DNA from: Escherichia virus TH40
Sequence record: MT446411.1
Direction: 5' to 3' (one strand)
DNA length: 64,000 bases
Shown: positions 1 through 64,000 of the stretch, in pieces
Numbering within the stretch: position 1 is the first letter of the stretch
How the letters are laid out: each line of letters starts with the position of its first letter
The notes under the pieces: generated by a model
Seen by the model: only the letters and a program-made list of their open reading frames with translations
What the model was told of the DNA's origin: nothing
Databases searched by the model: none
Translations under genes and position numbers: made by a program

Positions 1-1122
1 TTCTTTGAACTTATACAGGTTCTTTGAGCGCTTGTTTTCCCAAATCGATGCCATGTTTTTAAGGATAATACCTTCAAGACCTTCATCCACGTATTTCTTA
101 TAGATAACTTTCGCTTCATCGAGATTGTTAACAACATGGTTTTCAATCAGAATCATGCGGTCAAAACCATGCAATACCACATTATCTGCAATCATCTTTT
201 CCAGAACAGCAAAACGCACATCATATTTCAGTGGATTGAGAATCTTAACATCAGAATAGACTTCAATCAGTGGAACATAATCCCAAACCTGGAATTTCAT
301 ACAAGAAGCTTCTGCCGCAGAAATAGTTCCTTTCAATGATTTGTTTGCCATGCCATTTGAAAAGGTTCTTGATTCTGCAAATTCTTTTGCCTTGCTAAGC
401 TCAGGCATATCGTCAAAAAGGAAGCCCAAACCGTCATTCTGGGGAGCTACTTTCTGCTCATGGTATACTAACTCGCCATCAATTAAAACGCCCTCAGGAT
501 GTCTCTCGCGCGCTTCACGGGTAGCTTCAATCAATTCCTTTTTAAGGAGGTCAAGCTTAAGGTATTCGTTACCAGCTCGGGATAGCAATCGAACATCATC
601 CAACTCATCGCCACGAACTTCTGCAAAACACCGAGCACCATCGGCTTTCAATTGTGCAAATGCCGGGAACTTAATGTTCTTAGCAATACCGGCTTCATCA
701 TAAGAAGAAGCGAGCATCTGTGGTTGTTCAGGAATTAAACCTTTCCAAACCTTATTCGCAATCGATACAGATGCACCACATTCCAGGTCACGCATCATCA
801 CACGGCGAAGAACTTCAACATCATCTTTTTTACCATCTGCGATATAACCAGATAATTCCTCGATTGCCGCATTACCTGTTAATTTGCGAGAGGCTAATGT
901 GAATTCGATAAAGTCAAGCATATCATCGATATTCAACATGCCAAAGCTTTGAGACGTTGCCCCAGGTTTTGGCCATTTCTTTATATAGAACTGGATGCCT
1001 TTGGAATATGTCAAACGATACACGCGTTTAAGGGTTTCATTGTCAGAATACGATTCCAGAATAGCTTGTTTCTCTTTAGTGGAATCGGTTGCAGCAATTT
1101 CATTTAAAATATCTAAAATCAT
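1..1122 (-). CDS. 30: ATP-dependent DNA ligase, N-terminal 374 codons (3' end of gene lies beyond window start)
   Basis: Minus-strand translation from ATG at 1120-1122 (SD GAGGTGA) reads MILDILNEIAATDSTKEKQ...FAQLKADGARCF...NLYKFKE with no stop down to position 1; matches T4 ligase N-terminus as recalled, including the KxDG adenylation motif. Confidence 0.9.
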   Translation of the reverse strand, partial: MILDILNEIAATDSTKEKQAILESYSDNETLKRVYRLTYSKGIQFYIKKWPKPGATSQSFGMLNIDDMLDFIEFTLASRKLTGNAAIEELSGYIADGKKDDVEVLRRVMMRDLECGASVSIANKVWKGLIPEQPQMLASSYDEAGIAKNIKFPAFAQLKADGARCFAEVRGDELDDVRLLSRAGNEYLKLDLLKKELIEATREARERHPEGVLIDGELVYHEQKVAPQNDGLGFLFDDMPELSKAKEFAESRTFSNGMANKSLKGTISAAEASCMKFQVWDYVPLIEVYSDVKILNPLKYDVRFAVLEKMIADNVVLHGFDRMILIENHVVNNLDEAKVIYKKYVDEGLEGIILKNMASIWENKRSKNLYKFKE

Positions 1123-1132
1123 TAATCACCTC

Positions 1133-1414
1133 TTAGTCGTTGACTCTATTATATGCCACGTCTTCCAAAAGCAAATCCAGCCGCTTATGATAAGTGAACA
1201 CAAATTTAGTTGCCCCGTCTGGTTTCATTTTGGTCATGAAGTGAACATAGATAAATCCTTGCTCAACGCATTCACGCCAAACGGGGTTATCTTTAGCCGG
1301 ATTAATATCAAACGAGTAATTATGATTCACATGACGAATAAACTGGTTAACATGACCGTAATCCATCGTGGTAGTTGGACCACGGTCAGAAATAGTATGA
1401 ACGACAAACATCAA
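1133..1414 (-). CDS. hypothetical protein (30.1 position)
   Basis: 93-aa ORF, same strand, ends 11 bp upstream of ligase start. Confidence 0.5.
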   Translation of the reverse strand: MMFVVHTISDRGPTTTMDYGHVNQFIRHVNHNYSFDINPAKDNPVWRECVEQGFIYVHFMTKMKPDGATKFVFTYHKRLDLLLEDVAYNRVND

Positions 1415-2235
1415 TTACCCCCTTGGCCACCGGTCGGTTGATTGTACCAGTATTCAATACCAGTACCTACACGCTGGCCATATTGATATGGATATGCTGG
1501 ATTATATCCAGGAGTCCACGGTTGACCAGGCTGCCAGCCTTGCTGCATTTGTTGTTGAAGGCGTCGAGTTTCACGAAACAGCTCTTCCAGTTTACGGAGT
1601 TCATCTGGAGTGAATTCTGGTTTGACCGGTTCATCTTTGTGTTTCAGTTTAAGCTGTCCAGCAACATCGTCCCAATTAAAAACTTTGGAAGCTGTTTTAG
1701 GAATAGCATCACGTTCGCCGCGGGCCATCCAATAAACCGGAACCTCGAGAATTTCACTCGCATGGTCGCAATGGTGGGCAAGGTCATCAATATAACAAAT
1801 GACATTATATTTGGTCTTCGCTTTCTGAAACAAATCTTCTTTAGAAGCTGTATGACCACACATCATCACTTCTTTAAATGCCCCAGGGAACAAAGCATTC
1901 AGGTTGAATTGACGATTCAGGCGTGCGTCAATGGAATCACCCAGGGCTGTAACAGCCACAAAATCATATTGCTCTTTGAGGTTATTAATAACCCTTAATG
2001 CATCCGCATAAGGAGACAAATAGCGAATAAAGTCTGAACAGTTATATTTTTCAATTAACTGCGCGCCTAACTCTTCATCACAATTGAAAAGTTTACCAGG
2101 GGTCACAAATTTTTCATCCTGAATCATCTTAAGGATATGTTCCAGGGGTAAATTATATTTTTGAGCGAAATAAGGTAAGCCAGACTGCCATGACAAACAT
2201 ACGCCATCAATATCTGTTAAAATAACGGGTTTCAT
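1411..2235 (-). CDS. HAD-superfamily hydrolase-like protein with Q/P/G/Y-rich C-terminal tail
   Basis: N-terminal ILTDIDGV (DxDGx HAD motif I); 4-nt stop/start overlaps with both neighbours. Confidence 0.6.
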   Translation of the reverse strand: MKPVILTDIDGVCLSWQSGLPYFAQKYNLPLEHILKMIQDEKFVTPGKLFNCDEELGAQLIEKYNCSDFIRYLSPYADALRVINNLKEQYDFVAVTALGDSIDARLNRQFNLNALFPGAFKEVMMCGHTASKEDLFQKAKTKYNVICYIDDLAHHCDHASEILEVPVYWMARGERDAIPKTASKVFNWDDVAGQLKLKHKDEPVKPEFTPDELRKLEELFRETRRLQQQMQQGWQPGQPWTPGYNPAYPYQYGQRVGTGIEYWYNQPTGGQGGN

Positions 2236-2699
2236 AATGCATCTCTCAATTGGTTAAGTATGTCAATAAATTCTTGTTCAGTCAATATTGTATCATGAAC
2301 AGTAAGGTGGCTCGCCATCGAATGCTTTAAAACTTTGCCTTTTGTGGATTGTAACGCATTGCGGAATCCTTGGTTCTGGAGCGCTGCTTCAAAATATGCA
2401 TTTGTATACAGCTCTTTCCATGCTGCAGAGTATCTTGAAAAGGGAATTCCAAGCCAGAAAAGCGTCCCACGGTCCGCAGCTCTTGCATAAGCTCTTCCAC
2501 TTTGCTGGGCGGCCAATCCGGACATCCCAAATATACGTTTTTGTTGTTCAACATTTCTCACCTTGCATCCTTGTAGGAAGCCTTCAAGACCTCCAAACTG
2601 GATACCCTCCATAACAAAAGGCCATTTAGCAAAGTTACTTAATGCACATGATGGCCATGGGAAATTGCTTCTGATTTCTAACTCAGACATCTTTGACAC
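2232..2699 (-). CDS. hypothetical protein
   Basis: 155-aa ORF in co-directional array, ATGA overlap with downstream gene. Confidence 0.5.
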   Translation of the reverse strand: MSKMSELEIRSNFPWPSCALSNFAKWPFVMEGIQFGGLEGFLQGCKVRNVEQQKRIFGMSGLAAQQSGRAYARAADRGTLFWLGIPFSRYSAAWKELYTNAYFEAALQNQGFRNALQSTKGKVLKHSMASHLTVHDTILTEQEFIDILNQLRDAL

Positions 2700-2895
2700 T
2701 GATAATCTCTACATCAGCCCAATGACCATAACCAGGTAAACGGTCTTTAATAGATAATCCGCCATCAGATTTCAGCATTTTAATTGTTTTAGTATATGGT
2801 TCAATATTTCGGGCCCATGGACTTACATCAGTCACGCGATAAGTAACTTCGACCATTTCTGTTCCCAAAATTTTCTGAATCAGTTTCTTAAACAC
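2683..2895 (-). CDS. hypothetical protein
   Basis: 70-aa ORF in array. Confidence 0.4.
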   Translation of the reverse strand: MFKKLIQKILGTEMVEVTYRVTDVSPWARNIEPYTKTIKMLKSDGGLSIKDRLPGYGHWADVEIISVKDV

Positions 2896-2896
2896 A

Positions 2897-3091
2897 TTAT
2901 CCTCGCTTTAAACATTTGATTACAGACAACTCACCACCCATGCGAACGTCTTCAGTTCCATCAACCCACAAGACTGCATATGCTTCTTTAATTTGGGTAT
3001 TGTCTAATTTAAACGCAGGCAGGACCTTTGAAATCATTCCAGGAATACCCACACCTTTTAACTGAACAGTTTGTGATAAGAATAATTTCAT
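2897..3091 (-). CDS. hypothetical protein
   Basis: 64-aa ORF in array. Confidence 0.4.
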   Translation of the reverse strand: MKLFLSQTVQLKGVGIPGMISKVLPAFKLDNTQIKEAYAVLWVDGTEDVRMGGELSVIKCLKRG

Positions 3092-3432
3092 TAGAACCTC
3101 ATCTGGAAACCGTGTGATTTAACATTACCGCCATTAATATCAGATGAATTAATTTCACGTGCTGCAATTGGGGCAATATCAATGTCGCGTCTAAGCTTGG
3201 TGATTGCCAGAGTATCGCGTCCATTAACAGTCCGGAATTCTAGTGGGCAAACTACATCAACATAGTTCTTAATGGAATCACGTGTTGGTTCACACCCAGC
3301 AGGAACATTAGGGCCTTTTTTAGAGAAAACAACTTCACAGAAATTTTTACGTGTATCAAAGTAAGTAGTCATAAACATAGTATTTTCCTCAAGGGGCTTT
3401 CGCCCCCATTTAAGATTAGATATCAAATTCAT
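3091..3432 (-). CDS. hypothetical protein
   Basis: 113-aa ORF in array. Confidence 0.45.
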   Translation of the reverse strand: MNLISNLKWGRKPLEENTMFMTTYFDTRKNFCEVVFSKKGPNVPAGCEPTRDSIKNYVDVVCPLEFRTVNGRDTLAITKLRRDIDIAPIAAREINSSDINGGNVKSHGFQMRF

Positions 3433-3781
3433 TAAGAACTACATCAAAGATTGCTTCCAGGTGTTCAGGTTTTGCTTTGTTGCTCAGGATGTGACGAATC
3501 CAAGTTTTAACCAGAAGCTTGCGATTAACACCATTCCAGCAAGGATGAGTCCCTAAATCACGCTCACGGAAATCATCATCTAATGCGATTTTGAATACCG
3601 AACCTTCCATCGTGATTGAAAGAGTGATACCATTTTCAAATCGCATATAAACGTAGTTAGGAGTCATATACTGTTCAATTTCACACACTGAACCGTTTTG
3701 ATGTTTCCACAAGCAAATAACTTCAGAAGAACCTGGGATGCAGTTAGAAACATATTTGCGTTCAAAGTTGATGTAGTTCAT
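3416..3781 (-). CDS. hypothetical protein
   Basis: 121-aa ORF in array. Confidence 0.45.
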   Translation of the reverse strand: MNYINFERKYVSNCIPGSSEVICLWKHQNGSVCEIEQYMTPNYVYMRFENGITLSITMEGSVFKIALDDDFRERDLGTHPCWNGVNRKLLVKTWIRHILSNKAKPEHLEAIFDVVLNEFDI

Positions 3782-3852
3782 TTTATTCTCCAGTTGTTTT
3801 CATTTGTTGGTACAGGTCTATAATATCATAACCTGTACCAAAGTAAACTGTT

Positions 3853-4221
3853 TTATGCGACTTTAATCCAATTATCTAAATTTAATTCACCCTTAGCTTT
3901 CATTTTTTCAATCAGAAGGTCTGCAGTGGTGCGACCATTTTGATACCATGTAACATCTTCAGAATAACCAGTTTCTTCATCTTCATAGGTCTTACAACGA
4001 ATCTTACCCAAAATCAAAGTTTTCAGTTCGTATGTATCACCAGTAAAAAAGTTTGTTACCATAATTTTCCAAGAGAAGTCATCAGAAGGACCTTCTGGAG
4101 TCATGCAACCTACAAATTCAAACTGCTCTTTATACAAGTGCCATTGCATCTCTTTAGTTTCGATTGCTTTGTAGCCGTCGTGGTCTTTACCTTTGATGTA
4201 TGAGTTAAGATTGATTTTCAT
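3853..4221 (-). CDS. hypothetical protein
   Basis: 122-aa ORF; early promoter cassette and GGAG SD immediately upstream. Confidence 0.5.
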   Translation of the reverse strand: MKINLNSYIKGKDHDGYKAIETKEMQWHLYKEQFEFVGCMTPEGPSDDFSWKIMVTNFFTGDTYELKTLILGKIRCKTYEDEETGYSEDVTWYQNGRTTADLLIEKMKAKGELNLDNWIKVA

Positions 4222-4262
4222 TTTATGCTCCAGTGTTTTATTGTGTAACTCAGTATGGAATC

Positions 4263-4292
4263 ATTATGCACTGGACCAACCCTGTTGTAAAC
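4263..4292 (-). promoter_or_regulatory. sigma70-type early promoter (cassette subtype I)
   Basis: Minus strand reads GTTTACA, 17-bp spacer, CATAAT; conserved leader ...CCATACTGAGTTACACAATAAAACACTGGAG then ATG. Confidence 0.55.
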
Positions 4293-4302
4293 CCCTTTAT
4301 GG

Positions 4303-4331
4303 AAAATAAAAAAGGGACTCCGAAGAGTCCC
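4303..4331 (-). terminator. rho-independent terminator
   Basis: Hairpin GGGACTCTTCGGAGTCCC followed by T-run on minus strand, directly after stop of 4337..4498 gene. Confidence 0.6.
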
Positions 4332-4336
4332 TGAAC

Positions 4337-4498
4337 TTATGCTTTCGGCTTACCAAAGCAAGCTGCATCGGCACGCAATACCGCACGAGCACGAGCCTGA
4401 AGTTTATCAGTCACCTGATTGATTCGCTTGTTGGACGCACGCTTGTAACCAGCGCGTTTGGAGGAGCCATCAACAACTTTAACTTCTTTCTTAGCCAT
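4337..4498 (-). CDS. small basic protein (53 aa)
   Basis: Hand-translated MAKKEVKVVDGSSKRAGYKRASNKRINQVTDKLQARARAVLRADAACFGKPKA; below track cut-off; followed by terminator. Confidence 0.45.
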   Translation of the reverse strand: MAKKEVKVVDGSSKRAGYKRASNKRINQVTDKLQARARAVLRADAACFGKPKA

Positions 4499-4895
4499 AT
4501 TAAATTCTCTTTAAAATAGAATGCAGGACTTATTGGCATTGCCTGCGCAAGCCCTCGAAGGGAACATTAGGTTTCGGATATTTAACGACAGGATAACCAT
4601 AAACCTCGTCAACATACCTTATAGCTCTTATCTGTTGCACACCGTTAGCTTAAAGGTTCCGGGTTCGATTTCTCGAGGATAAGATATATACTGATGGATA
4701 TATAGGCCTTGAGGCGTACTCCCGATTGGCCATCACCTCGGGGTAGCATGCACTTGCCGCTATAAGAATAACATTCAAGAGGTACACCGTAAAACTGTCG
4801 AGGTCTTAAAACTATAATGATTCGCAAATCATTAATCAGACGGTTCGACGGCTCCTCGATTTTAGCTCACACTAAGGCAGTGAATCTCCAATAAA

Positions 4896-5150
4896 TTACT
4901 TCAGGGTTACGACAAAATGACGAACAGCTTTACGGGCAGCAGATGCCAGCGGCTTAGCAAATTTCAGTTCATCTTTTGCTTCGAGCACTGCGCGAAGGTC
5001 GGTTTGAACCGGGTTAAGATGTTTGAAATACTGCAGAATTTCCAGTGCTTCGGCTTCAACATCAATAGATGCGCCGTAGTTTTCGTGACCGTTATTCCAT
5101 GCAGTGCGTTGCAGTTCAAGAGCGTGTTGTAATTGTTTGTTTAAAGACAT
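4896..5150 (-). CDS. hypothetical protein at the rIII position (84 aa from internal ATG; track ORF extends to 5285)
   Basis: ATG at 5148-5150 preceded by GAGG; position between the gene-30 cluster and gene 31 as in T4; assignment by synteny and size only. Confidence 0.45.
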   Translation of the reverse strand: MSLNKQLQHALELQRTAWNNGHENYGASIDVEAEALEILQYFKHLNPVQTDLRAVLEAKDELKFAKPLASAARKAVRHFVVTLK

Positions 5151-5290
5151 TTTAGAAGCCTCAATACGAGGTGAATATTTGGTGGACACGTTCTTCTGAA
5201 TTTCACTTCCTTTCGACAAGTCTCTCAGTTGTAGTCCACCGTTTAGGATTCTCCGGTTAACTAACTGGTCCGGCAGCCAATCCATATTAT

Positions 5291-5298
5291 TATTTATA
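5291..5298 (-). promoter_or_regulatory. possible late promoter (TATAAATA on minus strand)
   Basis: Plus strand tatttata = minus strand TATAAATA between gene 31 stop and the rIII-position gene. Confidence 0.35.
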
Positions 5299-5307
5299 AC
5301 GCTAATT

Positions 5308-5655
5308 TTACTTATAAAGACAAGGAACAGCTTTATAATGACAGGTCACAAATTTCTGCTTAACTTCTTTAGCCTGCTTAAGTCCCAGTGCAACCAGAGG
5401 ATGTGGAACGTTTGCAATCTTGCCAACCGGAAGAGGAGTCAAATCACCTACTTCGCAGAAGCCTTCAGGAACATCCGGACCAACCGAAAATACTTCACAC
5501 ATCTCCGGAATTTCACCCTGATGGAGTTTTCCGATAACGATGCCTGATGCCGTAGTTTCTTCATCACCAGCTTGCTTTGGCTCAGAAACCAAAATAATAT
5601 ATTCACCTACTGCTTTAATTGGTAATTCCATATTTAATCCATGTTGTTTGGTCAT
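5308..5655 (-). CDS. 31: co-chaperonin gp31 (GroES-like)
   Basis: [23 protein letters not shown]...[15 protein letters not shown]...[15 protein letters not shown] matches T4 gp31 as recalled. Confidence 0.9.
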
Positions 5656-5686
5656 GTATTAATAATAACACGCGTTGTTTGAAGCA

Positions 5687-5986
5687 TTAAAGGACGAGCA
5701 GAGTCTCGGTCTGCAGTCCATTCACGGAAATCAATTTATTGAAACAGAATGAACGCCATTCATTAAGCTTGGTATCAAATACCCGGATATAGCTAACTGG
5801 TTCTTTATTGACTTCTGGTCCAGGGGCCTGGATTTCTTTATATGGAAGCAGGTCCAGGTCGCGAGTACAAGTCATACGACGAACACTGCCATCTGCTTTT
5901 TCAAACAGAACTTCGTGAAAGCCAACAGACAAAATAGTCTTGACTTTTTCGCGAAGGCGAATTGTTTCTTGTTCAGTTAAAATCAT
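5687..5986 (-). CDS. hypothetical protein
   Basis: 99-aa ORF in array. Confidence 0.5.
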   Translation of the reverse strand: MILTEQETIRLREKVKTILSVGFHEVLFEKADGSVRRMTCTRDLDLLPYKEIQAPGPEVNKEPVSYIRVFDTKLNEWRSFCFNKLISVNGLQTETLLVL

Positions 5987-5988
5987 AA

Positions 5989-6222
5989 TTATTCCAAAAC
6001 AGTTTTAATAGTGGTTGCATTACGCTCTTTTAAAGCGCTCAGCAGGGATTTGCATTTTTCAAAAACCGGGTCCGTTTTATACCGGATGCTTTCGTCAATC
6101 CATTCAGATTTATAGTAAGACTTCCAGCGAGAGAAGAAATACTTTTTGTATTCCACCGAAAAAGCGATTATACCCGTCCCCCGAGGACTAAGACTGGTTA
6201 TTTTAACCATACGAAATTTCAT
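5989..6222 (-). CDS. hypothetical protein
   Basis: 77-aa ORF in array. Confidence 0.45.
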   Translation of the reverse strand: MKFRMVKITSLSPRGTGIIAFSVEYKKYFFSRWKSYYKSEWIDESIRYKTDPVFEKCKSLLSALKERNATTIKTVLE

Positions 6223-6803
6223 TATTCACCACAAAATTCGTTAATGTTTTCCCAGTTCAATTTGTCTAAACTACGCTTAGGCACATTGAACACCTCAATT
6301 CCTGCATTCTTCAGGATATCATCCCAACCAGGAATATTCTTATCATACGTTTCACAGTAAACCAATTTCTTGATTCCTGATTGAGAAATTGCCTTTGCAC
6401 AGTCAGGGCAAGGGGAAAGCGTCACATACATAGTAGCGCCTTCAATTGACGAACCCATTCTTGCTGCAAACAGAATTGCATTAAGCTCAGCATGGATTTC
6501 GTTGTTCTTTGACCATGCAGAATGGGCTTCGCGATGGGCTTTCGCCAATACAAAACGGTCAACCTTACTGAATCTCACACATTCTGGCTTGTGACCGGTG
6601 ACGAGAACAGGTTTAGGTTTATTCAGTAACCAACCTTGCTCTTCCGCATGCTCGCAACAGTTGACCCCACCTGCAGGGGAACCATTATACCCTGTAGAAA
6701 TAATGCGTCCATTCTTTTCAATAACAGCTCCCACTTTCCAGGAGCAACATTTGGATTCTTGAGATACAAGGTATGCGATTTGCAGAACAGTAGTTGGTTT
6801 CAT
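6222..6803 (-). CDS. cd: dCMP deaminase
   Basis: 193 aa with HAELNAI and PCPDC zinc-binding deaminase motifs. Confidence 0.9.
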   Translation of the reverse strand: MKPTTVLQIAYLVSQESKCCSWKVGAVIEKNGRIISTGYNGSPAGGVNCCEHAEEQGWLLNKPKPVLVTGHKPECVRFSKVDRFVLAKAHREAHSAWSKNNEIHAELNAILFAARMGSSIEGATMYVTLSPCPDCAKAISQSGIKKLVYCETYDKNIPGWDDILKNAGIEVFNVPKRSLDKLNWENINEFCGE

Positions 6804-7139
6804 TTACATCACCACGAGATAATTGGTTTTAATAGTTTCAACACGATATAATTCATGTCGCAATTTAGTAATGCTCTTAACATGTGTTGTAATTATACTA
6901 TCACCGTCGCTGAAGCGTTTTTTCTTATCGTCAAAAATCACCCCAAACATTCGCTCACCAATTTCTACAGGAGCTTCTGTGATAACAACCGCATCATAAT
7001 TGCTTGGATGGACACTTTTAAACAGAGCATCATTCGCAAGCGTTACTTTGATAAATGCAGTTGTTTCTGGGTCCAACTTACGATGGTCACCTAAATCATT
7101 TTTAAGTGATTCTTTGAAAATATCCATTAAATTCATCAT
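6804..7139 (-). CDS. hypothetical protein
   Basis: 111-aa ORF in array. Confidence 0.45.
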   Translation of the reverse strand: MMNLMDIFKESLKNDLGDHRKLDPETTAFIKVTLANDALFKSVHPSNYDAVVITEAPVEIGERMFGVIFDDKKKRFSDGDSIITTHVKSITKLRHELYRVETIKTNYLVVM

Positions 7140-7381
7140 TGAATATACACTCGCTGCGCTTCAACCAGACCATCAGAACCCAATTTCAGTTGGGTCAACT
7201 GGTCACCACCTTTTAGAGTAATTTTCGGATTAATGACAATCATAAAACTGCGTGCAGATTCCTGAATAACTTGCAAAGTCGCAGCAGGGAATCGCTGTGA
7301 TACACGGTTAATCATCTCTTGAGCAAATGCCTTCACTTTTTCGTGAAACTCTTCAACAGTAATTGGGGTTTCGCTAAGCAT
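7136..7381 (-). CDS. hypothetical protein
   Basis: 81-aa ORF, ATGA overlap. Confidence 0.45.
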   Translation of the reverse strand: MLSETPITVEEFHEKVKAFAQEMINRVSQRFPAATLQVIQESARSFMIVINPKITLKGGDQLTQLKLGSDGLVEAQRVYIQ

Positions 7382-7923
7382 CAGATGGTCTCCTGTTTAA
7401 CTTGTTTAACGATAGAAGCTTTTGTGATATCGCCTTTGATAATATAGCAATCTTCTGCAGTACCACGGTTTAACAGACGCTCTGCTTCGCCTTCCGCATA
7501 TTCTTTTGACGTATGACGAGAGTTAATCTCAATCTTGCCATTTTTAACCACAAGCAATTTCCAAACTGATGCAAGTTTTACTGGCGCAGGTTCAACTTCT
7601 GGCTTAACGCCAACTTCAGCCTGAATGAAATATTGGAATTCATCTGACAATGGACCAGCGGAAACAAACATTGCTCCACGATGTCTGTTTCCTTCGTCAG
7701 ATATTTTTGCCAAATCCATAAAATCATTTTCATCAATCAAACGAATCTCACAAACTTTTTTACCGCCGCTAACATTATCAGGTAAAATCTTAACTTCAAA
7801 TGGAGTCATACCGATGTATCCGGCAATTTGGTAATTAGCTGCCCAGCCTCCGGCAATAAATTGTTTTTTGGCATTTTCAGATACAAATTTGTAAAACTTA
7901 CCTTCTTCAAAGAAATCGCTCAT
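7381..7923 (-). CDS. hypothetical protein
   Basis: 180-aa ORF in array. Confidence 0.5.
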   Translation of the reverse strand: MSDFFEEGKFYKFVSENAKKQFIAGGWAANYQIAGYIGMTPFEVKILPDNVSGGKKVCEIRLIDENDFMDLAKISDEGNRHRGAMFVSAGPLSDEFQYFIQAEVGVKPEVEPAPVKLASVWKLLVVKNGKIEINSRHTSKEYAEGEAERLLNRGTAEDCYIIKGDITKASIVKQVKQETI

Positions 7924-7983
7924 TTTGTTTTCCTCATGTGTTGATGAAATTCATTATACACCATCCATGGTGAAAGTAAACAC

Positions 7984-8262
7984 TTAAATTGCTTCGACAA
8001 CTACCGTTTGTTTCTGGAAGTCCATTTTGCATGAAATAGCCAAAATGTGGTTATCAATTTTAAATGGAACAATTGCAAATGCTGCACCAGGCGTGAGTTG
8101 AACAGTGATTGCATCAACTGCATCCGGGAACATGATTTCCAGAATAGCAGACAAACGACCGTGCACTTTTAGTTCAGTCGACACGTCGACGCTTTCGTAT
8201 AGATAATCAGATACAATCTGACTAAAAAGTACTTTAACAATTTCAGAATATGTAGGAAACAT
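7984..8262 (-). CDS. hypothetical protein
   Basis: 92-aa ORF; promoter-like TGGTATAAT upstream. Confidence 0.45.
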   Translation of the reverse strand: MFPTYSEIVKVLFSQIVSDYLYESVDVSTELKVHGRLSAILEIMFPDAVDAITVQLTPGAAFAIVPFKIDNHILAISCKMDFQKQTVVVEAI

Positions 8263-8307
8263 TTCTTTTCTCGCTTAGTTATTGGGGTTATCCAAAGGAC
8301 CTAGACC

Positions 8308-8318
8308 CCATTATACCA
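8308..8318 (-). promoter_or_regulatory. possible extended -10 promoter
   Basis: Minus strand TGGTATAATGG upstream of 7984..8262; no clear -35. Confidence 0.3.
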
Positions 8319-8334
8319 TAAAATTTTTAAAGCG

Positions 8335-8550
8335 TTAATGGACGGTATGCACCTTGACATTAACGATAAATCGGTCGGTGATTTCGACCATCGGTGCAAA
8401 CTCTACATGATATTCACCTTTATATCTTGTGTTCATATCATTACGAATTTTTACTAGCTCATTAATCAGGGCAGGTGACATTCCTTGCCCAGCTAGTTTG
8501 TTAAGGAAGCCGTATGCTTCCTCTTTAATTTCATCGTGTTTATCGTACAT
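8335..8550 (-). CDS. hypothetical protein (start moved to internal ATG)
   Basis: ATG at 8548-8550 follows stop of upstream gene; track start would overlap neighbour by 80 nt. Confidence 0.4.
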   Translation of the reverse strand: MYDKHDEIKEEAYGFLNKLAGQGMSPALINELVKIRNDMNTRYKGEYHVEFAPMVEITDRFIVNVKVHTVH

Positions 8551-8797
8551 AATGCTCTTCCAGGAAGTCCAGGAGGGCCGTGGCGGAGGTAAAGATACCA
8601 CCATCAACCTTGTCTTCATCTTGATAGTCCATCACATCCAGACCGATACGTCCATCAGTTAAAGGCCATACGCTGAAAAAGTATTCGTAACGTTTTTCAA
8701 TTTCTTCAATCTTGCGAAAAATCTTTTCGATATTGTTCATAGGTTTCCACATCTTCACTACTTGAGTATAAATATAGTATATCACCAAAGAGGACAT
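8540..8797 (-). CDS. hypothetical protein
   Basis: 85-aa ORF in array. Confidence 0.45.
   Translation of the reverse strand: MSSLVIYYIYTQVVKMWKPMNNIEKIFRKIEEIEKRYEYFFSVWPLTDGRIGLDVMDYQDEDKVDGGIFTSATALLDFLEEHYVR
8767..8774 (+). promoter_or_regulatory. T4-type late promoter (TATAAATA)
   Basis: Exact TATAAATA 27 bp upstream of HNH gene ATG, followed by AAAGAGGA SD. Confidence 0.6.
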
Positions 8798-8800
8798 ACA

Positions 8801-10661
<1,861 letters not shown>

Positions 10662-10665
<4 letters not shown>

Positions 10666-11150
10666 ACACCAAGCTCCTTATAAAGTTCTTCGCGACAAGT
10701 TTTAAGGATTTTACCAGTTTCATAAGCTGCGCTTTCAGAAACATCACCAAGCGTAGCGGCAGCTTGCATTTGACCATGGCGTTTAGCCGCATATTCAAAA
10801 CTTTTTACCAGTTCACGAATACGTTCTTTTTCATTGTATTCTTCAATAAATTCTGGGTATTCCCAAACAGGTCGCATCATACGATACCACTGTTGGATAG
10901 TAATATAATTACTTCCATCCAGGTTAATAATTTGGGAAGGCTCAATAGCACCAGGAGGATAAAAAGTTACCTGTCTTACTACATCAATACCGTCCACAAT
11001 AGCCCAAGCAAAATCGAAAGTTGCCTTCTTTTCAATTGGTGTACTTGCACAGGACCCTAATTTTAAGAGCTTTTGTAATGCAGGGGATTTAACACCTGAA
11101 ATGTATTCAGGATTAGCTACAAAAGAATTGTCACGTAAAGTCATAGTCAT
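10662..11150 (-). CDS. hypothetical protein (start at ATG 11148-11150)
   Basis: First track ATG lies inside the promoter -10; GAGGAAA SD precedes the chosen ATG. Confidence 0.5.
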
Positions 11151-11178
11151 TTCCTCAAATTTTATAATCCGTAGGAGC

Positions 11179-11207
11179 ATTATACTCTGCTCCCATGAGT
11201 TTGTACA
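11179..11207 (-). promoter_or_regulatory. sigma70-type early promoter (cassette subtype III)
   Basis: Minus strand GTGTACA, 17 bp, TATAAT; -10 flanked by inverted repeat GGAGCA/TGCTCC. Confidence 0.5.
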
Positions 11208-11311
11208 CTACTTTCCAAAAAGACCTTGAACACATAAAGTGGCCGCAATTCCAAAACAAAAACAGAATGCGCCAAATCTAACAATATCCCAACCAAGGCT
11301 ACAGGTCTCTA

Positions 11312-11602
11312 TCATTTGCAACGTTCCTCTTTTAGTTCAGAACGATAATAACATAACATACCTTTTTGGTCATGTACATACCTTTTTACATCATTCATCC
11401 AAATCCGGAATTCTTGCGATGCTTCAAAAGGCATACCAACCCAGGCTTGACCCTCAATTACCTTAACTTCCCATTGCTGTTTGTAATCAGCCAATGCAAC
11501 AGGCCAATTGGGATGAACTTGGATTGTGGGCTCCACAACGGGCTTCTGGGCGCATGAAACGAGTCCAATAGCCAAACATACTGCCATGATAGATTTCATC
11601 AT
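11312..11602 (-). CDS. outer-membrane spanin (lipoprotein)
   Basis: Signal peptide with lipobox LVSC; downstream of and overlapping the i-spanin; equivalent position to T4 pseT.2. Confidence 0.7.
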   Translation of the reverse strand: MMKSIMAVCLAIGLVSCAQKPVVEPTIQVHPNWPVALADYKQQWEVKVIEGQAWVGMPFEASQEFRIWMNDVKRYVHDQKGMLCYYRSELKEERCK

Positions 11603-11952
11603 TTGGTGAGCTCCTGGAAGTCCTGGGCAAACTTATCAAAAGACTGATTAATCTGTTTTTCAACTAATTTCGGCTTCGCTGCCACAACCTTAGTACGTTT
11701 TGCATCTGCACGGAGTTTATCATTTTCCTTCTGCAGGAGTTCAACATATTCCTGACGCTCCTGGTCAAGGAGATTAATTTGATTAATCTGGTCTTTTACT
11801 GATTGCAGATTTTTCGCGTTATCTTCTGCAACTTTGGTGACTTCCGCCACCGCCGTCTTGAGATTATCTACTTTTGCTTTTAGATAGAAACCACTACCAG
11901 CAGTTACTACCAGGGCGAGCATAAGCCCTGCAGTGAGATTACTTATTTGCAT
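11599..11952 (-). CDS. inner-membrane spanin
   Basis: N-terminal TM helix then coiled-coil-like periplasmic domain; equivalent position to T4 pseT.3. Confidence 0.7.
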   Translation of the reverse strand: MQISNLTAGLMLALVVTAGSGFYLKAKVDNLKTAVAEVTKVAEDNAKNLQSVKDQINQINLLDQERQEYVELLQKENDKLRADAKRTKVVAAKPKLVEKQINQSFDKFAQDFQELTK

Positions 11953-12446
11953 AACTTGATGATTACCTCAACAATATCATCCTGGGATAAGCCATTCAGG
12001 AGGATGTGATTTGTACTGTCAGATGCTGAAATGCGGAACTGATTACCAACTTCATCCGCCATATCATCCTGGGTTAACACTGGATGTTTAATTCCCAGGC
12101 GGTGTTGAAGTGTCAGGGGTTCAACCACAACATAACAAACACATCCATTGATATGTACATTAGGTTGGGTCTGGTTAATGAACACTTCTGCATCATATTT
12201 AACCAAATGGTTCTTTAAGAATTCAACCATTTCAGGAACAGATTCATGCAGTGCTTCTTTCCGCTCTTCTGATTTTTTATCGCGATATTCTTTTTGTTTC
12301 GCCTTCAACTTTTTGTTAGAGGCGAGTTTTTTCCGCAGGTCAGTCATAAGACCAATTTTCTTGGTCCCTTTATAGACATAAATTCCGTCATGACGGTCAC
12401 CATATTCATTGACAATCATTTCATTTGAAATCAGTTGCATATCCAT
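11943..12446 (-). CDS. alc: Alc-position protein (167 aa from ATG 12444-12446)
   Basis: Position between spanins and rnlA and the 167-aa length match T4 alc; GAGGAAA SD; sequence itself not recognised. Confidence 0.5.
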   Translation of the reverse strand: MDMQLISNEMIVNEYGDRHDGIYVYKGTKKIGLMTDLRKKLASNKKLKAKQKEYRDKKSEERKEALHESVPEMVEFLKNHLVKYDAEVFINQTQPNVHINGCVCYVVVEPLTLQHRLGIKHPVLTQDDMADEVGNQFRISASDSTNHILLNGLSQDDIVEVIIKLCK

Positions 12447-12459
12447 AATATTTTCCTCA

Positions 12460-12693
12460 TTAGTAGCGGTTATAACCCCGGGGACCAAAAGAGTTGGCAC
12501 CCAGGCGCTCATCTTTCTTTTTGGCTCTTGCTCTAAACCCAGAATCACTTGTTTGGGCTTTCAGTTCTTTTAACAATTTGGCCTTCAGGTCAGTAATGAA
12601 ACCAATCCGGCGGTCTCCCTTGTAGACATAGATTCCATCATTTCTGTCACCATATGCCTGTGTAACTCTGTCATTTGTAATTAAGTTTAACAT
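12460..12693 (-). CDS. paralogue of the Alc-position protein N-terminus (77 aa)
   Basis: Shares YGDR(N/H)DGIYVYKG..IG..TDL block with the downstream gene; GAGGA SD. Confidence 0.45.
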   Translation of the reverse strand: MLNLITNDRVTQAYGDRNDGIYVYKGDRRIGFITDLKAKLLKELKAQTSDSGFRARAKKKDERLGANSFGPRGYNRY

Positions 12694-12724
12694 GTTTTGG
12701 TCCTCATCAGTAGTTGATGGAACC

Positions 12725-12753
12725 ATTATGTATAGAAAGGAGGGGCTTGTACA
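12725..12753 (-). promoter_or_regulatory. sigma70-type early promoter (cassette subtype II)
   Basis: Minus strand GTGTACA, 17 bp, CATAAT; leader CCATCAACTACTGATGAGGA. Confidence 0.5.
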
Positions 12754-12764
12754 CCCCTTTTTTA

Positions 12765-13901
12765 TTATTCAGGAAGGATTACTTCCGCCTGGTAGTCCAA
12801 CGGAATGTAAAGTTTATGATTTTTAAGGAAAACTTTATTGATTTGAGCAATCGTTTGTTCAGTTTCCTGTGGGCGTTGATAGGTGTTCATTAATACGGAG
12901 AACAATCCCGGGTATGGTTTACACAACTCTTGACCTTTAATCGCAAACTCGCGTCGGTCTTTTCCTGCTAACTGTTTTTGTGCATCAAGCAACAATCCCA
13001 GTGTATTGGACAGATAATCCAGATGCGTTGCAGTAAAGGCAGTAACTTTTTCACGAGCATAAGTATCGCCAGTAAACATGGCAATAACATCATCTGCCCC
13101 GCCAGCAACAACAACTTCAAACAGTCGCTCATTATTATTAATGGAGTCTTTAGTATGATGCAGAGCACAATACCATTCTGTTTTCATCTTGAACTTCTGC
13201 CCGTTAGCCATCTCATAGACGAAGCCTTCAATCTCTTTCATACCGCGAACATTCTCAATGGTTGCCGGGTCATATGCTTCAACCAGGAAAGGACGAAGCG
13301 CTGCATCTTTGAACAGCTCCTGATAAGGAATATATTCACCAGTTTCATTATGACGAATGTTCAGTAAAATCAGGTCACGTTCCTGGTAAGGCAAAACAAT
13401 GCGGTTGGTCGGTGCAACATATTCCATGTTGCATGTATAACCAGCTTCAGTGATTTCAGTCACACGAGCCCTGAATGCACTGCGATGTTCTTGTTTAAAC
13501 ACCTGCAAGGATTCAGCTGCTTGGGAGCTTTTGATTGACCCCTTTGATTTAAAGGCGATATTAGTCTGGTCCATATAAGTAGAAACCAAGCTACCATCAG
13601 CTTTTGCAGTAACCAGGACAACCTCATCAAGGTTAAGGTCCATGGTCATTGGATTCTCACCCAGATTAAAGAATTTTTCCATAGGGCGAGCAGCAATGCG
13701 AACTGGACCATTGTCATCCATTTCAAACATAATGCCACGGCACTCCAGCGCATCATCAAGGAGCCAATCACTATAGGAAGCATAGTTATAGCTAAAGACG
13801 CGGAACTTAGTTTCAAATGGAGAAACAAAATCCGTATAGAAAAACTTACCTTTATCGGATTCGGCGCAAAGCTTCATTAAGTTATCATATAATTCAATCA
13901 T
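12765..13901 (-). CDS. rnlA: RNA ligase 1
   Basis: 378 aa; FSYNYASYSDWLLDDALECRGIMFE and adenylation site KADGSL match T4 Rnl1 as recalled. Confidence 0.9.
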   Translation of the reverse strand: MIELYDNLMKLCAESDKGKFFYTDFVSPFETKFRVFSYNYASYSDWLLDDALECRGIMFEMDDNGPVRIAARPMEKFFNLGENPMTMDLNLDEVVLVTAKADGSLVSTYMDQTNIAFKSKGSIKSSQAAESLQVFKQEHRSAFRARVTEITEAGYTCNMEYVAPTNRIVLPYQERDLILLNIRHNETGEYIPYQELFKDAALRPFLVEAYDPATIENVRGMKEIEGFVYEMANGQKFKMKTEWYCALHHTKDSINNNERLFEVVVAGGADDVIAMFTGDTYAREKVTAFTATHLDYLSNTLGLLLDAQKQLAGKDRREFAIKGQELCKPYPGLFSVLMNTYQRPQETEQTIAQINKVFLKNHKLYIPLDYQAEVILPE

Positions 13902-14314
13902 TTCTTCACCTTATGTTGGTAATTCCACGGGGGATTAAAAAGCTTTATGAACATCGGCTCTTCCAGTGACATAGTTTCGACTGACATTGTGCCAAGTTCA
14001 TTGGTCATTGACAGATTGAAACACTGTCGAGCATAGAATACCACCTTTTTACCTTCTTGTAAAGCTTCATGTATCATCCGGGATTTGTTTGAATCGCTCG
14101 TCTGGTCGATTCGGTTAATTGCAGTCCGGTAATAGTTGATACGCTTCTTAAGGTTGTTCGTCTTACCAATATACACTAGTTCATCATCAACTGAAATAGC
14201 ATAGATAACATTTTTCTTGTTCGCGAGAGTAAGGGTAGGGATTGTACCATCGACTAACTCCAACTCCGCGTATTTTATAAAACTATATTCGTCAGCGATT
14301 TGTTTCATAGACAA
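13898..14314 (-). CDS. denA: GIY-YIG endonuclease (endonuclease II-like)
   Basis: 138 aa; VIYAISVDDELVYIGKT...KKRINYY GIY-YIG motif; located just upstream of nrdB as in T4. Confidence 0.75.
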   Translation of the reverse strand: MSMKQIADEYSFIKYAELELVDGTIPTLTLANKKNVIYAISVDDELVYIGKTNNLKKRINYYRTAINRIDQTSDSNKSRMIHEALQEGKKVVFYARQCFNLSMTNELGTMSVETMSLEEPMFIKLFNPPWNYQHKVKK

Positions 14315-14334
14315 AAAGGGCCGAAGCCCTTTCC

Positions 14335-15513
14335 TTATAGATATTTACGGAAACCAGCAAGAACGTTCTCATCGACGTCATTGTCAATCTGGGCTACCAG
14401 GTAAGCAGACAACTCAACTTCTTGTGGTGCTGATTGCACATTATCAGAGTTAAGATATTCGCGAATCCATGGAATCGGATGCTTAGTAGATTCTAACACG
14501 ATTTCACACGGGAGCCCACATTGCTTCATACGAGAAACCGTCAGGTAATCGATGAACCGGTTAAGAATCTCGACGCTCAACCCAGGAAGTCCACCATCTT
14601 TAAACAGATGTACGGCCCATTCTTTTTCCTGGCGATTAACTTCCATGAAAATGGCTGCGGCTTCTGCTTCACATTCGTGAGCGATTTTAACCCATTCGTC
14701 ACCGTCAACACCAGTCTGCAGCTGACGAAGAATATATTGGGTCCCCTTAAGGTGGAGCTGTTCATCACGGGCGATGAACTTCATTATCTTCGCATTGCCT
14801 TCCATGATTTCCATGTTCTTATGGAAGTTGAAAGTACAAGCAAAAGATACATAAAAACGAATTGCTTCCAGGGCGTTAATGACATGCAGACAGAGATAAA
14901 GAGACTTCATCAATGCTCGTTTGGCAATAGCTTCTTGTTTGATAGCTCGTTCCAAACGCTCATCGGCTTCCGGAGTTTCTTTGGCCAGTTCAACAAAAGC
15001 AATCTGGTTTTGCCATTGACGAGTTTTATTCAGAACATCATCATAGTAATGTCCAATAGATTCTGCGCGCTTCATGATTGCATCATCTAACAGGATTTCG
15101 TCGAATACCTTCGCCGGGTCCGTATAGAGATTTCGCATTATGTGCGTATAAGAACGAGAGTGAATTGTCTCGCTGAATGTCCAAGTCTGAATCCAGGTAT
15201 CAAGACTCGGGTCAGAAACTAATGCGGCTAATGCTGCTGCAGGAGCACGACCCTGGATACTATCCAGAAGCGACTGGTATTTCAGGTTGTTGGTAAAAAT
15301 ATTTTGTTGATGTTCAGGAAGCTTATTAAATTGGGCTCCGTCCATCATCAGGTTTACTTCCTCTGGACGCCAGAAGAATGATAATTGCTTTTCTGTTAAT
15401 TCTTCGAAAACTTTATGACGCTGGATATCATAACGGGCAATCCCCAATCCTGAACCGAAGAACATTGGCTCGGCTAAAACATCCACCGGAGTGGTATTAA
15501 AAACTGTACTCAT
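14335..15513 (-). CDS. nrdB: ribonucleotide reductase beta subunit, uninterrupted
   Basis: 392-aa continuous ORF with class I RNR small-subunit features; no intron. Confidence 0.95.
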   Translation of the reverse strand: MSTVFNTTPVDVLAEPMFFGSGLGIARYDIQRHKVFEELTEKQLSFFWRPEEVNLMMDGAQFNKLPEHQQNIFTNNLKYQSLLDSIQGRAPAAALAALVSDPSLDTWIQTWTFSETIHSRSYTHIMRNLYTDPAKVFDEILLDDAIMKRAESIGHYYDDVLNKTRQWQNQIAFVELAKETPEADERLERAIKQEAIAKRALMKSLYLCLHVINALEAIRFYVSFACTFNFHKNMEIMEGNAKIMKFIARDEQLHLKGTQYILRQLQTGVDGDEWVKIAHECEAEAAAIFMEVNRQEKEWAVHLFKDGGLPGLSVEILNRFIDYLTVSRMKQCGLPCEIVLESTKHPIPWIREYLNSDNVQSAPQEVELSAYLVAQIDNDVDENVLAGFRKYL

Positions 15514-15551
15514 TTTATTTCCTCAATAGCTCATCCATGAGCATAATTATA

Positions 15552-17807
15552 TCAAAGTTTACAGGCAGAGCAGTCTTCTGCTTTAGGAGCTTCGATTTCG
15601 TAATCGTCTGTACCAGAACCATCTCTAGTGTTATGATAATAAAGGTTTTTACCACCAAAATACCAGAAGTACATCAAGTCGTCAAGCATAACTGACATCG
15701 GAACTTTTCCTTTCGGATAATTCTGCGGGTCGTAATACGTATTTGCCGATGCTGACTGACAAATCCATTTCAACATAATCGCGACTTGAGTCAGATAAGG
15801 TTTGTTACCTTGCTTAGCCAGTACCCATGCGTAATCATACAATCCTTTATTGTGCTCGATATTTGGAACAACTTGATTAAAGGAACCTTCTTTACTTTCC
15901 TTGATACTTACTGGACCACGTGGAGGTTCGATACCGTTGGTACTATTTGAAACTTGGGAAGATGACTCACACGGCATAAGTGCTGATAATGTGCTATTAC
16001 GGATGCCATGTGCAACCAGGTCTTCCCGCAGCTGCGCCCAGTCACAAACGTAGTTTGGAGCTGCGATTTGGTCAATCTTTTTATTGTACCAGTCGATAGG
16101 TAATTCGCCTCGAGCCCAACGAGTGTCTGAATAATATTCGCAAGGTCCTTTTTCTTTGGCGAGCTTAATTGATGCACGGATAAGGCCATATTGTAATCTC
16201 TCAAACAGTTCATGCGTTAAATCGTTTGCATCGACATAGGAAGCGAAATTGCTTGCCAACCATGCAGCATAGTTAGTAACCCCGACACCCAAGTTGCGGC
16301 GTTTTTTGGCTTTCAGAGCTTCTTTAACCGGATAACCCTGGTAGTCCAACAGGTTATCAAGAGCACGAACTTGAACTTCGGCTAGCTCGTTAATCTTATC
16401 TTGGTCCTGCCAGTCAAAACTATCCAGAACAAATGCAGAGAGGGTACACAATCCGATTTCAGCGTCTTCGCTGTTTACATCAGTGGTCGGGATTGCAATT
16501 TCACAGCAAAGGTTTGATTGACGAATTGGAGCCTTATCACGGATGAACGGAGTGTAGTCATTCACATTATCGACGAACTGCGGATAAACCCTGGCTGTCC
16601 CGGAACGTTCGGTCATGAATAATTCGAACAGGTCTTTTGCTTTGATGCGCTTCTTACGAACCGTCGGGTCTTTTTCCAAGGCTTCATATAACTCACGGAA
16701 TTTATCCGGGTTATCAAAATATGAATAATATAATTCACCGCCAGCTTCGTGCGGACTAAACAATGTGATGTAATCATTCTTAGCCAGTCGTTCCATCATC
16801 AGGTTATTCAGCTGGACACCATAGTCCATATGTCTGATGCGGTTTTCTTCAACGCCCTTGTTGTTCTTCAGAACGAGTAAATTTTCAACTTCCAAATGCC
16901 AAATAGGATAATAAGCAGTAGCAGCGCCGCCACGGATTCCACCTTGTGAACATGATTTAACAGCCGTTTGGAAATGTTTCCAGAACGGAATAACACCAGT
17001 ATGCTTGACTTCACCCATACCGATTTTCGAACCTTCAGCACGAATCATGCCAACGTTGATACCAATACCTGCACGCTTGCTGATATATTCGATGATTGAA
17101 TTAGCAGTCTTATTAATTGACTTCAGGGAGTCCGCAGCTTCGATAACCACACACGAACTGAACTGTCGGGTAGGTGTTCTGGCGCCCGCCATGATAGGTG
17201 TGGGCAACGAAATCTGCTGCGTAGATACTGCATCATAAAAACGGCAAATGTGCTTCAGACGGTCCGTTGGTTCATCCTGGTGCAGTGCCATGCCGATGGC
17301 CATGATAGCGAACTGTGGAGTCTCATAGATTTTCCCAGTGGTTTTATCTTTAACCAGGTATTTCTCTTTAAGCTGCATCGCGCCTGCATAAGTCAGGTCA
17401 AAATCGCGTTCGTGCTTAATACGAGATTCCAGGTAAGTAATCTCTTCAGCTGAGTAGCTTGACAACAGCTCTGGGTCATATTTACCTTCATTAACACAAT
17501 AAGAAATCTGGTCAATAAAAGAACGTGGCTCAAACTGGCCATAAACATCTTTACGCAGAGCAAACATCGTAGCTTTGGCTGCAACATATTGATAATCCGG
17601 TTCTTCGACCGAGATAAGCCCAGCAGACACTTTGATGATAACCGTCTGAATATCGCGAGTAGTCATGCCATCGCGCAGATGTGGTTTGATTGTTTCGTAT
17701 AATTCATATGGGTCGATATTAGTTCCTTCACATGACCAGGAAAGAACTTTAATAATTTTCTGGCCATCAAAATCTTGGGATACACCACTACTTTTTTGTA
17801 CTTGCAT
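15552..17807 (-). CDS. nrdA: ribonucleotide reductase alpha subunit
   Basis: 751-aa ORF with class Ia large-subunit motifs. Confidence 0.95.
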   Translation of the reverse strand: MQVQKSSGVSQDFDGQKIIKVLSWSCEGTNIDPYELYETIKPHLRDGMTTRDIQTVIIKVSAGLISVEEPDYQYVAAKATMFALRKDVYGQFEPRSFIDQISYCVNEGKYDPELLSSYSAEEITYLESRIKHERDFDLTYAGAMQLKEKYLVKDKTTGKIYETPQFAIMAIGMALHQDEPTDRLKHICRFYDAVSTQQISLPTPIMAGARTPTRQFSSCVVIEAADSLKSINKTANSIIEYISKRAGIGINVGMIRAEGSKIGMGEVKHTGVIPFWKHFQTAVKSCSQGGIRGGAATAYYPIWHLEVENLLVLKNNKGVEENRIRHMDYGVQLNNLMMERLAKNDYITLFSPHEAGGELYYSYFDNPDKFRELYEALEKDPTVRKKRIKAKDLFELFMTERSGTARVYPQFVDNVNDYTPFIRDKAPIRQSNLCCEIAIPTTDVNSEDAEIGLCTLSAFVLDSFDWQDQDKINELAEVQVRALDNLLDYQGYPVKEALKAKKRRNLGVGVTNYAAWLASNFASYVDANDLTHELFERLQYGLIRASIKLAKEKGPCEYYSDTRWARGELPIDWYNKKIDQIAAPNYVCDWAQLREDLVAHGIRNSTLSALMPCESSSQVSNSTNGIEPPRGPVSIKESKEGSFNQVVPNIEHNKGLYDYAWVLAKQGNKPYLTQVAIMLKWICQSASANTYYDPQNYPKGKVPMSVMLDDLMYFWYFGGKNLYYHNTRDGSGTDDYEIEAPKAEDCSACKL

Positions 17808-17840
17808 GTTTTCCTCTATAGTTCAAAAGGGTTGGGAACC

Positions 17841-18086
17841 TTAAATTGTCTCTGGTAGTTCCGAAGTCATTTCATCATTATATTCTTCTTCTGACTGGAC
17901 AGTGATGTCAAAATATGACTGGACGTCACCGGCTGAATCATGACAGTAGACACGTTCATGTCGTTTGGCCAGAAATTTGATTCCGTCAATAGTGATATAA
18001 GAATTTGGTGCAGGTAAATCCTGTTCGGTAAATTGTGGCATTTCAAAAATGACTTCGCCTGACTGGCGTTTAAATCGTAAATTCAT
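17841..18086 (-). CDS. hypothetical protein
   Basis: 81-aa ORF between td and nrdA. Confidence 0.45.
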   Translation of the reverse strand: MNLRFKRQSGEVIFEMPQFTEQDLPAPNSYITIDGIKFLAKRHERVYCHDSAGDVQSYFDITVQSEEEYNDEMTSELPETI

Positions 18087-18145
18087 AATTTCCTCTCATT
18101 AAATTTTAAATAATTATATCACAGTGCCCTGAAGCGGAATCGTAT

Positions 18146-18445
18146 TTATGTACCCAAATCCTCGAGCGAAAAGGTATCTTTGAAAAGTTTATTAACGACC
18201 AGGGCGATAACATCACCATGACATGTTTTCGGTTTGCATGTACACGCTAATCGCATTCCGCGGAGGGTTTCAAGGTGTTCTCTTTTGATTTCACCCGATT
18301 TAATCTTTGTTATGAAATATTCTTTAAAGTTCTTTATGTTTTCTTCTCGGGTACCATCTTTATATGGGTTTCCCCACATGGTACCCCGTTGAATATTCAC
18401 ATCAAAGTCGGATTGATATTTGTTAACAACCCGACAGGCTTTCAT
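18146..18445 (-). CDS. hypothetical protein with Cys/His cluster
   Basis: 99 aa; LACTCKPKTCHGDVI motif. Confidence 0.5.
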   Translation of the reverse strand: MKACRVVNKYQSDFDVNIQRGTMWGNPYKDGTREENIKNFKEYFITKIKSGEIKREHLETLRGMRLACTCKPKTCHGDVIALVVNKLFKDTFSLEDLGT

Positions 18446-18506
18446 AGTAGGAAGTTAAGCCCGACCATTATGGCCAGAAATAAAATACCGGCAATTTGAA
18501 TTTTCA

Positions 18507-18703
18507 TTATACCTCGACAATAAACCAGATAGCCCGATTGAAATCATCGTATTCATACGATTTAATCACACGCATAACATAAAGTTCTTTACCCTGAACA
18601 AAAATAGTTGTTTTCTCTTTAGGCAGTTCATCGAGACTTATATTCATTTTTTCAAACAGCACCTCATTGGTGCCATATCTATTGTTTACTATACGAATAT
18701 TCA

Positions 18704-18704
<1 letters not shown>
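18507..18704 (-). CDS. hypothetical protein
   Basis: 65-aa ORF abutting td stop. Confidence 0.35.
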
Positions 18705-20480
<1,776 letters not shown>

Positions 20481-20490
20481 TATATTTTCC

Positions 20491-20730
20491 TCACGCTTTC
20501 TTAGCGATTTTCCAGTCAGCTTTAAATTGGTCAACGTCAGAGTGATGAATCCAGAAACCAGATGAGCTGCCATCTTCATAAAGAGGACAACCATCGCACT
20601 CATCTTTCCAACCCATCGTGCATAAAGTTTCTTCAGCTTTTTCCAGAGCTTCTGGATTGTTACCCTGGATTGTGAAGTACCATTTGCCTTTAACTTCTGA
20701 ATCTTTGATGCTCTCACGTTTTAATTTCAT
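20491..20730 (-). CDS. hypothetical protein
   Basis: 79-aa ORF; early promoter upstream. Confidence 0.5.
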   Translation of the reverse strand: MKLKRESIKDSEVKGKWYFTIQGNNPEALEKAEETLCTMGWKDECDGCPLYEDGSSSGFWIHHSDVDQFKADWKIAKKA

Positions 20731-20771
20731 TTTATTCTCCAGTGTTTTAGTTGTTAACTCAGTATGGGACC

Positions 20772-20800
20772 ATTATGTCATAGCCCCATTTGGTTGTACA
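20772..20800 (-). promoter_or_regulatory. sigma70-type early promoter (cassette subtype I)
   Basis: Minus strand TGTACA, 17 bp, CATAAT; conserved subtype I leader. Confidence 0.5.
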
Positions 20801-20807
20801 TTACTTT

Positions 20808-21074
20808 TTAAATTTTATCAAGCCATTTGCCAAGTTTAATCATTTCCTTGTTGGCTTTTTCCATACTTCTGAACTTAACTAATAAAGGATATGTATCTAC
20901 ACCCATAACAAGATTGGTTGCAAGACTGTGCTCACCCACAAGCCATAATGAGTGGGTTTGAACATCCAGACCATAATTTCTGTCTTTATGCAAACGCACA
21001 CCCATCACTTCAAATTGTTCACTGGCTTTTTCCACTGCATCCAGGAAATCATCTTTAGTCATGTTAAATTCCAA
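20808..21074 (-). CDS. hypothetical protein
   Basis: 88-aa ORF in array. Confidence 0.45.
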   Translation of the reverse strand: MEFNMTKDDFLDAVEKASEQFEVMGVRLHKDRNYGLDVQTHSLWLVGEHSLATNLVMGVDTYPLLVKFRSMEKANKEMIKLGKWLDKI

Positions 21075-21426
21075 AAGTTGCTTTAATCAAGGCAATAACT
21101 TCCGACGCATTTTTATGATTTACCTGCACATGAATGGTTTGGGTATCAACAGGTGCATCACCATCAACTTCCATGAAATGTTGGAATTCCCATTCACCAA
21201 GTTCAAAGTACTCATCAGAATCACCCATACTATTCAGAATGGTGCCATCTTTCATTTCAACTTTTTCAACAAAATAATCACCTTCAATATAACACATATC
21301 CAGGACTTTGAAGGAATTGCCATGTTGTTCCATCAACTTGACCATGCACGAATTGTCATCAGGACTACCAGCGATGAATTGTTTTTTGGCAGCAGGGTCT
21401 AATACGTAAAATTTACCAGTTTCCAT
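21064..21426 (-). CDS. hypothetical protein (start at ATG 21424-21426)
   Basis: GAGGAAATTAAA SD; paralogous to 21775..22137 (METGKFY/MEIGKKY N-termini, DEYFEL/DDYFEL blocks). Confidence 0.45.
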   Translation of the reverse strand: METGKFYVLDPAAKKQFIAGSPDDNSCMVKLMEQHGNSFKVLDMCYIEGDYFVEKVEMKDGTILNSMGDSDEYFELGEWEFQHFMEVDGDAPVDTQTIHVQVNHKNASEVIALIKATFGI

Positions 21427-21485
21427 TTTAATTTCCTCATTTTGGTTGAGGGAACATATTAGCATGTTCCCATTGGTTTGTATAC

Positions 21486-21713
21486 TTAAACTTCAATCAA
21501 ATTCATATAAAATTTAGTGTCTTCAGGGTACATACCATCACAATATTCATTTTGCATAAAGCGGGTAATGTCTTCAAGAGGACCTTGGACTTCAATTTGA
21601 ATACCAAAGACTTCAGTATCTTTAATGTAAGTCATACACAAAGAAGGATACCGATTACGAATAACTTCGTAAGTGTATTCAAAATCAACGATATCAATAT
21701 TAACCTTAGCCAT
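21486..21713 (-). CDS. hypothetical protein
   Basis: 75-aa ORF in array. Confidence 0.4.
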
Positions 21714-21774
21714 TTTATTTTCCTCATGTAGTTGATAGGTCTATAGTATATCAATCATAGACCTTTGTAAACTG

Positions 21775-22137
21775 CTATTTGAACGCTTTTTGTAGAAGTT
21801 CAATGATTTGGTCGACGTTATTAGCATCCACAACACAATTAATAGAGACCGCCCCTGAAGGTGTTTTTGCATAACTGGAGTATTCGCGGAAGCAATAAAA
21901 CTCTTCTTCACTAAGTTCAAAATAATCATCACCCATACCATCATCATTATAGATTGCACCGTTAGCGCAAATGATTTCGGTCACATAATCATAGCCGTCT
22001 GCACTTGATATTGATTTAACTTCAAACCAACCACCATTTTCTTGGATGATGTCGACCATACTAGCATTCGATGAACTAATATCAATGAAAGATTTAATAC
22101 GATGTGGATTGAACTCATATTTTTTGCCGATTTCCAT
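21775..22137 (-). CDS. hypothetical protein
   Basis: 120-aa ORF; promoter upstream. Confidence 0.45.
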   Translation of the reverse strand: MEIGKKYEFNPHRIKSFIDISSSNASMVDIIQENGGWFEVKSISSADGYDYVTEIICANGAIYNDDGMGDDYFELSEEEFYCFREYSSYAKTPSGAVSINCVVDANNVDQIIELLQKAFK

Positions 22138-22175
22138 TTTTATTTCCTCAGTTGTTATCAGTAGTTGATGGAATC

Positions 22176-22204
22176 ATTATGCCTTAGCTCAAAGGACTTG
22201 TACA
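22176..22204 (-). promoter_or_regulatory. sigma70-type early promoter (cassette subtype II)
   Basis: Minus strand GTGTACA, 17 bp, CATAAT; leader CCATCAACTACTGATAACAACTGAGGA. Confidence 0.5.
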
Positions 22205-22213
22205 CTACTTTTT

Positions 22214-22242
22214 GAAAATAAAAAAGGGACCCGAAGGTCCCC
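22214..22242 (-). terminator. rho-independent terminator after gene 32
   Basis: Minus strand GGGACCTTCGGGTCCC followed by TTTTTTATTTT. Confidence 0.6.
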
Positions 22243-22247
22243 TTATA

Positions 22248-23159
22248 TTAAAGGCCAGCCAGAAGGTCGTCAAGACCATCATCAGAAGGCTCTGGAGTGC
22301 TTGGAGCAGTCGCAGTGCGTTCAGACTTAGCAGGTTTGCTGGAAGTGAAATCTTCCATATCTTTATCAAAATCGTCCAGGTCAGCGCCCAGTTTATCAGC
22401 TTGTGCAGCAGCTTTAGAAGCAGCACCGCCGAGAGCAGCCGTACCCATTACTTTAGAGAATTTCTTCTGATTCTCTTCAAGGGATTTAAACACCAGCAAT
22501 TCATTCAGGTCAGACATTTCGTCCCAAAGTTTTTTCTGGAACGCTTCATCATTGATGCCAACGATTTCAGACTGGTTCATGAATTTGGAATCATCGTAGT
22601 TTTTATAACCGGAAACCAGTTTAGATTTCAGTACAAAGTTTGCACCTTCAAAAGGACAAGTTACATCAATAGCTGTTTCGCCCATGTCAACATCGACTTC
22701 AACCATCTGGTTAATTTTGTCCATGATTTTCTTGCCGAAGCGATATTTGAATACTTGGCCTTCGTTAGACGGAACAGCAGGGTCTTTAATGACCAGGATG
22801 TTAGCCCAGTAAGAAGTATTACGCTTCAGTTTACGATATTCGGATTCGTTTGTGTTGTACAGGTCATTCTTATTCATGTACGCACACACAGGGCAGTTTT
22901 CATAATCGCCGTGAGTGGAAGTACAGTTTTCAATATACCATTGACCAGCATTTTTAAAGCCGTGGTTAACGAGCTTGATGAACGGAGATGGATTTTCTTC
23001 ATTCTTGGAAGGCAGGAAACGAATAACCGCAGAACCGACGCCATCAGTATCTTTCAGTTTCCATTCTTTTTTATCGTCAGAAGAGAAACCAGAACCACCT
23101 TTCAGAGCGTTAAGGGAAGCAGCCAGGTCAGCAGGGTTTTTACGTTTAAACATAGACAT
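22248..23159 (-). CDS. 32: single-stranded DNA-binding protein
   Basis: 303 aa; [25 protein letters not shown]...[11 protein letters not shown] matches T4 gp32 as recalled. Confidence 0.95.
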
Positions 23160-23219
23160 ATGATTTTCCTTAGATTATTTGATTTTTAGCAGTTGTTTTG
23201 ATTACGTATTAATTATACT

Positions 23220-23888
23220 TCAAAGTGCTTGAAGCGTTATTTGACAGTTTTTAACGGTCTCGATGAACAATTTACGAGCTTCAAGAGAATCTATATTTAA
23301 GATTTTCTTATAGGCATTTAGTTTGGTTGAATACTTTTCCCAAACCAAGTCGTTAGTCTGTTCATCATGTTTATTTATAATATCTAAAAATGAATCAAGC
23401 AAACAAAACGTTTCAAATGAGATAACATTCGATTGGAGAAGTTTGAAAATATAACTTGTGTTTACTTTAGTATTATACTCGAAAATCTCTTGAAGCGATT
23501 TGACTTCGACTTTCTTACTGAAGTAATAGATATTCTTTATATCATCTTCGTATACTTGTTTAATTCTTTTAAGTCTGCCAATGTATTCTCGATAAAATAT
23601 CAGAGCATCGGCATCGCTTATATCACCTATCCATGCATCCTGGTTCGCGACCAGGTTTGACATGAATATTAACGTTAATTCTTTGAGAGTGTACTTATCA
23701 CTAAGCTTTTCGAAAAAATACTTATCGCGACGTTTTTGATAAGCACTATCGGAGATTCGCATGGTCCAGTTATATTTGATAATATCATAACGACCCGAAA
23801 AATGCTGTTTGATGGATAAGTACAGTTGATATACTGATTTACCATTTATGTATCGGTTGTTATTTGGAGGCATGCGAATCGTAATCAT
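23220..23888 (-). CDS. 59: helicase loader gp59
   Basis: 222 aa; co-linear with T4 gp59 as recalled. Confidence 0.9.
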   Translation of the reverse strand: MITIRMPPNNNRYINGKSVYQLYLSIKQHFSGRYDIIKYNWTMRISDSAYQKRRDKYFFEKLSDKYTLKELTLIFMSNLVANQDAWIGDISDADALIFYREYIGRLKRIKQVYEDDIKNIYYFSKKVEVKSLQEIFEYNTKVNTSYIFKLLQSNVISFETFCLLDSFLDIINKHDEQTNDLVWEKYSTKLNAYKKILNIDSLEARKLFIETVKNCQITLQAL

Positions 23889-24178
23889 AACAAAAAGTCC
23901 AGCGTATTAGTTTTCTGTGTACGAGACATACTCGGACGAAGCAGGTTATCATCATATGCTTCATTCATAATCTTATCAATGATTCCTGCGGGAATGTATC
24001 GCGCAAAATTACCTTCAGGAATTCCACGTTCTTCCAACCAGGCAGTCGCAGCTTCCAGATAAGACATTTCAGTTGACTCAACCATGGCTTCAATATCAAG
24101 CCCGTTTTGCTGCTTACTAATCGCCCCGGAAGGCGATTCAGTTTTCTGTGTATCGAAATTAACTAAAGAGGACATCAT
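23885..24178 (-). CDS. 33: late transcription co-activator gp33 (start uncertain)
   Basis: C-terminal ...MSYLEAATAWLEE...NLLRPS...TLDFLL matches T4 gp33 as recalled; ATG 24176-24178 has GGAG SD; track ORF start at 24271 would overlap dsbA by 110 nt. Confidence 0.65.
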   Translation of the reverse strand: MMSSLVNFDTQKTESPSGAISKQQNGLDIEAMVESTEMSYLEAATAWLEERGIPEGNFARYIPAGIIDKIMNEAYDDNLLRPSMSRTQKTNTLDFLL

Positions 24179-24428
24179 AGAGCTCCACAGCTTCGGTTTT
24201 TTCATCTTCAAAACGTTCACGAGTGCCTTTATGATACAGGCCGAGCTGTGTATTGAACATCTTACCGTCAACGCCTAATTCAGTTTTTGCCTTATCTTTA
24301 AGGTCTTTAATTTCGTCTGCATATGCTTCCATTTTTAATTTGGTATCGGAAGCAGCTTTAATCAGCTTGGCTAGTTCAGCGCCATGAGTATCAGGACAAA
24401 ATTCAACTTTCACTTTTTTCTCTTTCAT
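24159..24428 (-). CDS. dsbA: dsDNA-binding protein DsbA
   Basis: 89 aa, position between rnh and gene 33. Confidence 0.7.
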   Translation of the reverse strand: MKEKKVKVEFCPDTHGAELAKLIKAASDTKLKMEAYADEIKDLKDKAKTELGVDGKMFNTQLGLYHKGTRERFEDEKTEAVELYDVLFS

Positions 24429-24436
24429 AATATACC

Positions 24437-25381
24437 TTAATAAAATTCAGCAATATTTGCAGTTAGTTTAGACAGACCAGACTTAACAAAGTAAGGATAA
24501 ACTTTACTTTTGGCTGGGATAACGTAATTATTATATCGTTCTAAGATTGAAGCGGATATTTCCGTTGGGATAAAGTCCATATCAATCAACAATTGGTTTT
24601 CACAGAATCTATTATATTGCTCTTTTGTTAAAAGCGTTTTCAAAACGTCATGGTCGTAATAGTTGAGTGCAATTTGTTCAAGCTCAGCTGCGCGGGTTGG
24701 TGGAGTACGTTCACCTTCTTCATGAGTGTAATAAAAATCACCACGAACCTTGATGCTCGACACGTTATCTTTTTTGTCGCCTTTAACAACCTTTGTCACG
24801 CAATCCATAAGGGCATCGCCTGATTTAGTTTTGACATATTTTTTCTGCATCGGGGACCATTGTTTCACCCCAGGGAATTTATGCAACTGCGTAAAGTCAC
24901 CATCCGAAGAAACAATCATAACCGGATGTCCGAGACCAGTGAGCAACTTCGTTAATACTGCAATATGGTCATCAGCCTCAACTTTATCCATATTCATCAC
25001 GATGTAAGGCATATGTTTTTCCATTTCATCGATAATGATATGCATGGCAGCATGTAGACCTTCCCAATCGAATTGAGACTCTTCACGAGCTTTCGCACGG
25101 TTTTTCTTATAATAATAAGATTTAGTCCGGCGCCAATAACCATTCTTCGAATTATCAACACAAATAATCGGAATCGTATAACCGAGCTTCTTGAACTGCA
25201 CAATATTTTTTCGGATGGAGTTCAGAACCAAGTGTCTGGTCATTGCAGTTGTTACTTTCGGAAAGCCTGCGTCTTTGCCGAATTCCTGAAAGGCTGCAGC
25301 CATGATGAGCTGACTAAAATCGAGTAACTGAAAACCTTCTTTTTGACGGTCTTCTTCAGGGAGTAAAAAATCTAAATTCAT
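24437..25381 (-). CDS. rnh: RNase H (FEN-1 family 5'-3' exonuclease)
   Basis: 314 aa; acidic clusters of a FEN-type nuclease; position next to gene 34. Confidence 0.85.
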   Translation of the reverse strand: MNLDFLLPEEDRQKEGFQLLDFSQLIMAAAFQEFGKDAGFPKVTTAMTRHLVLNSIRKNIVQFKKLGYTIPIICVDNSKNGYWRRTKSYYYKKNRAKAREESQFDWEGLHAAMHIIIDEMEKHMPYIVMNMDKVEADDHIAVLTKLLTGLGHPVMIVSSDGDFTQLHKFPGVKQWSPMQKKYVKTKSGDALMDCVTKVVKGDKKDNVSSIKVRGDFYYTHEEGERTPPTRAAELEQIALNYYDHDVLKTLLTKEQYNRFCENQLLIDMDFIPTEISASILERYNNYVIPAKSKVYPYFVKSGLSKLTANIAEFY

Positions 25382-25438
25382 ATGAACCTCTGTTCAATTA
25401 GTTGACTCGATTATATTAGCATAAAAATTTTAAAGCAA

Positions 25439-25446
25439 TATAAATA
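25439..25446 (+). promoter_or_regulatory. T4-type late promoter (TATAAATA) for gene 34
   Basis: Exact TATAAATA 32 bp upstream of ATG 25478. Confidence 0.65.
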
Positions 25447-25477
25447 CACATATACCAAATCAATAAGGATAAAGCAC

Positions 25478-28400
25478 ATGGCCGATATTTTAAAACCAGC
25501 ATTCAGAGCAACATCCGGTCTCGATGCTGCTGGTGAGAAAGTCATTAATGTCGCAAAAGCTGATTACTCAGTTTTATCAGACGGCATTAACGTAGGTTTC
25601 TTTATAGAAGAAAACACAGTTCAACAATATGATGCAACACGCGGATACAAAAAGAACTTTGCAGTTATTAATGATAACCGTATTTGGGTTGCTCAACGTG
25701 ATATTCCGGCACCAGCTGGAGCATTTACCCCTCAGTATTGGTTAGCAACTCGTACTGACCCTAAATGGGAAACTGTTGCATCTCCAACTCGTCAGCTTAG
25801 CTCCGGGGAATTTATCGCAGTCGACTCAGCTGCAAGCTTTACCACATTTACATTGCCTCCGAACCCGACTGATGGTGATACCATCGTTATTAAAGATATC
25901 GGCGGTAATACCGGTTATAATGAAATTAAAATCCAGTCAAGCAACGTGCCTGGCCAAGGTAACCAAAAGATTGTTCGCTTTGGTAATCAGTATTCAGAAG
26001 TTTTAATTACCAAACCATTCTCTTATAACATGCTTATCTTTTCAAACCGCTTATGGCAATTTTGGGAAGCAGGTAACGAAGAACGTGGTATCAGAGTAGA
26101 ACCGTCGACTGGTCGTTTCCATGCACAAGCTGGCGACTTTATTATGCGTCGTTATACAACTGGTGCACCGATTACTTTCATTCTTCCTAAGTATGCAAAC
26201 CAGGGTGATATTGTCAAATCTGTTGATATCGATGGCATGGGGCCAACGTTCCACCTGATGGTTGAAACCTTTGACACCAGTTCCAGTCTTGATAAAGTTG
26301 GTCAGCATCAAATGGAATTCCGCACCACAGGTGATGGTTTCTTCGTTTATGATGCTGCCGAAAAACTCTGGCATGTTTGGGACGGTGATTTTAAAACTCG
26401 TCTTCGTGTTATTCGCGACAGCGTTAAACTTTTACCAAACGAAAGTGTCATTGTATTTGGCGAAGATAACTCAACTCCGGCAACGATTAATATCGATTTA
26501 CCAACGGATGTTTTGCAAGGCGACATTGTTAAAATTGCATTGAACTATCTCCGTAAATCACAGACTGTTAATATAAGAGCTGCTGCTGGTGATAAGATTG
26601 CATCCGACATTAAATTACTGCAATTTCCTAAACGCTCCGAGTATCCACCAGATACAACTTGGGTATTTGTTGATTCATTGACCTTTAACGGTGACATCAG
26701 TTATACTCCGGTTATTGAATTGTCTTATGCAGAAGATAAAGTGTCTGGAACAAGTTATTGGGTTGTTGCTCAAAACGTTCCGACTGTTGAACGAGTTGAC
26801 TCATTAAATGATTCCACGCGCGCACGTCTTGGTGTTATTGCTTTGGCAAACCAGACTCAGGCAAACGTTGACCATGAAAATAACCCAGAGAAAGAACTCG
26901 CAATTACTCCTCAGACTTTGGCTAACCGTGTTGCTAAAGAGAACCAACGAGGCATTGCCAGAATCGCAACGACTGCCCAGGTAAATCAGAACAGTGATTT
27001 TGCATTTGTTGACGATGTAATTATTTCTCCGAAAAAACTCAATGAACGTACGGCAACAGAAACGAGACGTGGGCTCGCAGAACTCGCCACACAGCAAGAA
27101 ACTGATGCAGGTGTAGATGATACCACAATTATAACTCCAAAGAAACTGCAAGCGCGTCAGGGCTCAGAATCGTTGTCCGGTATCGTGACTTACGTTTCAA
27201 CGACTGGTGCAACTCCTGCTGCTTCGCGTGAATTAAATGGTACAAACGTTTATAATAAAAATACGGTTAATCTGGTTGTTTCTCCGAAAGCTCTTGGCCA
27301 GTACAAAGCTACTTACACTCAGCAAGGCGCGGTTATTCTTGCGGTTGAAAGTGAAGTAATCGCTGGTACTTCTCAATCTGGTTGGGCAAACGCAGTCGTT
27401 ACTCCAGAAATGCTGCATCGCAAAACTGCTCTTGATTCCCGTATCGGTTTAATCGAGATTGCTACTCAGGTTGAAACAGATGCAGGAACCGATTATACCA
27501 GAGCTGTGACTCCTAAAACGTTAAATGACCGTAAAGCATCAGAAACGTTAACCGGCATAGCCGAGATTGCTACGCAATCAGAATTTGATACTGGAACTGA
27601 TGATACTCGTATCTCAACTCCATTAAAAATTAAAAATAGATTTAATAATACTGCTCGTACTTCTGTTAATGCATTAAGTGGTTTAGTAGAAACAGGGACG
27701 CTCTGGGACCATTATAGCCTGAATATTCTTGAAGCAAATGAGACTCAGCGTGGCACAGCAAGATTAGCAACTCAGGGTGAAGTCAATACTGGCACTGACG
27801 ATAAAACAATCGTTACTCCGCTTAAATTGATGTCGAAAAAAGCCACTGAAAATGCCGAAGGTATTGTTCGCATCGCGACAAACGCAGAAGCAACTGCCGG
27901 TACATCGAAAGTTCTGGCCATCAGTCCGTCTGCGCTGAAATATATTGCACAAACGGAAACAACCTGGGAAGCATCTGAAACACTGCGTGGATTTGTTCGT
28001 TTATCTTCTGGTGCAGCCACTTCGGCCGCAACTACAACGACTGGTGCAGGATTTACATATGCAAATGGTGCGTATACCCCGGACCCAAGTAAACTGGTTA
28101 GCTACGCAAAATCTGGATATGCAGTTTCGCCTTACGAATTAAACCGCGTATTGCAAAACTTCTTACCGATAAATGCGATGGCTGTTAATGCTGAAAAACT
28201 GGATAACCTCGATTCGACCCAGTTTATTCGTCGTGATATTGCTCAGACTGTTGAAGGTGTATTAACCCTTACTAAGCAGACAAATATCTCTGCTCCGGTT
28301 GTATCGACGAGCACTGCGGTGTTTACTGATGTAACGGCTGGTACTTCGACGTTCGGAACTGTGAATGTTGTTAATGGAACTAACAAGTGGAAAATCACTG

Positions 28401-29434
28401 CTCCTTCCGCCGGAACGACAATGACTATTGGCGATACGACTAACGTATTGACATTAAACACCGCCTCGGGTAATGTTGCTGTATTGAACAACCTCAGCGC
28501 CGGAAACGATGTTCAAGCCAAAAATAATTATGTTCTAAATGGTCGTACTATCGCAACTACGACGGGTGAAGTTTCTGGTGCAACTTTGTCTCTGGGTGAT
28601 AACTCACAGAATTTAGTGCTCAAAACTCTTGATGCTGGTAATATCATAGCAAATGGTGGCGGTGCATTTAAAGTTCTGACCGAGAAAAACGCAGTAGAAA
28701 TTGTTGATAGAAACTTTGTTAACCAGGCTGGTGATACAATGTCTGGTGTGCTCCGTGTAAATGCTCCGGTCCGTGTATTTGGTACAAAACCGAGTCTTAT
28801 TGCACAAGCTCCGACTGCTGATACTGTTGGTTTCTGGTCTGTCGATATCAATGATGAACCGACTTATAGTCAGTTCCCTGGTTATTGGACAATGAAGTTA
28901 AAACGTCAAGTAAACATTGATACGGTTCAAACTAAACCTGCTGGGGTAACTGATGAAGTTTGGAATGCTTCTGGTTGGTTAACTGAAAACGGAACTTTTG
29001 CCTCGCCCGCTATTCGTTATCGTACTGATGATGGTACACTCGGTGATGAAGTATTAGGTAGCTCTGGACAGAAACTGCGCGGAACATGGTTTGACTATTC
29101 GGTTCGTGATAAACAAATTAAATATCCTGGTACATTAACTCAGTTCGGTAATACGCTGGATTCATGCTATCAAGATTGGGTTTGCTATCCTACTGGATTA
29201 AACGGTGGTACTATTCGTTATACTCGCACATGGCAGAAAAATAAATCAGCCTGGACGACTTTCGCAATGGTTTACACCGCGGATAACCCTCCGTCTGCAG
29301 AGGATGTTGGTGCATTACCAGCTGACAACACAACAATGGGGAACTTGACCATTCTTGATTGGTTACGTATCGGTAACGTGCGTATCATCCCGGACCCGAC
29401 CACTAAATCCGTTAAGTTTGAATGGATTGAATAA
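25478..29434 (+). CDS. 34: long tail fibre proximal subunit
   Basis: 1318-aa ORF at head of the plus-strand tail-fibre operon. Confidence 0.9.
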   Translation: MADILKPAFRATSGLDAAGEKVINVAKADYSVLSDGINVGFFIEENTVQQYDATRGYKKNFAVINDNRIWVAQRDIPAPAGAFTPQYWLATRTDPKWETVASPTRQLSSGEFIAVDSAASFTTFTLPPNPTDGDTIVIKDIGGNTGYNEIKIQSSNVPGQGNQKIVRFGNQYSEVLITKPFSYNMLIFSNRLWQFWEAGNEERGIRVEPSTGRFHAQAGDFIMRRYTTGAPITFILPKYANQGDIVKSVDIDGMGPTFHLMVETFDTSSSLDKVGQHQMEFRTTGDGFFVYDAAEKLWHVWDGDFKTRLRVIRDSVKLLPNESVIVFGEDNSTPATINIDLPTDVLQGDIVKIALNYLRKSQTVNIRAAAGDKIASDIKLLQFPKRSEYPPDTTWVFVDSLTFNGDISYTPVIELSYAEDKVSGTSYWVVAQNVPTVERVDSLNDSTRARLGVIALANQTQANVDHENNPEKELAITPQTLANRVAKENQRGIARIATTAQVNQNSDFAFVDDVIISPKKLNERTATETRRGLAELATQQETDAGVDDTTIITPKKLQARQGSESLSGIVTYVSTTGATPAASRELNGTNVYNKNTVNLVVSPKALGQYKATYTQQGAVILAVESEVIAGTSQSGWANAVVTPEMLHRKTALDSRIGLIEIATQVETDAGTDYTRAVTPKTLNDRKASETLTGIAEIATQSEFDTGTDDTRISTPLKIKNRFNNTARTSVNALSGLVETGTLWDHYSLNILEANETQRGTARLATQGEVNTGTDDKTIVTPLKLMSKKATENAEGIVRIATNAEATAGTSKVLAISPSALKYIAQTETTWEASETLRGFVRLSSGAATSAATTTTGAGFTYANGAYTPDPSKLVSYAKSGYAVSPYELNRVLQNFLPINAMAVNAEKLDNLDSTQFIRRDIAQTVEGVLTLTKQTNISAPVVSTSTAVFTDVTAGTSTFGTVNVVNGTNKWKITAPSAGTTMTIGDTTNVLTLNTASGNVAVLNNLSAGNDVQAKNNYVLNGRTIATTTGEVSGATLSLGDNSQNLVLKTLDAGNIIANGGGAFKVLTEKNAVEIVDRNFVNQAGDTMSGVLRVNAPVRVFGTKPSLIAQAPTADTVGFWSVDINDEPTYSQFPGYWTMKLKRQVNIDTVQTKPAGVTDEVWNASGWLTENGTFASPAIRYRTDDGTLGDEVLGSSGQKLRGTWFDYSVRDKQIKYPGTLTQFGNTLDSCYQDWVCYPTGLNGGTIRYTRTWQKNKSAWTTFAMVYTADNPPSAEDVGALPADNTTMGNLTILDWLRIGNVRIIPDPTTKSVKFEWIE

Positions 29435-29442
29435 GAGGTAAT

Positions 29443-30573
29443 ATGGAAAAATTTATGGCAGAGTTTGGACAAGGATACGTCCAAACGCCAGTTATATCAG
29501 AAAATAATGCCGTTAAATTTAAAATGAGTATAGCAGGGAGCTGTACTCTTTCCACGGTGAAATCGTATATCAAATTTCAGGACGAACGAATCGGGCCAAC
29601 TACTTTTGGTAATGGTCTGACTCTATTGGAAATTGATACAACTACGAATAAAATTGTTAACACGAAAAACTATTCATTAACCAGCACACACGATGCAATC
29701 AGCCAGGCATTAATTACCTTTGTGGAATCTGTTCCAGCCGGAAGATTGATTGCTTTTATTTCTTCAGGGAAACTAAACGCTTCACAGACATTAATTGACT
29801 GGATGCGATTAAAGGGGTCAAAAGCATTCCCCGAGAAATGGTTGATTGATAAAGTTGACACATCATACTCGGCTTTTTACATAACTGGCAGGAACGTAAT
29901 TGTTTCAGAGCACGTTAAGTATAATGACAGGAAGTTGGTTGAAGACGTTTCAACACCGCTTGAAGTCATTTATGATACCTTTAGTGATATAGGAGCAACA
30001 GGCTATCCTGTGCGCATAACGGAAGACGAGAGCACGTATTCATCAACAGGTGATGGAACACCAACCACAATTAAAAGGTTCCCCACAGAGGACCTGGTGA
30101 CTCCTATGGCTGACTATAACCTTTTACCTTTGGATGTGCTTTACTTGAAGTTTCAGATGTCATTTGATGCTGCTCTGAAAGCCGCCGGGACTGTAAGGAC
30201 TTCGGTTCGATTCTTTAAAAGCCCCAGCACTTCTCCTATATCAAATACAAACATCGATATTGCAACAAACGTTCCAGCTGGTGCATGGGCGAGTTTTGAA
30301 AGATATGTCGAGATTCCAGCAGGAGCTGATGGCTTTACGGTAGTAACATCAAGAACTGTAGCTGTGGGAACAGGGTCAATACGCAATATTGTTATTGGTG
30401 AGATAACCAGAGGTGACTCGGCATTCAAACCAGCTGAATTTGGTGTCAATGGCATAAGGATGTCATATGCAAACGATGCAACAAATACAGGCAATACAAT
30501 TGTAACATTCCCGGATGCACAAGCTCCACGCGCGGGCAAGATTTATGCAGCCGAACTTCGAGAAAAACAATAA
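29443..30573 (+). CDS. 35: tail fibre hinge connector
   Basis: 376 aa, immediately after gene 34. Confidence 0.85.
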   Translation: MEKFMAEFGQGYVQTPVISENNAVKFKMSIAGSCTLSTVKSYIKFQDERIGPTTFGNGLTLLEIDTTTNKIVNTKNYSLTSTHDAISQALITFVESVPAGRLIAFISSGKLNASQTLIDWMRLKGSKAFPEKWLIDKVDTSYSAFYITGRNVIVSEHVKYNDRKLVEDVSTPLEVIYDTFSDIGATGYPVRITEDESTYSSTGDGTPTTIKRFPTEDLVTPMADYNLLPLDVLYLKFQMSFDAALKAAGTVRTSVRFFKSPSTSPISNTNIDIATNVPAGAWASFERYVEIPAGADGFTVVTSRTVAVGTGSIRNIVIGEITRGDSAFKPAEFGVNGIRMSYANDATNTGNTIVTFPDAQAPRAGKIYAAELREKQ

Positions 30574-30593
30574 GGACCTTCGGGTCCTTTTTT
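30574..30593 (+). terminator. rho-independent terminator after gene 35
   Basis: GGACCTTCGGGTCC followed by TTTTTT. Confidence 0.6.
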
Positions 30594-30596
30594 CGT

Positions 30597-30604
30597 TATA
30601 AATA
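30597..30604 (+). promoter_or_regulatory. T4-type late promoter (TATAAATA) for gene 36
   Basis: Exact TATAAATA 37 bp upstream of ATG 30641. Confidence 0.65.
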
Positions 30605-30640
30605 TTGAATAATGAATAAGCTGACCGAAGAGGATTTGAA

Positions 30641-31288
30641 ATGGCTGATTTAAAATTAGGTTCAACCGCCGGAGGTTCAGTCCTTTGGCATCAGGGTAAT
30701 TTCCCTTTAACACCAGTTAGTAATGATGTATATTACAAAACTTATAAAATTTATTCCGAATATAATAAGCCACAGGCAGTCGATAACGATTTTGTTTCAA
30801 AGGCTCTTGGTGGAAACTATAAAGCGAACGTATATTTTGAGCAAGGCCTGACCTTTAACGATACAAATGGTTATGGCATTAAACTCGGAGCAAGAACTGG
30901 TGGCACACCATTTACGGCTTCATTTCGTATAAAAGGCCCGTTTGGGTTCGAAACCGAAACAGGCACGCCATTTATTATTTTTGACCCTGATACTACAACC
31001 GGAGCCAAAAGATTCACGGTTATGGGCGATACATTAGGTCGCCAAGTTTATGACGAATCTGGTCGAGTATTTTCTCCAGGGAATACTCCGTCGAAAGCTC
31101 AAGTTGGTTTAGGAAACGTAACCAACCAACAACAGGTGGAACTAAATAATAGTACATTGCAAACAATGACAGGTAACTTGTCAGCGCCCAATTTCTTCTC
31201 TAGGAACCCTGCATCAGACCCGGCTCACGTGCCTCGTTTTGACCAAATCGTTCTTAAAGACTCCGTACAAGACTTTGGATATTATTAA
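30641..31288 (+). CDS. 36: long tail fibre distal connector
   Basis: 215 aa, precedes gene 37. Confidence 0.85.
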   Translation: MADLKLGSTAGGSVLWHQGNFPLTPVSNDVYYKTYKIYSEYNKPQAVDNDFVSKALGGNYKANVYFEQGLTFNDTNGYGIKLGARTGGTPFTASFRIKGPFGFETETGTPFIIFDPDTTTGAKRFTVMGDTLGRQVYDESGRVFSPGNTPSKAQVGLGNVTNQQQVELNNSTLQTMTGNLSAPNFFSRNPASDPAHVPRFDQIVLKDSVQDFGYY

Positions 31289-31296
31289 GAGGCATT

Positions 31297-34200
31297 ATGG
31301 CTACTTTAAAACAAATACAATTTAAAAGAAGTAAAATTGCTGGTGTCCGCCCGGCGCCAACAGTTCTTGCTGAAGGTGAACTGGCTATCAACCTGAAAGA
31401 CCGCTTACTTTTTACTAAAGATGACACCGGCGCCATCATCGACCTTGGCTTTGCCAAAGGTGGTAATATCGACGGTAACGTTATTCATAAAGGAAATTAC
31501 AATCAAACCGGTGATTATACCCTGAATGGTACTTTTACCCAAACTGGTAATTATACAGCTACTGGAAACATATCAGCGAATGGTGATATTAAAACCTACA
31601 ATCGCCTAATATCGGATAGTGGCGAAGTTTTGGTACGTAGTAATGGTACTGCACATGTTCGATTCCAAGGTTTAACTGATGGCCGTGAAAGAGGCATAAT
31701 TTATGCACCTGCAAGCCCTGGAAATACCAAGCAATCCTTGACCGTTCGTGTCCAGGATTATACTAATTCATCATTTAACACTTTTACATTCAACGGCGAC
31801 GGCTTATTTTATGCTCCATCTATTTCTGGTGGAACATCAATAAAATCCCCGCAAATTCTGACCGATAAAGTTATTACAAACGGGAAGAAGGCTGGGGATT
31901 ATGATATCTATTCGATGGCTGATAATACTCCATTTGCAGAAGGCGAAACGGCTATTAACCACCTCCGTGTTATGCGAAATGCTGTAGGAGCAGGTATTTT
32001 CCACGAAGTTAATGTTAATGACGGAATAACCTGGTATTCCGGAGATGGCTTAGACACTTATCTTTGGTCGTTTAACTGGGCCGGTGGATTGAAAGCGGGT
32101 CATTCTATTGCTGTTGGCCTTCCTCACGGTTCTAAAAATTATTCAGAAATGGGCACGGCTTCTATTGCTCTTGGTGATAATGACACCGGGTTAAAATGGC
32201 ACCAAGATGGATATTTTTTTACGGTAAACAACGGTACAAAAACTTTCCTTTCCGGTCCGGCGGAAACTACTAGTCTTAGAAAAATGGTTATGGGTTATTC
32301 TGTAAATGGTACTGATTTGACAACGCCACCAGCAGAAAACTACGCCCTGGCAACTGTAGTTACTTACCATGATAATAACGCTTTTGGTGATGGTCAAACC
32401 CTTTTAGGATATTATCAAGGCGGTAATTACCATCACTATTTTCGTGGTAAAGGCACTACAAACGTTAACACCGCAGGCGGATTGTTAGTTACTCCAGGTG
32501 ATATTAATGTTACCGGTGGTTCGGTTAATATCGACGGCCGCAACAATGCATCTACTCTGTTGTTCAAAGGATATACTACAGGAAGTAGTTCAGTTGATAA
32601 TATGACTATCAGCGTTTGGGGTAATACCTTTACTAATGTCGATGGTGACCGTAAAAATGTAATGGAAATATCTGATGCCACCAGCTGGATTCAATATTAC
32701 CAACGTCTGACTTCAGGTTCTATCCAAAGCCATTTAAATGGAACTTTGGGCGTAAATGAAAGTATAAATGTCGGCCAGGAAGTTAACGTCTCTGGCACTA
32801 TTGCCGGTAATGCGGTCAATGCACTTCGTATTTGGAACGACGATTATGCCGCTATTTTCCGACGTTCAGAAGGTAGTCTTCATATTATTCCTACCGCCTT
32901 TGGTGAAGGTAAAACTGGGGACATCGGTCCACTTCGCCCGTTTAGTTTGGCTTTAGATACTGGTAAAGTTACTATTCCAGATTTACAGTCAAGTTACAAT
33001 ACGTTCGCTGCAAACGGCTATATTAAATTTGTTGGCCATGGTGCAGGCGCAGGTGGATATGATATTCAATACGACCAAGCAGCTCCCATTTTCCAGGAAA
33101 TCGATGATGATGCCGTAAGTAAATATTACCCAATTGTTAAGCAAAAATACCTTCAAGGTAAAGCTGTGTGGTCTTTAGGTACTGAAATTAGCTCAGGTAC
33201 ATTCGTTATTCATCATCTGAAAGAAGATGGAACACAGGGTCATACATCAAGATTTAATGCTGATGGTACAGTTAATTTCCCGGATAACGTGCAGGTTGGC
33301 GGCGGTGAAGCTACTATTGGCAAAAATGGTAACATCTGGTCTGATATCTGGAAAACGTTTACTTCTGCCGGTGATGTAACCAATCTTCTTGGTGCTGTCT
33401 ATAGCCGTGTTTCAAAAGAAGGCGATACGCTGACCGGGCGCTTAACTCTTAATGCAAACTCGGATGCTATTGTTATTAACAGTGCTGCAACCGAATCCGG
33501 TTATGTGAAAGGACAAAAAGCTGGTGTTGATAACTGGTATGTAGGCAATGGCGGCGCTGATAACGCCCTATCGTTTTATAGTTTCCGAACTAATTCAGGC
33601 GTTAATATTCATAATAGTGGGGAAATTGCTTTAGCTCCTCAAGGGTCGGATACTTTTTATTTTAATAGGGACCGTCTTTATATAAAGGGTTCACAATGGG
33701 CTGCACATCAGGCTGGCGATTGGGGAAACCAATGGAAGCAAGAAGCTCCTGTGTTTGTAGATTTTGGTAATGTTGGTAATGATAGTTATTATCCGATTAT
33801 CAAAGGAAAATCTGGTATTACTAACGAAGGATACGTATCCGGTGTAGATTTTGGTATGCGCCGCATCACTAATACATGGGCCCAAGGTATTATTCGTGTA
33901 GGTAACCAGGAAAATGGCTCCGACCCGCAAGCTATCTATGAATTCCACTCTAATGGTACTTTTTATGCTCCGAGCTTACTTAAGAGCAACAGAGTATCGG
34001 CTGGTGGTGGAGACCCTGTATGGACTGGACCATGTATTGTTATCGGCGATAACGACACCGGATTGGTATGGGAAGCAGACGGTATTTTCAACGCATATGC
34101 AAACGGTCAAGGTGTGTTTAGTTTCCGCGCTGGCCTTGCTCAGACATTTGGCAACGTGTCCCTTAACGTTAACGCGGGTATGTATGTTCGCGATAACATT

Positions 34201-34542
34201 GACGTTAACGACGTTTATATTCGTTCTGATATTCGTTGTAAGTCGGAAATTAAGCTTATTGATAACGCCCAAGAGAAATCTAAACTCTTAGGCGGTTATA
34301 CTTATTTGCTTAAAAACTCCGTTACTGATGAAGTTAAACCGTCTGCAGGTTTAATTGCTCAGGAAGTTCAAGAAGTATTACCTGAACTTGTGACTGAAGA
34401 TAAAGAGACCGGCTTACTTCGTTTGAACTATAACGGTATTATCGGTTTAAATACTGCTACTATCAATGAGCATACTGACGAAATCAAGGAATTGAAATCT
34501 GAAATTGCTGAATTGAAAGCATTAATTAAATCATTATTATAA
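31297..34542 (+). CDS. 37: long tail fibre distal subunit with C-terminal S74-type intramolecular chaperone domain
   Basis: N-terminus [16 protein letters not shown]...[12 protein letters not shown] matches T4 gp37 as recalled; C-terminal ~105 aa carry SDIRCK...[15 protein letters not shown]. Confidence 0.9.
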
Positions 34543-34546
34543 GAAA

Positions 34547-34571
34547 GGGCCTTCGGGCCCTGGAGGTTTTT
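34547..34571 (+). terminator. hairpin between genes 37 and 38 (attenuator or terminator candidate)
   Basis: GGGCCTTCGGGCCC followed by TGGAGGTTTTT; the SD of gene 38 is embedded. Confidence 0.35.
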
Positions 34572-35360
34572 ATGGCAGTAGTAGGAATTCCCGGTTGGAT
34601 TGGAACATCAGCAGTGGCTGAAACAGGTCAACGTTGGATGACAGCAGCTTCTAGAGAATTGCGTCTTGGTAACCCATCTTGGATGTCGCAATTTGCTGGT
34701 CGGTCCCGTGAGATTATTCACACCCTTGGCGCAGACCACAACTTTAACGGGCAATGGTTTAGAGACCGTTGTTTTGAAGCCGGTGCCGCACCTATTGTGT
34801 TTAATATCACCGGTGATTTAGTATCTTATACTAAAGATGTTCCATTGTTCTTTATGTACGGTGATACCCCTAATGAATACGTTACTTTGAATATTCACGG
34901 CGGGGTCCATATGTGGGGACGTGGTGGTAACGGTGGGACCCGTGTTTGGATAGCAGGTACAAATGGTGGTGATGTAATTCAAAACGACATTGGAGGCCGA
35001 CTCCGTATCTGGAACTATGGCGTTATAGCTTCAGGTGGTGGCGGCGGCGCCGGATGTGCTTCAAATAACTCTTGGCTTGAAGCAGGTACAGCCGGTGGCG
35101 GCGGTGGTAGACCATATGGATTAGGTGGTACTAATGGCGCCGTAATGCCTGGCGGCAACGCTAGTTATACCGGACCAGGTGGCGGTGGTAGCTTTGGCGG
35201 ACAGTGGGGTGGTGGTAATGGTGGCGACGCAGGCGGGGCTGGTGGCGGCGCTTACGGTCGAAACGTTACATACGGCTCGCAAGGCGGAGCCGGGCGCGCG
35301 GTATTCGGAAGTTCTCCTTCATGGGGCGCGACAGGCACTATCTACGGCTCATGGTTATAG
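34572..35360 (+). CDS. 38: glycine-rich tail-fibre tip adhesin (T2-type gp38)
   Basis: 262 aa; conserved N-terminus [11 protein letters not shown]...[22 protein letters not shown] then poly-Gly blocks separating variable segments. Confidence 0.8.
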
Positions 35361-35371
35361 TACATAAGCGC

Positions 35372-35379
35372 TATAAATA
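35372..35379 (+). promoter_or_regulatory. T4-type late promoter (TATAAATA) for holin
   Basis: Exact TATAAATA 19 bp upstream of ATG 35398, with AAGGAG SD between. Confidence 0.6.
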
Positions 35380-35397
35380 TCTTTAAAGGAGAAAAGT

Positions 35398-36051
35398 ATG
35401 GAACCAAAAGTAGGAATATCAATACCCGACCTACTTTTTGGACTTCTTGATAGAATTTTTAAAGATAATGCGACCGGGAAAGTTGTTTTTTCCCGGGTAC
35501 TAGTTATTGTTCTATTATTTTTAATGGCGGTAATCTGGTATAAAGGTGATGCACTTTTAGATGCGTACAGGGATGCTTCATATGCCTCATACACTGAAAT
35601 GATAAGGCAAGACCAGGATAACAGATTTAAAATTGCAGCTATCGAGCAAATCCAGATAGTCCACTCGTCAAGTGGAGCAGACTTTACAGCAATATATTCC
35701 TTTAGACCAACTAACCTTAACTACTTTGTGGATATGGTGGGATACGAGGGAATATTGCCTGATACAGTCGACGAAAAAAATTTAGGTGGGTTTCCAATAG
35801 ATAAGACTTCAGCGGAATATTTGGCGGGGGTTAATGGTAATTATTTTGAATCCAGTGTGGAATCTGTATTCTTACCAACAAAGAAAAAAAGCAGCTTCAC
35901 ATATATGTTCAGCTGCCCATTCTTTAATTTGGAAAACGTTTATGCAGGCACAGTCTCACTGTACTGGTATAAGCAAAAACCCGACCTTGGTTTTGATAGG
36001 CTTTCTTCTATGTGTGGACAAGCAGGTCGTACGCTCGGGCGTACACGTTAG
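35398..36051 (+). CDS. t: holin
   Basis: 217 aa; DLLFGLLDRIFKDNATGKV then one TM helix; YSFRPTNLNYFVD and FNLENVYAGT match T4 holin T as recalled. Confidence 0.9.
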   Translation: MEPKVGISIPDLLFGLLDRIFKDNATGKVVFSRVLVIVLLFLMAVIWYKGDALLDAYRDASYASYTEMIRQDQDNRFKIAAIEQIQIVHSSSGADFTAIYSFRPTNLNYFVDMVGYEGILPDTVDEKNLGGFPIDKTSAEYLAGVNGNYFESSVESVFLPTKKKSSFTYMFSCPFFNLENVYAGTVSLYWYKQKPDLGFDRLSSMCGQAGRTLGRTR

Positions 36052-36323
36052 AATCCGGAGGTATACATCATAAGATAACGGTGTATATCTTCGAATCCTT
36101 CGTTAAATTGTTCAATGATTTGTTCAATTTCATCTTCAGATAAACTTTTAAACAATTTGTTAAACGATACATTGTTTAACTCATTCCCATTCTCATTTCT
36201 CAATCCCAACTCATTCAAAAACGCGATAAACACATCGCGCTTCATCGTAATATCTTCCCGGTCGGTTTTAATCAAAATTGAAGTTATAGTAACAATTTCA
36301 GAAACGATTTCAAATTTAGTCAT
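36048..36323 (-). CDS. asiA: anti-sigma70 factor AsiA
   Basis: 91 aa; ILIKTDREDI...FIAFLNELG...EGFEDIHRYLMMYT resembles T4 AsiA as recalled. Confidence 0.85.
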   Translation of the reverse strand: MTKFEIVSEIVTITSILIKTDREDITMKRDVFIAFLNELGLRNENGNELNNVSFNKLFKSLSEDEIEQIIEQFNEGFEDIHRYLMMYTSGF

Positions 36324-36372
36324 TTTAATTTACTCAAGTATTCAATAAGACATTCAATTATTCAGTAAGGGT

Positions 36373-36401
36373 ATTATACTATTATTCCTCTGGGTTGTAC
36401 A
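36373..36401 (-). promoter_or_regulatory. sigma70-type early promoter upstream of asiA
   Basis: Minus strand GTGTACA, 17 bp, TATAAT. Confidence 0.5.
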
Positions 36402-36546
36402 CATGATTTTCCATCTGTACAACATATTCCTGATACATCTGTTCAACTGGTTCCTGGAACTTAAAATCAGCTCCAAGGAATTCCTCAAAGCAAGCCTGCT
36501 CGTGCGTACGTTGACCGGTGATGGTGTTCTCTAAGTTATGACTCAT
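36382..36546 (-). CDS. small acidic protein (54 aa)
   Basis: Hand-translated MSHNLENTITGQRTHEQACFEEFLGADFKFQEPVEQMYQEYVVQMENHVYNPEE; below track cut-off. Confidence 0.4.
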   Translation of the reverse strand: MSHNLENTITGQRTHEQACFEEFLGADFKFQEPVEQMYQEYVVQMENHVYNPEE

Positions 36547-36635
36547 AATGATTCCCTTTGTGCTTCTGCTTACGTTTGGACTGCATTTTGGTTTTCTTCT
36601 TGTCCTTATGGACAGACGCCTTATTGAAATCGTGC

Positions 36636-36914
36636 TTAGCTACCAGATTGTTCATGCAATTTCCTTAATTGATATTCAAGAGAACTGATAATTTCTTTAT
36701 TAGTTGCAATATACATATCACGTAGGAAGGGTTTCAGACCTTCTCTAACTCTATACGTGTTATCACTAATATCCTTTATATATTCATGGTCTAAAGCATC
36801 CCAAGCCGGCTGGTTAACATAAGTTCCCCAGTTGTCTTCCATCATAGTGTTCAGACGTTTGATATGATTGATATGGGTTTCGATTGCATCAATCTGGAGT
36901 TGTTTAAGGTTCAT
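36636..36914 (-). CDS. arn: Arn-position protein (92 aa)
   Basis: Length and position between asiA and motA match T4 arn; sequence not independently recognised. Confidence 0.55.
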   Translation of the reverse strand: MNLKQLQIDAIETHINHIKRLNTMMEDNWGTYVNQPAWDALDHEYIKDISDNTYRVREGLKPFLRDMYIATNKEIISSLEYQLRKLHEQSGS

Positions 36915-37525
36915 TAATAAAGGTCCTCTGAATAAAGTTCTTTTTCACTACCGCCACGTTCAATACGCACTTGATTTGCATAAGTCGCAATAATCATTGC
37001 TTCTTCGCGGGTCCAGTAATTGCTGTACTGGTCAATGAATCCTTGATTATCACCACAAACATGGTCTGACACAAGTTTATCACTTACTTGGTCAAGCACT
37101 TCTGCCATATCCTTGGAATAATGTCTGGCACCAGGAATAACCAGAGTCCCACCATCTTTTAACTTAAATCGGTTGGCGGCACATACAATCCGTCGCTGAT
37201 ATTTTTCATTGTTATTCCAATGCGCAATCTGCCAACAGATTTCCGGGACTTCTTCCAGAATATCTTTTTCATCGCATGTGTATCCATGTGCTTTAAATTT
37301 TTCAGCGAGGCTTTTGGGGGTTTCACGCGATTCTGGTGCTGGTAACATTTCTAAACGAGTGATAAACGGATTCATTTCACAATTACCTTCTTCATTATAT
37401 TCGGTGTAATCACCGTATGCATGTAATTTAGCAGCGAGACTTTCAGGAGTCTCCCGAGAAAGAGCTTTATCTAACAAGGCCATACGGTCTTTAAAGGATA
37501 ATGCTTTACCTTTTAATGGATTCAT
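36914..37525 (-). CDS. hypothetical protein with internal tandem repeat
   Basis: 203 aa; [16 protein letters not shown] / [16 protein letters not shown] repeat. Confidence 0.5.
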
Positions 37526-37869
37526 TTGAAAATCACCTTATAACCGTTATCTTTAGCGAATTCTTGAATTTTAGCGGCGGTTTCAATTAAATCACCTTTA
37601 TAATAGGATGATAATTTAATATCAACTGTTTTGCCTTCGCCATACGAAGTTATATTCACTTTTTCCGTAAAAATAAGCTCAAGAAATCGCAATAGCTGCA
37701 TACCAAATTCAAGAGTAACATTATCAATCTGGAGGTTAAGTTGATAAGTTTTCTTAATACCATTCACCAGGGCACAGCGCTCATCCCAAGCGTTACGTTG
37801 TTCTTCAATCAATTTAAGGGAATGACCTTCGCCATCCCAATTTAGTTCCATAGGAATCATTTGAACCAA
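37522..37869 (-). CDS. hypothetical protein
   Basis: 115-aa ORF, ATGA overlap. Confidence 0.45.
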
Positions 37870-38189
37870 CCTTTAACACGTTGCCACAGACTTTTCTGTT
37901 GAGCTTTATTAACACCAATTGAGCGAATAACTGGTTGTGATTCCAGGTATTCTTTATAGTCAGCTTTATAGACTTCATATGCTGCTGGAACAAAGGCACC
38001 AATCGCCGCCATGAAGTTCTTGCGAGCACCAAATGGAGCTACTGCATCATCCTGGCGATGGATAAGATACTGACCAGCTTTGACCTTGACAATAGTCCCA
38101 AGGTAAGCGCCATGATACCAAACATCCCAACCCTCTTGAGTGGGTTCTACACAAGCACGCAATTCATTAACAATATTCAGCTTATTCAT
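37857..38189 (-). CDS. hypothetical protein
   Basis: 110-aa ORF in array. Confidence 0.45.
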   Translation of the reverse strand: MNKLNIVNELRACVEPTQEGWDVWYHGAYLGTIVKVKAGQYLIHRQDDAVAPFGARKNFMAAIGAFVPAAYEVYKADYKEYLESQPVIRSIGVNKAQQKSLWQRVKGWFK

Positions 38190-38196
38190 AATTTCC

Positions 38197-38805
38197 TCAC
38201 TTTAAGATGTTAATAACATGTTGAATGTTTTCAGTTGACATATGATTGTCAATGTAGGTATTCAATCCACCTACTTTAACGCTAAATCCCACGTCTGTAA
38301 ACTGTTTTACTATCTTTTGTTCAGTATTATACGCATGCACGCGAATCTGACCATCACGACGAACATCAATCTGTTTTAATGTCTTGACACGCTTGAACTT
38401 CACAATCAGATTGCTGCGGTCTTCTGAAATGCTCTTAAAGTCAATACCAATAGACAACAATTGCTCTTTGATATATTCTGCAGTCGCTTCCATTTCATCA
38501 GTCACACCGCGTTTTGTTCTTGTCTTCTTCACTTCCAGAAGGTCAGGATTATTTTCATTTGCCCAAAGTTCAGCTGCATCCAGAATAAGGTCAACACCTT
38601 TTTCTGTAACCATCAAACCATCACCAGAAGCTTCAACATAGTTGTTATTCAACAATGTCTGCACGCTATCAATTGACGTGTTCTGCTGGCCTAAAACAAC
38701 CTCAGGACGCACGAAGTTGTTTTTGTATACAAACACCAGAGCATTGACATCAGTCTCATGTAGAGCGTTCTGGGAGCATTTAACGATATAATTTAGCTTG
38801 TTCAT
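38197..38805 (-). CDS. motA: middle-transcription activator MotA
   Basis: 202 aa; position next to gene 52 and overall pattern resemble T4 MotA as recalled. Confidence 0.75.
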   Translation of the reverse strand: MNKLNYIVKCSQNALHETDVNALVFVYKNNFVRPEVVLGQQNTSIDSVQTLLNNNYVEASGDGLMVTEKGVDLILDAAELWANENNPDLLEVKKTRTKRGVTDEMEATAEYIKEQLLSIGIDFKSISEDRSNLIVKFKRVKTLKQIDVRRDGQIRVHAYNTEQKIVKQFTDVGFSVKVGGLNTYIDNHMSTENIQHVINILK

Positions 38806-38807
38806 AA

Positions 38808-39023
38808 TTATCCCTTAATAGATTTCATGTAATTTGATGCATATGATTGTACCACAGTACGTTTCATATGGGAAGTAGAAACAATAACATCAATCGCTTG
38901 TTTACGTTCTTCTTTAGAATTCGCCAGTTTGAACATATCAAAGTAGTAATAGCAAGCTTCTTTGTTAGATTTGAATTTAGCGTTAATGTATTCTTGACCT
39001 TCATTCTGTTGTGCAGTAAACAT
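38808..39023 (-). CDS. hypothetical protein (ATG at 39021-39023)
   Basis: Track start codon is TTG; the first ATG is preceded by TTGGAGAATAAA. Confidence 0.45.
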   Translation of the reverse strand: MFTAQQNEGQEYINAKFKSNKEACYYYFDMFKLANSKEERKQAIDVIVSTSHMKRTVVQSYASNYMKSIKG

Positions 39024-39072
39024 TTTATTCTCCAAAGTTTTTGTGATTCATTGTGTAACTCAGTATGGAATC

Positions 39073-39101
39073 ATTATGCATCAGGTCAAGGGTCATGTAC
39101 A
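39073..39101 (-). promoter_or_regulatory. sigma70-type early promoter (cassette subtype I)
   Basis: Minus strand TGTACA, 17 bp, CATAAT; conserved subtype I leader. Confidence 0.5.
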
Positions 39102-39126
39102 CTACTTTTTTAAATATTTTAAAATA

Positions 39127-39160
39127 AAAACTAGGACCCCGAAGGGTCCTAGTTTTTATC
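39127..39160. terminator. bidirectional rho-independent terminator
   Basis: Palindrome CTAGGACCCCGAAGGGTCCTAG with A-run on one side and T-run on the other. Confidence 0.55.
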
Positions 39161-39247
39161 TATCTTATTACCAATAAACATACCAACAATCACACCTGCG
39201 ATTGCCGCGAAAATACAAAGCAATGCAAACTCAACTCCAAAACTCAT
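39149..39247 (-). CDS. small hydrophobic peptide (32 aa)
   Basis: Hand-translated MSFGVEFALLCIFAAIAGVIVGMFIGNKIDKN; ATGA overlap with gene 52 stop; its stop codon lies within the terminator hairpin. Confidence 0.4.
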   Translation of the reverse strand: MSFGVEFALLCIFAAIAGVIVGMFIGNKIDKN

Positions 39248-40623
39248 AGAGCCTCCAAATCATTAAGGTACTCAGTTTTAACGTCAGTTGTCTTCCAGTA
39301 CTCATGCTCAGCTTTCTTAGCCTTAGCTTCGTCCGCAAGCTTCTTAGCTTCATCAGAGGTCATATGGTAGATGTTCATTGCCACTAACTTCTCTGCATAA
39401 TCGCCATATATTTCACTCGCCTGGAGCTCCTCAATCAACTTCTTACGAGGTTTCCCCTGGATAACAACCTTACCATCAATCACTTCTTTAATAAAGAAGA
39501 CTTTCGCGCGGGCCAGTTTAAATGCCGCTTCAGTTTCTTTAATCTTACTGTCAATTCGCACTTGGACATAAGTCTTACGGACATCAACGAAATCGCGAAT
39601 CAGGTCAAGCGTGTTGGTGTATTCAGCCAGTTTGCCTTTATGATTAAGCACCGTTAAGTTCTGGGAGAGCTTCTCAATCAGACCAAAGTCTTTCATGATT
39701 TTCTCATGATTTTCTTCTTCAGTGCCATCCAGCTTGTATTCCTTACGGAATTTAATCTTAAACCCAAAACCATGCTCGCCACAGTTATCTTTCCAGGTGA
39801 TAAAACCTTTCTCTTCCAGCGGGTCCAGGATTTTACTTGTATACTTTTCCAGGTTCCATTGGACCGGGATTTCAGTAATTTCCATTTGAGTCCTGGAAGT
39901 CATTTTGTACGTGCCATGAAGCTCATACTTACCAGGCTCTTCCAGCTCAACAACTTTACCACGGAATTCTGGATATTTTACTTTCGGAGCAACCGGCTCA
40001 CGACCTTCCACGATAGCTTTAACAGCTTCCTTGACGTCCTGGAACGAATGAGGAAGGATATCAGTAGCAAAGCCAACAGCAATCCCAGAAGTGGCGTTAA
40101 GTAATACAGTAGGAATAACAGGAAGATAAAAAGCAGGAGGCTTATGTTCTTCATCAGGATGGACCGGAGCATATTCTGTATCCTTAAACAAGTTATAAAA
40201 GTTCTTTGAAACCCTTGCGAATACATAACGAGCTGATGATGCTTCTGGCACCATTCTGGAACCAAAGTTACCTTGCCCATCAAACATAGGATATTCATTT
40301 TTATATGTTGCGACCAAACCAGAAGTTGCTTCTTCCGCTGATGCTTCACCATGGTGATAACCATAATCAGCTACGCCCCCTGCGATGGATGCAACCTTAT
40401 GGAATTTATTCTTATCACCACGTGCCAGGTCTAATGCTCTCGCCATAACAAATCTGTGAACTGGTTTAAAACCATCAATCATGTTTGGGATGGCACGACC
40501 TTCCACAGTGTAGATAGCATATGACAATGCTTCCACATCAATAATGTCTTTTAGACTGCGTGGGTTAAGGGTCCCCATGGAATCACTGAACTGTTTGGAC
40601 ATCATACTTAAAACGTCAGACAT
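39244..40623 (-). CDS. 52: DNA topoisomerase II medium subunit
   Basis: 459 aa; GyrA-like N-terminal region AIPNMIDGFKPVHRFV. Confidence 0.95.
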   Translation of the reverse strand: MSDVLSMMSKQFSDSMGTLNPRSLKDIIDVEALSYAIYTVEGRAIPNMIDGFKPVHRFVMARALDLARGDKNKFHKVASIAGGVADYGYHHGEASAEEATSGLVATYKNEYPMFDGQGNFGSRMVPEASSARYVFARVSKNFYNLFKDTEYAPVHPDEEHKPPAFYLPVIPTVLLNATSGIAVGFATDILPHSFQDVKEAVKAIVEGREPVAPKVKYPEFRGKVVELEEPGKYELHGTYKMTSRTQMEITEIPVQWNLEKYTSKILDPLEEKGFITWKDNCGEHGFGFKIKFRKEYKLDGTEEENHEKIMKDFGLIEKLSQNLTVLNHKGKLAEYTNTLDLIRDFVDVRKTYVQVRIDSKIKETEAAFKLARAKVFFIKEVIDGKVVIQGKPRKKLIEELQASEIYGDYAEKLVAMNIYHMTSDEAKKLADEAKAKKAEHEYWKTTDVKTEYLNDLEAL

Positions 40624-40631
40624 ATATCACC

Positions 40632-40772
40632 TTACCAGATTAACGAATGTACTGCCATTATAGCATCAGAAATAAAAAGCACAACCTGCACTAATGCAAA
40701 CACAACTCCATAATATAGCGCTACCAATAAGGCAGCAAGGGCTAACGAGTAGCCCAAGATTTTCTTAATCAT
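40632..40772 (-). CDS. small membrane protein (46 aa)
   Basis: Hand-translated MIKKILGYSLALAALLVALYYGVVFALVQVVLFISDAIMAVHSLIW; ends 9 bp before gene 52 ATG. Confidence 0.45.
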   Translation of the reverse strand: MIKKILGYSLALAALLVALYYGVVFALVQVVLFISDAIMAVHSLIW

Positions 40773-40773
40773 T
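40731..40773 (-). repeat. direct repeat A, copy 1 (5' end of the MIKKILGYSLALAA gene)
   Basis: 43 bp matching 40986..41028 with one mismatch. Confidence 0.8.
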
Positions 40774-40917
40774 TTTATCCAATAATTTAAATAGTGTTAA
40801 AGTCGCTAATACACCTTGAGCTGTTGACTGCAGAAATACTGAAGTTTCTCCAGTTATTAATGTTCCAACAAATAAAAATGACCAACAGAAAAAAGCTACG
40901 CCATGAACAAATTTCAT
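40765..40917 (-). CDS. small membrane protein (50 aa)
   Basis: Hand-translated MKFVHGVAFFCWSFLFVGTLITGETSVFLQSTAQGVLATLTLFKLLDKND; GAGGAAAAT SD. Confidence 0.45.
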   Translation of the reverse strand: MKFVHGVAFFCWSFLFVGTLITGETSVFLQSTAQGVLATLTLFKLLDKND

Positions 40918-40980
40918 ATTTTCCTCAAGGGCGCCCAAAGACGCCAGTTAATTTCAGATTATGACGATGCCATTGCATCG
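40915..40980 (-). repeat. direct repeat B, copy 1 (stop - hairpin - SD - ATG unit)
   Basis: 66 bp matching 41180..41245 with about 4 mismatches; contains GGCGCCCAAAGACGCC hairpin. Confidence 0.8.
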
Positions 40981-41027
40981 CTACAGGCAGCAAGGGCTAA
41001 CGAATAGCCCAAGATTTTCTTAATCAT
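40959..41027 (-). pseudogene. truncated duplicate of the MIKKILGYSLALAA small-membrane-protein gene (22 codons)
   Basis: Reads MIKKILGYSLALAACSDAMASS then stop; first 14 codons identical to the 40632..40772 gene. Confidence 0.4.
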
Positions 41028-41028
41028 T
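40986..41028 (-). repeat. direct repeat A, copy 2
   Basis: See copy 1. Confidence 0.8.
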
Positions 41029-41182
41029 GTTTAGCTAACCTAAGTAAACCAACAAAAGTAGAAATAACCCATGCAATAAACAATGCACCCATGAAGAAGG
41101 TACTTGGAGTCCAGACTCCTAAAAAGAAGCAGGTTGAACAAACAATAGCTATAATAAGTTCAATAAAAACTAGGATAATCAT
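41024..41182 (-). CDS. small membrane protein (52 aa)
   Basis: Hand-translated MIILVFIELIIAIVCSTCFFLGVWTPSTFFMGALFIAWVISTFVGLLRLAKQ; GAGGAAAAT SD. Confidence 0.45.
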   Translation of the reverse strand: MIILVFIELIIAIVCSTCFFLGVWTPSTFFMGALFIAWVISTFVGLLRLAKQ

Positions 41183-41245
41183 ATTTTCCTCAAGGGCGTC
41201 CAAAGACGCCAGTTAATTTAAGATTATGGCGATGCCATTGCATCA
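41180..41245 (-). repeat. direct repeat B, copy 2
   Basis: Contains perfect hairpin GGCGTCCAAAGACGCC (41195..41210). Confidence 0.8.
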
Positions 41246-41262
41246 CATGTTCATTATGGAAA

Positions 41263-41436
41263 TTACTCATATATACCACACATTTTACATAAACGTTCAA
41301 AACAGATATACCCACCACTAAAGCACATAGTAACAGCAACTTTATCATTAAATGGAGCACCAAAGGCTATAAAGGCTCCTGTAATAACAAATAGTGCTAA
41401 AACAAATAGGTAACCCATTGCGAAGAAATGTCTCAT
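41263..41436 (-). CDS. small membrane protein (57 aa from ATG 41434-41436)
   Basis: [31 protein letters not shown]...; ATG one nt after ndd stop. Confidence 0.45.
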
Positions 41437-41437
41437 A

Positions 41438-41887
41438 TTAATAACTCTGCAGAATGAATTTAAAGTTATCAGCAAGCATGCGATTCATTTCTGAAAGGGT
41501 CTGGCAATCAGAACTATGCGAGCGAGTGAACGCCATCGCAATTTGACCTTTACCATAACCAGTTGTCAGAGGTTTCATTTTAGAAACTGGGACAAACAGG
41601 ACTTCATAGATAACCCCATTGTTCGCCATTGTGCGAGACAGTTGAGAACGCTGTTTGCGGATGTGGCTTAATACAGTGTCAAACCCTTGTTGTGAACGTT
41701 GGTTACCAACATAAAACCGTGCAGCAACAATACGTGATTCGCCTTCACCTTTAACCACGAAATAAAAACCTGGTTGAGTGATAGCTTCTTTAGTTGGGCG
41801 ACCTGCAACATAATTACCATTATGAATATAAGCAACAGTGGTAGCGCCAGCATTCAGTACGTCACGACGGGTCATGTAAGTAGTCAT
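41438..41887 (-). CDS. ndd: nucleoid disruption protein
   Basis: 149 aa; [28 protein letters not shown]...[12 protein letters not shown] matches T4 Ndd as recalled. Confidence 0.9.
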
Positions 41888-41931
41888 ATTAATTTCCTCA
41901 GTAAGTTAAAGTTTTTTGCTCCAGTGGGGTC

Positions 41932-41960
41932 ATTATACTCTGACCCCAAGAGTTTGTACA
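41932..41960 (-). promoter_or_regulatory. sigma70-type early promoter upstream of ndd (cassette subtype III)
   Basis: Minus strand TGTACA, 17 bp, TATAAT; -10 sits in loop of inverted repeat GGGGTCA/TGACCCC. Confidence 0.5.
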
Positions 41961-42308
41961 CTATTTTTGAAGTTGTTCTAAAATAAATCCGCTCGTATAA
42001 AAGGAAGCATTATACACCTTATTCAGCGGGGTCAAAGCGCGCTTATAGGTATTACGCAATTCTTTGATAACATTTTCATAACTCACGTAGTAAGCACTAT
42101 GATAATAACCTGGCTCCATACTCATACGAAATTTAATGAACCGATAAAAGCCTGTTTCCGGGTCTTGGACGAAAACGAAATCAGCACTCGTCATAACTTT
42201 TGGATGTACGTCAGGAATCATACTTTGATTGAATGCCTCCGACGCCTCCTGAAGGCTAATCTGTTTAAAGAACATAACTTTAGCATTACCAAAAAATACT
42301 TTAGACAT
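41961..42308 (-). CDS. hypothetical protein
   Basis: 115-aa ORF in array. Confidence 0.45.
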   Translation of the reverse strand: MSKVFFGNAKVMFFKQISLQEASEAFNQSMIPDVHPKVMTSADFVFVQDPETGFYRFIKFRMSMEPGYYHSAYYVSYENVIKELRNTYKRALTPLNKVYNASFYTSGFILEQLQK

Positions 42309-42335
42309 AATATTTTTCCCAGTAAGTAAACCTTT

Positions 42336-42482
42336 TTAAAGAACTTCTTCAATCTGAATGTACTTGCTGTAACCTTCCTCAATGAGGATATCCCGCGCAC
42401 AATTTGCGCTAATATACGCATTAAAACTAAGAGTTTTAATCACTTTACCATGAAGCTTTACTTTATAAATTCTATTGTCCAT
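42336..42482 (-). CDS. small protein (48 aa)
   Basis: Hand-translated MDNRIYKVKLHGKVIKTLSFNAYISANCARDILIEEGYSKYIQIEEVL; TTGAGGAAAATATT SD. Confidence 0.35.
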   Translation of the reverse strand: MDNRIYKVKLHGKVIKTLSFNAYISANCARDILIEEGYSKYIQIEEVL

Positions 42483-42496
42483 AATATTTTCCTCAA

Positions 42497-42742
42497 TTAT
42501 TCAGGGTCTACTGCGCCATCCCACAAGTCAACTTCTTCTGATGATTCCATCAGTTCATCAACTGTGAAGCACTCAGTATTATTTTCAATTGCAAAACGCT
42601 TCTGATAAAAAGGATAATCCAAACAGTTTTCAGTGCGCACGGGGCGCTCGCTGTTATCCATTAAAGGCGAAATGCGAATCAGTTGTTGACCATTACCCAG
42701 GACAAATTTTTCACCAACTGCAATGTCTTTAAAAAGTTTCAT
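42497..42742 (-). CDS. hypothetical protein
   Basis: 81-aa ORF in array. Confidence 0.45.
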   Translation of the reverse strand: MKLFKDIAVGEKFVLGNGQQLIRISPLMDNSERPVRTENCLDYPFYQKRFAIENNTECFTVDELMESSEEVDLWDGAVDPE

Positions 42743-42945
42743 TGCTTAGCTCCATTCCAAATTACATCAACAACAGACTTCAAACCATTATCCTGGATTT
42801 GTGTGAACACTTCAGCAGCAATCCAGAGCTGGAAACCAATCATTGCAATGGCACCAATGAAAATCAGGATAATCATCGCCACAATAAACTTGAACATAAA
42901 ATCAAAGCGACGATTGGATTTCTGAAATTGTGAATTGTAATTCAT
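42739..42945 (-). CDS. small membrane protein (68 aa from ATG 42943-42945)
   Basis: Hydrophobic core FIVAMIILIFIGAIAMIGF; GAGGATAATATT SD. Confidence 0.4.
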   Translation of the reverse strand: MNYNSQFQKSNRRFDFMFKFIVAMIILIFIGAIAMIGFQLWIAAEVFTQIQDNGLKSVVDVIWNGAKQ

Positions 42946-42955
42946 AATATTATCC

Positions 42956-43072
42956 TCAAAAGAAATAGTTAAAGTAAACGCGCACATGGTCAATCATAAA
43001 AACAATTGGGAAAATGCTCAGGACAACAAACAGTACAAACATGTTCCAAATGGCTTTAAGTAACTTTTTCAT
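42956..43072 (-). CDS. small membrane peptide (38 aa)
   Basis: Hand-translated MKKLLKAIWNMFVLFVVLSIFPIVFMIDHVRVYFNYFF; CTGGAG SD; promoter upstream. Confidence 0.35.
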   Translation of the reverse strand: MKKLLKAIWNMFVLFVVLSIFPIVFMIDHVRVYFNYFF

Positions 43073-43098
43073 AATCATCTCCAGTAGTTGATAGGTTC

Positions 43099-43126
43099 AT
43101 TATACTACAACCACTGGAGATGTACA
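43099..43126 (-). promoter_or_regulatory. sigma70-type early promoter
   Basis: Minus strand TGTACA, 16 bp, TATAAT. Confidence 0.45.
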
Positions 43127-43217
43127 CTCTTTTATGCAAGTTTCATTAATAATAAACTAAAACAAACGCAAATTACTGGGATACACAACATCCAGATAAG
43201 GCACCAGGTTTTGCTGC

Positions 43218-43484
43218 TCAAAATATCACCTCTTTGATTTCAATCAATCCTCTGTACAATGCGGTGCGAAGGTCATAAAGAATATCTATGCCATCAACAT
43301 TATCCAGCTTGCCATCAATAAGCTTTTTCAAATCTTCCTTTGACGCAACTAGTGGGCGAAGAAATTTACAATCAGAAAGAGACAATTCTGTGGTAACATC
43401 ATCACCATCACCTGACGCATCATACATAGCGGCAACAACCATACCTGTAACTTTGTGTTTGGCGTAGTATAATTTAATATCCAT
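43218..43484 (-). CDS. hypothetical protein (88 aa from ATG 43482-43484)
   Basis: CTGGAGAAACAA SD; the track N-terminal extension runs through the promoter. Confidence 0.4.
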   Translation of the reverse strand: MDIKLYYAKHKVTGMVVAAMYDASGDGDDVTTELSLSDCKFLRPLVASKEDLKKLIDGKLDNVDGIDILYDLRTALYRGLIEIKEVIF

Positions 43485-43517
43485 TTGTTTCTCCAGTTGG
43501 TAACTCAGTATGGAATC

Positions 43518-43546
43518 ATTATATATAGACTCCATACTGATGTACA
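43518..43546 (-). promoter_or_regulatory. sigma70-type early promoter (cassette subtype I)
   Basis: Minus strand TGTACA, 17 bp, TATAAT; subtype I leader. Confidence 0.5.
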
Positions 43547-43557
43547 CTACTTTTTGA

Positions 43558-43833
43558 TTAATTGTGCATTTGTTCTTTAACTTCTTTATATGCACCAACT
43601 GCATTCACGACCCCAGTGAAATCTGCTGTTCCGCGATATAGATAGAAAGCGATTTCAGTCAGGTGATAAACTTCAAATTCTGAAAGATAAATGATAACGT
43701 CATAATAGGCAACTTGCCCCTGGACTTCGTTGAATACCACATCAAAAATTTCATGGGTTGGAAAATTGATGTTGTTGTTTTTGAGTGCTTGAATAAGAAT
43801 TTGTTTGATGTGATGAGTAGTAACGTGTTCCAT
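43558..43833 (-). CDS. hypothetical protein (91 aa from ATG 43831-43833)
   Basis: AATGAGGACATTATC SD. Confidence 0.4.
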   Translation of the reverse strand: MEHVTTHHIKQILIQALKNNNINFPTHEIFDVVFNEVQGQVAYYDVIIYLSEFEVYHLTEIAFYLYRGTADFTGVVNAVGAYKEVKEQMHN

Positions 43834-43880
43834 GATAATGTCCTCATTTGTTGGTGTGAGGACATTATTACATGGTTGGT

Positions 43881-44474
43881 TCAGCTTGTAAACCGGTGAT
43901 AGGGAAATTTTTCTTCTGAACAAGAACGGAGGTACCAGCCATCCCCTTGTGACTTCTGCACAAGACCAGACTCAGGGACGAAAGCACCAGGTCCAGCAAG
44001 GAATTTTGGTTTAAATCTATAACCTTTGATAGTCTCTTTAACATTAAACATAATCATAAGGTCAGCAAGCTTGTACTGCATAAAGGGTCCAAGATTAACT
44101 CCGTAACCACGTGGATAATCGCCCTGGTGACCAGTATGCACGGATATCCATTTGGAGCCAGATTGGTGAGTCTTAACTTCGATTCTTACCCCTTCCTGGG
44201 AGACTACATCGAATGCAAAAGAGAACGGGTTATTGTAATCTTCATCGCCGCCACATAAGAAACCGGAGGTCCATTTGGCAATAGCTTGTTCAGCCATTGT
44301 AGCCACCATACATCTTTGCATGACTTGCTCACGGTCCTGGGCTGGGTCTTTACGCAATGAATACCTGGCAGTGCCTACAATCTTTTGCATGGATTCGGGT
44401 GTTAAGTCTTCCTTTGTATAAAGAAAGGAGGGCATCTTTTTCAGATGCTCCCATGTTTTACTCTTCTGAATCAT
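43881..44474 (-). CDS. hypothetical protein at the denB position (197 aa)
   Basis: ATG 44472-44474 with AAGGA SD; occupies the slot between ndd and rIIB where T4 has denB; product not recognisable from sequence. Confidence 0.4.
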   Translation of the reverse strand: MIQKSKTWEHLKKMPSFLYTKEDLTPESMQKIVGTARYSLRKDPAQDREQVMQRCMVATMAEQAIAKWTSGFLCGGDEDYNNPFSFAFDVVSQEGVRIEVKTHQSGSKWISVHTGHQGDYPRGYGVNLGPFMQYKLADLMIMFNVKETIKGYRFKPKFLAGPGAFVPESGLVQKSQGDGWYLRSCSEEKFPYHRFTS

Positions 44475-44478
44475 AATG

Positions 44479-44799
44479 TCATCCTTTAAAATACATATCG
44501 GATTTTTCGACAATATCTAAAGAATTTTGCTCAGCTTGCTCTTGATAATCGCTGCCAATATAAACTTTGTCCACATGAACGACGCCATAATAAATTCTGG
44601 CACTTTCGGCTAGTGTAGAATGGTCCAGACTACGAAGTTCTTCTTTCGTTGCAAGAATGATGTCCCTCGCATATAACCGCCCAGTTGACTTTGTAGAAGC
44701 ATAATGACAATCCACACAATAAACAATATCCGCAACATGATTACCATGCAACCGGATTTCGTTAATAGATTCATCGCCAACGTTCATATAGTTAATCAT
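44479..44799 (-). CDS. hypothetical protein
   Basis: 106-aa ORF in array. Confidence 0.4.
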   Translation of the reverse strand: MINYMNVGDESINEIRLHGNHVADIVYCVDCHYASTKSTGRLYARDIILATKEELRSLDHSTLAESARIYYGVVHVDKVYIGSDYQEQAEQNSLDIVEKSDMYFKG

Positions 44800-44802
44800 A
44801 AT

Positions 44803-45000
44803 TTATTCACCAAAATAAGAGATACGGATTGCCAGTACATGAGCATATGCGCCCATCGCATCCAGTTGGGCAATCAAAAGACCTTGTTGACGGATATCAA
44901 GAGTTTCAAAAACACCACCTTTAATAAACTCTTCAAGAGCATTGATTTTCAGGACCAGTTGGTCATATTCTTCAAATACACGTGCTTGGAAACCTAACAT
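44803..45000 (-). CDS. hypothetical protein
   Basis: 65-aa ORF directly downstream of rIIB. Confidence 0.4.
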   Translation of the reverse strand: MLGFQARVFEEYDQLVLKINALEEFIKGGVFETLDIRQQGLLIAQLDAMGAYAHVLAIRISYFGE

Positions 45001-45033
45001 AAAGCCTCATTAGGGGCCGAAGCCCCGATTAAT

Positions 45034-46008
45034 TTAGAATTGTTCAGTTACATCATCAAGGACCAGGTAACCACAAACCCTCATCTTACTATCCCCATAA
45101 TCCACCGGGATGCTTACAACATCACGCGGGTGAACTTTACAGGATACGATGCGCCCATCACCATGACCAAAACCACTTCCGATATAACCTTTAGAACAAA
45201 CGTGCAGCCCGGTTGAACAGGTCTGTTCGTCATTGTCATTCACACGAGAGCGTGGCATTTTAACATATTGTCCAGGACTGTTGTCGAATGTGTTTGAGTG
45301 ACAATCTTTGTAGGTTGAACGAACCATTTTCCAGGCGATGAAATGACCGTCTTCGGTGATTTCGATATCATTCGCAACCAGGAAGTCAAACAAACGCTGT
45401 ACGGCTTTCTCGCTCGGGTTCTCAAGGAGATTCTCAAGGAATGGCAGATAGAATTCAAAGTCTTCGCCATTTTGCATTGAATCGATGATACGAGTAACCA
45501 GACCAGAGCGCAGTTCAATTCCCTGATAGAACAGACTACCACCTTCGATACGCACATCGCCTTTCACATATTTTTGTACTGCAGCTTTGATTGAGATAAA
45601 CTCGATAGCATCATCAAAACGAGATTCAATCAATGCCTGAATAATATCATTAAAGTGTTTATGGTCTTTTGTTGCGTTCCAGACCGTACGACCTTCAGTG
45701 ATGGAAACGAATTTGCTTGATGCATTCCATACGATTTCTGGACGGCTACCGCCGATTGTATCTTCAACAACCGGGACTTCAACCGTTACTGTCACCGGAG
45801 CATTAATCGCCACACCAACAGCTGCTTTCAGTGATGCAGAAATGGTTTTAGATAATTTTGATTCTTTATCATTTTTCAAAACGCGGCGAATGGTGTCAAC
45901 CGATACACCGAAATTATCTGCTAATTCCTGTTGGGTATAATTACCAGTTTTATAAAGAGAAACTACCTGGTTTTGGTCAAATTTGGATAAAGCTTTAATA
46001 TTAAACAT
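45034..46008 (-). CDS. rIIB: rIIB protein
   Basis: 324 aa; YTQQELADNFGVSVDTIRRVLKN and DVRIEGGSLFYQGIELRSGLV...FLVANDIEITEDG match T4 rIIB as recalled. Confidence 0.95.
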   Translation of the reverse strand: MFNIKALSKFDQNQVVSLYKTGNYTQQELADNFGVSVDTIRRVLKNDKESKLSKTISASLKAAVGVAINAPVTVTVEVPVVEDTIGGSRPEIVWNASSKFVSITEGRTVWNATKDHKHFNDIIQALIESRFDDAIEFISIKAAVQKYVKGDVRIEGGSLFYQGIELRSGLVTRIIDSMQNGEDFEFYLPFLENLLENPSEKAVQRLFDFLVANDIEITEDGHFIAWKMVRSTYKDCHSNTFDNSPGQYVKMPRSRVNDNDEQTCSTGLHVCSKGYIGSGFGHGDGRIVSCKVHPRDVVSIPVDYGDSKMRVCGYLVLDDVTEQF

Positions 46009-46009
46009 A

Positions 46010-48244
46010 TTATTCCTTATTGGCCGCTTCCACGGCCTTCATGATTTGAGCAACGTTCTGTACTTGTTCAGTTGACATGGCGTTACGGTTATATAAAAAG
46101 TGTGAAACAATCGGGTGATTCTTTTCAAATTCAAAAACCATTTTATCGCTTGTTACCGAAGCGTTTTTGGTCAGGTCGTCATAAATCTTATTACAAAGGA
46201 CCAGAGTTTCCTGCATGGTCTTATCAACTGTCCCACTGTTATATGCGTTATAAGCAAAGAACTTATTGAACTGCATTAGTTCGGCATAGTCAGTGTTAAC
46301 ATCTTTCTGAACATCTTTTGCATAAAAATACTTGAACATAAAATTCAATTCTGCATATTCAGACAGGATAGGAATATAATAACGCGAACGGCTTGAAGCG
46401 GCAATGTACTGGTCCGCATCAACCGCATCAATCAATTCCACATAACGATTGACTGCAGCTTCAATCAGACAATCACACTGTGCCAGCTTGGTAACCTTTT
46501 TCTGAAGCTGTGGACGAATAACACAGAATTCATTGATTTCCAGTAGATTCGCCAGTTTGCACAATGTCTGGGTCCCGAAGGTCGTGGTGCCATATTCTTG
46601 ATTCAACGGGGAAATGCTACTGCGGTTAATGAATACAGCATAACCATCGATTTCCTCTGCATCAGCTGCACATGTAAATTCTTCAACAGCCTGCCAGCGA
46701 CCATTGGTTTTGGTCCAACGAATCACCGATGGAGTCTTTGACTTAACACGCTCTTTCGGGTCCGCAACCGGAATCCAGTCTTTTACAAGGGCGGTCAGTT
46801 CAGACGTACGATAGATATTAACTGTATCGCCTTTAAATCGTTCCTGAAGTTGAACCATCAACCGTGTTTGAATTTCGCTGGTTGGGTCAACGAACAATAG
46901 ACTACTACCTTGTACAGTCGGGACTTTACCAGATGCTTTGAGCTTTTTGGCTTTCGCGCTGGTGTCATACAGCATTGAACTGATACCACGAATCATCGCA
47001 ATTCGCCCTTTAGCATCGTCAATAACAATATTCAAGGTATCATTATGAATACCAAACATGCTTGTCAGGCTTGCAGTATTCGTGTTCGAGCTTGAGTTAC
47101 GCAGACGTTTCAGACGGGTAGTGCTATAGATATCATAGACAACCCCTGCATTAATAAGGTCTTTGTCCAGCTCGAACATTTCGTACATCTGGTTAAAAGT
47201 TAATTGCGATTTTGTAAATTTTGTATCAGCATTACGAGCTTTCAAAAAATTACGAGCTTCATAACTCAGACTCTGTAATTCGCGATACGTATGACGAATA
47301 CATTCTGATTCCTGCCATTTCTTACAATCATCTTCCATGACTTTCTTATCAAGGGTTTCAATACGCTCAACGATATTTGCGACCGTACGTTTGTCCAGTG
47401 ATAATGCTTCGCGAGAAGGTGCGATATCCAGCGAACCCATCGGGAACTTAATAAAGACGACATCATTTTTGGCAGTCATCCAGGTTTTCTTTGTATAACC
47501 ATCGGCAATCGGATAAACAATGCCACCGTAAATTGCGTAAAGACCATAACGCTCTGGGCTGCTATAATCAATACGCTTTGGAGCATAATAATCATCGAAT
47601 TCCGGGAAGTAATTAATTTCGTTCGCGCCTTGCACATCAGCCAGCCCAGCAAACGGACGCATGATATATGCAATCTCATGACGGAACTTGCCGAAATCAT
47701 TACTATCGACCGGGACAACAACTTCAATCCCTGTACGGTCACCAGGTTTCATTGGTTCGCTAAAGGTTGGCTTAATCTGTGGACCATCACCATCCATATA
47801 AGCGACATAACCATTAACTTGACCATCATGATATGAAATCAGGCTAAACGTCTCTGTATAACTAAACGGAGATTTAGAGCCCAGACCAAAGCCACCAATA
47901 AAATCGTTGGATTCAGCCTTGGATGATGCAAAGAAACTGTTATACAGACCTGGAGTATTTTCATCACCACGAATCTGGAAATCGCTCATACCTGGACCAA
48001 AATCACGACATACAAAACGTGGGTCCAGTTCGCCAGGAGCTTGAACAATGAATTTATCCTGACAACCATTGAGCATATGAGCATCAATCATATTGGTAAT
48101 CAGCTCACGAACAACCGCGCGCACTTTGTTTGTGTAAAGGTCGCTGGTCAGAATCTTAAACACCTTTGGAGATGCTTGGATTGTAAATGCAGATGCCTTT
48201 GCACCATTACCAAGGATTGTTTCTTTTTCAGTTTCTAAAATCAT
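46010..48244 (-). CDS. rIIA: rIIA protein
   Basis: 744 aa; N-terminal ATPase-like region; TAATATG junction with rIIB. Confidence 0.95.
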   Translation of the reverse strand: MILETEKETILGNGAKASAFTIQASPKVFKILTSDLYTNKVRAVVRELITNMIDAHMLNGCQDKFIVQAPGELDPRFVCRDFGPGMSDFQIRGDENTPGLYNSFFASSKAESNDFIGGFGLGSKSPFSYTETFSLISYHDGQVNGYVAYMDGDGPQIKPTFSEPMKPGDRTGIEVVVPVDSNDFGKFRHEIAYIMRPFAGLADVQGANEINYFPEFDDYYAPKRIDYSSPERYGLYAIYGGIVYPIADGYTKKTWMTAKNDVVFIKFPMGSLDIAPSREALSLDKRTVANIVERIETLDKKVMEDDCKKWQESECIRHTYRELQSLSYEARNFLKARNADTKFTKSQLTFNQMYEMFELDKDLINAGVVYDIYSTTRLKRLRNSSSNTNTASLTSMFGIHNDTLNIVIDDAKGRIAMIRGISSMLYDTSAKAKKLKASGKVPTVQGSSLLFVDPTSEIQTRLMVQLQERFKGDTVNIYRTSELTALVKDWIPVADPKERVKSKTPSVIRWTKTNGRWQAVEEFTCAADAEEIDGYAVFINRSSISPLNQEYGTTTFGTQTLCKLANLLEINEFCVIRPQLQKKVTKLAQCDCLIEAAVNRYVELIDAVDADQYIAASSRSRYYIPILSEYAELNFMFKYFYAKDVQKDVNTDYAELMQFNKFFAYNAYNSGTVDKTMQETLVLCNKIYDDLTKNASVTSDKMVFEFEKNHPIVSHFLYNRNAMSTEQVQNVAQIMKAVEAANKE

Positions 48245-48251
48245 GTTTTTC

Positions 48252-48461
48252 TCACTTTATATTACGTTTGAATAAGTCTGCAACTTCAAGAAGTTCATCC
48301 TTTGTTGCGGTGTCTGAAGCTATTTTAATACGGATTTCTTTGAAGCGTTCTTTAAACTCTTCCGCTTCTCTTATATCAAAAAACCGTTGGATAACACGGT
48401 ATTCTTTATGAACGGCCTTGTCAAACAGTTCCAGATTCACTTTGAAGTTTGTCATTTCCAA
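48252..48461 (-). CDS. hypothetical protein
   Basis: 69-aa ORF upstream of rIIA. Confidence 0.4.
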   Translation of the reverse strand: MEMTNFKVNLELFDKAVHKEYRVIQRFFDIREAEEFKERFKEIRIKIASDTATKDELLEVADLFKRNIK

Positions 48462-48720
48462 TCTCCTGCAATATTTTTCTCATACTACGCATGGTAGCTT
48501 TATGTTCTTGGTCATGGTATATCAATGCAAGGAGTGCTTCAATTCGCTCCTCTGGGACCTTCTGACCATCCTTTATGCTCATGGCTGATGTTCTTACAGC
48601 CAACAAGTAACTTCGCTTCCTGTCGCTATCTGGGAGCTCCTGTACCTTCCTCAAGCCTGCTTCCATAATACAACGAGCAACATTCTGCAGATTAACTAAA
48701 CTTCCGTCAGACATAATCAT
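48421..48720 (-). CDS. hypothetical protein
   Basis: 99-aa ORF; GAGGTGAAAAT SD; promoter upstream. Confidence 0.45.
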   Translation of the reverse strand: MIMSDGSLVNLQNVARCIMEAGLRKVQELPDSDRKRSYLLAVRTSAMSIKDGQKVPEERIEALLALIYHDQEHKATMRSMRKILQEIGNDKLQSESGTV

Positions 48721-48737
48721 ATTTTCACCTCAAGGAC

Positions 48738-48766
48738 ATCTTAACACAATTTTTGTGGTCTGTACA
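48738..48766 (-). promoter_or_regulatory. sigma70-type early promoter
   Basis: Minus strand TGTACA, 17 bp, TAAGAT; immediately after the terminator. Confidence 0.45.
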
Positions 48767-48790
48767 TAATAAAAAAGGACCCGAAGGTCC
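48767..48790 (-). terminator. rho-independent terminator
   Basis: Minus strand GGACCTTCGGGTCC followed by TTTTTTATTAT. Confidence 0.6.
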
Positions 48791-48795
48791 TTTGA

Positions 48796-48948
48796 CTACT
48801 CAACTTTATAGACTTGCCCATACGCGGTATAGTATTCACCATCCCAGGTCTCACACATAATGGTGACAAAGGATGCAAACAAGGGTTTAGTATCGGCCCA
48901 CAGATAACCGTATTCGCCATTTGACAACGTAACCCACCACTTTTTCAT
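48796..48948 (-). CDS. small protein (50 aa)
   Basis: Hand-translated MKKWWVTLSNGEYGYLWADTKPLFASFVTIMCETWDGEYYTAYGQVYKVE; AGGAGAAG SD; between gene 39 and terminator. Confidence 0.4.
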   Translation of the reverse strand: MKKWWVTLSNGEYGYLWADTKPLFASFVTIMCETWDGEYYTAYGQVYKVE

Positions 48949-48990
48949 GGACTTCTCCTATAAGACGGGAGAATATTCTCCCACATCTAT

Positions 48991-50823
48991 TTATAGCGTC
49001 GCATTCATCCAATCTTTGCGCAGCTTCGGTTCTTTACCGAAAAGCATTTCGAACAGTTCTTTCCAGTTGTCAGGTAATTGAACAACTTCGAATACCGGTT
49101 CGAGCAATACTCGCTTGTACTCGGAATCTTCCAGCGAACCCAGTCCCTTGATATATCTGATGGTATGCTTTGGAAGTTTATCCTTAGCTTCTTCATAATC
49201 AGGGAGAGAATAGAACCATTCTTGTTTATCTTTGAGTTGTGCAATAATAACAGGAGTTTTCACAAAGCGAATACGTCCTTCATGGAACAGCTCCGGCCAG
49301 TTACTGAAAAATGCCAATAACGATGGATAGATACTACCGACACCATCCACATCCGCATCTGTCATGATAGCGATATTTCGGTAATTCATATTCTCGGCTG
49401 GTTGTCCAATCGTTAATCCAGTAATCGCACACACATCAAAGGCTTCTGCGTTTTTCATAACTTCAACAGCTTTCAGACCCCATGTGTTTTTGAACTTACC
49501 GCGCAACGGATAAGCGCCTTGCAATTCACGGTCACGAACCTTGATAAACGGACCCGTTGCAGAATCCCCTTCGGTCAGGAACAAAGTCGTTTCCAGCTTG
49601 TCATTGCCCCATTCGTTGGCCTTGATATGTTTCTGTACCTTGGCCTTTGAAGCTTTCTTATTCGCCTTAGTCTCTGCTGCTTTCTCTGCAGCCAATTTAC
49701 GAGCCAATGCAGCTTCCACAATCGGCATAATCAGCGATTCATTTTTCAGAATAGCTTGAGCAATCTTCTTGGCATCGATTTGGATATGGTTTCGAATTTC
49801 ACCAGCCGGAGAAGTCAATCGCTCTTTAGTCTGGGAATCAAATCGCATGTTGCTCATATCGCGGATGAACATAAGCATGGTGAGGCATTCTTTAACTCGT
49901 GCCTTGGTTACTTCGATGCCTTTATATTTGCGCTTAATGGCTGGTTGGAGGTGTTCACAGATATCATCCATAACACATTCAACGTGGTGCCCGCCATTCT
50001 TTGTATGAATGTTGTTGACATAAGTCAGCTGACGGAAGCCGTCTGGACTGGTCGTGAAAGCCATTGATACTGTATCAGTTTCCTGAATAACAACTTCGGT
50101 ACCGAATTGCTTGGAGAACTTCTTGAAGTTGCCATCAACCTTTTTACCATTAAAGGTGAACTGAATATCCGGGTAAACAACCGCAAGAGTCTGCAGACGG
50201 TCCAATGTAATATCCAGATAAATCTGGGACAAACTATTTTCTTCGAAGTGACTAAAGTCCGGAACAAAGATAACAGTTGTGCCTTTACCCTTAGATTTCT
50301 TGGTAGACCAACCTTTGTTTTCCATACCGTTGGAGCAGTTAACAGTAATTTCATTTGCACCATCAGCGGTAATCCCTGTAAACAATACAGAGAAAATATT
50401 GGTCAGAGAAGACCCGACGCCATTCATCCCACCGGTTTTACGTTCAGCATCATCACCGAAGTTGCCCCCGGCTTTTGGAATAGTCCACGCTGCAACGGGC
50501 CCAGGGATTTGTTCACCGCTTTGGTCGACAACCATTGCTTGTGGAATACCACGACCATTATCAGAAACTGAAATCTGGTTATCTTTAATTTGAACATCAA
50601 TTTTATTGGCAAATTTAAAACTGGTGCGAATTGCTTCATCAACAGAGTTATCGATAATTTCATCAATCAGTTTTACAATACCAGGAACATAGCTTACGGA
50701 CTTATATTCACCAAACAAGAATCGCTCATGCGCTTCATTTGAACTGGAACCAATATACATCCCGGAACGTTTTTTGATATGCTCGACGTCCGAGAGTACT
50801 TTAATTTCATTATTAATCATCAT
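48991..50823 (-). CDS. 39: DNA topoisomerase II large subunit (ATPase plus Toprim in one uninterrupted ORF)
   Basis: 610 aa; GHKL ATPase motifs and Toprim region LTEGDSA; no split into 39 and 60. Confidence 0.95.
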   Translation of the reverse strand: MMINNEIKVLSDVEHIKKRSGMYIGSSSNEAHERFLFGEYKSVSYVPGIVKLIDEIIDNSVDEAIRTSFKFANKIDVQIKDNQISVSDNGRGIPQAMVVDQSGEQIPGPVAAWTIPKAGGNFGDDAERKTGGMNGVGSSLTNIFSVLFTGITADGANEITVNCSNGMENKGWSTKKSKGKGTTVIFVPDFSHFEENSLSQIYLDITLDRLQTLAVVYPDIQFTFNGKKVDGNFKKFSKQFGTEVVIQETDTVSMAFTTSPDGFRQLTYVNNIHTKNGGHHVECVMDDICEHLQPAIKRKYKGIEVTKARVKECLTMLMFIRDMSNMRFDSQTKERLTSPAGEIRNHIQIDAKKIAQAILKNESLIMPIVEAALARKLAAEKAAETKANKKASKAKVQKHIKANEWGNDKLETTLFLTEGDSATGPFIKVRDRELQGAYPLRGKFKNTWGLKAVEVMKNAEAFDVCAITGLTIGQPAENMNYRNIAIMTDADVDGVGSIYPSLLAFFSNWPELFHEGRIRFVKTPVIIAQLKDKQEWFYSLPDYEEAKDKLPKHTIRYIKGLGSLEDSEYKRVLLEPVFEVVQLPDNWKELFEMLFGKEPKLRKDWMNATL

Positions 50824-50886
50824 CTTTCCTCTTGTGTATGGAGGTATTATAAGTCACATATTTTAAAGCAAAAAGGCCCGAAGGCC

Positions 50887-51147
50887 TTATTCAAATCGGA
50901 TGGTACTGTTCTTGAACAACAAACCAGAACAAACAGTTCCTTCAACTTTCTTACCAGTTGGACCCACGGCCGTAAAGCCTGTATGTTGGAAATCATCTTT
51001 ACCGCAAGAGAACCAGTTATATCCAGTGATTTGGATTTGTTCATAGCCGTTTGCATCTAATACACGAATAGCATTATCTGCATCAGTACAGCCAGCCAAT
51101 GAAACTGCCAGAACCAGCGCTGCAATAGAACGATTAATGTATTTCAT
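50887..51147 (-). CDS. predicted lipoprotein
   Basis: 86 aa; signal peptide with lipobox LAGC. Confidence 0.6.
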   Translation of the reverse strand: MKYINRSIAALVLAVSLAGCTDADNAIRVLDANGYEQIQITGYNWFSCGKDDFQHTGFTAVGPTGKKVEGTVCSGLLFKNSTIRFE

Positions 51148-51153
51148 AATTTC

Positions 51154-51330
51154 TCACTTAGTTAGCAGGTCGTAAAAACCGCCATTAACATGTTTAGGGG
51201 CTGAAACTAACCGAACAGCCAGCCGATGGCAATCAGGACAAACATCATTATCTCTTTCAGAGATTTTCTTGATTTTTTCGTATTCTTTTGCGCAGTCATT
51301 GGATTGACATTTGTAATCATAAAGTGGCAT
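51154..51330 (-). CDS. FmdB-type zinc-ribbon protein (58 aa)
   Basis: Hand-translated MPLYDYKCQSNDCAKEYEKIKKISERDNDVCPDCHRLAVRLVSAPKHVNGGFYDLLTK; two CxxC pairs. Confidence 0.55.
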   Translation of the reverse strand: MPLYDYKCQSNDCAKEYEKIKKISERDNDVCPDCHRLAVRLVSAPKHVNGGFYDLLTK

Positions 51331-51331
51331 G

Positions 51332-51703
51332 TTATTCCTTAAAGTGTGCTTTCAACATCTGGTAAACGGTCCAGGCTTCAGAATTATTAGAGATGGTGAT
51401 TTTAGTCAAAGGGAATTCGCTTGGCTCAGATGGAGCTGCGTCTTCGCATTCATCTTCAGTATCGTCATCTTTGTCTTCTTCAAAGAAACGGAATTCATCT
51501 TCCTTTATGAATAAGCTCACAAATTCACCAGTTGATAATTCCATTTTATACACATCACCATCTTCAATTCTGACCGGTCTAAATCCCTCGCCATTGATTA
51601 TAGTATCGGCTATATTATCATTATCTGTGCATAACAAACGGAATCTGCTTTCAGCAACATTATCTTTAAAATAATACCACTTATCAGTTTCAAATTTAGA
51701 CAT
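51332..51703 (-). CDS. acidic hypothetical protein (123 aa from ATG 51701-51703)
   Basis: TTGGAAGGAGATTTATA SD; acidic tract EEDKDDDTEDECED. Confidence 0.45.
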   Translation of the reverse strand: MSKFETDKWYYFKDNVAESRFRLLCTDNDNIADTIINGEGFRPVRIEDGDVYKMELSTGEFVSLFIKEDEFRFFEEDKDDDTEDECEDAAPSEPSEFPLTKITISNNSEAWTVYQMLKAHFKE

Positions 51704-51920
51704 TATAAATCTCCTTCCAAAAATCTGTACCATCTTCTGATTCTTCGCGGAACAGCGCATAGCTAGGTAATTCTGCGTCTTTGTCTGCATACACATAAAT
51801 GATATCAGTGGTGCAAAGAAATTCATTGATGTTTTTCTTCACAATCACTTTATCACTTTCGGCAGTGTCCCAAAACTCTTCAGCGGTCAGGGAAGTGGTT
51901 ACACAATCTTCATTAAACAT
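51696..51920 (-). CDS. hypothetical protein (74 aa from ATG 51918-51920)
   Basis: AATGAGGAGAATATT SD; hairpin GATAGGGTTTTGCCCTATC just upstream. Confidence 0.4.
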   Translation of the reverse strand: MFNEDCVTTSLTAEEFWDTAESDKVIVKKNINEFLCTTDIIYVYADKDAELPSYALFREESEDGTDFWKEIYNV

Positions 51921-51965
51921 AATATTCTCCTCATTGATAGGGCAAAACCCTATCATTTTTATAAT

Positions 51966-52526
51966 TTAGGCAAAATGAATATCAGCATACTCAACGATAA
52001 AGCTCTCAGGAACAACCTTAAAGGTTCCAAGGAACACGATATTATACAGTTTGACCCCTTCTTCAACCCACTGGTCTGTGATGTAACCAGACATGCTAGT
52101 GGTTTCATAAGTCGGACCATACATGCAATTGTATTCAAACGGTTTAGGTGAAACAAAAAAGACACCTTTGCCCAATTTCCATTTAAAATCAACCCCAACA
52201 TGAGACTGGTCAATGATTTCAACGTCTTGAGCAATTACGCCACGAATATCATTGCTTTCGCACACATATCCATCATGGGATTCAACTTCTTCAACCACAG
52301 GGAGGTTGGCGGCAGTAATAGCAGTTGATTCCAGGAATTTAGCACGCACATAAGCGAATTGAGTTTCAGTCTGACCATTTTTGGGAATGATACGCACCTT
52401 TACTTCATTATCAGGATGGTCAACAAAAATATCAGCACGAATACTGACAACCTCAACAAAACGTCCAGCGGCTCTTGAACGAGATTTTTTGGATACGCGA
52501 ACGATTTCGCCAGCTTCAACTTTCAT
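51966..52526 (-). CDS. hypothetical protein, paralogue of 52606..53358
   Basis: 186 aa; shared C-terminal block TDQW(V/I)E..V.L.N.V....F.VVP.S. Confidence 0.5.
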   Translation of the reverse strand: MKVEAGEIVRVSKKSRSRAAGRFVEVVSIRADIFVDHPDNEVKVRIIPKNGQTETQFAYVRAKFLESTAITAANLPVVEEVESHDGYVCESNDIRGVIAQDVEIIDQSHVGVDFKWKLGKGVFFVSPKPFEYNCMYGPTYETTSMSGYITDQWVEEGVKLYNIVFLGTFKVVPESFIVEYADIHFA

Positions 52527-52568
52527 AATTTTCTCTCTTGGTTAATAAGTTTATTCTCCAGTGGGGTC

Positions 52569-52597
52569 ATTATACTCTGACCCCAAGAGTTTGTACA
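52569..52597 (-). promoter_or_regulatory. sigma70-type early promoter (cassette subtype III)
   Basis: Near-identical to the ndd promoter cassette, including the GGGGTCA/TGACCCC inverted repeat. Confidence 0.5.
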
Positions 52598-52605
52598 CTT
52601 TAAAT

Positions 52606-53358
52606 TTAATTAAAAATTTCAACAACCATGGAACGTGGTACAACAGTAAATTCACCAGCATGGACAACGTTCAGGAGTTCAACATCATCTTCAATCCACT
52701 GGTCTGTTACCCAACCACAAATGGAACTGTTAAATGGGCGTTTGATTTGAACTGGTTTACACAGCAAGTCAATAGGGTCACCCAGTTCGCTAACTTCTTC
52801 CAGCAGTACAGATTCACGTGGATAAAGGATAGCTTCAAGATTGTCACCTGATTCATTGACTGCAGTAAATTCAAAGATGCTTTGGTGATTGTGGTACTTA
52901 ACTGTTTTAACGGTAAATGGAGCAAATCCAAAAATACCTTTCAGTACGCGCCAACCGGCATTCAATGCATTAGTATTATCAAAATCACCATATCCAACAA
53001 GTTGATAGGTTTTGTCAACTTTGATAGGAGTTTCTTCAACTTCTTTGAAGAGTTCAATCTCAGCTTCATAAATCATAATTTTTTCTACTTCATTAGTATC
53101 AAGGCGACGTGCATGTAGAATATATGCTTTATCAAACCAGTTACTTTTTACAAAAGTTTCAACAATAAATTCACCTTCACCTAAAGCATCAGTCAGAGTA
53201 TTATACCCAGAAACCATAGCTGCATTTTGAATAATAGGTTCAATCAGTTGATAAGTTTTGTTAATTTCAATAGTCATATTTTGTTTCTCAAGTTTTAATG
53301 GTTTAATTGGGCGAACATACATACTTACAACATCAAAGTCAATAAATTCTGGTTTCAT
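52606..53358 (-). CDS. hypothetical protein, paralogue of 51966..52526
   Basis: 250-aa ORF. Confidence 0.5.
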   Translation of the reverse strand: MKPEFIDFDVVSMYVRPIKPLKLEKQNMTIEINKTYQLIEPIIQNAAMVSGYNTLTDALGEGEFIVETFVKSNWFDKAYILHARRLDTNEVEKIMIYEAEIELFKEVEETPIKVDKTYQLVGYGDFDNTNALNAGWRVLKGIFGFAPFTVKTVKYHNHQSIFEFTAVNESGDNLEAILYPRESVLLEEVSELGDPIDLLCKPVQIKRPFNSSICGWVTDQWIEDDVELLNVVHAGEFTVVPRSMVVEIFN

Positions 53359-53615
53359 TATGCAACCTTATTGAACATCGCCAGTTGGTTAGGTTGTACA
53401 ACCATAATTTCACGACGGCCTTTTGCGTTTGACACGTTCAAGTAGATGCCTTTGTTCATGTCTGTTTCTTTATCATATACCGCAATTTTATTGACAGTAA
53501 AGATTTTACCACGAATATTTGTAAATGCACATTCAAACGCTTCAGTCAGACCTGCTTCAGCAGCTTGAAGAGCAGACATTTCATATTGTTGGCCAATTTC
53601 AAAAGAAGTAATCAT
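53358..53615 (-). CDS. hypothetical protein (85 aa from ATG 53613-53615)
   Basis: GATGAGGATAACAAA SD; the track N-terminus runs through promoter DNA. Confidence 0.4.
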   Translation of the reverse strand: MITSFEIGQQYEMSALQAAEAGLTEAFECAFTNIRGKIFTVNKIAVYDKETDMNKGIYLNVSNAKGRREIMVVQPNQLAMFNKVA

Positions 53616-53646
53616 TTTGTTATCCTCATCAGTAGTTGATGAGATG

Positions 53647-53675
53647 ATTATGTCTCTTTCCATTGGCCTTGTACA
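53647..53675 (-). promoter_or_regulatory. sigma70-type early promoter (cassette subtype II)
   Basis: Minus strand GTGTACA, 17 bp, CATAAT; leader CATCTCATCAACTACTGATGAGGA. Confidence 0.5.
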
Positions 53676-53682
53676 CTACTTT

Positions 53683-54366
53683 TTATCGTTTTTTCGGTAA
53701 AGATAACGGGTCTGCATCTTCTTCGGAAGGAACTTCATCCAAACCAAGAGCATAGCGCTGGGCATACTTAAGCATCAAAATATCTTTCGCGCAGTCATGC
53801 ACCGAATCATGCGCCACAAATCCATCTAAAGTCCCCTTCGGTAATGGAGTTTCACACATCTTACGGACGAGTGATAGGGCTTCAATTGCCGTCCTGATAT
53901 CTCGCTGGTTCCAGAATACAACCGGCTCCAGGCCGTAGGTATTCAATTCACGCTCGGGAATACCCTCATTGCGCTGTAGGTCACGGATAAGGTCAACAAA
54001 CAACGGGAAGTCAAAAGACATTCCACGACACCACATAAGGCTTTCGTATTTGTTAATTCCATTACCATTCAGATAATCAATTGCTTGTTGGATACCAGTC
54101 AGAGTATCAACATCTTGCGCAGAAGGAGCCAAGTTAACACGAGCTTCTGGAGATTGTTTTTTCCACCAACCCATAGTTGTTGTGTCAAACAGACGTTTAC
54201 CTTTCTGGTATTCTAGGCTGAACTTAATGCGTTTACCGCGATTAACCAGAGTTTCAAAAGATTCCACAATAGCAGGGTCAGATTCAAATGTAATCAGAGC
54301 CAGGTCAATAACGGCCCCCTTCGAGCCGTTTCCCAGAGTTTCAAAGTCAATAATAGCATCAATCAT
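53683..54366 (-). CDS. dexA: exonuclease A (DEDDh 3'-5' exonuclease)
   Basis: 227 aa; N-terminal IDFETLG exonuclease motif; position upstream of dda as in T4. Confidence 0.85.
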   Translation of the reverse strand: MIDAIIDFETLGNGSKGAVIDLALITFESDPAIVESFETLVNRGKRIKFSLEYQKGKRLFDTTTMGWWKKQSPEARVNLAPSAQDVDTLTGIQQAIDYLNGNGINKYESLMWCRGMSFDFPLFVDLIRDLQRNEGIPERELNTYGLEPVVFWNQRDIRTAIEALSLVRKMCETPLPKGTLDGFVAHDSVHDCAKDILMLKYAQRYALGLDEVPSEEDADPLSLPKKR

Positions 54367-54598
54367 CGCACATCTCTTTTAATTTCTGAATTTCACCAGC
54401 AACATAGTCGGAGATAAAAATCCCGGGCTCTTCATTGTTAAAATATTCAATCGCAGCCATACGTTTCTGGATAAGGCTCAGTTCCAGTAAAACATAATTG
54501 CCCTGTTGGACGATAGTCGGATTATCTTCGTAAAATTCAACGGCATCATGAATACCGTAGATAAGATTATCTAAATCTTCTTTATATACCTTATACAT
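54359..54598 (-). CDS. hypothetical protein
   Basis: 79-aa ORF between dda and dexA. Confidence 0.45.
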   Translation of the reverse strand: MYKVYKEDLDNLIYGIHDAVEFYEDNPTIVQQGNYVLLELSLIQKRMAAIEYFNNEEPGIFISDYVAGEIQKLKEMCDD

Positions 54599-55919
54599 AA
54601 TATGCGTCGTACCTCGCTCGTGTGATTCCTACATAAGCCAACTGGCTCGCTAATGAAGCTTCAGCCATATGGATGCATGGAGTATAGATGAATGCTTTGT
54701 TTACTGAAACACCCTGCGCCTTGTGGATTGTACTGACTGGAAGAGCGCGAACTTTCAAGAAGGTCCGGCGTGCTTTCCAGAAGTCTTTCCACTCTGGACG
54801 TTTACCAGCAGCTTTCATCTGTTTGTATGTATCAGCAACTTTCGCCAGATATGCCTGGAATTTTGGTTGCTGGTCTTCTGGTAAAACTTTGATACGGTCA
54901 ACCTGATATTCTTCATCTTCATCAATTGACTCAACTTCCAGGTCCCAGTAATTAATTACCAACTGGTGCGATTCCCCTTTACAACGGAGAATAGTGGAAG
55001 TGTATTTGCAATCCTTGATACGAACCAACTGACCATTATTAAAAATGGTTTCGCTGAATTTCTTACCTTCAAATTCCAGCTCTTTCATGTGCGGCTCTTG
55101 CATAACCAGGACTTCATACGGTAAAAATGCTTTATCCGTTTCATAGAGCTTGCGACGAATAATATTGTTCAGTTTTTCAACTGATTTATTCGTGTACGCA
55201 TACATCCTATTTTCCATCAACATATCAGCATCTTTTACATGACTGAAATAGTTTACCATGAAATCCTTTAAAGCGGTTTGTGAGGTAAAACCTTGTACAC
55301 CATGACCTTCGTACATGCAATCACGGAACCAACCACCATTACGAATTTCTGTCGCCACTTCAATGATAGGAGCATTGCTTCGCATGACCTCAGTCAGATG
55401 AATCTGTTTGAACTTAGGATGCGTAAAGAATGGACTTATCTTTTGCTGCGTGCTTCCCGGGTCAACTGGCTGCAGCTGGTGCATATCACCAATCCCAAGA
55501 ATAGTACACCATTCAGGAACAGAATTGCAAATAATCTTAAACAGGGGTCCGTCATACATACTTGCTTCATCACAAATCAGAACATTACATTTTGACATAT
55601 CAGGCATTTCGCGCTGTTCAAAAATGTTTTGGTCTTCATATGTGGTTGGGTTAATCTTCAGGATGCTATGGATTGTATTCGCTGTTTGACCAGACAATTT
55701 GGATAAAACCTTTTTTGCCTGGTGAGTTGGTGCAGCAAGCACAATTCCCAAAACTCCATTACGCACCAGGTGGTCAATGACAAATTTTGTCAGAGTAGTC
55801 TTACCCGTACCAGCTGGACCATTCAGAGTGATACATTCCCCTGAACGTCGCTGAATAGCTTGAGTGATATAATCAAAAGCTTCTTTTTGTCCTGTGTTCA
55901 AGTCTTCAAATTTAATCAT
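54591..55919 (-). CDS. dda: Dda DNA helicase (SF1B)
   Basis: 442 aa; Walker A GPAGTGKTT; extensive match to T4 Dda as recalled. Confidence 0.95.
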   Translation of the reverse strand: MIKFEDLNTGQKEAFDYITQAIQRRSGECITLNGPAGTGKTTLTKFVIDHLVRNGVLGIVLAAPTHQAKKVLSKLSGQTANTIHSILKINPTTYEDQNIFEQREMPDMSKCNVLICDEASMYDGPLFKIICNSVPEWCTILGIGDMHQLQPVDPGSTQQKISPFFTHPKFKQIHLTEVMRSNAPIIEVATEIRNGGWFRDCMYEGHGVQGFTSQTALKDFMVNYFSHVKDADMLMENRMYAYTNKSVEKLNNIIRRKLYETDKAFLPYEVLVMQEPHMKELEFEGKKFSETIFNNGQLVRIKDCKYTSTILRCKGESHQLVINYWDLEVESIDEDEEYQVDRIKVLPEDQQPKFQAYLAKVADTYKQMKAAGKRPEWKDFWKARRTFLKVRALPVSTIHKAQGVSVNKAFIYTPCIHMAEASLASQLAYVGITRARYDAYYV

Positions 55920-56215
55920 GCCAATTTTACTCGCTTAACATTAACAGTATCTAAAACCAATTTCAGTTCTCTTGCACGGTCTTCTGTAGGGAACACAGTT
56001 TTGGATTCCCGCTTATCAAACCACCATTTTCTTGGAATGTACAAAGTTTCAATACGTCCCATACTTAAATATCTTTTTGTGGTGTATGAATAGTTGGCAA
56101 GTTCATAATCCGCGGCAGCCTTTGTGGTATACAAGGTAACCTTCCCATCATACTCCAATGGATGTTCAAATCCATCCTTATCTTTGTAAACCAATACATA
56201 AGCGTAGTACATCAC
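55916..56215 (-). CDS. hypothetical protein
   Basis: 99-aa ORF, ATGA overlap with dda. Confidence 0.45.
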   Translation of the reverse strand: MMYYAYVLVYKDKDGFEHPLEYDGKVTLYTTKAAADYELANYSYTTKRYLSMGRIETLYIPRKWWFDKRESKTVFPTEDRARELKLVLDTVNVKRVKLA

Positions 56216-56216
56216 A

Positions 56217-56963
56217 TTAACCTCTAATCAGTTTAAAAATTGACGCGTTCAAAGGTAGACCACGTTTCAGTTTTAATTTACCAATAAAACCAATCTTCTC
56301 AAAACGCTCAAGACCTTGAATGATTTTATCATAGCAATCAAAAAGCGTTTCAGCATTAGTTAATTTCTTGGTAACTTTCCAGTCATTACCCTTGAGCAGG
56401 ACATTCAATTTAGTAAGCTCATGACCTTCTGCAATACGGGAACCATCAATGCGAGCCTTCAGAGCAACCATTTTTAATTGGTTTTCTTTTGACTGCTCTG
56501 ATTTACTCATTTGGGCATAATGCTTAACGCGATTCTCACGTTTGTGCTGGATGTTCTTTATATGGTTGTATGACTTTTTAATCTGTTCCCATTTCTCTGA
56601 AGTCAGATTTAACTTTTCAATCTTCTTGGCAGATGGGCGAGCAATTTTTACAGCAACATCATCACGACGTTGTTTAAGCTCACCCAGGGACCAATCAGAA
56701 CGCATGGTATTATATTTCTTTTTAACAGGAATAACATTACCCTTGATATAACCAATATCATTGTTAAAACGTTCTAATGATAACTTCTCGTCTTCAATAG
56801 AGTTATTAAATGCTTCACCAGAATAAGCACAAACTTTTTGGTCAAGAATGTTAACCAGGTAATTGAAATCCAGGTTAAAGTCCTTACCACGACGTTTAGC
56901 AGAAGCTTGAGTGTGGTCCAGACGACGTTTAACTTTCAGCGTTTTGGTTTTTGATAAAGTCAT
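56217..56963 (-). CDS. hypothetical basic protein at the srd position
   Basis: 248-aa ORF between ART genes and dda; product assigned by position only. Confidence 0.45.
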   Translation of the reverse strand: MTLSKTKTLKVKRRLDHTQASAKRRGKDFNLDFNYLVNILDQKVCAYSGEAFNNSIEDEKLSLERFNNDIGYIKGNVIPVKKKYNTMRSDWSLGELKQRRDDVAVKIARPSAKKIEKLNLTSEKWEQIKKSYNHIKNIQHKRENRVKHYAQMSKSEQSKENQLKMVALKARIDGSRIAEGHELTKLNVLLKGNDWKVTKKLTNAETLFDCYDKIIQGLERFEKIGFIGKLKLKRGLPLNASIFKLIRG

Positions 56964-57010
56964 GATATTTTTCTCATCTTACGGACGATTGAATAACTCA
57001 GTACGGAATC

Positions 57011-57039
57011 ATTATACACTATTCATCTTTCATGTACAC
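57011..57039 (-). promoter_or_regulatory. sigma70-type early promoter (cassette subtype I)
   Basis: Minus strand TGTACA, 17 bp, TATAAT; subtype I leader. Confidence 0.5.
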
Positions 57040-57098
57040 TACTTTTTTGCCTTTAACGCTTTTATTTTTACCGTGTATAATGGTTCTAAGGTCTTTGG

Positions 57099-57713
57099 TT
57101 AATTCAAAACAGTTAAATGCCAAACAGTATACAGGTTGTTCAATGGGTGTGTCTCAATTAAATCTACGCGAAGCGTAGTCCCAGCGGGAAACATAAACTC
57201 ATCCTCATCATTAACCAGGTGTAAGTTTGACTTCCTGGTTGCTTCTGGATATGCACCATTGAACTCTTCAGGAGGAGCACCGCAAATCATTTTAAAGATT
57301 GCTTCCTGATAGTTATACGCATAAGGTGCATTGTTTATGCAGAAAATATTCCTTGTACCATAGAAGCTATATGATGCGAAATTTCTTGCAACCTGCCAGT
57401 CCCTGGAAAAACTCATCACACGATTGAACTCAATTGTTGCACCAACATATCTTAAATCTTCCAGGTATTCCATGGTTTTCTTTGATATACCACGGAACAA
57501 TGCTGCAGGCGGTGCAGTGTTCAGATTGTTGCGGATAATCCTGGTTAAGTCTTCTTGAATCAGGTCGGGTTTATTTTCCATACACTGCCAGAGTACTGAT
57601 TGCTCATTATCTGTATAAAGGGCATCAATCTCCGCTTGACATTGGTCACGAAAAGACTCACTAGAAGCGGCCGTGTCAATAATTCCATTCAAAACGTCAT
57701 CAGTGTACAGCAT
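57099..57713 (-). CDS. modA: ADP-ribosyltransferase, ModA-like (204 aa from ATG 57711-57713)
   Basis: R-S-E ART triad candidates FRGIS, SFSRD, EDEFMFP; position and size as T4 modA. Confidence 0.7.
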   Translation of the reverse strand: MLYTDDVLNGIIDTAASSESFRDQCQAEIDALYTDNEQSVLWQCMENKPDLIQEDLTRIIRNNLNTAPPAALFRGISKKTMEYLEDLRYVGATIEFNRVMSFSRDWQVARNFASYSFYGTRNIFCINNAPYAYNYQEAIFKMICGAPPEEFNGAYPEATRKSNLHLVNDEDEFMFPAGTTLRVDLIETHPLNNLYTVWHLTVLN

Positions 57714-57743
57714 TTTATTATCCTCATCAGTAGTTGATAGGAA

Positions 57744-57772
57744 CATCTTAACGTGTCTTATTGCTCTTGTAC
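57744..57772 (-). promoter_or_regulatory. sigma70-type early promoter (cassette subtype II)
   Basis: Minus strand GTGTACA, 17 bp, TAAGAT; leader CCTATCAACTACTGATGAGGA. Confidence 0.45.
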
Positions 57773-58318
57773 ACAGTCAAGAACATAATAATCATCAACA
57801 AATCCAGCATCAACTACCACGAATTTCTGGTCAACTGGAACAAACCATTCAAGCTCAGAATCAATCATGTCCATGTATTCTTCACGCCTTAATGTAGCTG
57901 CCTGGGCGGAACCAGAAGCAGTATTGAAGAATTCCAGTGGAACGTCAAGCGCGATTTTGCGCATCGCATCATGGTAACAAAAAGCTTTGGTCCGATTCAA
58001 TCTGACGATAGTCCTAGTCGCATATTCCATTGCAGCAAAATCCCTGGCAATACCATAGTCTTCTGTAAAGGATGTTATCCGTCCAAATTCAAAAGGTTGC
58101 ATTGATTCTTTTGCTTCATCTAACAAATCAATCTCTTGCTGGGTTACCCCGCGCCACAAGACTGTATCGGGTATAGACAACCTTGACTTGATGATTGAGT
58201 TGACATTTGAATGCAAGGTCTTATCAACCTTTGATGTACGACATTCAAATAATGAAGCTATCTCCATTTCACTAAATTTTAACTGGTTGGGTTCGGTATC
58301 AGATTTGATGATGTTCAT
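57758..58318 (-). CDS. modB: ADP-ribosyltransferase, ModB-like
   Basis: 186 aa; LWRG, SFTED, EWFVP triad candidates; paralogue of the adjacent ART. Confidence 0.7.
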   Translation of the reverse strand: MNIIKSDTEPNQLKFSEMEIASLFECRTSKVDKTLHSNVNSIIKSRLSIPDTVLWRGVTQQEIDLLDEAKESMQPFEFGRITSFTEDYGIARDFAAMEYATRTIVRLNRTKAFCYHDAMRKIALDVPLEFFNTASGSAQAATLRREEYMDMIDSELEWFVPVDQKFVVVDAGFVDDYYVLDCVQEQ

Positions 58319-58345
58319 AATGGCCTCTCTGTTGTAAGAAAGGTC

Positions 58346-58375
58346 ATTATGTCATTAGGAGGGGAGTAAGTAAAC
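58346..58375 (-). promoter_or_regulatory. sigma70-type early promoter
   Basis: Minus strand GTTTACT, 17 bp, CATAAT. Confidence 0.5.
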
Positions 58376-58623
58376 TACTTAAACACTCCAAGTGGAACGC
58401 CAAAGACTGCAATGTCTACGGCCATGCCAATCGGAGATTGATATGATGGAGATTGATATGATGAGTAAGAACTTTTCGATTCTGTCGGGCGTTCGACTTT
58501 AATTGTCTTGGATTCAGTCTTAATCCTTTGTAAGCGATTAATTTTTTGTTGCTCGATTTCCTTATGAGCATGTTTACGGTCGATATCCAGCGCCGATGTA
58601 GGAATATTTGTTAACCAGTTCAT
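58375..58623 (-). CDS. hypothetical protein with S/Y-rich segment (82 aa from ATG 58621-58623)
   Basis: MNWLTNIP...SKSSYSSYQSPSYQSP...; ATGA overlap with upstream gene. Confidence 0.4.
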   Translation of the reverse strand: MNWLTNIPTSALDIDRKHAHKEIEQQKINRLQRIKTESKTIKVERPTESKSSYSSYQSPSYQSPIGMAVDIAVFGVPLGVFK

Positions 58624-58799
58624 TGTTTCACCCATGGTGCCCATGGAGGTGGGTCGTCGTAATATGAGGCCAGGTCGCGTAGAACTTCCAAGGGGAGACT
58701 AAAACCGTGCTTCTGTATAATCGCATCAAGTTCGTCAACTAGGTCCACACGGGCTTCCGTAGGAGCTTTAGGCTCTTCAAAAAGTTCAAATAAATCCAT
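58620..58799 (-). CDS. small acidic protein (59 aa)
   Basis: Hand-translated [59 protein letters not shown]; TAATG overlap. Confidence 0.4.
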   Translation of the reverse strand: MDLFELFEEPKAPTEARVDLVDELDAIIQKHGFSLPLEVLRDLASYYDDPPPWAPWVKQ

Positions 58800-59287
58800 T
58801 AGTAACCACCGATAGGGCCGTAACCATACATACGAGCTCGAACTTTAGTATCGTGCAGAGCTTCTTCTGTTAAAGTAAAACGCAGACCGATATCAAAGTG
58901 TTTCCAAATCTGACGTTCGACTTCAGTAAGGTCTTCAGGTGCAGAAATCAGATATGTGCGACCTTTAAGGCGTTCAGTGGCCATTTTATCTCTATCTTTA
59001 TAGAAAATATCCGCGGTTCCTTCTGCATAATGGTCCGGATAACGATAGCCTTTGATATGCAGAGCTTCGGAAACAGTAAACGGGCACCCTTCGGCAACAT
59101 TAACGTTTTTTCTATGAAATACCTTCAGCATAACGTTTTCTGGCATCGTCAAGTTCATTAATTTTGTTTCCAATGCAGTGACCGAATCCATGCCATTGTA
59201 AACCATGATAAGGCATGCGGTAGCATCGTAAGGTCGTGTCTGTCCAGTGGAATCACGGACATAGAATTCTAATTCATATACTTTCAT
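58799..59287 (-). CDS. hypothetical protein
   Basis: 162-aa ORF. Confidence 0.5.
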
Positions 59288-59433
59288 AATGATTTCCTCT
59301 TACCAACTAATGGACCATCAGGAACTTTATTTTCCTTGATGTACTTTTCGTTTTCTTCCATCATTTTACTGCCAATTTTCAAAAGCAAATCCAGTGCTTC
59401 TTTTGCTCGGCGTTCAGCATCTTCTTGTGTCAT
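59284..59433 (-). CDS. small protein (49 aa)
   Basis: Hand-translated [49 protein letters not shown]; ATGA overlaps on both sides. Confidence 0.35.
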
Positions 59434-59624
59434 GATTTATCTCCGTAGATATCACGCATCAGTTTAAGCGCTGCTCGTTCAGTCTTCTTTTCCTGCATGG
59501 CTTTAAGCCCGTTAACGGCCCATTCTTCAGCTTCACGTTGCATTTCTTCCTCGGCCCTGGCTACCCAGGAATCATCAATCCCTGGAGTAACCAACCAATC
59601 TTTAAGCCAACTTGTAATTCTCAT
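59430..59624 (-). CDS. hypothetical protein (SWLK family)
   Basis: 64 aa; [12 protein letters not shown]-terminus. Confidence 0.4.
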
Positions 59625-59966
59625 TTAATCACACGAGCTGGAAGACGAATCACAGCTTCCCGAATCATAGGAGGAATAAGACGAATCACCGGTCCACGAA
59701 CTAACTGCGGCAGCGGTGACCACAATCGAAGTAGTATCGATACTGCTTTGCGCTTGGGCTCTTTGTTCTTGCAGTCGAGTTAAACGTTTTTGTAAGTCTT
59801 CTTCTGACATTGTAGAATATAGGTCTTTTGATTTCGATTTGACCACTTCTTCCATCATACCATCACCCATGTAAGCATATTCTCTTAGCTTAACATCTGG
59901 CGGGCTAACTGGAACCACGCCCTCGTTTGGTTTAGTCTTGAATAAATTCTTGAGCCAACTAATCAT
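59625..59966 (-). CDS. hypothetical protein with Ser-rich tail (SWLK family)
   Basis: 113 aa; MISWLKNLF N-terminus; C-terminus DSSYSSYDSGSCDSSSSSCD. Confidence 0.45.
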   Translation of the reverse strand: MISWLKNLFKTKPNEGVVPVSPPDVKLREYAYMGDGMMEEVVKSKSKDLYSTMSEEDLQKRLTRLQEQRAQAQSSIDTTSIVVTAAAVSSWTGDSSYSSYDSGSCDSSSSSCD

Positions 59967-60160
59967 AGGAAACCTCGTTTAAATTCAACTTGACCATCAT
60001 CATAACGGATTTCAATATTGAATTCTAAAGAGTCATCGTCATGCATCATGAATGAATGTACGATAACTTCATCAAACACACCCAGACCATACTTAAAATG
60101 GACATCATGCGCAATAATTTCATCTAAAGCTTTGTTTGGTTTAATCCAACGGTTTAACAT
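59963..60160 (-). CDS. hypothetical protein
   Basis: 65-aa ORF, ATGA overlap. Confidence 0.4.
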   Translation of the reverse strand: MLNRWIKPNKALDEIIAHDVHFKYGLGVFDEVIVHSFMMHDDDSLEFNIEIRYDDGQVEFKRGFL

Positions 60161-60200
60161 AGTATTCTCCTCTGTAATTGAAATAATTATACCGCTTCTA

Positions 60201-60231
60201 TTAAAAGCAAAAAGGGACTCCGAAGAGTCCC
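60201..60231 (-). terminator. rho-independent terminator after soc
   Basis: Minus strand GGGACTCTTCGGAGTCCC followed by TTTTTGCTTTT; hairpin identical to the one at 4314..4331. Confidence 0.6.
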
Positions 60232-60236
60232 TATAA

Positions 60237-60470
60237 TTAAACTACTGGGGTAGGCGTAAACATCGCCGCGTTCTTAGTTCGCCAATCAGCTGCACTAGAC
60301 GCTACGGTGACATAAGCGGCCTTTTCGGAAGGAAAAGTCTGATAGTGTGCATTCGCAATACGATGCTCATTTGAATAGATTTCAAACGGAACAGATACTT
60401 CAACACCTTTAACTTCTTTACCTTCACCAGCTGGATGCGTAAAGGTTTTGATATTAACGAAACCACCCAT
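60237..60470 (-). CDS. soc: small outer capsid protein
   Basis: 77 aa; VNIKTF and AHYQTFPSEKAAY match T4 Soc as recalled. Confidence 0.8.
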   Translation of the reverse strand: MGGFVNIKTFTHPAGEGKEVKGVEVSVPFEIYSNEHRIANAHYQTFPSEKAAYVTVASSAADWRTKNAAMFTPTPVV

Positions 60471-60511
60471 AATTAACTCCTTTGTTGTTTAATTACGGGT
60501 GTATTTATAAC

Positions 60512-61030
60512 TTAATAACCCCGGTCCTGACGAGCGAAGTTTTCAGCATTTTTCAGGTAATACAGTTTAAAGATTTCTTCTGCTGACAGACCAAGACCAT
60601 GGAACATGTTCAGAACAAAGTGCAGGATGTCAATCATCTCAAATTTAATTTCGAGCTGGTCTTCAGGAGACAACTCATCAATACGACGATTACGGAATTC
60701 AGCATGTTGGGCTTTCCACGGTTTCCAACAACTTGAGGCTGCTTTCTCGCCATTAGACATACCCCCGAGAGAAGTCAGAAGTTCACGGAATTCATCATCG
60801 ACATAATCTTTCTGGTTGCGAAGCCATGCAACAACATCACCTGCAGTAGCCAATTCATCTGGATGTGAGTTATATTCAGGTTTTTCGGTAGCCAGACGAA
60901 CTTGCAATGATTTCTGCATATCAAGCATAATCTGCAGCGGGTCAATACCTTTTGTAATTGCATTGTCATAAGCCAGAGCAGCTTTATCAACACCGGCAAT
61001 CAGTTGTGAACATTCATTAAAATGAGCCAT
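60512..61030 (-). CDS. 56: dCTP pyrophosphatase (MazG-like), 172 aa from ATG 61028-61030
   Basis: MAHFNEC...DPLQIMLDMQ...FRELLTSLGGMSNGEK...EDQLEIKFE...FHFVLNMF...EEIFKLYYLKN...FARQDRGY matches T4 gp56 as recalled. Confidence 0.9.
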   Translation of the reverse strand: MAHFNECSQLIAGVDKAALAYDNAITKGIDPLQIMLDMQKSLQVRLATEKPEYNSHPDELATAGDVVAWLRNQKDYVDDEFRELLTSLGGMSNGEKAASSCWKPWKAQHAEFRNRRIDELSPEDQLEIKFEMIDILHFVLNMFHGLGLSAEEIFKLYYLKNAENFARQDRGY

Positions 61031-61091
61031 TATATTTTTCCTTATCAATTCATGTTGTTTTGTATGTTAATTATATCATATTGGTTTGAAG

Positions 61092-61099
61092 CATAAATA
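61092..61099 (+). promoter_or_regulatory. late-promoter-like element (CATAAATA)
   Basis: 7 of 8 match to TATAAATA, 17 bp upstream of ATG 61116. Confidence 0.3.
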
Positions 61100-61115
61100 C
61101 AAGAAAGGAGGATAT

Positions 61116-61313
61116 ATGCTAAAACTATCTAGTCTAATTCAAGCCATCAAAGACAGTCGTAAGCGAACAATTCTGGTCCTTTCGATACTCTGTTTAGTTC
61201 TACTCTGGAACTTCGTTGTTGCCCCTGTTGCATTGACACATGGTGTTATATTACCAGTCATTGCACTCGAATCAGTTGTAGATATTTTACTGGCATTAAT
61301 CGGCCTTATATAG
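61116..61313 (+). CDS. small membrane protein (65 aa) on the opposite strand
   Basis: AAGGAGGA SD; MLKLSSLIQAIKDSRKRTILVLSILCLVLLWNFVVAPVALTHGVILPVIALESVVDILLALIGLI; two predicted TM helices. Confidence 0.45.
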   Translation: MLKLSSLIQAIKDSRKRTILVLSILCLVLLWNFVVAPVALTHGVILPVIALESVVDILLALIGLI

Positions 61314-61315
61314 AT

Positions 61316-61345
61316 GGAATAATGTGAATATTATTCCATCGGATT
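61316..61345 (+). terminator. hairpin after the plus-strand small gene
   Basis: GGAATAAT-gtgaat-ATTATTCC 3 nt after the stop; weak T-tract. Confidence 0.35.
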
Positions 61346-61372
61346 TGGAAATTAACCAGTAAGAAAGACAAG

Positions 61373-61404
61373 AAACATCATGGACTTTTTAGCCCATGAT
61401 GTTT
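61373..61404. terminator. 11-bp perfect inverted repeat, terminator candidate downstream of gene 61
   Basis: AAACATCATGG-10 nt-CCATGATGTTT with T-rich flanks on both strands. Confidence 0.4.
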
Positions 61405-61431
61405 TTCTGCGGAACTTACCGGAATTCCTTC

Positions 61432-62460
61432 CTAAACTTTTGCGTACTTCGAAAGTCGCATTCTTGCCATCAACCCTTGAGCAACGTTATCGGCCATATA
61501 TGATTCGATTTGTTCAGGGGTTGCACCCTCCGATTTAACCATCTCATTTATGTCTTTCGTATGCCATGGTGCATTGTCCCAGAACATAACAGCTTCGCCA
61601 GCTTCAACGAGTTTCTTCATACGTTTAATCGTATCCGGATGTCTTGGCTCGTTGTCCATTACCCATACTCGGGTTTCAGCATAAGGAACGGATTCCAATG
61701 CTAATGTTCCGCCGGTTATCGCAATGCTGTTAGGGATAAACAAACTATCAATCGGACCTTCCATTACCCACACGCGCTTGCGCTCATCAATCTTGTCTAC
61801 TCCATAGACTTTTGAAGCTTCTGGGTGAGCTTTGATTGTGATATATTTTTGTGGTGCATCTTTGCGAAGAGCTCGTCCTTGGAAAGATTCGATTTCTTTT
61901 TTGCCGTTGAAGATAGGAATAACCAAGCGTGGTTCATTCGTTTCATTCTTATACGTCCCAGGATTAACGGAGTTAACTAATGCAGGCCATTTGTTTGTAA
62001 ACCATAACCGGTTCCAAACATTGCTCGGAATACACCGACTTTTTACATACTTAACTATCGGATACTCTTCTGGTAAAGTATCGATTCTTTCACAAAAAGC
62101 AAGCTCTTCAATAACCGGAGTTTTTTCTGGTTCTTTCGGAGCTTCTGCAACTTCATTACGTTGTCGACCGAAGGCATTCTCCTTGTACTTCTCGACCATA
62201 TATTCCCGGTGCAAATCCGGCTCAAACTCTTTTATGTATTTGCTTATATGCGTGGAGTAGTCACAGTTAAAACATTTCACGTAAACCGCACCATCAGACG
62301 GATTGGTATACGCCCAGAATCGAGCCTTGTGCGAATCTTTCTGGGAGTCACCACAAACCTTGCAACGACAGTTTGCCTTAAATGTGCTCCCGGTGACTTC
62401 TCTATAACGTGGTTGATACGATAAAGCTCTGACTGCAAATTCTCTATCAATATATGACAT
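61432..62460 (-). CDS. 61: DNA primase
   Basis: 342 aa; N-terminal zinc-binding CRCKVCGDS...CFNCDYS; Toprim-like MEGPIDSL and VMDNEPRHPD. Confidence 0.9.
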   Translation of the reverse strand: MSYIDREFAVRALSYQPRYREVTGSTFKANCRCKVCGDSQKDSHKARFWAYTNPSDGAVYVKCFNCDYSTHISKYIKEFEPDLHREYMVEKYKENAFGRQRNEVAEAPKEPEKTPVIEELAFCERIDTLPEEYPIVKYVKSRCIPSNVWNRLWFTNKWPALVNSVNPGTYKNETNEPRLVIPIFNGKKEIESFQGRALRKDAPQKYITIKAHPEASKVYGVDKIDERKRVWVMEGPIDSLFIPNSIAITGGTLALESVPYAETRVWVMDNEPRHPDTIKRMKKLVEAGEAVMFWDNAPWHTKDINEMVKSEGATPEQIESYMADNVAQGLMARMRLSKYAKV

Positions 62461-62492
62461 AGTTTCCTCATTTCAATGGCCCCGAAGGACCA

Positions 62493-62660
62493 TTATACTG
62501 TAGGTTTATCGTCTTTATTCTTACGCTTTTTTGATGGGATTTGTTCAGGGCCTTTATTGACAACTGCCCCGGAAGTGGTACCTGTTGCGATATTAGTTGG
62601 GTTTCCACCTGCATCACCGGCAACCATATCTTCATTGATAAAATCTTTGAATGTTTTCAT
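62493..62660 (-). CDS. small protein (55 aa)
   Basis: Hand-translated MKTFKDFINEDMVAGDAGGNPTNIATGTTSGAVVNKGPEQIPSKKRKNKDDKPTV; AAGGGGGGTGTT SD. Confidence 0.4.
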   Translation of the reverse strand: MKTFKDFINEDMVAGDAGGNPTNIATGTTSGAVVNKGPEQIPSKKRKNKDDKPTV

Positions 62661-62680
62661 AACACCCCCCTTTCCGCTAT

Positions 62681-62872
62681 TTATACAACGAAGATAGCTT
62701 TATCGCCATTTGCATCAGTCACTTCATAAGTGTCTTCATGATACAACGGAATAATCCAGGTAACACCATCATCAGCGATAACATGGATTGCTTCTTGGTC
62801 TTGCGACACGATTTCATATTCTTCAAAAATCTGGAAGACCGAAATCTTAGAGCCCGTACACATTGCACTCAT
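62681..62872 (-). CDS. hypothetical protein
   Basis: 63-aa ORF in array. Confidence 0.4.
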   Translation of the reverse strand: MSAMCTGSKISVFQIFEEYEIVSQDQEAIHVIADDGVTWIIPLYHEDTYEVTDANGDKAIFVV

Positions 62873-63068
62873 ATTGTTCCCTTCTTTTAATCAATTGACG
62901 ATGTGCCTTTTTAAGTTTACGAATCTGACGTTTAGTCGGTCGTGCAACATAAGCTTGAGTAGTTACTCGTCCAAAAACTCCATACTTGGGAGACGGAGTA
63001 TCAATAAAGACTTCCCACTGACAAGAGTAACTATATATTGCTTTAGAGAATTGGGTCAAAACAAACAT
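62847..63068 (-). CDS. hypothetical basic protein
   Basis: 73-aa ORF in array. Confidence 0.4.
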   Translation of the reverse strand: MFVLTQFSKAIYSYSCQWEVFIDTPSPKYGVFGRVTTQAYVARPTKRQIRKLKKAHRQLIKRREQYECNVYGL

Positions 63069-63069
63069 A

Positions 63070-63420
63070 TTAACCTCGCTTCATGAAGGCATTAAAAATC
63101 TGGTCGTCGACAGACTGTTCTTGAGCTTTGCCTACCCTATTCAAAATGTCATTCGCTGCATCAGATAACATGACCCCAATTTCAGGGTTTCCAGTTATCC
63201 ATGCTGCACAATCGCGTACATTCTTTTTATCAAATGGATAACCGCGAGTATCTTCATAAGGCCCATTCATTACCAGGAATGAGCGAGCCTTTATGATAAT
63301 ATCATCTTTAACGATAATATAACCAATCGCTTGATTAAACCGAGGGTCGCGGAATTCATAATGAGCATTACCATCATTATTGCTCGCCAGTTCAAAATTC
63401 AGAAAATTGTAATCATTCAT
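63070..63420 (-). CDS. hypothetical protein, paralogue of 63422..63859
   Basis: 116 aa; C-terminus SVDDQIFNAFMKRG shared with upstream gene. Confidence 0.45.
   Translation of the reverse strand: MNDYNFLNFELASNNDGNAHYEFRDPRFNQAIGYIIVKDDIIIKARSFLVMNGPYEDTRGYPFDKKNVRDCAAWITGNPEIGVMLSDAANDILNRVGKAQEQSVDDQIFNAFMKRG
63075..63111 (-). repeat. 37-bp direct repeat at gene 3' end, copy 1
   Basis: Matches 63427..63463 with 2 mismatches. Confidence 0.8.
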
Positions 63421-63421
63421 A

Positions 63422-63859
63422 CTAATCTCGCTTCATGAAGGCATTAAAAATTTGGTCGTCAACTGAATAAACAGGATTTTCCAGAATTTTCAAAAGACTG
63501 TTTTTGATGTACTTGCCAGGGATATCCATATTAATGACACCATTATTCAATTCATTGTCTGGATTGATGTCTTTAAATTCAAACCCTTCAAACTCAACCT
63601 TGTCAGGAATACCATCAGCGAAAAAATAAACCAATTGGTGCATTGTATTGCGCGAAAATAATTTAGACTTGACTGCAATAAGTTCTTGCCAATGGTTTAA
63701 TTCTTTGTTAAGAAGCTTATGAGCAAACGTAATTCTATCATCACTATCAACAAGAAAATAACCCAGGTATTGAATTTCGTCGCTCCAAAACACCCGGTAT
63801 GCCTGTGCATTTGGATTTTTACAGCGAAGTTTTTTGATAACTAAATTTCTGTTAATCAT
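63422..63859 (-). CDS. hypothetical protein (145 aa from ATG 63857-63859), paralogue of 63070..63420
   Basis: GGTGAATAAA then ATG; C-terminus SVDDQIFNAFMKRD. Confidence 0.45.
   Translation of the reverse strand: MINRNLVIKKLRCKNPNAQAYRVFWSDEIQYLGYFLVDSDDRITFAHKLLNKELNHWQELIAVKSKLFSRNTMHQLVYFFADGIPDKVEFEGFEFKDINPDNELNNGVINMDIPGKYIKNSLLKILENPVYSVDDQIFNAFMKRD
63427..63463 (-). repeat. 37-bp direct repeat at gene 3' end, copy 2
   Basis: See copy 1. Confidence 0.8.
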
Positions 63860-63860
63860 T

Positions 63861-64000
63861 TTATTCACCTGTAACCCATTGAACAATTTTGCTATTGTCA
63901 AATGAAGCATCGCAATACAGAACATAGTTATACTGCATAACGTCACCAGAAGTCAATTGGTCAGATACTTCTTTAACCATATCAGGGCGGTCGCGTTTAG
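63861..64000 (-). CDS. hypothetical protein, C-terminal fragment (5' end beyond window)
   Basis: Open frame ending ...VMQYNYVLYCDASFDNSKIVQWVTGE at stop 63861-63863. Confidence 0.35.
   Translation of the reverse strand, partial: KRDRPDMVKEVSDQLTSGDVMQYNYVLYCDASFDNSKIVQWVTGE

Follow-up and report, generated by a model that had tools for sequence, protein, structure and literature searches.

Two unrelated membrane-protein cassettes probably share the stp/52.1 slot of a Gaprivervirus-like T4-type phage

The interval between ndd and gene 52 was examined within a 64,000-nt stretch of the Escherichia virus TH40 record MT446411.1 (hereafter the window), which belongs to a Gaprivervirus-like T4-type phage. 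Read along the minus strand, the features follow the order ndd, a gene of 57 aa, stp, a membrane gene of 52 aa from family phrog_9347, a junction scar, ac, 52.1 and gene 52 (Table 1). The original prediction listed five very short ORFs at this place, all of which are present; the inventory was incomplete, as it overlooked a sixth gene, stp, which overlaps the 57-codon ORF by 8 nt. A sigma-70-like promoter upstream of ndd, overlapped by the stem-loop GGGGTCA/TGACCCC, probably marks the start of a polycistronic early transcript.

Table 1. Features of the ndd-52 interval and its flanks, in window coordinates
Feature	Position	Strand	Evidence or content
Sigma-70-like promoter TGTACA-17-TATAAT	41926..41960	-	Consensus scan, 10/12 matches; upstream of ndd
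ndd (nucleoid disruption protein), upstream anchor	41438..41887	-	149-aa ORF; DNA 97-98% identical to annotated Gaprivervirus ndd
57-aa hydrophobic protein, phrog_5941	41263..41436	-	phrog_5941 E=2.5e-23
stp, 26 aa, predicted PrrC anticodon nuclease activator and type Ic restriction inhibitor	41190..41270	-	PF08133 55.3 bits
Hairpin GGCGUC-UUUG-GACGCC	41195..41210	-	Codons G-V-F-G-R of stp; in MFE fold
66-nt repeat, copy 2	41179..41244	-	stp codons 10-26, then TGA/GAGGAAAAT/ATG of phrog_9347 gene
52-aa two-helix membrane protein (MIILVF...), extra cassette	41024..41182	-	phrog_9347 E=5e-23
47-nt repeat, copy 2	40985..41031	-	52.1 5' end; includes hairpin GGGCUA-N5-UAGCCC at 40994-41010
22-codon ORF, junction scar	40959..41027	-	Aligned to intact 52.1 and stp
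stp' fragment, stp codons 10-26 and stop	40925..40978	-	Without N-terminal residues needed for Stp activity
66-nt repeat, copy 1	40914..40979	-	stp' fragment with hairpin, then TGA/SD/ATG of ac
Hairpin GGCGUC-UUUG-GGCGCC of 66-nt repeat, copy 1	40930..40945
ac homologue (acridine-sensitivity membrane protein, 50 aa)	40765..40917	-	phrog_2501 E=2.3e-23
47-nt repeat, copy 1	40730..40776		Initial 47 nt of intact 52.1
52.1, intact, 46 aa, DUF7396	40632..40772	-	PF24129 71.8 bits; phrog_3595
Gene 52 (topoisomerase II medium subunit), downstream anchor	39244..40623	-

The identity of stp is indicated by its Pfam score (gathering threshold of PF08133, 25 bits), by a match to phrog_6763 (E=2e-19) and by a position that corresponds to that of T4 stp. 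Residues 1-11 are the same as in T4 Stp, and the whole peptide is identical to the annotated stp peptides of VR25 and JS98. Members of this family block type Ic restriction by EcoprrI and EcoR124I and set off PrrC. Loss-of-function mutations of Stp concentrate in its N-terminal residues 4-14, and the N-terminal 18 residues are required for activity, the final 8 codons being mostly dispensable (PMC3014915). The ac homologue was confirmed to lie between stp and 52.1, as in T4, and bears the label "acridine resistance" in the UPEC01 and M719 annotations; its product shares 38-41% identity with T4 Ac and conserves the W12, SV and Q motifs. In T4, loss of Ac renders the infection resistant to acridines. 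The product of 52.1, which scores above the PF24129 gathering cut-off of 27 bits, is annotated under that name in VR7 and JS98, and in the window its gene is located immediately upstream of gene 52. The phrog_9347 family comprises about 76 phage records, including VR7 ORF281c, and the 52-aa member displays two hydrophobic stretches. From their sequences, the phrog_9347 protein and Ac would both be translated as membrane peptides, which agrees with the earlier view of the slot as a home of small, presumed membrane proteins. A profile-profile comparison of Ac (phrog_2501) with phrog_9347 by hhalign detected no homology (probability 1.3%), and judged by their profiles the two are separate, unrelated families. 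A search of NCBIfam with the peptides of the locus gave zero matches, and an Rfam search of positions 40300-42100 gave no credible match, the best E-values (0.18 and 0.73) lying far under the gathering scores.

Two direct repeats structure the interval, both within 1 nt of where they had been predicted. The longer one measures 66 nt (95% identity between copies) and the shorter one 47 nt (96%), with a repeat-unit spacing of 255-265 nt; the 64-kb window contains exactly two occurrences of a 32-nt core of the longer repeat, where 0 would be expected. The 6-bp hairpins fold as claimed. The description of the longer repeat as a 66-bp intergenic unit of stop codon, hairpin, Shine-Dalgarno sequence and ATG did not survive the gene assignments: the repeat covers the last two-thirds of stp together with the TGA/Shine-Dalgarno/ATG junction that leads into the following gene, so that the hairpin lies inside stp, and the real stop codon is a TGA overlapping the Shine-Dalgarno sequence. 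The shorter repeat represents the 5' end of 52.1. Tandem Repeats Finder reported no tandem array at the locus, because the unit ends alone are common to both copies.

The extra copy of the 52.1 5' end belongs to the 22-codon ORF, which had been taken for a cut-down copy of the gene beginning MIKKIL. This ORF is instead a frameshifted junction scar, in which a 5' fragment of 52.1 (52.1') carries a 5-nt deletion (TATTG) and runs into a fragment of stp (stp'). A PHROG search returned no family match for it. The same deletion and the same 52.1'-stp' join are found in the Gapriverviruses EAWsc9 (PQ341120) and DCP80 (PQ671644), and the tails of the ORF in the three genomes (CSDAMASS, CSAVMTSS and CSAVMVSS) differ exclusively by non-synonymous changes. 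A TAA closes the stp' reading frame in EAWsc9 and DCP80. At the junction itself the window reads ATGCA, whereas EAWsc9 and DCP80 read CTGTA, which calls for either a later gene-conversion patch from intact stp or a slightly different history. No further instances emerged from a search of IMG/VR for the junction.

Comparison with relatives places these features in a known genomic context. The original prediction stated that T4 holds ac and stp in the corresponding slot; this homology stands and extends to the whole D-region string ndd-stp-ac-52.1-52, which has the order, strand and gene families seen in the window, although the presence of stp here, as the source of the hairpin repeat, had gone unnoticed. 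The stp 3' hairpin, the TGAGGAAAATATG junction and the 52.1 5' end share about 90% nucleotide identity or more between T4 and the window. Absent from T4 are two genes of the window (57 aa, phrog_5941; 52 aa, phrog_9347) and its 52.1'::stp' scar; its hairpin loop reads UUUG where T4 has UUCG, and its Stp allele is QWH where T4 has QFY. The T4 D region is non-essential and is removed by the viable saΔ9 deletion (PMC6071114). Our census of the slot is based on about 25 loci; IMG/VR scans for ndd and for the hairpin/SD pattern yielded 15 and 13 loci, respectively, mostly copies of known isolates. A single cassette was found in UPEC07 (stp-phrog_9347-52.1), in UPEC01 and M719 (stp-ac-52.1), and in VR7, VR25, VR20 and VR26 (stp, a phrog_9347 variant, 52.1). 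EAWsc9 and DCP80 share the tandem layout of the window, stp-phrog_9347-[52.1'::stp']-ac-52.1 with the 22-codon ORF, at 94-95% identity; they differ in the absence of the 57-aa gene and in their phrog_9347 alleles, which are 82-87% identical to that of the window. The copy-number comparison across isolates that had been suggested thus reveals a cassette number that varies between one and two. The small ORFs of the EAWsc9 and DCP80 records are largely unannotated.

We consider it highly probable that the locus represents the T4-type early string ndd-stp-ac-52.1-52, with two unrelated membrane-protein cassettes in the stp/52.1 slot as opposed to one. Two co-infecting relatives could have carried alternative cassettes in this slot, stp-phrog_9347-52.1 and stp-ac-52.1, and an unequal or illegitimate recombination would then have linked the 5' part of 52.1 in one genome (about nt 57) with the interior of stp in the other (about nt 28), at a 52.1'/stp' join with almost no homology. 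The product would be stp-phrog_9347-[52.1'::stp']-ac-52.1, and the direct repeats would accordingly be the gene ends retained from an unequal exchange between cassette variants. The ac DNA of the window shows 100% identity to its counterparts in EAWsc9 and M719 (pEC-M719-6WT.2), whereas its phrog_9347 allele reaches at most 82-87% identity to any relative, a difference that speaks for mosaicism. Reconstructed from present-day sequences, the history could have involved stacking followed by loss, or repeated gain. Once formed, the repeats might serve as substrates for phage homologous recombination: if the stp copies crossed over, the phrog_9347 gene would be lost along with the scar, and if the 52.1 copies did so, the scar would be lost along with ac, either event restoring a single-cassette layout known from relatives.

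The same repeats had originally been interpreted as the sign of a micro-peptide module, composed of hairpin, Shine-Dalgarno sequence, small gene and MIKKIL gene, that was tandemly duplicated recently in this genome and whose copies are now diverging. The high identity of the unit ends at their short spacing and the similar character of the internal genes, both of about 50 aa and hydrophobic, would fit such an event. The internal genes, however, fall into different PHROG families whose profiles do not match, each has an orthologue that stands alone in the slot elsewhere, and the ac sequence is shared without change with EAWsc9 and M719; divergence in situ is not compatible with near-identical flanks around wholly unrelated cores. 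Paralogous tandem duplication was rejected, as matches are confined to the unit ends and do not extend over the whole length of the units, and we regard a recent duplication as highly improbable. A false tandem could also have been produced during assembly, if two slot alleles of a mixed lysate had been collapsed into one sequence. The slot is indeed polymorphic among close relatives, and mixed assemblies do occur in this group, as indicated by the DCP80 record, where the ndd-52 interval appears two times in differing layouts. Yet the 5-nt deletion in 52.1' and the 52.1'-stp' join exist in neither parental layout, a bubble in the assembly graph would yield one of the alleles and not a novel join, and the junction recurs, with several nucleotide differences, in the independently sequenced EAWsc9 and DCP80. 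The shared layout, deletion and join indicate that the structure was inherited and is no local assembly error; as DCP80 may itself be a mixed assembly, EAWsc9 is the sole clean independent witness. An artefact of this kind appears scarcely credible to us.

Conserved hairpin sequences that flank interchangeable genes also occur in PeSL (promoter-early stem-loop) shuffling in T4-type phages, where recombination between them leads to insertions, deletions and swaps; PeSLs are intergenic promoter and terminator units that are dispersed throughout the genome (Arbiol et al., 2010, PMC2839356; Comeau et al., 2014, PMC4122927). The repeats of the window resemble them as short hairpin-bearing sequences around interchangeable accessory genes in a hyperplastic region, and they could be conceived as mobile regulatory cassettes, each combining an early promoter with a stem-loop terminator, by which ORFans travel in the form of mini-circles, a route described for RB49/phi1 and PST/T4. 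The small genes they surround do differ between close relatives, and recombination between direct copies would excise a circle with one cassette (PMC2839356, PMC4122927). In contrast to PeSLs, the repeats consist of coding sequence from the ends of two conserved genes and are confined to a single locus: a consensus scan of both found no sigma-70-like promoter inside, the hairpin is embedded in stp codons and followed on the coding strand by GAGGAAAAT and not by a U-run, and the unit is present in two copies in 64 kb, both of them here, and in IMG/VR at the stp locus only. With promoter, location and copy number all contrary, membership of the PeSL class was rejected, and we hold this origin to be quite improbable. 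A further reading concerns the scar alone, which might encode a new functional tiny lipoprotein, created by the frameshift and composed of the signal peptide MIKKILGYSLALAA, the lipobox LAAC and an 8-residue mature lipopeptide. The originally noticed LAAC ends the signal-like part (MIKK-ILGYSLALAA-C), which fits a PROSITE PS00013-type lipobox pattern, [LVI][ASTVI][GAS]C preceded by a basic n-region and a hydrophobic h-region, with the Cys at position 15. The ATG overlaps the upstream stop (ATGA), which would be consistent with translational coupling, ORF length and Cys are retained across the three genomes, and the identical 19-mer has 7 exact matches in metagenomes, in unrelated high-GC sequences, some of which encode bacterial lipoprotein signal peptides. 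Retention is nonetheless weak evidence in three genomes that inherited one event, and the supposed mature part has accumulated D/A, A/V and A/T/V changes among the three related copies, every one of them non-synonymous. We know of no precedent for a mature lipopeptide of 8 residues, and a functional product of this ORF seems very improbable.

A comparable arrangement exists in the Dhakaviruses JS98 and NC-G, which likewise stack both gene families in the slot with a 52.1'::stp' scar between them. Their order is reversed, with the ac-like gene first, their junction connects nt ~68 of 52.1 to nt ~3 of stp at a GAGTAAT microhomology, and the second of their stp copies is almost complete and represents the T4-like QFY allele. 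The Dhakavirus stacking is an event independent of that in the window, so that the same two families have been stacked twice. A literature search revealed no relevant description of the JS98 locus. The locus is a case of ordinary gene shuffling within the known plasticity of a variable phage region and requires no new system or mechanism. It nevertheless offers a small and clean illustration of T4-type phages exchanging accessory micro-genes and stacking them, with the ends of conserved neighbours as homology, it adds a previously unannotated recombination scar that the window has in common with EAWsc9 and DCP80, and it corrects the annotation by placing stp, ac, 52.1 and the phrog_9347 gene in this genome and by assigning the hairpin repeat to the stp 3' end.

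The conserved ends might also matter for expression. We propose that the genes are read from a single early polycistronic mRNA whose junctions are tightly coupled by ATGA overlaps and TGAGGAAAATATG, and in which the stp' fragment retained ahead of ac would keep the ribosome-binding context of single-cassette phages. The stp hairpin is conserved from T4, where it reads GGCGUC-UUCG-GACGCC (GGCGTCTTCGGACGCC), to the window, and its pairing is maintained in 100% of 13 distinct sequences. All variation is one-sided (G-U) with 0 compensatory double changes, the shuffling control being uninformative; the hairpin codons are minority choices, and the five Watson-Crick inner pairs would arise by random synonymous choice with p ~0.0009. 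Together this suggests, though it does not prove, that the hairpin is under structural selection. The final Stp codons preserve a hairpin in their nucleotide sequence although the part of the peptide that they encode is largely dispensable, which suggests that the hairpin may act on mRNA stability or on how the downstream gene is translated. The T4 hairpin belongs to the C(UUCG)G tetraloop class described in T4 mRNA (Tuerk et al., 1988, recounted in PMC4371310), and the UUCG loop is equally present in the stp hairpins of UPEC07, UPEC01 and JS98. The window hairpin is its orthologue, but both of its copies carry a UUUG loop (Phe codon UUU) and thus no UNCG loop with C-G closing.

We speculate that the stp 3' end, with its hairpin and TGA/SD/ATG, and the 52.1 5' end, with two hairpins, could be more than passive homology and be selected as "coding linkers", a coding analogue of PeSLs that defines a plug-in slot, an idea that we judge unlikely on present grounds. 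If true, such linkers would fix the expression context of any cassette inserted between them and make breakage and rejoining in their vicinity more likely; they would also explain the repeated swaps of Ac and phrog_9347 as well as at least two independent stackings, and would imply a benefit in having both membrane peptides.

Variation extends to the neighbouring ndd/stp interval, in which the phrog_5941 gene is an optional insert, missing from VR7, VR25, M719, EAWsc9, DCP80 and T4 and present, as in the window, in UPEC07, UPEC01, JS98 and NC-G.

The interval between ndd and gene 52 is the known stp-ac-52.1 cluster in a stacked-cassette form, in which two small genes (cassettes) share the slot between stp and 52.1 together with a recombination scar. 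The gene order in T4 is ndd-stp-ac-52.1-52. Every gene here is encoded on the minus strand, and the junctions are coupled through ATGA overlaps, TGAGGAAAATATG and 8-nt overlaps. Family searches identified most of them, including stp, which the original prediction had missed in its inventory. Four of the products (Ac, phrog_9347, 52.1 and phrog_5941) would be small membrane proteins. The nearest relatives are the Gapriverviruses VR7, SP18, UPEC07 and pEC-M719-6WT.2 (94-98% identity); no record was found that matches the interval end to end, and no Rfam family matches it.

Genes of the interval from ndd to gene 52, with family assignments
Feature	Coordinates	Strand	Remarks
ndd	41438..41887	minus	upstream anchor
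57-codon hydrophobic ORF	41263..41436	minus	phrog_5941
stp	41190..41270	minus	26 codons; start overlaps preceding stop by 8 nt; PF08133 (55.3 bits, cut-off 25), phrog_6763 (E=2e-19)
52-codon ORF MIILVF...	41024..41182	minus	phrog_9347, which includes VR7 ORF281c
22-codon ORF MIKKILGYSLALAACSDAMASS	40959..41027	minus	junction scar
ac, 50-codon ORF MKFVHG...	40765..40917	minus	phrog_2501; 'acridine resistance' in close relatives' annotation; 38-41% identity to T4 Ac
52.1, 46-codon ORF MIKKIL...	40632..40772	minus	PF24129/DUF7396 (71.8 bits), phrog_3595
gene 52	39244..40623	minus	downstream anchor

The two direct repeats that had been described here are real (40914-40979 / 41179-41244, 66 nt, 95%; 40730-40776 / 40985-41031, 47 nt, 96%), and the 32-nt core of the longer one occurs exactly twice in the window, with none expected. 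The 66-nt repeat, taken earlier for a unit of stop codon, hairpin, SD and ATG, actually consists of stp codons 10-26 and the junction to the next gene, TGA-GGAAAAT-ATG, within which the stp stop overlaps the next gene's Shine-Dalgarno sequence. Its downstream copy is an stp fragment (stp') without N-terminal residues 4-14, which are required for Stp activity (PMC3014915). The 47-nt repeat comprises 52.1 codons 1 to 14-15 and contains a second conserved hairpin, GGGCUA-N5-UAGCCC. This hairpin adjoins another at the 52.1 5' end, UGCUGCC-UUAUU-GGUAGCG (40719-40755 and 40994-41010, minus); at least the first of the two is kept in T4.

The original observation was largely correct, its interpretation only in part. 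We rejected a duplicated module: PHROG assigns the two genes lying between the repeats to separate families, profile-profile comparison gives them a 1.3% homology probability, and each is found alone in the same slot of other phages. UPEC07 carries stp-phrog_9347-52.1, UPEC01 and pEC-M719-6WT.2 carry stp-ac-52.1, VR7, VR25, VR20 and VR26 have a divergent phrog_9347 allele, and T4 and other Tequatroviruses have ac. Since the window's ac is identical in DNA (100%) to that of EAWsc9 and M719, while its phrog_9347 allele reaches just 82-87% identity to any relative, the pattern points to mosaic recombination and not to divergence in situ. An assembly artefact was also rejected: the layout stp-phrog_9347-[52.1'::stp']-ac-52.1 (the bracketed junction joining partial copies of 52.1 and stp) recurs in the Gapriverviruses EAWsc9 (PQ341120) and DCP80 (PQ671644), with the same 5-nt deletion, the same 22-codon ORF and 94-95% identity to the window junction. 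These are the only junction carriers among 50,697 phage records, and IMG/VR contained none. DCP80 is a witness to be used with caution, as its ndd-52 interval occurs twice with differing layouts and the assembly may be mixed or chimeric. In this 141-kb 'complete genome' (PQ671644.1), the ndd-52.1 intervals at 33032-34100 and 136700-137810 (loci L046, L007) comprise one with a single phrog_9347 cassette and one stacked.

The 22-codon ORF is a piece of 52.1 that has lost 5 nt (GCTGCC-TTATTG-GTAGCG to GCTGCC-T-GTAGCG). This deletion changes the reading frame, gives rise to the Cys of 'LAAC' and allows the ORF to continue out of frame into the stp fragment. It also leaves little of the loop in the second 52.1 hairpin. 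The ORF fits a decaying scar, because its tails (CSDAMASS, CSAVMTSS, CSAVMVSS) differ only non-synonymously and a TAA at the join closes the stp' frame in EAWsc9 and DCP80. At the junction the window has ATGCA (stp-like) and the other two CTGTA (52.1-like), for which the simplest explanation would be that the intact stp copy converted a short patch. The lipobox-like ORF is itself most likely accidental. Exact metagenomic matches to the junction 19-mer GCCCTTGCTGCCTGTAGCG (encoding ALAACS) are unrelated sequences, chance occurrences in high-GC bacterial contigs (L026-L032); in at least one (L026) the 19-mer falls within a lipoprotein-like signal peptide (...GALALAACSDTHDE), and these matches show the scar ORF to be a close mimic of a lipobox.

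A comparable arrangement is present in the Dhakaviruses JS98 and NC-G, and in copies of related phages in IMG/VR, where it reads (57 aa)-stp(QWH allele)-ac-like-[52.1'::stp(QFY allele)]-phrog_9347-52.1. The cassette order is the reverse of the window's, and the join runs from 52.1 nt ~68 to stp nt ~3 with the microhomology GAGTAAT. Given the reversed order and the different join, two separate events led to the same overall layout, stp-X-[52.1'::stp']-Y-52.1, where an Ac-type and a phrog_9347-type gene fill X and Y. This scar has decayed differently in the two phages, with a 1-nt deletion in both and an additional 31-nt deletion in NC-G. The second stp copy, which follows the ac-like gene and is of the T4-like QFY type (NC-G, L009 1106-1213; JS98, L006 896-1044), has a broken frame in JS98; in NC-G it forms an in-frame 35-aa fusion that retains Stp residues 2-25 and might thus be a further active Stp variant.

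The stacked locus most likely arose when relatives with alternative cassettes between conserved stp and 52.1 co-infected a cell and underwent unequal or illegitimate recombination. Homology patches of less than 50 bp suffice for T4-type recombination, according to PMC2839356, which cites Singer et al. 1982, so both repeats would be long enough for this system, and a crossover between repeat copies could restore either single-cassette layout known from relatives. With the stp' piece retained, ac would keep the hairpin and ribosome-binding context that it usually has. The coding strand has a single promoter-like site upstream of the string, preceding ndd (41960..41932, 10/12 matches), and two weaker ones (9/12) follow downstream (40800..40771, 40630..40601). 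The string is likely transcribed early as one polycistronic mRNA that starts at the ndd-proximal site.

The stp hairpin, GGCGUC-UUUG-GACGCC, encodes G-V-F-G-R. It is the orthologue of a T4 C(UUCG)G hairpin, because T4 stp ends in GGCGUC-UUCG-GACGCC directly before the ac start (AGUGAGGAAAAUAUG); this loop class was first discovered in T4 mRNA (PMC4371310). None of 13 distinct stp 3' ends lacks any of the six stem pairs; four positions vary, in each case only towards G-U pairing, and compensatory double changes are absent. The stem uses minority codons (GGC 0.22, GUC 0.13, GGA 0.15, CGC 0.21); if synonymous codons for GVFGR were drawn at random at the window's codon frequencies, the five inner pairs would be preserved with p=0.088 when G-U is counted as pairing and 0.0009 for Watson-Crick pairs only. 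The region is also the most conserved nucleotide stretch between QWH and QFY stp alleles, and deletion of the last 8 Stp codons reduces activity only moderately (PMC3014915). Together these features suggest, short of proof, selection at the RNA or DNA level; the hairpin might stabilise the mRNA, be coupled to translation of the next gene or act as a recombination boundary.

This kind of phage genome plasticity is already known, and the stacked layout is present, undescribed, in two GenBank genomes. The locus behaves similarly to the modular shuffling mediated by promoter-early stem-loop (PeSL) units in T4-type hyperplastic regions (PMC2839356, PMC4122927). PeSL membership was nevertheless rejected: unlike a PeSL, the window's repeat unit has no promoter and is not dispersed, and its stem-loop lies within coding sequence without a U-tract. 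An accessory, fast-changing locus also matches T4: laboratory strains can do without the region from 52.1 to denB, and saΔ9, a deletion that removes it, is viable (PMC6071114).

In several relatives phrog_9347 ends in ...KMIKND* (UPEC07, L001 ~663-680; also L006, L007), and 10 nt within its last codons repeat the 52.1 start (ATGATTAAAA-ATGATTAAG), another small boundary scar; the window allele ends in RLAKQ* with an ATGA overlap. Either of the genes bordering the slot, stp or 52.1, can be lost: downstream of ndd, IMGVR_UViG_2706795356 (L014) lacks stp (59 aa-phrog_9347-52.1), and vB_EcoM_005 (L018) has lost 52.1, its phrog_9347 ORF extending to 70 aa and overlapping the gene 52 start. The 57-aa gene, present or absent among phages, sits precisely between the stop of ndd and the ATG of stp (41258-41441, minus); it resembles a further cassette that entered at a duplicated gene start, because ATATGAG repeats directly on both flanks and its beginning, ATGAGACATTTC, resembles that of stp, ATGAGTAATTTC. 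The site upstream of ndd (41926-41960, minus) is sigma-70-like, TGTACA-17-TATAAT (10/12), with its -10 box in the loop of the stem GGGGTCA/TGACCCC, and would represent a genuine PeSL-like promoter and G/C-rich stem-loop motif.

Follow-up and report, generated by a model that had tools for sequence, protein, structure and literature searches.

The locus between modB and soc in Escherichia virus TH40 raises the question of whether several short, neighboring early genes are copies of one another, diversifying in conflict with the host, or distinct genes that have something smaller in common. The window analyzed, 64,000 nt of record MT446411.1, belongs to a Gaprivervirus, a VR7-like T4-type phage; the genes of the locus are all on the minus strand, in a conserved leftward early unit with the order modA-modB-(ORF023c)-modA.2-modA.3-modA.4-srh-mrh.1-mrh.2-soc. 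A preliminary description of the window singled out three ORFs as paralogues sharing an N-terminal motif and a Q/R-rich helical segment, two of them with Ser/Tyr-rich low-complexity tails. These ORFs are present at 58375..58623, 59430..59624, and 59625..59966, all on the minus strand, and do sit, as described, between the ADP-ribosyltransferase pair (ModA/ModB) and Soc.

Each of the three belongs to a different family. The ORF at 59625..59966 (minus strand) encodes a 113 aa Mrh.1 orthologue with the Pfam domain DUF7206 (PF23836, E = 8.5e-31; 107.2 bits against a cut-off of 25.6, protein residues 1-113 on model positions 1-107 of 107), an identity backed by the VR7, JS98, and T4 annotations. 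That at 59430..59624 (minus strand) encodes a 64 aa Srh orthologue (phrog_2441, E = 1.2e-31, residues 1-64), ~52% identical to T4-type Srh by tblastn and annotated in T4 as a “postulated decoy of host sigma32”; its gene is directly upstream of modA.4 within the modB-soc early cluster. The third, gene “A” at 58375..58623 (minus strand), encodes an 82 aa member of the VR7 ORF023c family (phrog_14077, E = 6e-42; VR7 annotation). Its PHROG profile match is end to end (E = 6.2e-42, protein 1-82, model 1-77 of 77), its start codon at 58623 (giving MNWLT) agrees with the family consensus and overlaps the ModA.2 stop as ATGA, and its position is always between modB and modA.2 (synteny checked in VR7, JS98, and Q7622). 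With Pfam and PHROG scores that clear their thresholds by a wide margin, the family identities are firm; the annotated relatives supporting identity and synteny are VR7, T4, JS98, and three other genera. Phage records number 67 for ORF023c (including Gaprivervirus, Dhakavirus, Kanagawavirus, and others), 413 for Mrh.1, and 585 for Srh, and in a library of 1.84 billion proteins ORF023c forms only four clusters. An NCBIfam search gave no match for any of the three ORFs, and a search of solved structures (PDB profiles) with the three family profiles returned nothing below E = 0.7. The genes are already catalogued: srh, mrh.1, and the ORF023c PHROG (function unknown) are real conserved early genes. 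The account that we consider probable is that the three ORFs are orthologues of these separate small early protein families, with an N-terminal docking peptide in common. The names given to these ORFs in GenBank (“conjugal transfer protein,” “ovule protein,” “molybdenum ABC transporter”) are unfounded and are best not carried over into new annotations.

What had been taken for overlapping micro-ORFs interleaved with the three are conserved genes as well, all on the minus strand: orthologues of ModA.2 (58620..58799, 59 aa; phrog_1647, E = 6e-27; VR7 annotation), ModA.3, a member of the T4 Mrh-like family (58799..59287; Pfam T4_MRH, E = 2.5e-44; phrog_1234), and ModA.4 (59284..59433, 49 aa; phrog_2681, E = 1.6e-33; VR7 annotation). 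An Mrh.2 orthologue follows at 59963..60160 (minus strand, 65 aa; phrog_1873, E = 7e-33). A consensus scan marks a terminator-like hairpin at 60213..60232 (minus strand), 3′ of soc and 5′ of mrh.2, a match that does not by itself imply function. On the plus strand, the ORFs at 59538-59783 (which has no PHROG match), 59716-59874, and 58898-59161 have stop codons in VR7 and/or JS98, and none looks coding; nor does the ORF at 59336-59467, open in JS98 and stopped in VR7.

Past their N-termini, the three proteins have no significant similarity, and the proposal of a paralogue family fails on this point. BLASTP among them gave E ~0.9 or no alignment; hhalign probabilities stayed at 0.2-8% when the profiles were narrow and at 0.3-17% when they were broad, over 3-16 columns, the N-terminal 10-16 at best. 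The ORF023c alignment, searched against the 1.84 billion proteins, retrieved ORF023c-type clusters and one spurious repeat protein, with no bridge to Srh or Mrh.1. At the sequence level, then, the three ORFs show no detectable homology over their full length. The Q/R-rich helical segment supposedly common to them is where ORF023c and Mrh.1 are conserved least, and other genera have unrelated sequence in its place. The hexapeptide SSYSSY does occur in both ORF023c and Mrh.1, and is lineage-specific in both families, being absent from Dhakavirus, Klebsiella-phage, Kanagawavirus, Winklervirus, and T4 members. Recent DNA exchange was considered as its source and rejected: the two coding sequences disagree at 6 of 18 positions, and the match is put down to chance within Ser/Tyr-rich tracts. 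AlphaFold2 predicts a long helix plus a hydrophobic helix for ORF023c (pLDDT 66.3), and a small beta-sheet, a helix, and a disordered tail for Mrh.1 (pLDDT 57.6), at a confidence too low in both cases to make a fold search worthwhile.

Both Ser/Tyr-rich tracts are present as first described, but they are not equivalent, and only that of Mrh.1 is a conserved tail. In ORF023c the tract is internal, a Ser/Tyr/Pro-rich linker (residues 49-64; 58432..58479, minus strand) containing a 15-nt tandem repeat at 58433-58463 (TRF period 15, 2.1 copies, 100% match) that encodes SYQSP twice. Across homologues there are one to three SYQSP copies, by 15-nt slippage, and the linker is predicted to be disordered and is weakly conserved in distant members. 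On one side of it is the invariant N-terminal module MNWLTNIPTSALDID (58579..58623, minus strand), whose W-L-T ... P ... L-D residues are invariant alignment columns and which, compared with JS98, has dN = 0 at dS = 1.4. On the other is a conserved hydrophobic C-terminal helix, IGMAVDIAVFGVPLGVFK (58378..58431, minus strand; AlphaFold2 helix at 64-74), with A68, I71, F74, G75, and P77 invariant and a mean Kyte-Doolittle hydropathy of ~1.9 over 18 residues. The Ser/Tyr tract of ORF023c is thus merely a slippage-prone, variable linker between two conserved ends.

In Mrh.1, the landmarks of the family are all present, as columns invariant in six genera: an N-terminal W-Phi-K-x-Phi-F helix, EYxYxGDG, and a C-terminal SCD...SCD. 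The N-terminal amphipathic helix MISWLKNLFKTKP (59928..59966, minus strand) is supported by residue conservation and a HeliQuest-type discriminant; K6, F9, and P13 are invariant in the six genera and W4 nearly so. The C-terminal tail SSWTGDSSYSSYDSGSCDSSSSSCD (59628..59702, minus strand), predicted to be disordered in the AlphaFold2 model, is an internal 36-nt duplication (tandem repeat, 59627-59698) that yields two 12-residue units, and ends in SCD ... SCD-COOH; the same ending, SCDS-x(2-5)-SCD-COOH, is found in six genera, with S104, C105, S111, C112, and D113 invariant. Against VR7 and JS98 the tail has no amino acid changes at all (dN = 0) despite dS of 0.38 and 0.89, and the codon comparison shows synonymous changes that include TCN/AGY serine switches. 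By these comparisons the Ser/Tyr/Cys tail (...YDSGSCDS-x-SCD-COOH) is a strongly constrained C-terminal motif, and the most constrained part of the protein. Conservation on account of downstream translation signals was rejected as an explanation: the downstream gene varies between genera, while the motif persists with synonymous change. No discussion of a conserved Cys-Asp C-terminal motif in Mrh.1 was found in the searchable literature, and a search for “mrh.1” with “bacteriophage” found no paper. A likeness of Mrh.1 NLFKTKP to RpoH NLRKTKQ was also tried as a case of RpoH-box mimicry and rejected (pairwise E 0.049, ungapped, composition-driven, and not kept in T4 Mrh.1).

The name of Srh points to the same host factor. 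T4 Srh does have a weak resemblance to residues 244-279 of sigma32 (Smith-Waterman score 58 against E. coli RpoH, reached by 1 of 2000 shuffles). For TH40 Srh the corresponding score is 35, reached by 408 of 2000 shuffles; the resemblance is undetectable, the decoy idea was dropped for this protein, and the name is kept here as historical only. The Srh family HMM scored ~2 bits against RpoH, and the PDB profile search returned no sigma factor. In the papers that could be searched, no biochemical demonstration of a decoy function for T4 Srh was found. The genetics stand apart from this: PMC6070864, citing Mosig 1998, reports for T4 that late transcription is affected by mrh and srh both at 42 C and in an rpoH mutant background. 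In the PMC9697503 supplement, T4 srh RNA is classed as early and its protein detected, and mrh.1 RNA is likewise classed as early, with Mrh.1 protein undetected in that proteome. The T4 Mrh.1 sequence has three Lys/Arg only, for tryptic peptides of ~50 residues.

The part of the preliminary description that is borne out is the N-terminal motif, which is real and non-random by a gene-wide scan, pair scores, and permutations, all of them post hoc. Of ~288 genes (greedy gene calls over a whole-genome equivalent), four have W-[LIV]-[KT] within residues 1-10, and all four are within 58375-60160, in a single seven-gene run of ~1.8 kb. The fourth carrier, overlooked before, is Mrh.2 (MLNRWIKPN; MLNRWIKPNKALDEI), with W-[LIV]-K. 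In Srh the module occupies 59571..59624 (minus strand), from family alignments, and hhalign registers it with the Mrh.1 N-terminus; in each informative pair, the best hhalign match is between the two N-termini, in register. Judged on sequence, a module is common to the four proteins: W-[LIV]-[KT], a proline within a few residues, and an aliphatic-Asp pair that three of them have. Within every family, few stretches of the protein are better conserved. Such a short motif could in principle arise by coincidence or as a trivial effect of composition, in genes that are otherwise merely small and early. Single pairs reach only the top 0.2-10% of N-terminal pair scores: among the 6216 pairs formed by the first 16 residues of genes in the window, Srh-Mrh.1 ranks 10th and ORF023c-Mrh.1 31st. 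The second-best neighborhood in the window scores nearly as high, although this is driven by one duplicated ribosome-binding-site region. On the other hand, the observed mean score was reached by 103 of 200000 random three-gene sets and by only 3 of 200000 random four-gene sets, P-values that are optimistic in that the motif was defined after being seen. The extended pattern W[LIV][KT].{0,6}P.{1,4}[LIV]D occurs just three times in ~54,000 residues, at the N-termini of ORF023c, Srh, and Mrh.2, and within each family the residues of the motif hardly vary, if at all, in spite of saturated synonymous change. Together with the confinement of all four carriers to 1.8 kb, this makes coincidence distinctly improbable.

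The N-terminal likeness could instead be the last trace of true but ancient paralogy, four small genes having arisen by tandem duplication and diverged everywhere except in their first 10-16 residues. The genes are adjacent, co-oriented, and similarly small; the motif is confined to one place in the genome; and, wherever a comparison is informative, the likeness runs in register from the first residue on, hhalign being able to pair ORF023c MNWLTN--IPTSALD with Mrh.1 MISWLKN[10 aa]VPVSPPD. Such descent is nonetheless unlikely: hhalign probability does not exceed 17% and nothing aligns beyond column 16, the Mrh.1 and ORF023c models differ in secondary structure, the families have different phyletic distributions, and they are three separate PHROGs even though PHROGs come from remote-homology clustering. 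The original reading, of diversifying paralogues whose low-complexity tails mark them as arms-race host-takeover or anti-defence factors, asks for more still. It has in its favor that the region is early, dispensable, plastic, and adjoins ADP-ribosyltransferases, that SYQSP copy number varies in ORF023c, and that ORF023c and Mrh.1 change rapidly in their middle segments. However, by Nei-Gojobori estimates and codon comparison with the relatives VR7 and JS98, whole-gene dN/dS is 0.06-0.30 overall (ORF023c 0.17-0.25, Srh 0.06-0.30), purifying selection on all three; the highest regional value, in the middle of ORF023c, is 0.78, and no segment exceeds 1. The most conserved parts are the Mrh.1 tail and both ends of ORF023c. 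Each family is single-copy and syntenic at all loci inspected, in six genera, and paralogy itself is unsupported. An arms race of this kind is therefore very improbable. The early host-takeover element of that reading survives, through the early neighborhood and the T4 srh/mrh genetics and early RNAs of PMC6070864 and PMC9697503, but nothing points specifically to anti-defence.

If the N-terminal peptide is neither chance nor a relic of duplication, it may serve as a common docking element that brings small effectors of differing function to a single location or partner inside the infected cell. In a fuller version of this proposal, possible but doubtful as a whole, ORF023c, Srh, Mrh.1, and Mrh.2, co-transcribed in the T4 “rpoH-modulating” cluster, would use a peptide of the form W-Phi-K/T ... 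P ... Phi-D to deliver unrelated effectors to one host site, either the inner-membrane surface or a single protein of sigma32, chaperone, or protease control. N-terminal hydrophobic moments are at the 91st percentile of genes in the window for Mrh.1, ~94.5 for Srh, and 74.5 for ORF023c. In Mrh.1, and less clearly in Srh, a Trp-anchored amphipathic helix like those of FtsA, MinD, and SepF would tether the protein to the inner membrane on its cytoplasmic side, and ORF023c would gain a further hold from its hydrophobic C-terminal helix. As a counterpoint, an N-terminal helix of amphipathic character can just as well lie against the body of a small soluble protein. The Mrh.1 tail YDSGSCDS-x-SCD-COOH, in which two Cys-Asp pairs stay invariant amid disordered, Ser-rich sequence, could be a new peptide that binds a metal or a partner, or is chemically modified. 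Gly/Ser/Cys-rich versions of this tail, present in other genera, are reminiscent of core sequences in modified peptides like microcin B17; no sign of a modifying enzyme was seen. Taken together, the genes of the cluster would act on host transcription and on the heat-shock response, an effect shown genetically for T4 srh and mrh.

What may be new here is an N-terminal peptide common to four neighboring early proteins, two of them from the one T4 gene cluster that genetics has linked to the heat-shock sigma factor of the host. Should it prove a common docking signal, it would offer a handle on T4 early genes that have been without a mechanism since 1998; should it not, these are ordinary conserved small early genes.

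T4 lacks a member of the ORF023c family, and the RefSeq record of JS98 leaves the gene unannotated; the TH40 copy is 100% identical to that of Yersinia phage vB_YenM_P8, and carries two SYQSP units, against one in most members. In T4 itself, mrh lies between srh and mrh.1; TH40 has no mrh. The placement of mrh.1 between mrh.2 and the srh side is common to both, as is the C-terminus PPPWAPW of the ModA.2 orthologues. T4 Mrh.1 shares with TH40 Mrh.1 the N-terminal aromatic amphipathic helix, PGEGVVP, EYVYMGDG, and the C-terminal ...SCD...SCD, but the middle of the protein is unrelated, and its tail (SCGSSCDSSCSSTSCD) has four cysteines where TH40 has two cysteines and two tyrosines at the equivalent repeat positions. 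T4 Srh has the same position beside modA.4 and an identical C-terminus, but its N-terminus begins KKMLEWF where TH40 Srh has SWLKDWL; that T4 Srh carries KKMLEWFNRP and not SWLK is a counterpoint to a docking module. Outside the phages, MinD and Bacillus subtilis SepF are examples of proteins with terminal amphipathic membrane-targeting sequences. A further example is E. coli FtsA, whose verified C-terminus GSWIKRLNSWLRKEF literally has SW[IL]K in common with the Mrh.1 N-terminus MISWLKNLFKTK. By the HeliQuest-type discriminant, Mrh.1 (1.51) is close to FtsA (1.57), Srh is borderline (0.75), and ORF023c is not amphipathic (0.38). The Mrh.1 N-terminus has the same kind of Trp/Leu/Phe face as FtsA-type targeting sequences, with a net charge of +3, an analogy of physical character and not of homology, which extends to Srh at the margin and fails for ORF023c.

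All genes in 57000-61100 are on the minus strand. By VR7 and T4 annotations and Pfam and PHROG scans, their order is soc (60237-60470), mrh.2 (59963-60160), mrh.1 (59625-59966; Pfam DUF7206, E = 8.5e-31), srh (59430-59624; phrog_2441, "decoy of host sigma32", E = 1.2e-31), modA.4 (59284-59433), modA.3 (58799-59287; Pfam T4_MRH), modA.2 (58620-58799), a gene of the VR7 ORF023c family (58375-58623; phrog_14077, E = 6e-42; its product is called A here), modB (57758-58318), and modA (57099-57746 as the longest ORF). The interval is 96-98% identical to the Gaprivervirus-type T4-like phages EAWsc9, vB_YenM_P8 (P8), and ECML-359, and 89.5% identical to VR7. Given these annotations and family matches, the three ORFs singled out in the preliminary description (A, Srh, and Mrh.1) are real genes with the position and tails described; the "interleaved overlapping micro-ORFs" do overlap, in ATGA-type fashion, but are conserved genes. 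Plus-strand ORFs across the stretch do not look coding: they contain stop codons in VR7 and/or JS98, and the one scanned had no family match. A, Srh, and Mrh.1 are members of catalogued families.

The region does include a genuine paralogue pair, since ModA.3 matches T4_MRH (E = 2.5e-44): ModA.3 and T4 Mrh. The mrh gene, between srh and mrh.1 in T4, is absent from TH40 and VR7. ModA.2, including that of T4, has a strictly conserved C-terminal PPPWAPW(V/A)K in all genera examined, unlike its variable N-terminal half. In both modA and a phrog_17795 gene (53358-53615), the start codon and its ribosome-binding site lie in a 28-nt direct repeat (53613-53640 and 57711-57738, 96% identity; ATCAACTACTGATGAGGATAACAAAATG on the minus strand), which implies that the true ModA start is the ATG at 57713 rather than the longest-ORF start at 57746, yielding a 204 aa product (MLYTDD...), as in VR7. 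Between soc and mrh.2 (60161-60236), a terminator-like hairpin (60213-60232) immediately follows soc; past it the minus strand reads GGTATAAT, then a strong ribosome-binding site (GAGGAG) ahead of mrh.2. A MotA-box-like TTTGCTTTT stretch overlaps the T-run there, where a consensus promoter scan called no promoter. Among the few plus-strand genes within the leftward-transcribed block is a small one at 61086-61313 (phrog_2024, VR7ORF033w), flanked by gene 56 and primase gene 61; its product looks like a hydrophobic membrane protein, and its EAWsc9 counterpart is named "holin family protein". JS98 (NC_010105.1) has an intact 77-aa ORF023c-family gene (L005:3878-4111, MNWLTNIPTS...GVFK) between modA.2 and modB that its RefSeq record does not annotate, and spurious product names ("conjugal transfer protein", "molybdenum ABC transporter", "ovule protein") are attached to 58375-58623, 58620-58799, and 59625-59966 in PQ341120.1, PP693301.1, and MW250787.1. 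The P8 record has many implausible names overall, for example long "thioredoxin" runs.

The three proteins had been described as diversifying paralogues, but full-length paralogy is not supported. By BLASTP, A/Mrh.1 and Srh/Mrh.1 both gave E ~0.9, and A/Srh no alignment. Homologues gathered for each family (28, 40, and 10 clusters) were aligned and the profiles compared with hhalign, giving probabilities of 7.9, 6.4, and 0.2% for the three pairs over only 3-14 columns. Broader alignments, adding T4, Dhakavirus, Klebsiella phage, Kanagawavirus, Winklervirus, and distant A-type proteins, raised these to 17, 12, and 0.3%, with the top match of A/Mrh.1 and of Srh/Mrh.1 being their N-termini, in register from residue 1. 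A profile search of 1.84 billion representative proteins with the A alignment recovered four A-type clusters, and neither Srh nor Mrh.1. AlphaFold2 models, though of low confidence, differ in kind: Mrh.1 is modelled as a small beta-sheet (9-41) and a single helix (55-74) followed by a disordered tail, and A as a long helix (11-43) joined by a disordered tract (44-63) to a C-terminal one (64-74). Phyletic ranges also differ (A in 67 phage records, Mrh.1 in 413, Srh in 585). Nor is diversification supported: whole-gene dN/dS is 0.06-0.30 for all three, indicating purifying selection. Overall the earlier interpretation holds in part: the early host-takeover context fits, but the labels "paralogue" and "diversifying" and an anti-defence signature do not.

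The two unusual tails are of different sorts. In A, two copies of SYQSP within the Ser/Tyr tract are encoded by a perfect tandem repeat of 15 nt (58433-58463); homologues have 1-3 copies, and distant members have other Ser-rich sequence in its place. The ends are conserved, with dN = 0 and dS = 1.4 vs JS98 at the N-terminus and a hydrophobic C-terminus of the form A-x-[DE]-I-A-x-F-G-x-P-x-G-x-F-[KR]. The Mrh.1 tail, SSWTGDSSYSSYDSGSCDSSSSSCD, is no fast-evolving low-complexity stretch: it is near-invariant in a family whose middle cannot be aligned. Six genera share the C-terminus ...SCDS[SG]-x(2-5)-SCD-COOH, and T4 Mrh.1 ends in SCDSSCSSTSCD. Codon choice here varies freely, with some serines switching between TCN and AGY; for residues 89-113, dN is 0 (Nei-Gojobori), with dS of 0.38 vs VR7 and 0.89 vs JS98, and for the middle (42-88) dN/dS is ~0.3-0.5. 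Because the gene downstream of mrh.1 varies by genus, this conservation is not attributable to an overlapping translation signal. The tail is internally duplicated (36 nt; 59627-59698, 72% identity), yielding two 12-residue units, SWTGDSSYSSYD and SGSCDSSSSSCD, with Tyr and Cys at equivalent positions. Cys-Asp is invariant at two sites in this disordered, Ser-rich stretch, which suggests metal binding, partner binding, or modification. The SSYSSY hexapeptide common to A and Mrh.1 occurs in each family only within the TH40 lineage; chance is the best reading.

Late transcription at 42 C and in rpoH mutants is reportedly influenced by the mrh and srh genes of T4 (PMC6070864, citing Mosig 1998). 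A T4 multi-omics supplement (PMC9697503) classes both srh and mrh.1 RNA as early, and records protein as detected for srh and not detected for mrh.1; T4 Mrh.1 has just three Lys/Arg, which may account for the missing peptides. A literature search found no paper with mrh.1 and "bacteriophage" together. Judged by alignment scores, the "sigma32 decoy" name is based on weak similarity: T4 Srh vs E. coli RpoH 244-279 scores 58, reached by 1 of 2000 shuffles, and TH40 Srh scores 35, reached by 408 of 2000. Searches with the three family profiles found no solved-structure relatives, and an NCBIfam scan of the three ORFs gave no matches.

What the proteins do share is a short N-terminal module, as had been noticed, and it extends to Mrh.2 (MLNRWIKPN). 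M-x(0,5)-W-[LI]-[KT] is found, among the window's Met-initiated ORFs of at least 40 aa, in A, Srh, Mrh.1, Mrh.2, and one non-coding-looking ORF. Counting also the rest of the P8 genome, of which the window corresponds to ~97-161 kb, W-[LIV]-[KT] falls within the first 10 residues of only 4 of ~288 greedy gene calls, all four inside 58375-60160. Scored over the first 16 residues, Srh-Mrh.1, A-Mrh.1, and A-Mrh.2 rank 10th, 31st, and 57th of 6216 window gene pairs; the observed mean was equaled or exceeded by 103 of 200000 random three-gene sets and 3 of 200000 four-gene sets. The longer pattern W[LIV][KT].{0,6}P.{1,4}[LIV]D has three matches across ~54,000 residues, at the N-termini of A, Srh, and Mrh.2. 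Coincidence is unlikely given these results together, although the statistics are post hoc. The module is also among the most conserved parts of each family: W3, L4, I7, P8, and S10 are invariant in A, and K6, F9, and P13 in Mrh.1, with W4 nearly so. In the broad Srh alignment only M1, P14, and W20 are invariant; SWLK(D/N)WL is found in five of six homologues, T4 excluded. T4 Srh has KKMLEWFNRP instead, so literal "SWLK" is not universal. Two more small proteins have an N-terminus of this kind: those of Klebsiella phage Biddle_MM4 (L006:2331-2504, MNWVKRFLDW...) and Enterobacter phage Q7622 (L007:2083-2271, MKLNPLPWIKNWLSEP...). They lie at different cluster positions and are probably divergent Srh relatives.

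The N-terminal peptide could be a common docking element, with the Mrh.1 Cys-Asp tail perhaps serving in metal binding, partner binding, or modification. A rival use of such N-termini would be as protease recognition signals (the ClpX N-motif). The module, including that of Mrh.2, and the invariant tail are worth a small experiment. If docking is the function, membrane attachment is one form it might take: the Mrh.1 N-terminus, with a Trp/Leu/Phe face and a net charge of +3, looks like an amphipathic helix of the terminal membrane-targeting type. By a HeliQuest-type discriminant Srh is borderline (0.75) and A does not qualify (0.38); the hydrophobic C-terminal helix of A could act as an anchor instead. 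Mrh.1 scores 1.51 and the membrane-targeting sequence of E. coli FtsA (GSWIKRLNSWLRKEF, confirmed against the genome) scores 1.57; the Biddle_MM4 MNWVKRFLDW is a close match to SWIKRLNSW of FtsA.

Follow-up and report, generated by a model that had tools for sequence, protein, structure and literature searches.

The interval between genes 56 and 61 of a T4-like Gaprivervirus: a conserved small gene for a predicted membrane protein and the remnant of a paralogue

In the 64,000-nt stretch of Escherichia virus TH40 DNA analysed here (sequence record MT446411.1; hereafter the window), genes 56 and 61 are separated by a short interval with a lone ORF on the opposite strand. This raises the question of whether the small ORF takes the place of genes that T4 carries there, and of what it might encode. 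The source phage is T4-like and belongs to the genus Gaprivervirus, and the 2.1 kb around the gap show 98.4% identity to Escherichia phage EAWsc9 and 93% to Shigella phage SP18. The gap, put at about 400 bp in a preliminary description of this DNA, measures 401 bp (61031-61431), and its neighbours are soc, 56, 61 and 61.1 (Table 1). It holds a single plus-strand ORF, as described earlier, which is the sole conserved ORF there; in EAWsc9 every annotated neighbour of this ORF lies on the opposite strand. The Shine-Dalgarno sequence and the late-promoter-like element reported upstream of the ORF are both present, as are the two hairpins 3′ of it, one of them an 11-bp perfect inverted repeat. An Rfam search of the region gave no family at gathering score, only sub-threshold chance matches, and the region holds no tRNAs. 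The features first noticed in the sequence were thus accurate, whereas the comparison with T4 that accompanied them was mostly mistaken.

Table 1. Positions in the window of the features discussed in the text
Feature	Position	Strand	Remarks
soc	60237-60470	-	
Gene 56 (dCTPase/dUTPase), left border of the gap	60512-61030	-	68% identity to T4 gp56; phrog_173, 5e-45; Pfam dUTPase_2
Predicted MotA-type middle promoter of gene 56	61096-61070	-	TTATGCTTCA, 11 nt, TATAAT
Candidate MotA box TATGCTTCA	61095-61087	-	followed by 11-nt spacer and -10 element TATAAT (61075-61070)
Late-promoter-like box CATAAATA	61092-61099	+	7 of 8 positions as in T4 consensus TATAAATA; mismatch at -13
Shine-Dalgarno sequence AAGGAGGA	61105-61112	+	3 nt (TAT, 61113-61115) ahead of ATG
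Small ORF (copy A), 65 aa, phrog_2024, predicted single-pass inner-membrane protein	61116-61313	+	ATG at 61116, TAG ending at 61313; 65 codons
Hairpin I2	61313-61340		11-bp perfect arms (61313-61323 / 61330-61340), 6-nt loop
Pseudogene remnant of second phrog_2024 paralogue (copy B)	61322-61435	+	aligned to the intact B genes of VR25 and VR26
Hairpin I1	61373-61404		arms of 14 nt (61373-61386 / 61391-61404), 93% complementary; 5 G-C pairs
Gene 61 (DNA primase), right border of the gap	61432-62460	-	60% full-length identity to T4 gp61; phrog_47, 9e-94
sp, last 45 codons	63864-63998	-	rest beyond the window end at 64000

Gene order around gene 61 and spread of the small gene

In the T4 reference the genes run soc-segF-56-dam, followed by 309 unannotated bp and then by 61-61.1-61.2-sp-61.4-dmd-41. 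The preliminary description had put genes 61.1 to 61.5, including dmd and sp, together with dam between genes 61 and 56 of T4, which is right for dam only: the 61.x genes, sp and dmd are placed between 61 and 41. The right side of gene 61 in the window likewise carries 61.1 and 61.4 homologues and the 3′ part of sp. It had further been claimed that a dmd-type antitoxin is missing here. In both EAWsc9 and SP18, sp and then dmd are found at the corresponding place, and the EAWsc9 dmd would fall about 0.5 kb past the window end. Since sp itself is cut by the end of the window and dmd follows just beyond in EAWsc9, there is no sign that dmd is missing.

The dam gene, by contrast, was found neither in the gap nor in the rest of the 64-kb window. 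The dam-less order of gene 56, small ORF and gene 61 is the common layout, shared with Mosigvirus JK36, T6, Jiaodavirus JD18, Gelderlandvirus STP4-a and Dhakavirus, and since T4 has a homologue of the small ORF in its dam-61 gap, the small ORF replaces nothing. An odd genome architecture and a phage without the Dmd antitoxin, both implied earlier, are therefore notions that do not stand. On balance, the gap would be a compact unit of regulatory and coding sequence, of a kind typical for enterobacterial T4-like phages.

The protein encoded by the small ORF (copy A) matches the phrog_2024 profile with an E-value of 6.4e-26, its residues 1-65 falling on profile positions 1-65, and the second paralogue (copy B, see below) as well as distant copies also match this profile over their full length. 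In its length, its slot and its convergence with the primase gene, copy A is like other phrog_2024 entries, e.g. RB32ORF030w and JD18 gp010; there is no substantive difference from them, apart from an Asp at position 13 where A-type relatives nearly always have Gly (AIKG). The exact copy A sequence is already public on nine contigs. Copy A is a member, in its usual place, of a catalogued but uncharacterised family.

Homologues of copy A were detected by tblastn in 692 phage records. An exhaustive profile search of 1.8 billion representative proteins returned seven matches only, all of them small proteins in a T4-like context or fragments, of which the weakest (E 6e-5 to 5e-4; P0076 is among them) carry the shared motif. 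As P0076, from a divergent T4-like contig, is encoded in the same slot between genes 56 and 61, its homology is confirmed by synteny, and its use as a query (182 records) added Jiaoda-, Gelderland- and Moonvirus phages. In all, hundreds of T4-like genomes carry a copy located between 56 (or dam) and 61 and convergent with 61; they represent at least eight genera (Tequatro-, Mosig-, Gapriver-, Dhaka-, Jiaoda-, Gelderland-, Moon- and Marfavirus), and metagenomic contigs have such a copy as well. The slot was seen in the window, T4, T6, fPS-65, JK36, NC-G, JS10, JD18, STP4-a, CF1, Marfa and the metagenomic contig L012, and at least one copy is kept by each enterobacterial T4-like genus examined. 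The T4 homologue, a plus-strand ORF of 66 codons (17738-17938) whose stop codon overlaps that of gene 61, is unannotated in AF158101 and NC_000866 and was called by the automatic annotation of a T4 derivative. The phrog_2024 gene is also absent from the reference annotations of JS10 and SP18, such that a conserved small gene family appears to have been overlooked in all three references.

Several observations indicate that the ORF is translated. Between genera, dN/dS amounts to 0.11-0.42 with synonymous sites saturated, and within genera to 0.18-0.68, values that indicate purifying selection. Codon position 2 is the least variable in the alignment, which fits a coding sequence, and intact copies are 61-67 aa long, database members that are shorter or longer having the appearance of truncated or frameshifted versions. 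The small ORF is therefore almost certainly a real protein-coding gene. As for its function, copy A has no match in Pfam (E up to 10) or NCBIfam, phrog_2024 being without a model in either collection, and no characterised relative was identified among PDB sequences or PADLOC defence models; a fold search of BFVD returned family members and weak helical look-alikes only. Full-text searches of the literature on T4 ribosome profiling, small ORFs, start-site mapping, CRISPRi-ART and transposon screens gave nothing on the small ORF, and the HIDEN-SEQ preprint does not mention the locus. A paper on the ASEC2201 'holin' was set aside, as it deals with an unrelated family. So was the label 'putative head morphogenesis protein' given to the T6 copy, which comes from a record that also names Soc a terminase subunit and gp56 a ferredoxin.

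Expression signals and the origin of the downstream spacer

The small ORF and gene 56 diverge from an 85-bp region that may contain a promoter for each. On the gene 56 side, a MotA-type middle promoter would drive transcription leftward. By a consensus attributed to Hinton (2010), a MotA box reads (a/t)(a/t)(a/t)TGCTT(t/c)A and precedes a sigma-70 -10 element by about 12 bp, and the element ahead of gene 56 fits this description. The combination TGCTTYA-N10-13-TANNNT occurs seven times in the window against 1.8 expected, a number reached in no shuffle, and five of the seven occurrences are on the early strand. This promoter layout recurs in the divergent contig L012. The MotA box and the late box overlap by 4 bp on opposite strands, which means that the late-box C at -13 pairs with the G of the opposite-strand TGCTT core. 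The overlap is not conserved, since dam intervenes in T4 and the boxes are offset in L012.

On the other side, a gp55-type late promoter at CATAAATA would drive a short rightward mRNA encoding the 65-aa phrog_2024 protein. The single departure of this box from the consensus is at the position that is the least conserved in T4-type late promoters (PMC2988020; PMC1524935). An ATAAATA core is located 12-21 nt 5′ of the start codon in six of the nine lineages examined, preceded at -13 by C, G or A; Gelderlandvirus and Moonvirus have TATTAAATA in its stead, and in Dhakavirus NC-G a CATAAATA box lies about 220 nt upstream of the copy A start, ahead of a frameshifted B copy. In all lineages a GGAGG or GGAG motif stands at equal distance from the start. 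While the flanking sequence is conserved in none of these lineages, the ribosome-binding site has been kept and so has, in most of them, the NATAAATA late-promoter box. In the window as a whole ATAAATA is depleted (11 occurrences versus 20.4 expected), and 9 of the 11 belong to a full TATAAATA, one of which precedes the late gene soc.

Early and middle transcripts of T4 are of a single polarity (PMC2988020), and copy A is the only plus-strand gene amid minus-strand early and middle genes, so that a gene on this strand would be expected to be late. Together with the box, this makes it quite likely that copy A is transcribed late. The strength of the promoter is uncertain, given that the consensus T at -13 is present in none of the nine lineages, that TATTAAATA variants exist and that NC-G has no box nearby. 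A start about 6 nt past the late box would leave a leader of only about 11 nt. For T4, the corresponding prediction is that the unannotated ORF has a late start near 17722; 150 phage start sites have been reported for T4 from dRNA-seq.

Downstream of copy A, the sequence up to gene 61 has an origin of its own. In VR25 and VR26, an intact copy B stands between copy A and gene 61; it has 66 codons and 35% identity to A, starts 8 nt past the A stop, and its terminal TAA overlaps the stop codon of gene 61. The 119-bp spacer of the window aligns base for base with copy B of these two phages, with three lesions: a TGA directly after the ATG at 61322 and two deletions, one of 2 bp and one of 85 bp, the latter between TTAC(C/T)GG repeats. 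What has been kept at the 3′ end are the last five codons with the TAA (61433-61435), and here too the TAA overlaps the stop codon of gene 61. The nonsense codon and the 2-bp deletion recur in VR20, and both deletions in EAWsc9, while SP18 has lost the 5′ half of copy B through an independent deletion of 97 bp. When the copy B protein was searched by tblastn, at least 80% of it was matched in 101 of 117 phage records, and among the matches listed all adjoin the primase gene. By this alignment the spacer is a decayed copy B. A dedicated regulatory insert, which we also considered, is ruled out by the codon-for-codon correspondence with the intact VR25/VR26 gene.

Both hairpins are made of copy B remains. 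The first base of hairpin I2 is also the final one of the ORF A stop, and this hairpin spans the former copy B start codon, and hairpin I1 spans the former codons 19-30 or so. Their calculated stabilities are -13.5 and -17.3 kcal/mol in the window, compared with -9.2 and -9.7 kcal/mol, respectively, in the intact gene of VR25, and both stems are in general weaker in the intact copy B gene and stronger in the pseudogene lineages. All of the changes specific to the lineage of the window perfect the palindromes, and the intergenic tail folds much more stably than shuffled sequence (z = -6.7 for the plus and -8.7 for the minus strand). Hairpin I2, the loop of which is inverted in EAWsc9, is not followed by a T-run and does not qualify as an intrinsic terminator. 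Hairpin I1 is the sole terminator-like site in the gap, with a T-rich tail on the minus strand according to the terminator scan and with TTTTTCTG following on the plus-strand side. It is a predicted bidirectional intrinsic terminator, and probably ends both of the convergent transcripts, i.e. the late rightward one of ORF A and the leftward one of gene 61. The case shows that hairpins separating two convergent genes can be what remains of a decaying paralogue.

Membrane topology and possible roles

The preliminary description had predicted two transmembrane (TM) helices. By a simple Hessa-scale sum, which is a plain measure of hydrophobicity, only one segment is membrane-competent, at about residues 18-41 (dG -2.4 kcal/mol). 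In every subfamily the sum disfavours the C-terminal hydrophobic stretch as a TM helix (+3.1 kcal/mol here, +6 to +13 in relatives). An AlphaFold2 model of medium confidence, based on an 11-sequence alignment (mean pLDDT 71.6), has helices at residues 2-13 and 15-41, then a loop, then a 13-residue helix at 51-63. The N-terminus is rich in Lys and Arg (net charge +4 to +5); the C-terminal part, with a net charge of -2, is devoid of basic residues and ends with ...VVDILLALIGLI (...ALIGLI). An N-in/C-out single-pass topology is thus fairly likely, and copy A appears to cross the inner membrane once and to end in a short periplasmic tail, rather than being a two-helix protein or a holin. The idea of a late-expressed small membrane protein, put forward earlier, is consistent with the late strand, the NATAAATA box, the ribosome-binding site and the one strong TM segment.

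Five residues (W31, P37, G43, P47 and L51) are invariant across all lineages, and conservation is highest in the outer half of the TM segment (0.50) and in the loop (0.49) and lowest in the inner half (0.23). A basic N-terminus, a single TM helix, residues conserved mainly next to the periplasm, and a short tail that is rich in Pro and has an acidic amphipathic helix would together suit a late inner-membrane microprotein that binds a partner. In the explanation that we favour, the Lys/Arg-rich N-terminus would remain in the cytoplasm, a single helix would cross the membrane, and a tail of about 24 residues, made of a Pro-containing turn and a short acidic amphipathic helix, would be exposed in the periplasm. 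The motif W-N-F/Y...P...H-G...P...L-D/E could then contact a partner where the inner membrane faces the periplasm, and the protein might modulate a late envelope event without being a pore-former itself. Taken as a whole, with the middle and late promoters and the hairpins derived from copy B, this explanation seems to us somewhat more probable than not. A part in lysis timing, lysis inhibition or superinfection exclusion, the late envelope events that come to mind first, is a tentative suggestion; the copy A gene is not adjacent to lysis genes. It would be more speculative still to regard phrog_2024 as a quasi-core late microprotein facing the periplasm, which would tune lysis inhibition, lysis timing or exclusion by binding a membrane partner, with types A, B and C adapted to different partners or hosts.

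Other explanations have to be weighed against this one. The protein might be a holin or pinholin, i.e. a small membrane protein, made late, whose oligomers permeabilise the inner membrane. It is small, hydrophobic and probably late, the acidic residues E52 and D55 share one face of the C-terminal helix, and the word appears in the records of EAWsc9 ('holin family protein'), UniProt A0A482MZV5 ('Holin') and Klebsiella phage KP1079 ('putative holin'). Nearly all other records say 'hypothetical', so that these labels look like guesses from hydrophobicity; they seem unfounded and should not spread. None of 11 family members matched a Pfam holin family at E up to 10, nor was there any NCBIfam match. 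A charged hydrophilic C-terminal tail is absent, the protein ending ...ALIGLI, and the second hydrophobic segment is not membrane-competent, subfamilies B and C clearly being without a TM helix there. Moreover, the gene sits amid replication genes, away from the endolysin, spanin and t genes, and T4-like phages already possess the T holin. Altogether a holin is very improbable. Hardly more probable is that the peptide is incidental, and that what counts is late rightward transcription, which would run into, or be antisense to, the early and middle transcripts from gene 61 to gene 56 and the oriA-type primer promoter and thereby silence them late in infection. In all genera the ORF invariably converges on gene 61 and abuts or overlaps its stop codon, the late box of the window physically overlaps the MotA box of gene 56, and in T4 the gene 56 transcript doubles as the oriA primer, according to a note in the reference record. 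The amino acids, however, are conserved despite saturated synonymous sites (see the between-genera dN/dS above), intact copies keep their length, ribosome-binding site and residue motif, and the overlap of the two boxes is absent from T4 and L012. An effect at the RNA level may coexist with the protein but cannot account for constraint on the protein itself.

A late membrane factor acting outside lysis and exclusion is an unlikely alternative to the envelope role, and would take one of two forms: an anchor or chaperone at the inner membrane for prohead initiation (portal gp20/gp40), or a neutraliser of a host membrane protein or of a membrane-acting defence system. The presence of a copy in every enterobacterial T4-like genus examined would suit a housekeeping or broad host-targeting role, and the conserved motif close to the periplasm would suit the binding of a host or phage membrane protein. 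Against this, no similarity to characterised proteins was found in PDB, PADLOC or BFVD, and copy number is labile, with paralogue B lost repeatedly and some copies frameshifted or trimmed, which is more typical of accessory genes. Two further candidates were rejected, namely a type I toxin of the Ldr/Hok kind (a single one of 11 members hits Ldr_toxin, with a sub-threshold E of 0.1, and no Rfam family is present at gathering score) and membership of the Imm or Spackle families (no Pfam match at E up to 10; sp is a separate gene).

Comparison with known systems

The late membrane microprotein proposed here belongs to a family that was already catalogued, and what is mildly new comes down to two points: the hairpins derive from a pseudogene, and the T4 reference leaves its own copy unannotated. 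Its size, its predicted location in the inner membrane and its probable lateness are shared with class II holins and pinholins, a label that a few records use. The S21-68 pinholin of phage 21, for example, has about 70 aa and two TM domains. Copy A differs from this class in having one autonomous TM segment, no match to a holin family and a position outside the lysis cassette, and the T holin is unrelated to it. Imm, Sp (spackle) and RI are likewise small T4-type proteins of the inner membrane or periplasm, acting on superinfection and lysis timing. Copy A has no sequence similarity to them, and sp is encoded about 2.5 kb away, beyond gene 61. Imm and Sp are products of early genes on the early strand, unlike copy A, the gene of which is on the late-only strand. 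With MgrB and AcrZ there is no homology but a functional analogy only, the partner of copy A being suggested by the conservation pattern alone: both are proteins of about 50-65 aa with a single N-in/C-out TM helix, in which residues at the periplasmic interface bind a larger membrane protein, and copy A may work in a similar manner.

Variation of the small ORF and of the neighbouring palindrome

The small ORF between gene 56 and gene 61 (primase), an A-type phrog_2024 member, encodes Asp at codon 13 (window 61152-61154), where nearly all A-type members have Gly within an AIKG motif; the exact Asp-13 variant of the protein was present on 9 public contigs. Further changes were found in relatives. 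That is, the ATG start codon is replaced by ATT in T6 (L010 1492-1494), the ECCR664 copy (L009 about 2456-2650) carries a frameshift, and the BEU50 copy (L008 2501-2686) has lost 3 codons through a deletion within the transmembrane segment. Between the arms of the perfect 11-bp palindrome lies a 6-nt loop that reads GTGAAT in the window (61324-61329) and ATTCAC in EAWsc9 (L001 3925-3930), a relative with 98% identity, i.e. the loop is inverted; the arms are the same in both. This looks like the product of template switching or loop inversion at the hairpin.

Late-promoter motifs and genes to the right of gene 61

Two of the perfect copies of the late-promoter motif in the window are listed in the table. 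The one ahead of soc matches what is expected for a late capsid gene, and served as a positive control for the motif in this genome. The other would be a predicted late promoter ahead of a gene in the early/middle cluster, and would lead to late transcription of gene 61 as well. Over its retained part, Sp shares 98% identity with the EAWsc9 protein and 64% with that of T4. Two neighbouring ORFs share the C-terminal motif SVDDQIFNAFMKR(G/D) and appear to be tandem paralogues with a conserved tail in common; the C-terminus of T4 gp61.2 also has a match at window 63073-63114.

Features in the window and phrog_2024 copies in reference genomes
Feature	Coordinates	Strand	Remark
TATAAATA, perfect	60502-60509	-	31 nt upstream of soc
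61.1 homologue	62493-62660	-	
TATAAATA, perfect	62678-62685	-	17 nt upstream of 61.1 homologue
ORF ending in SVDDQIFNAFMKR(G/D)	63070-63420	-	
ORF ending in SVDDQIFNAFMKR(G/D)	63422-63946	-	adjacent to 63070-63420 ORF
sp (spackle), last 45 codons	63864-63998	-	interrupted by window end
Intact phrog_2024 ORF, T4	NC_000866.4 17738-17938 (= L003 3739-3939)	+	unannotated in AF158101 and NC_000866
Intact phrog_2024 ORF, JS10	NC_012741 15341-15538		adjoins gene 61; absent from reference annotation
Intact phrog_2024 ORF, SP18	GQ981382 about 15701-15898		adjoins gene 61; absent from reference annotation

phrog_2024 copies in other lineages

The array of A- and B-type paralogues is rearranged or lost in different ways by lineage. 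In Dhakavirus NC-G (L021 1060-1480) the A/B order is reversed: a late box and a ribosome-binding site stand ahead of a B-type copy that carries a frameshift, and an intact A-type copy comes next, adjoining gene 61. JS10, of the same genus, has the B copy only. A phrog_2024 ORF beside gene 61 is annotated in hundreds of relatives, yet not in the T4, JS10 and SP18 references; in T4, the stop codons of this ORF and of gene 61 overlap.
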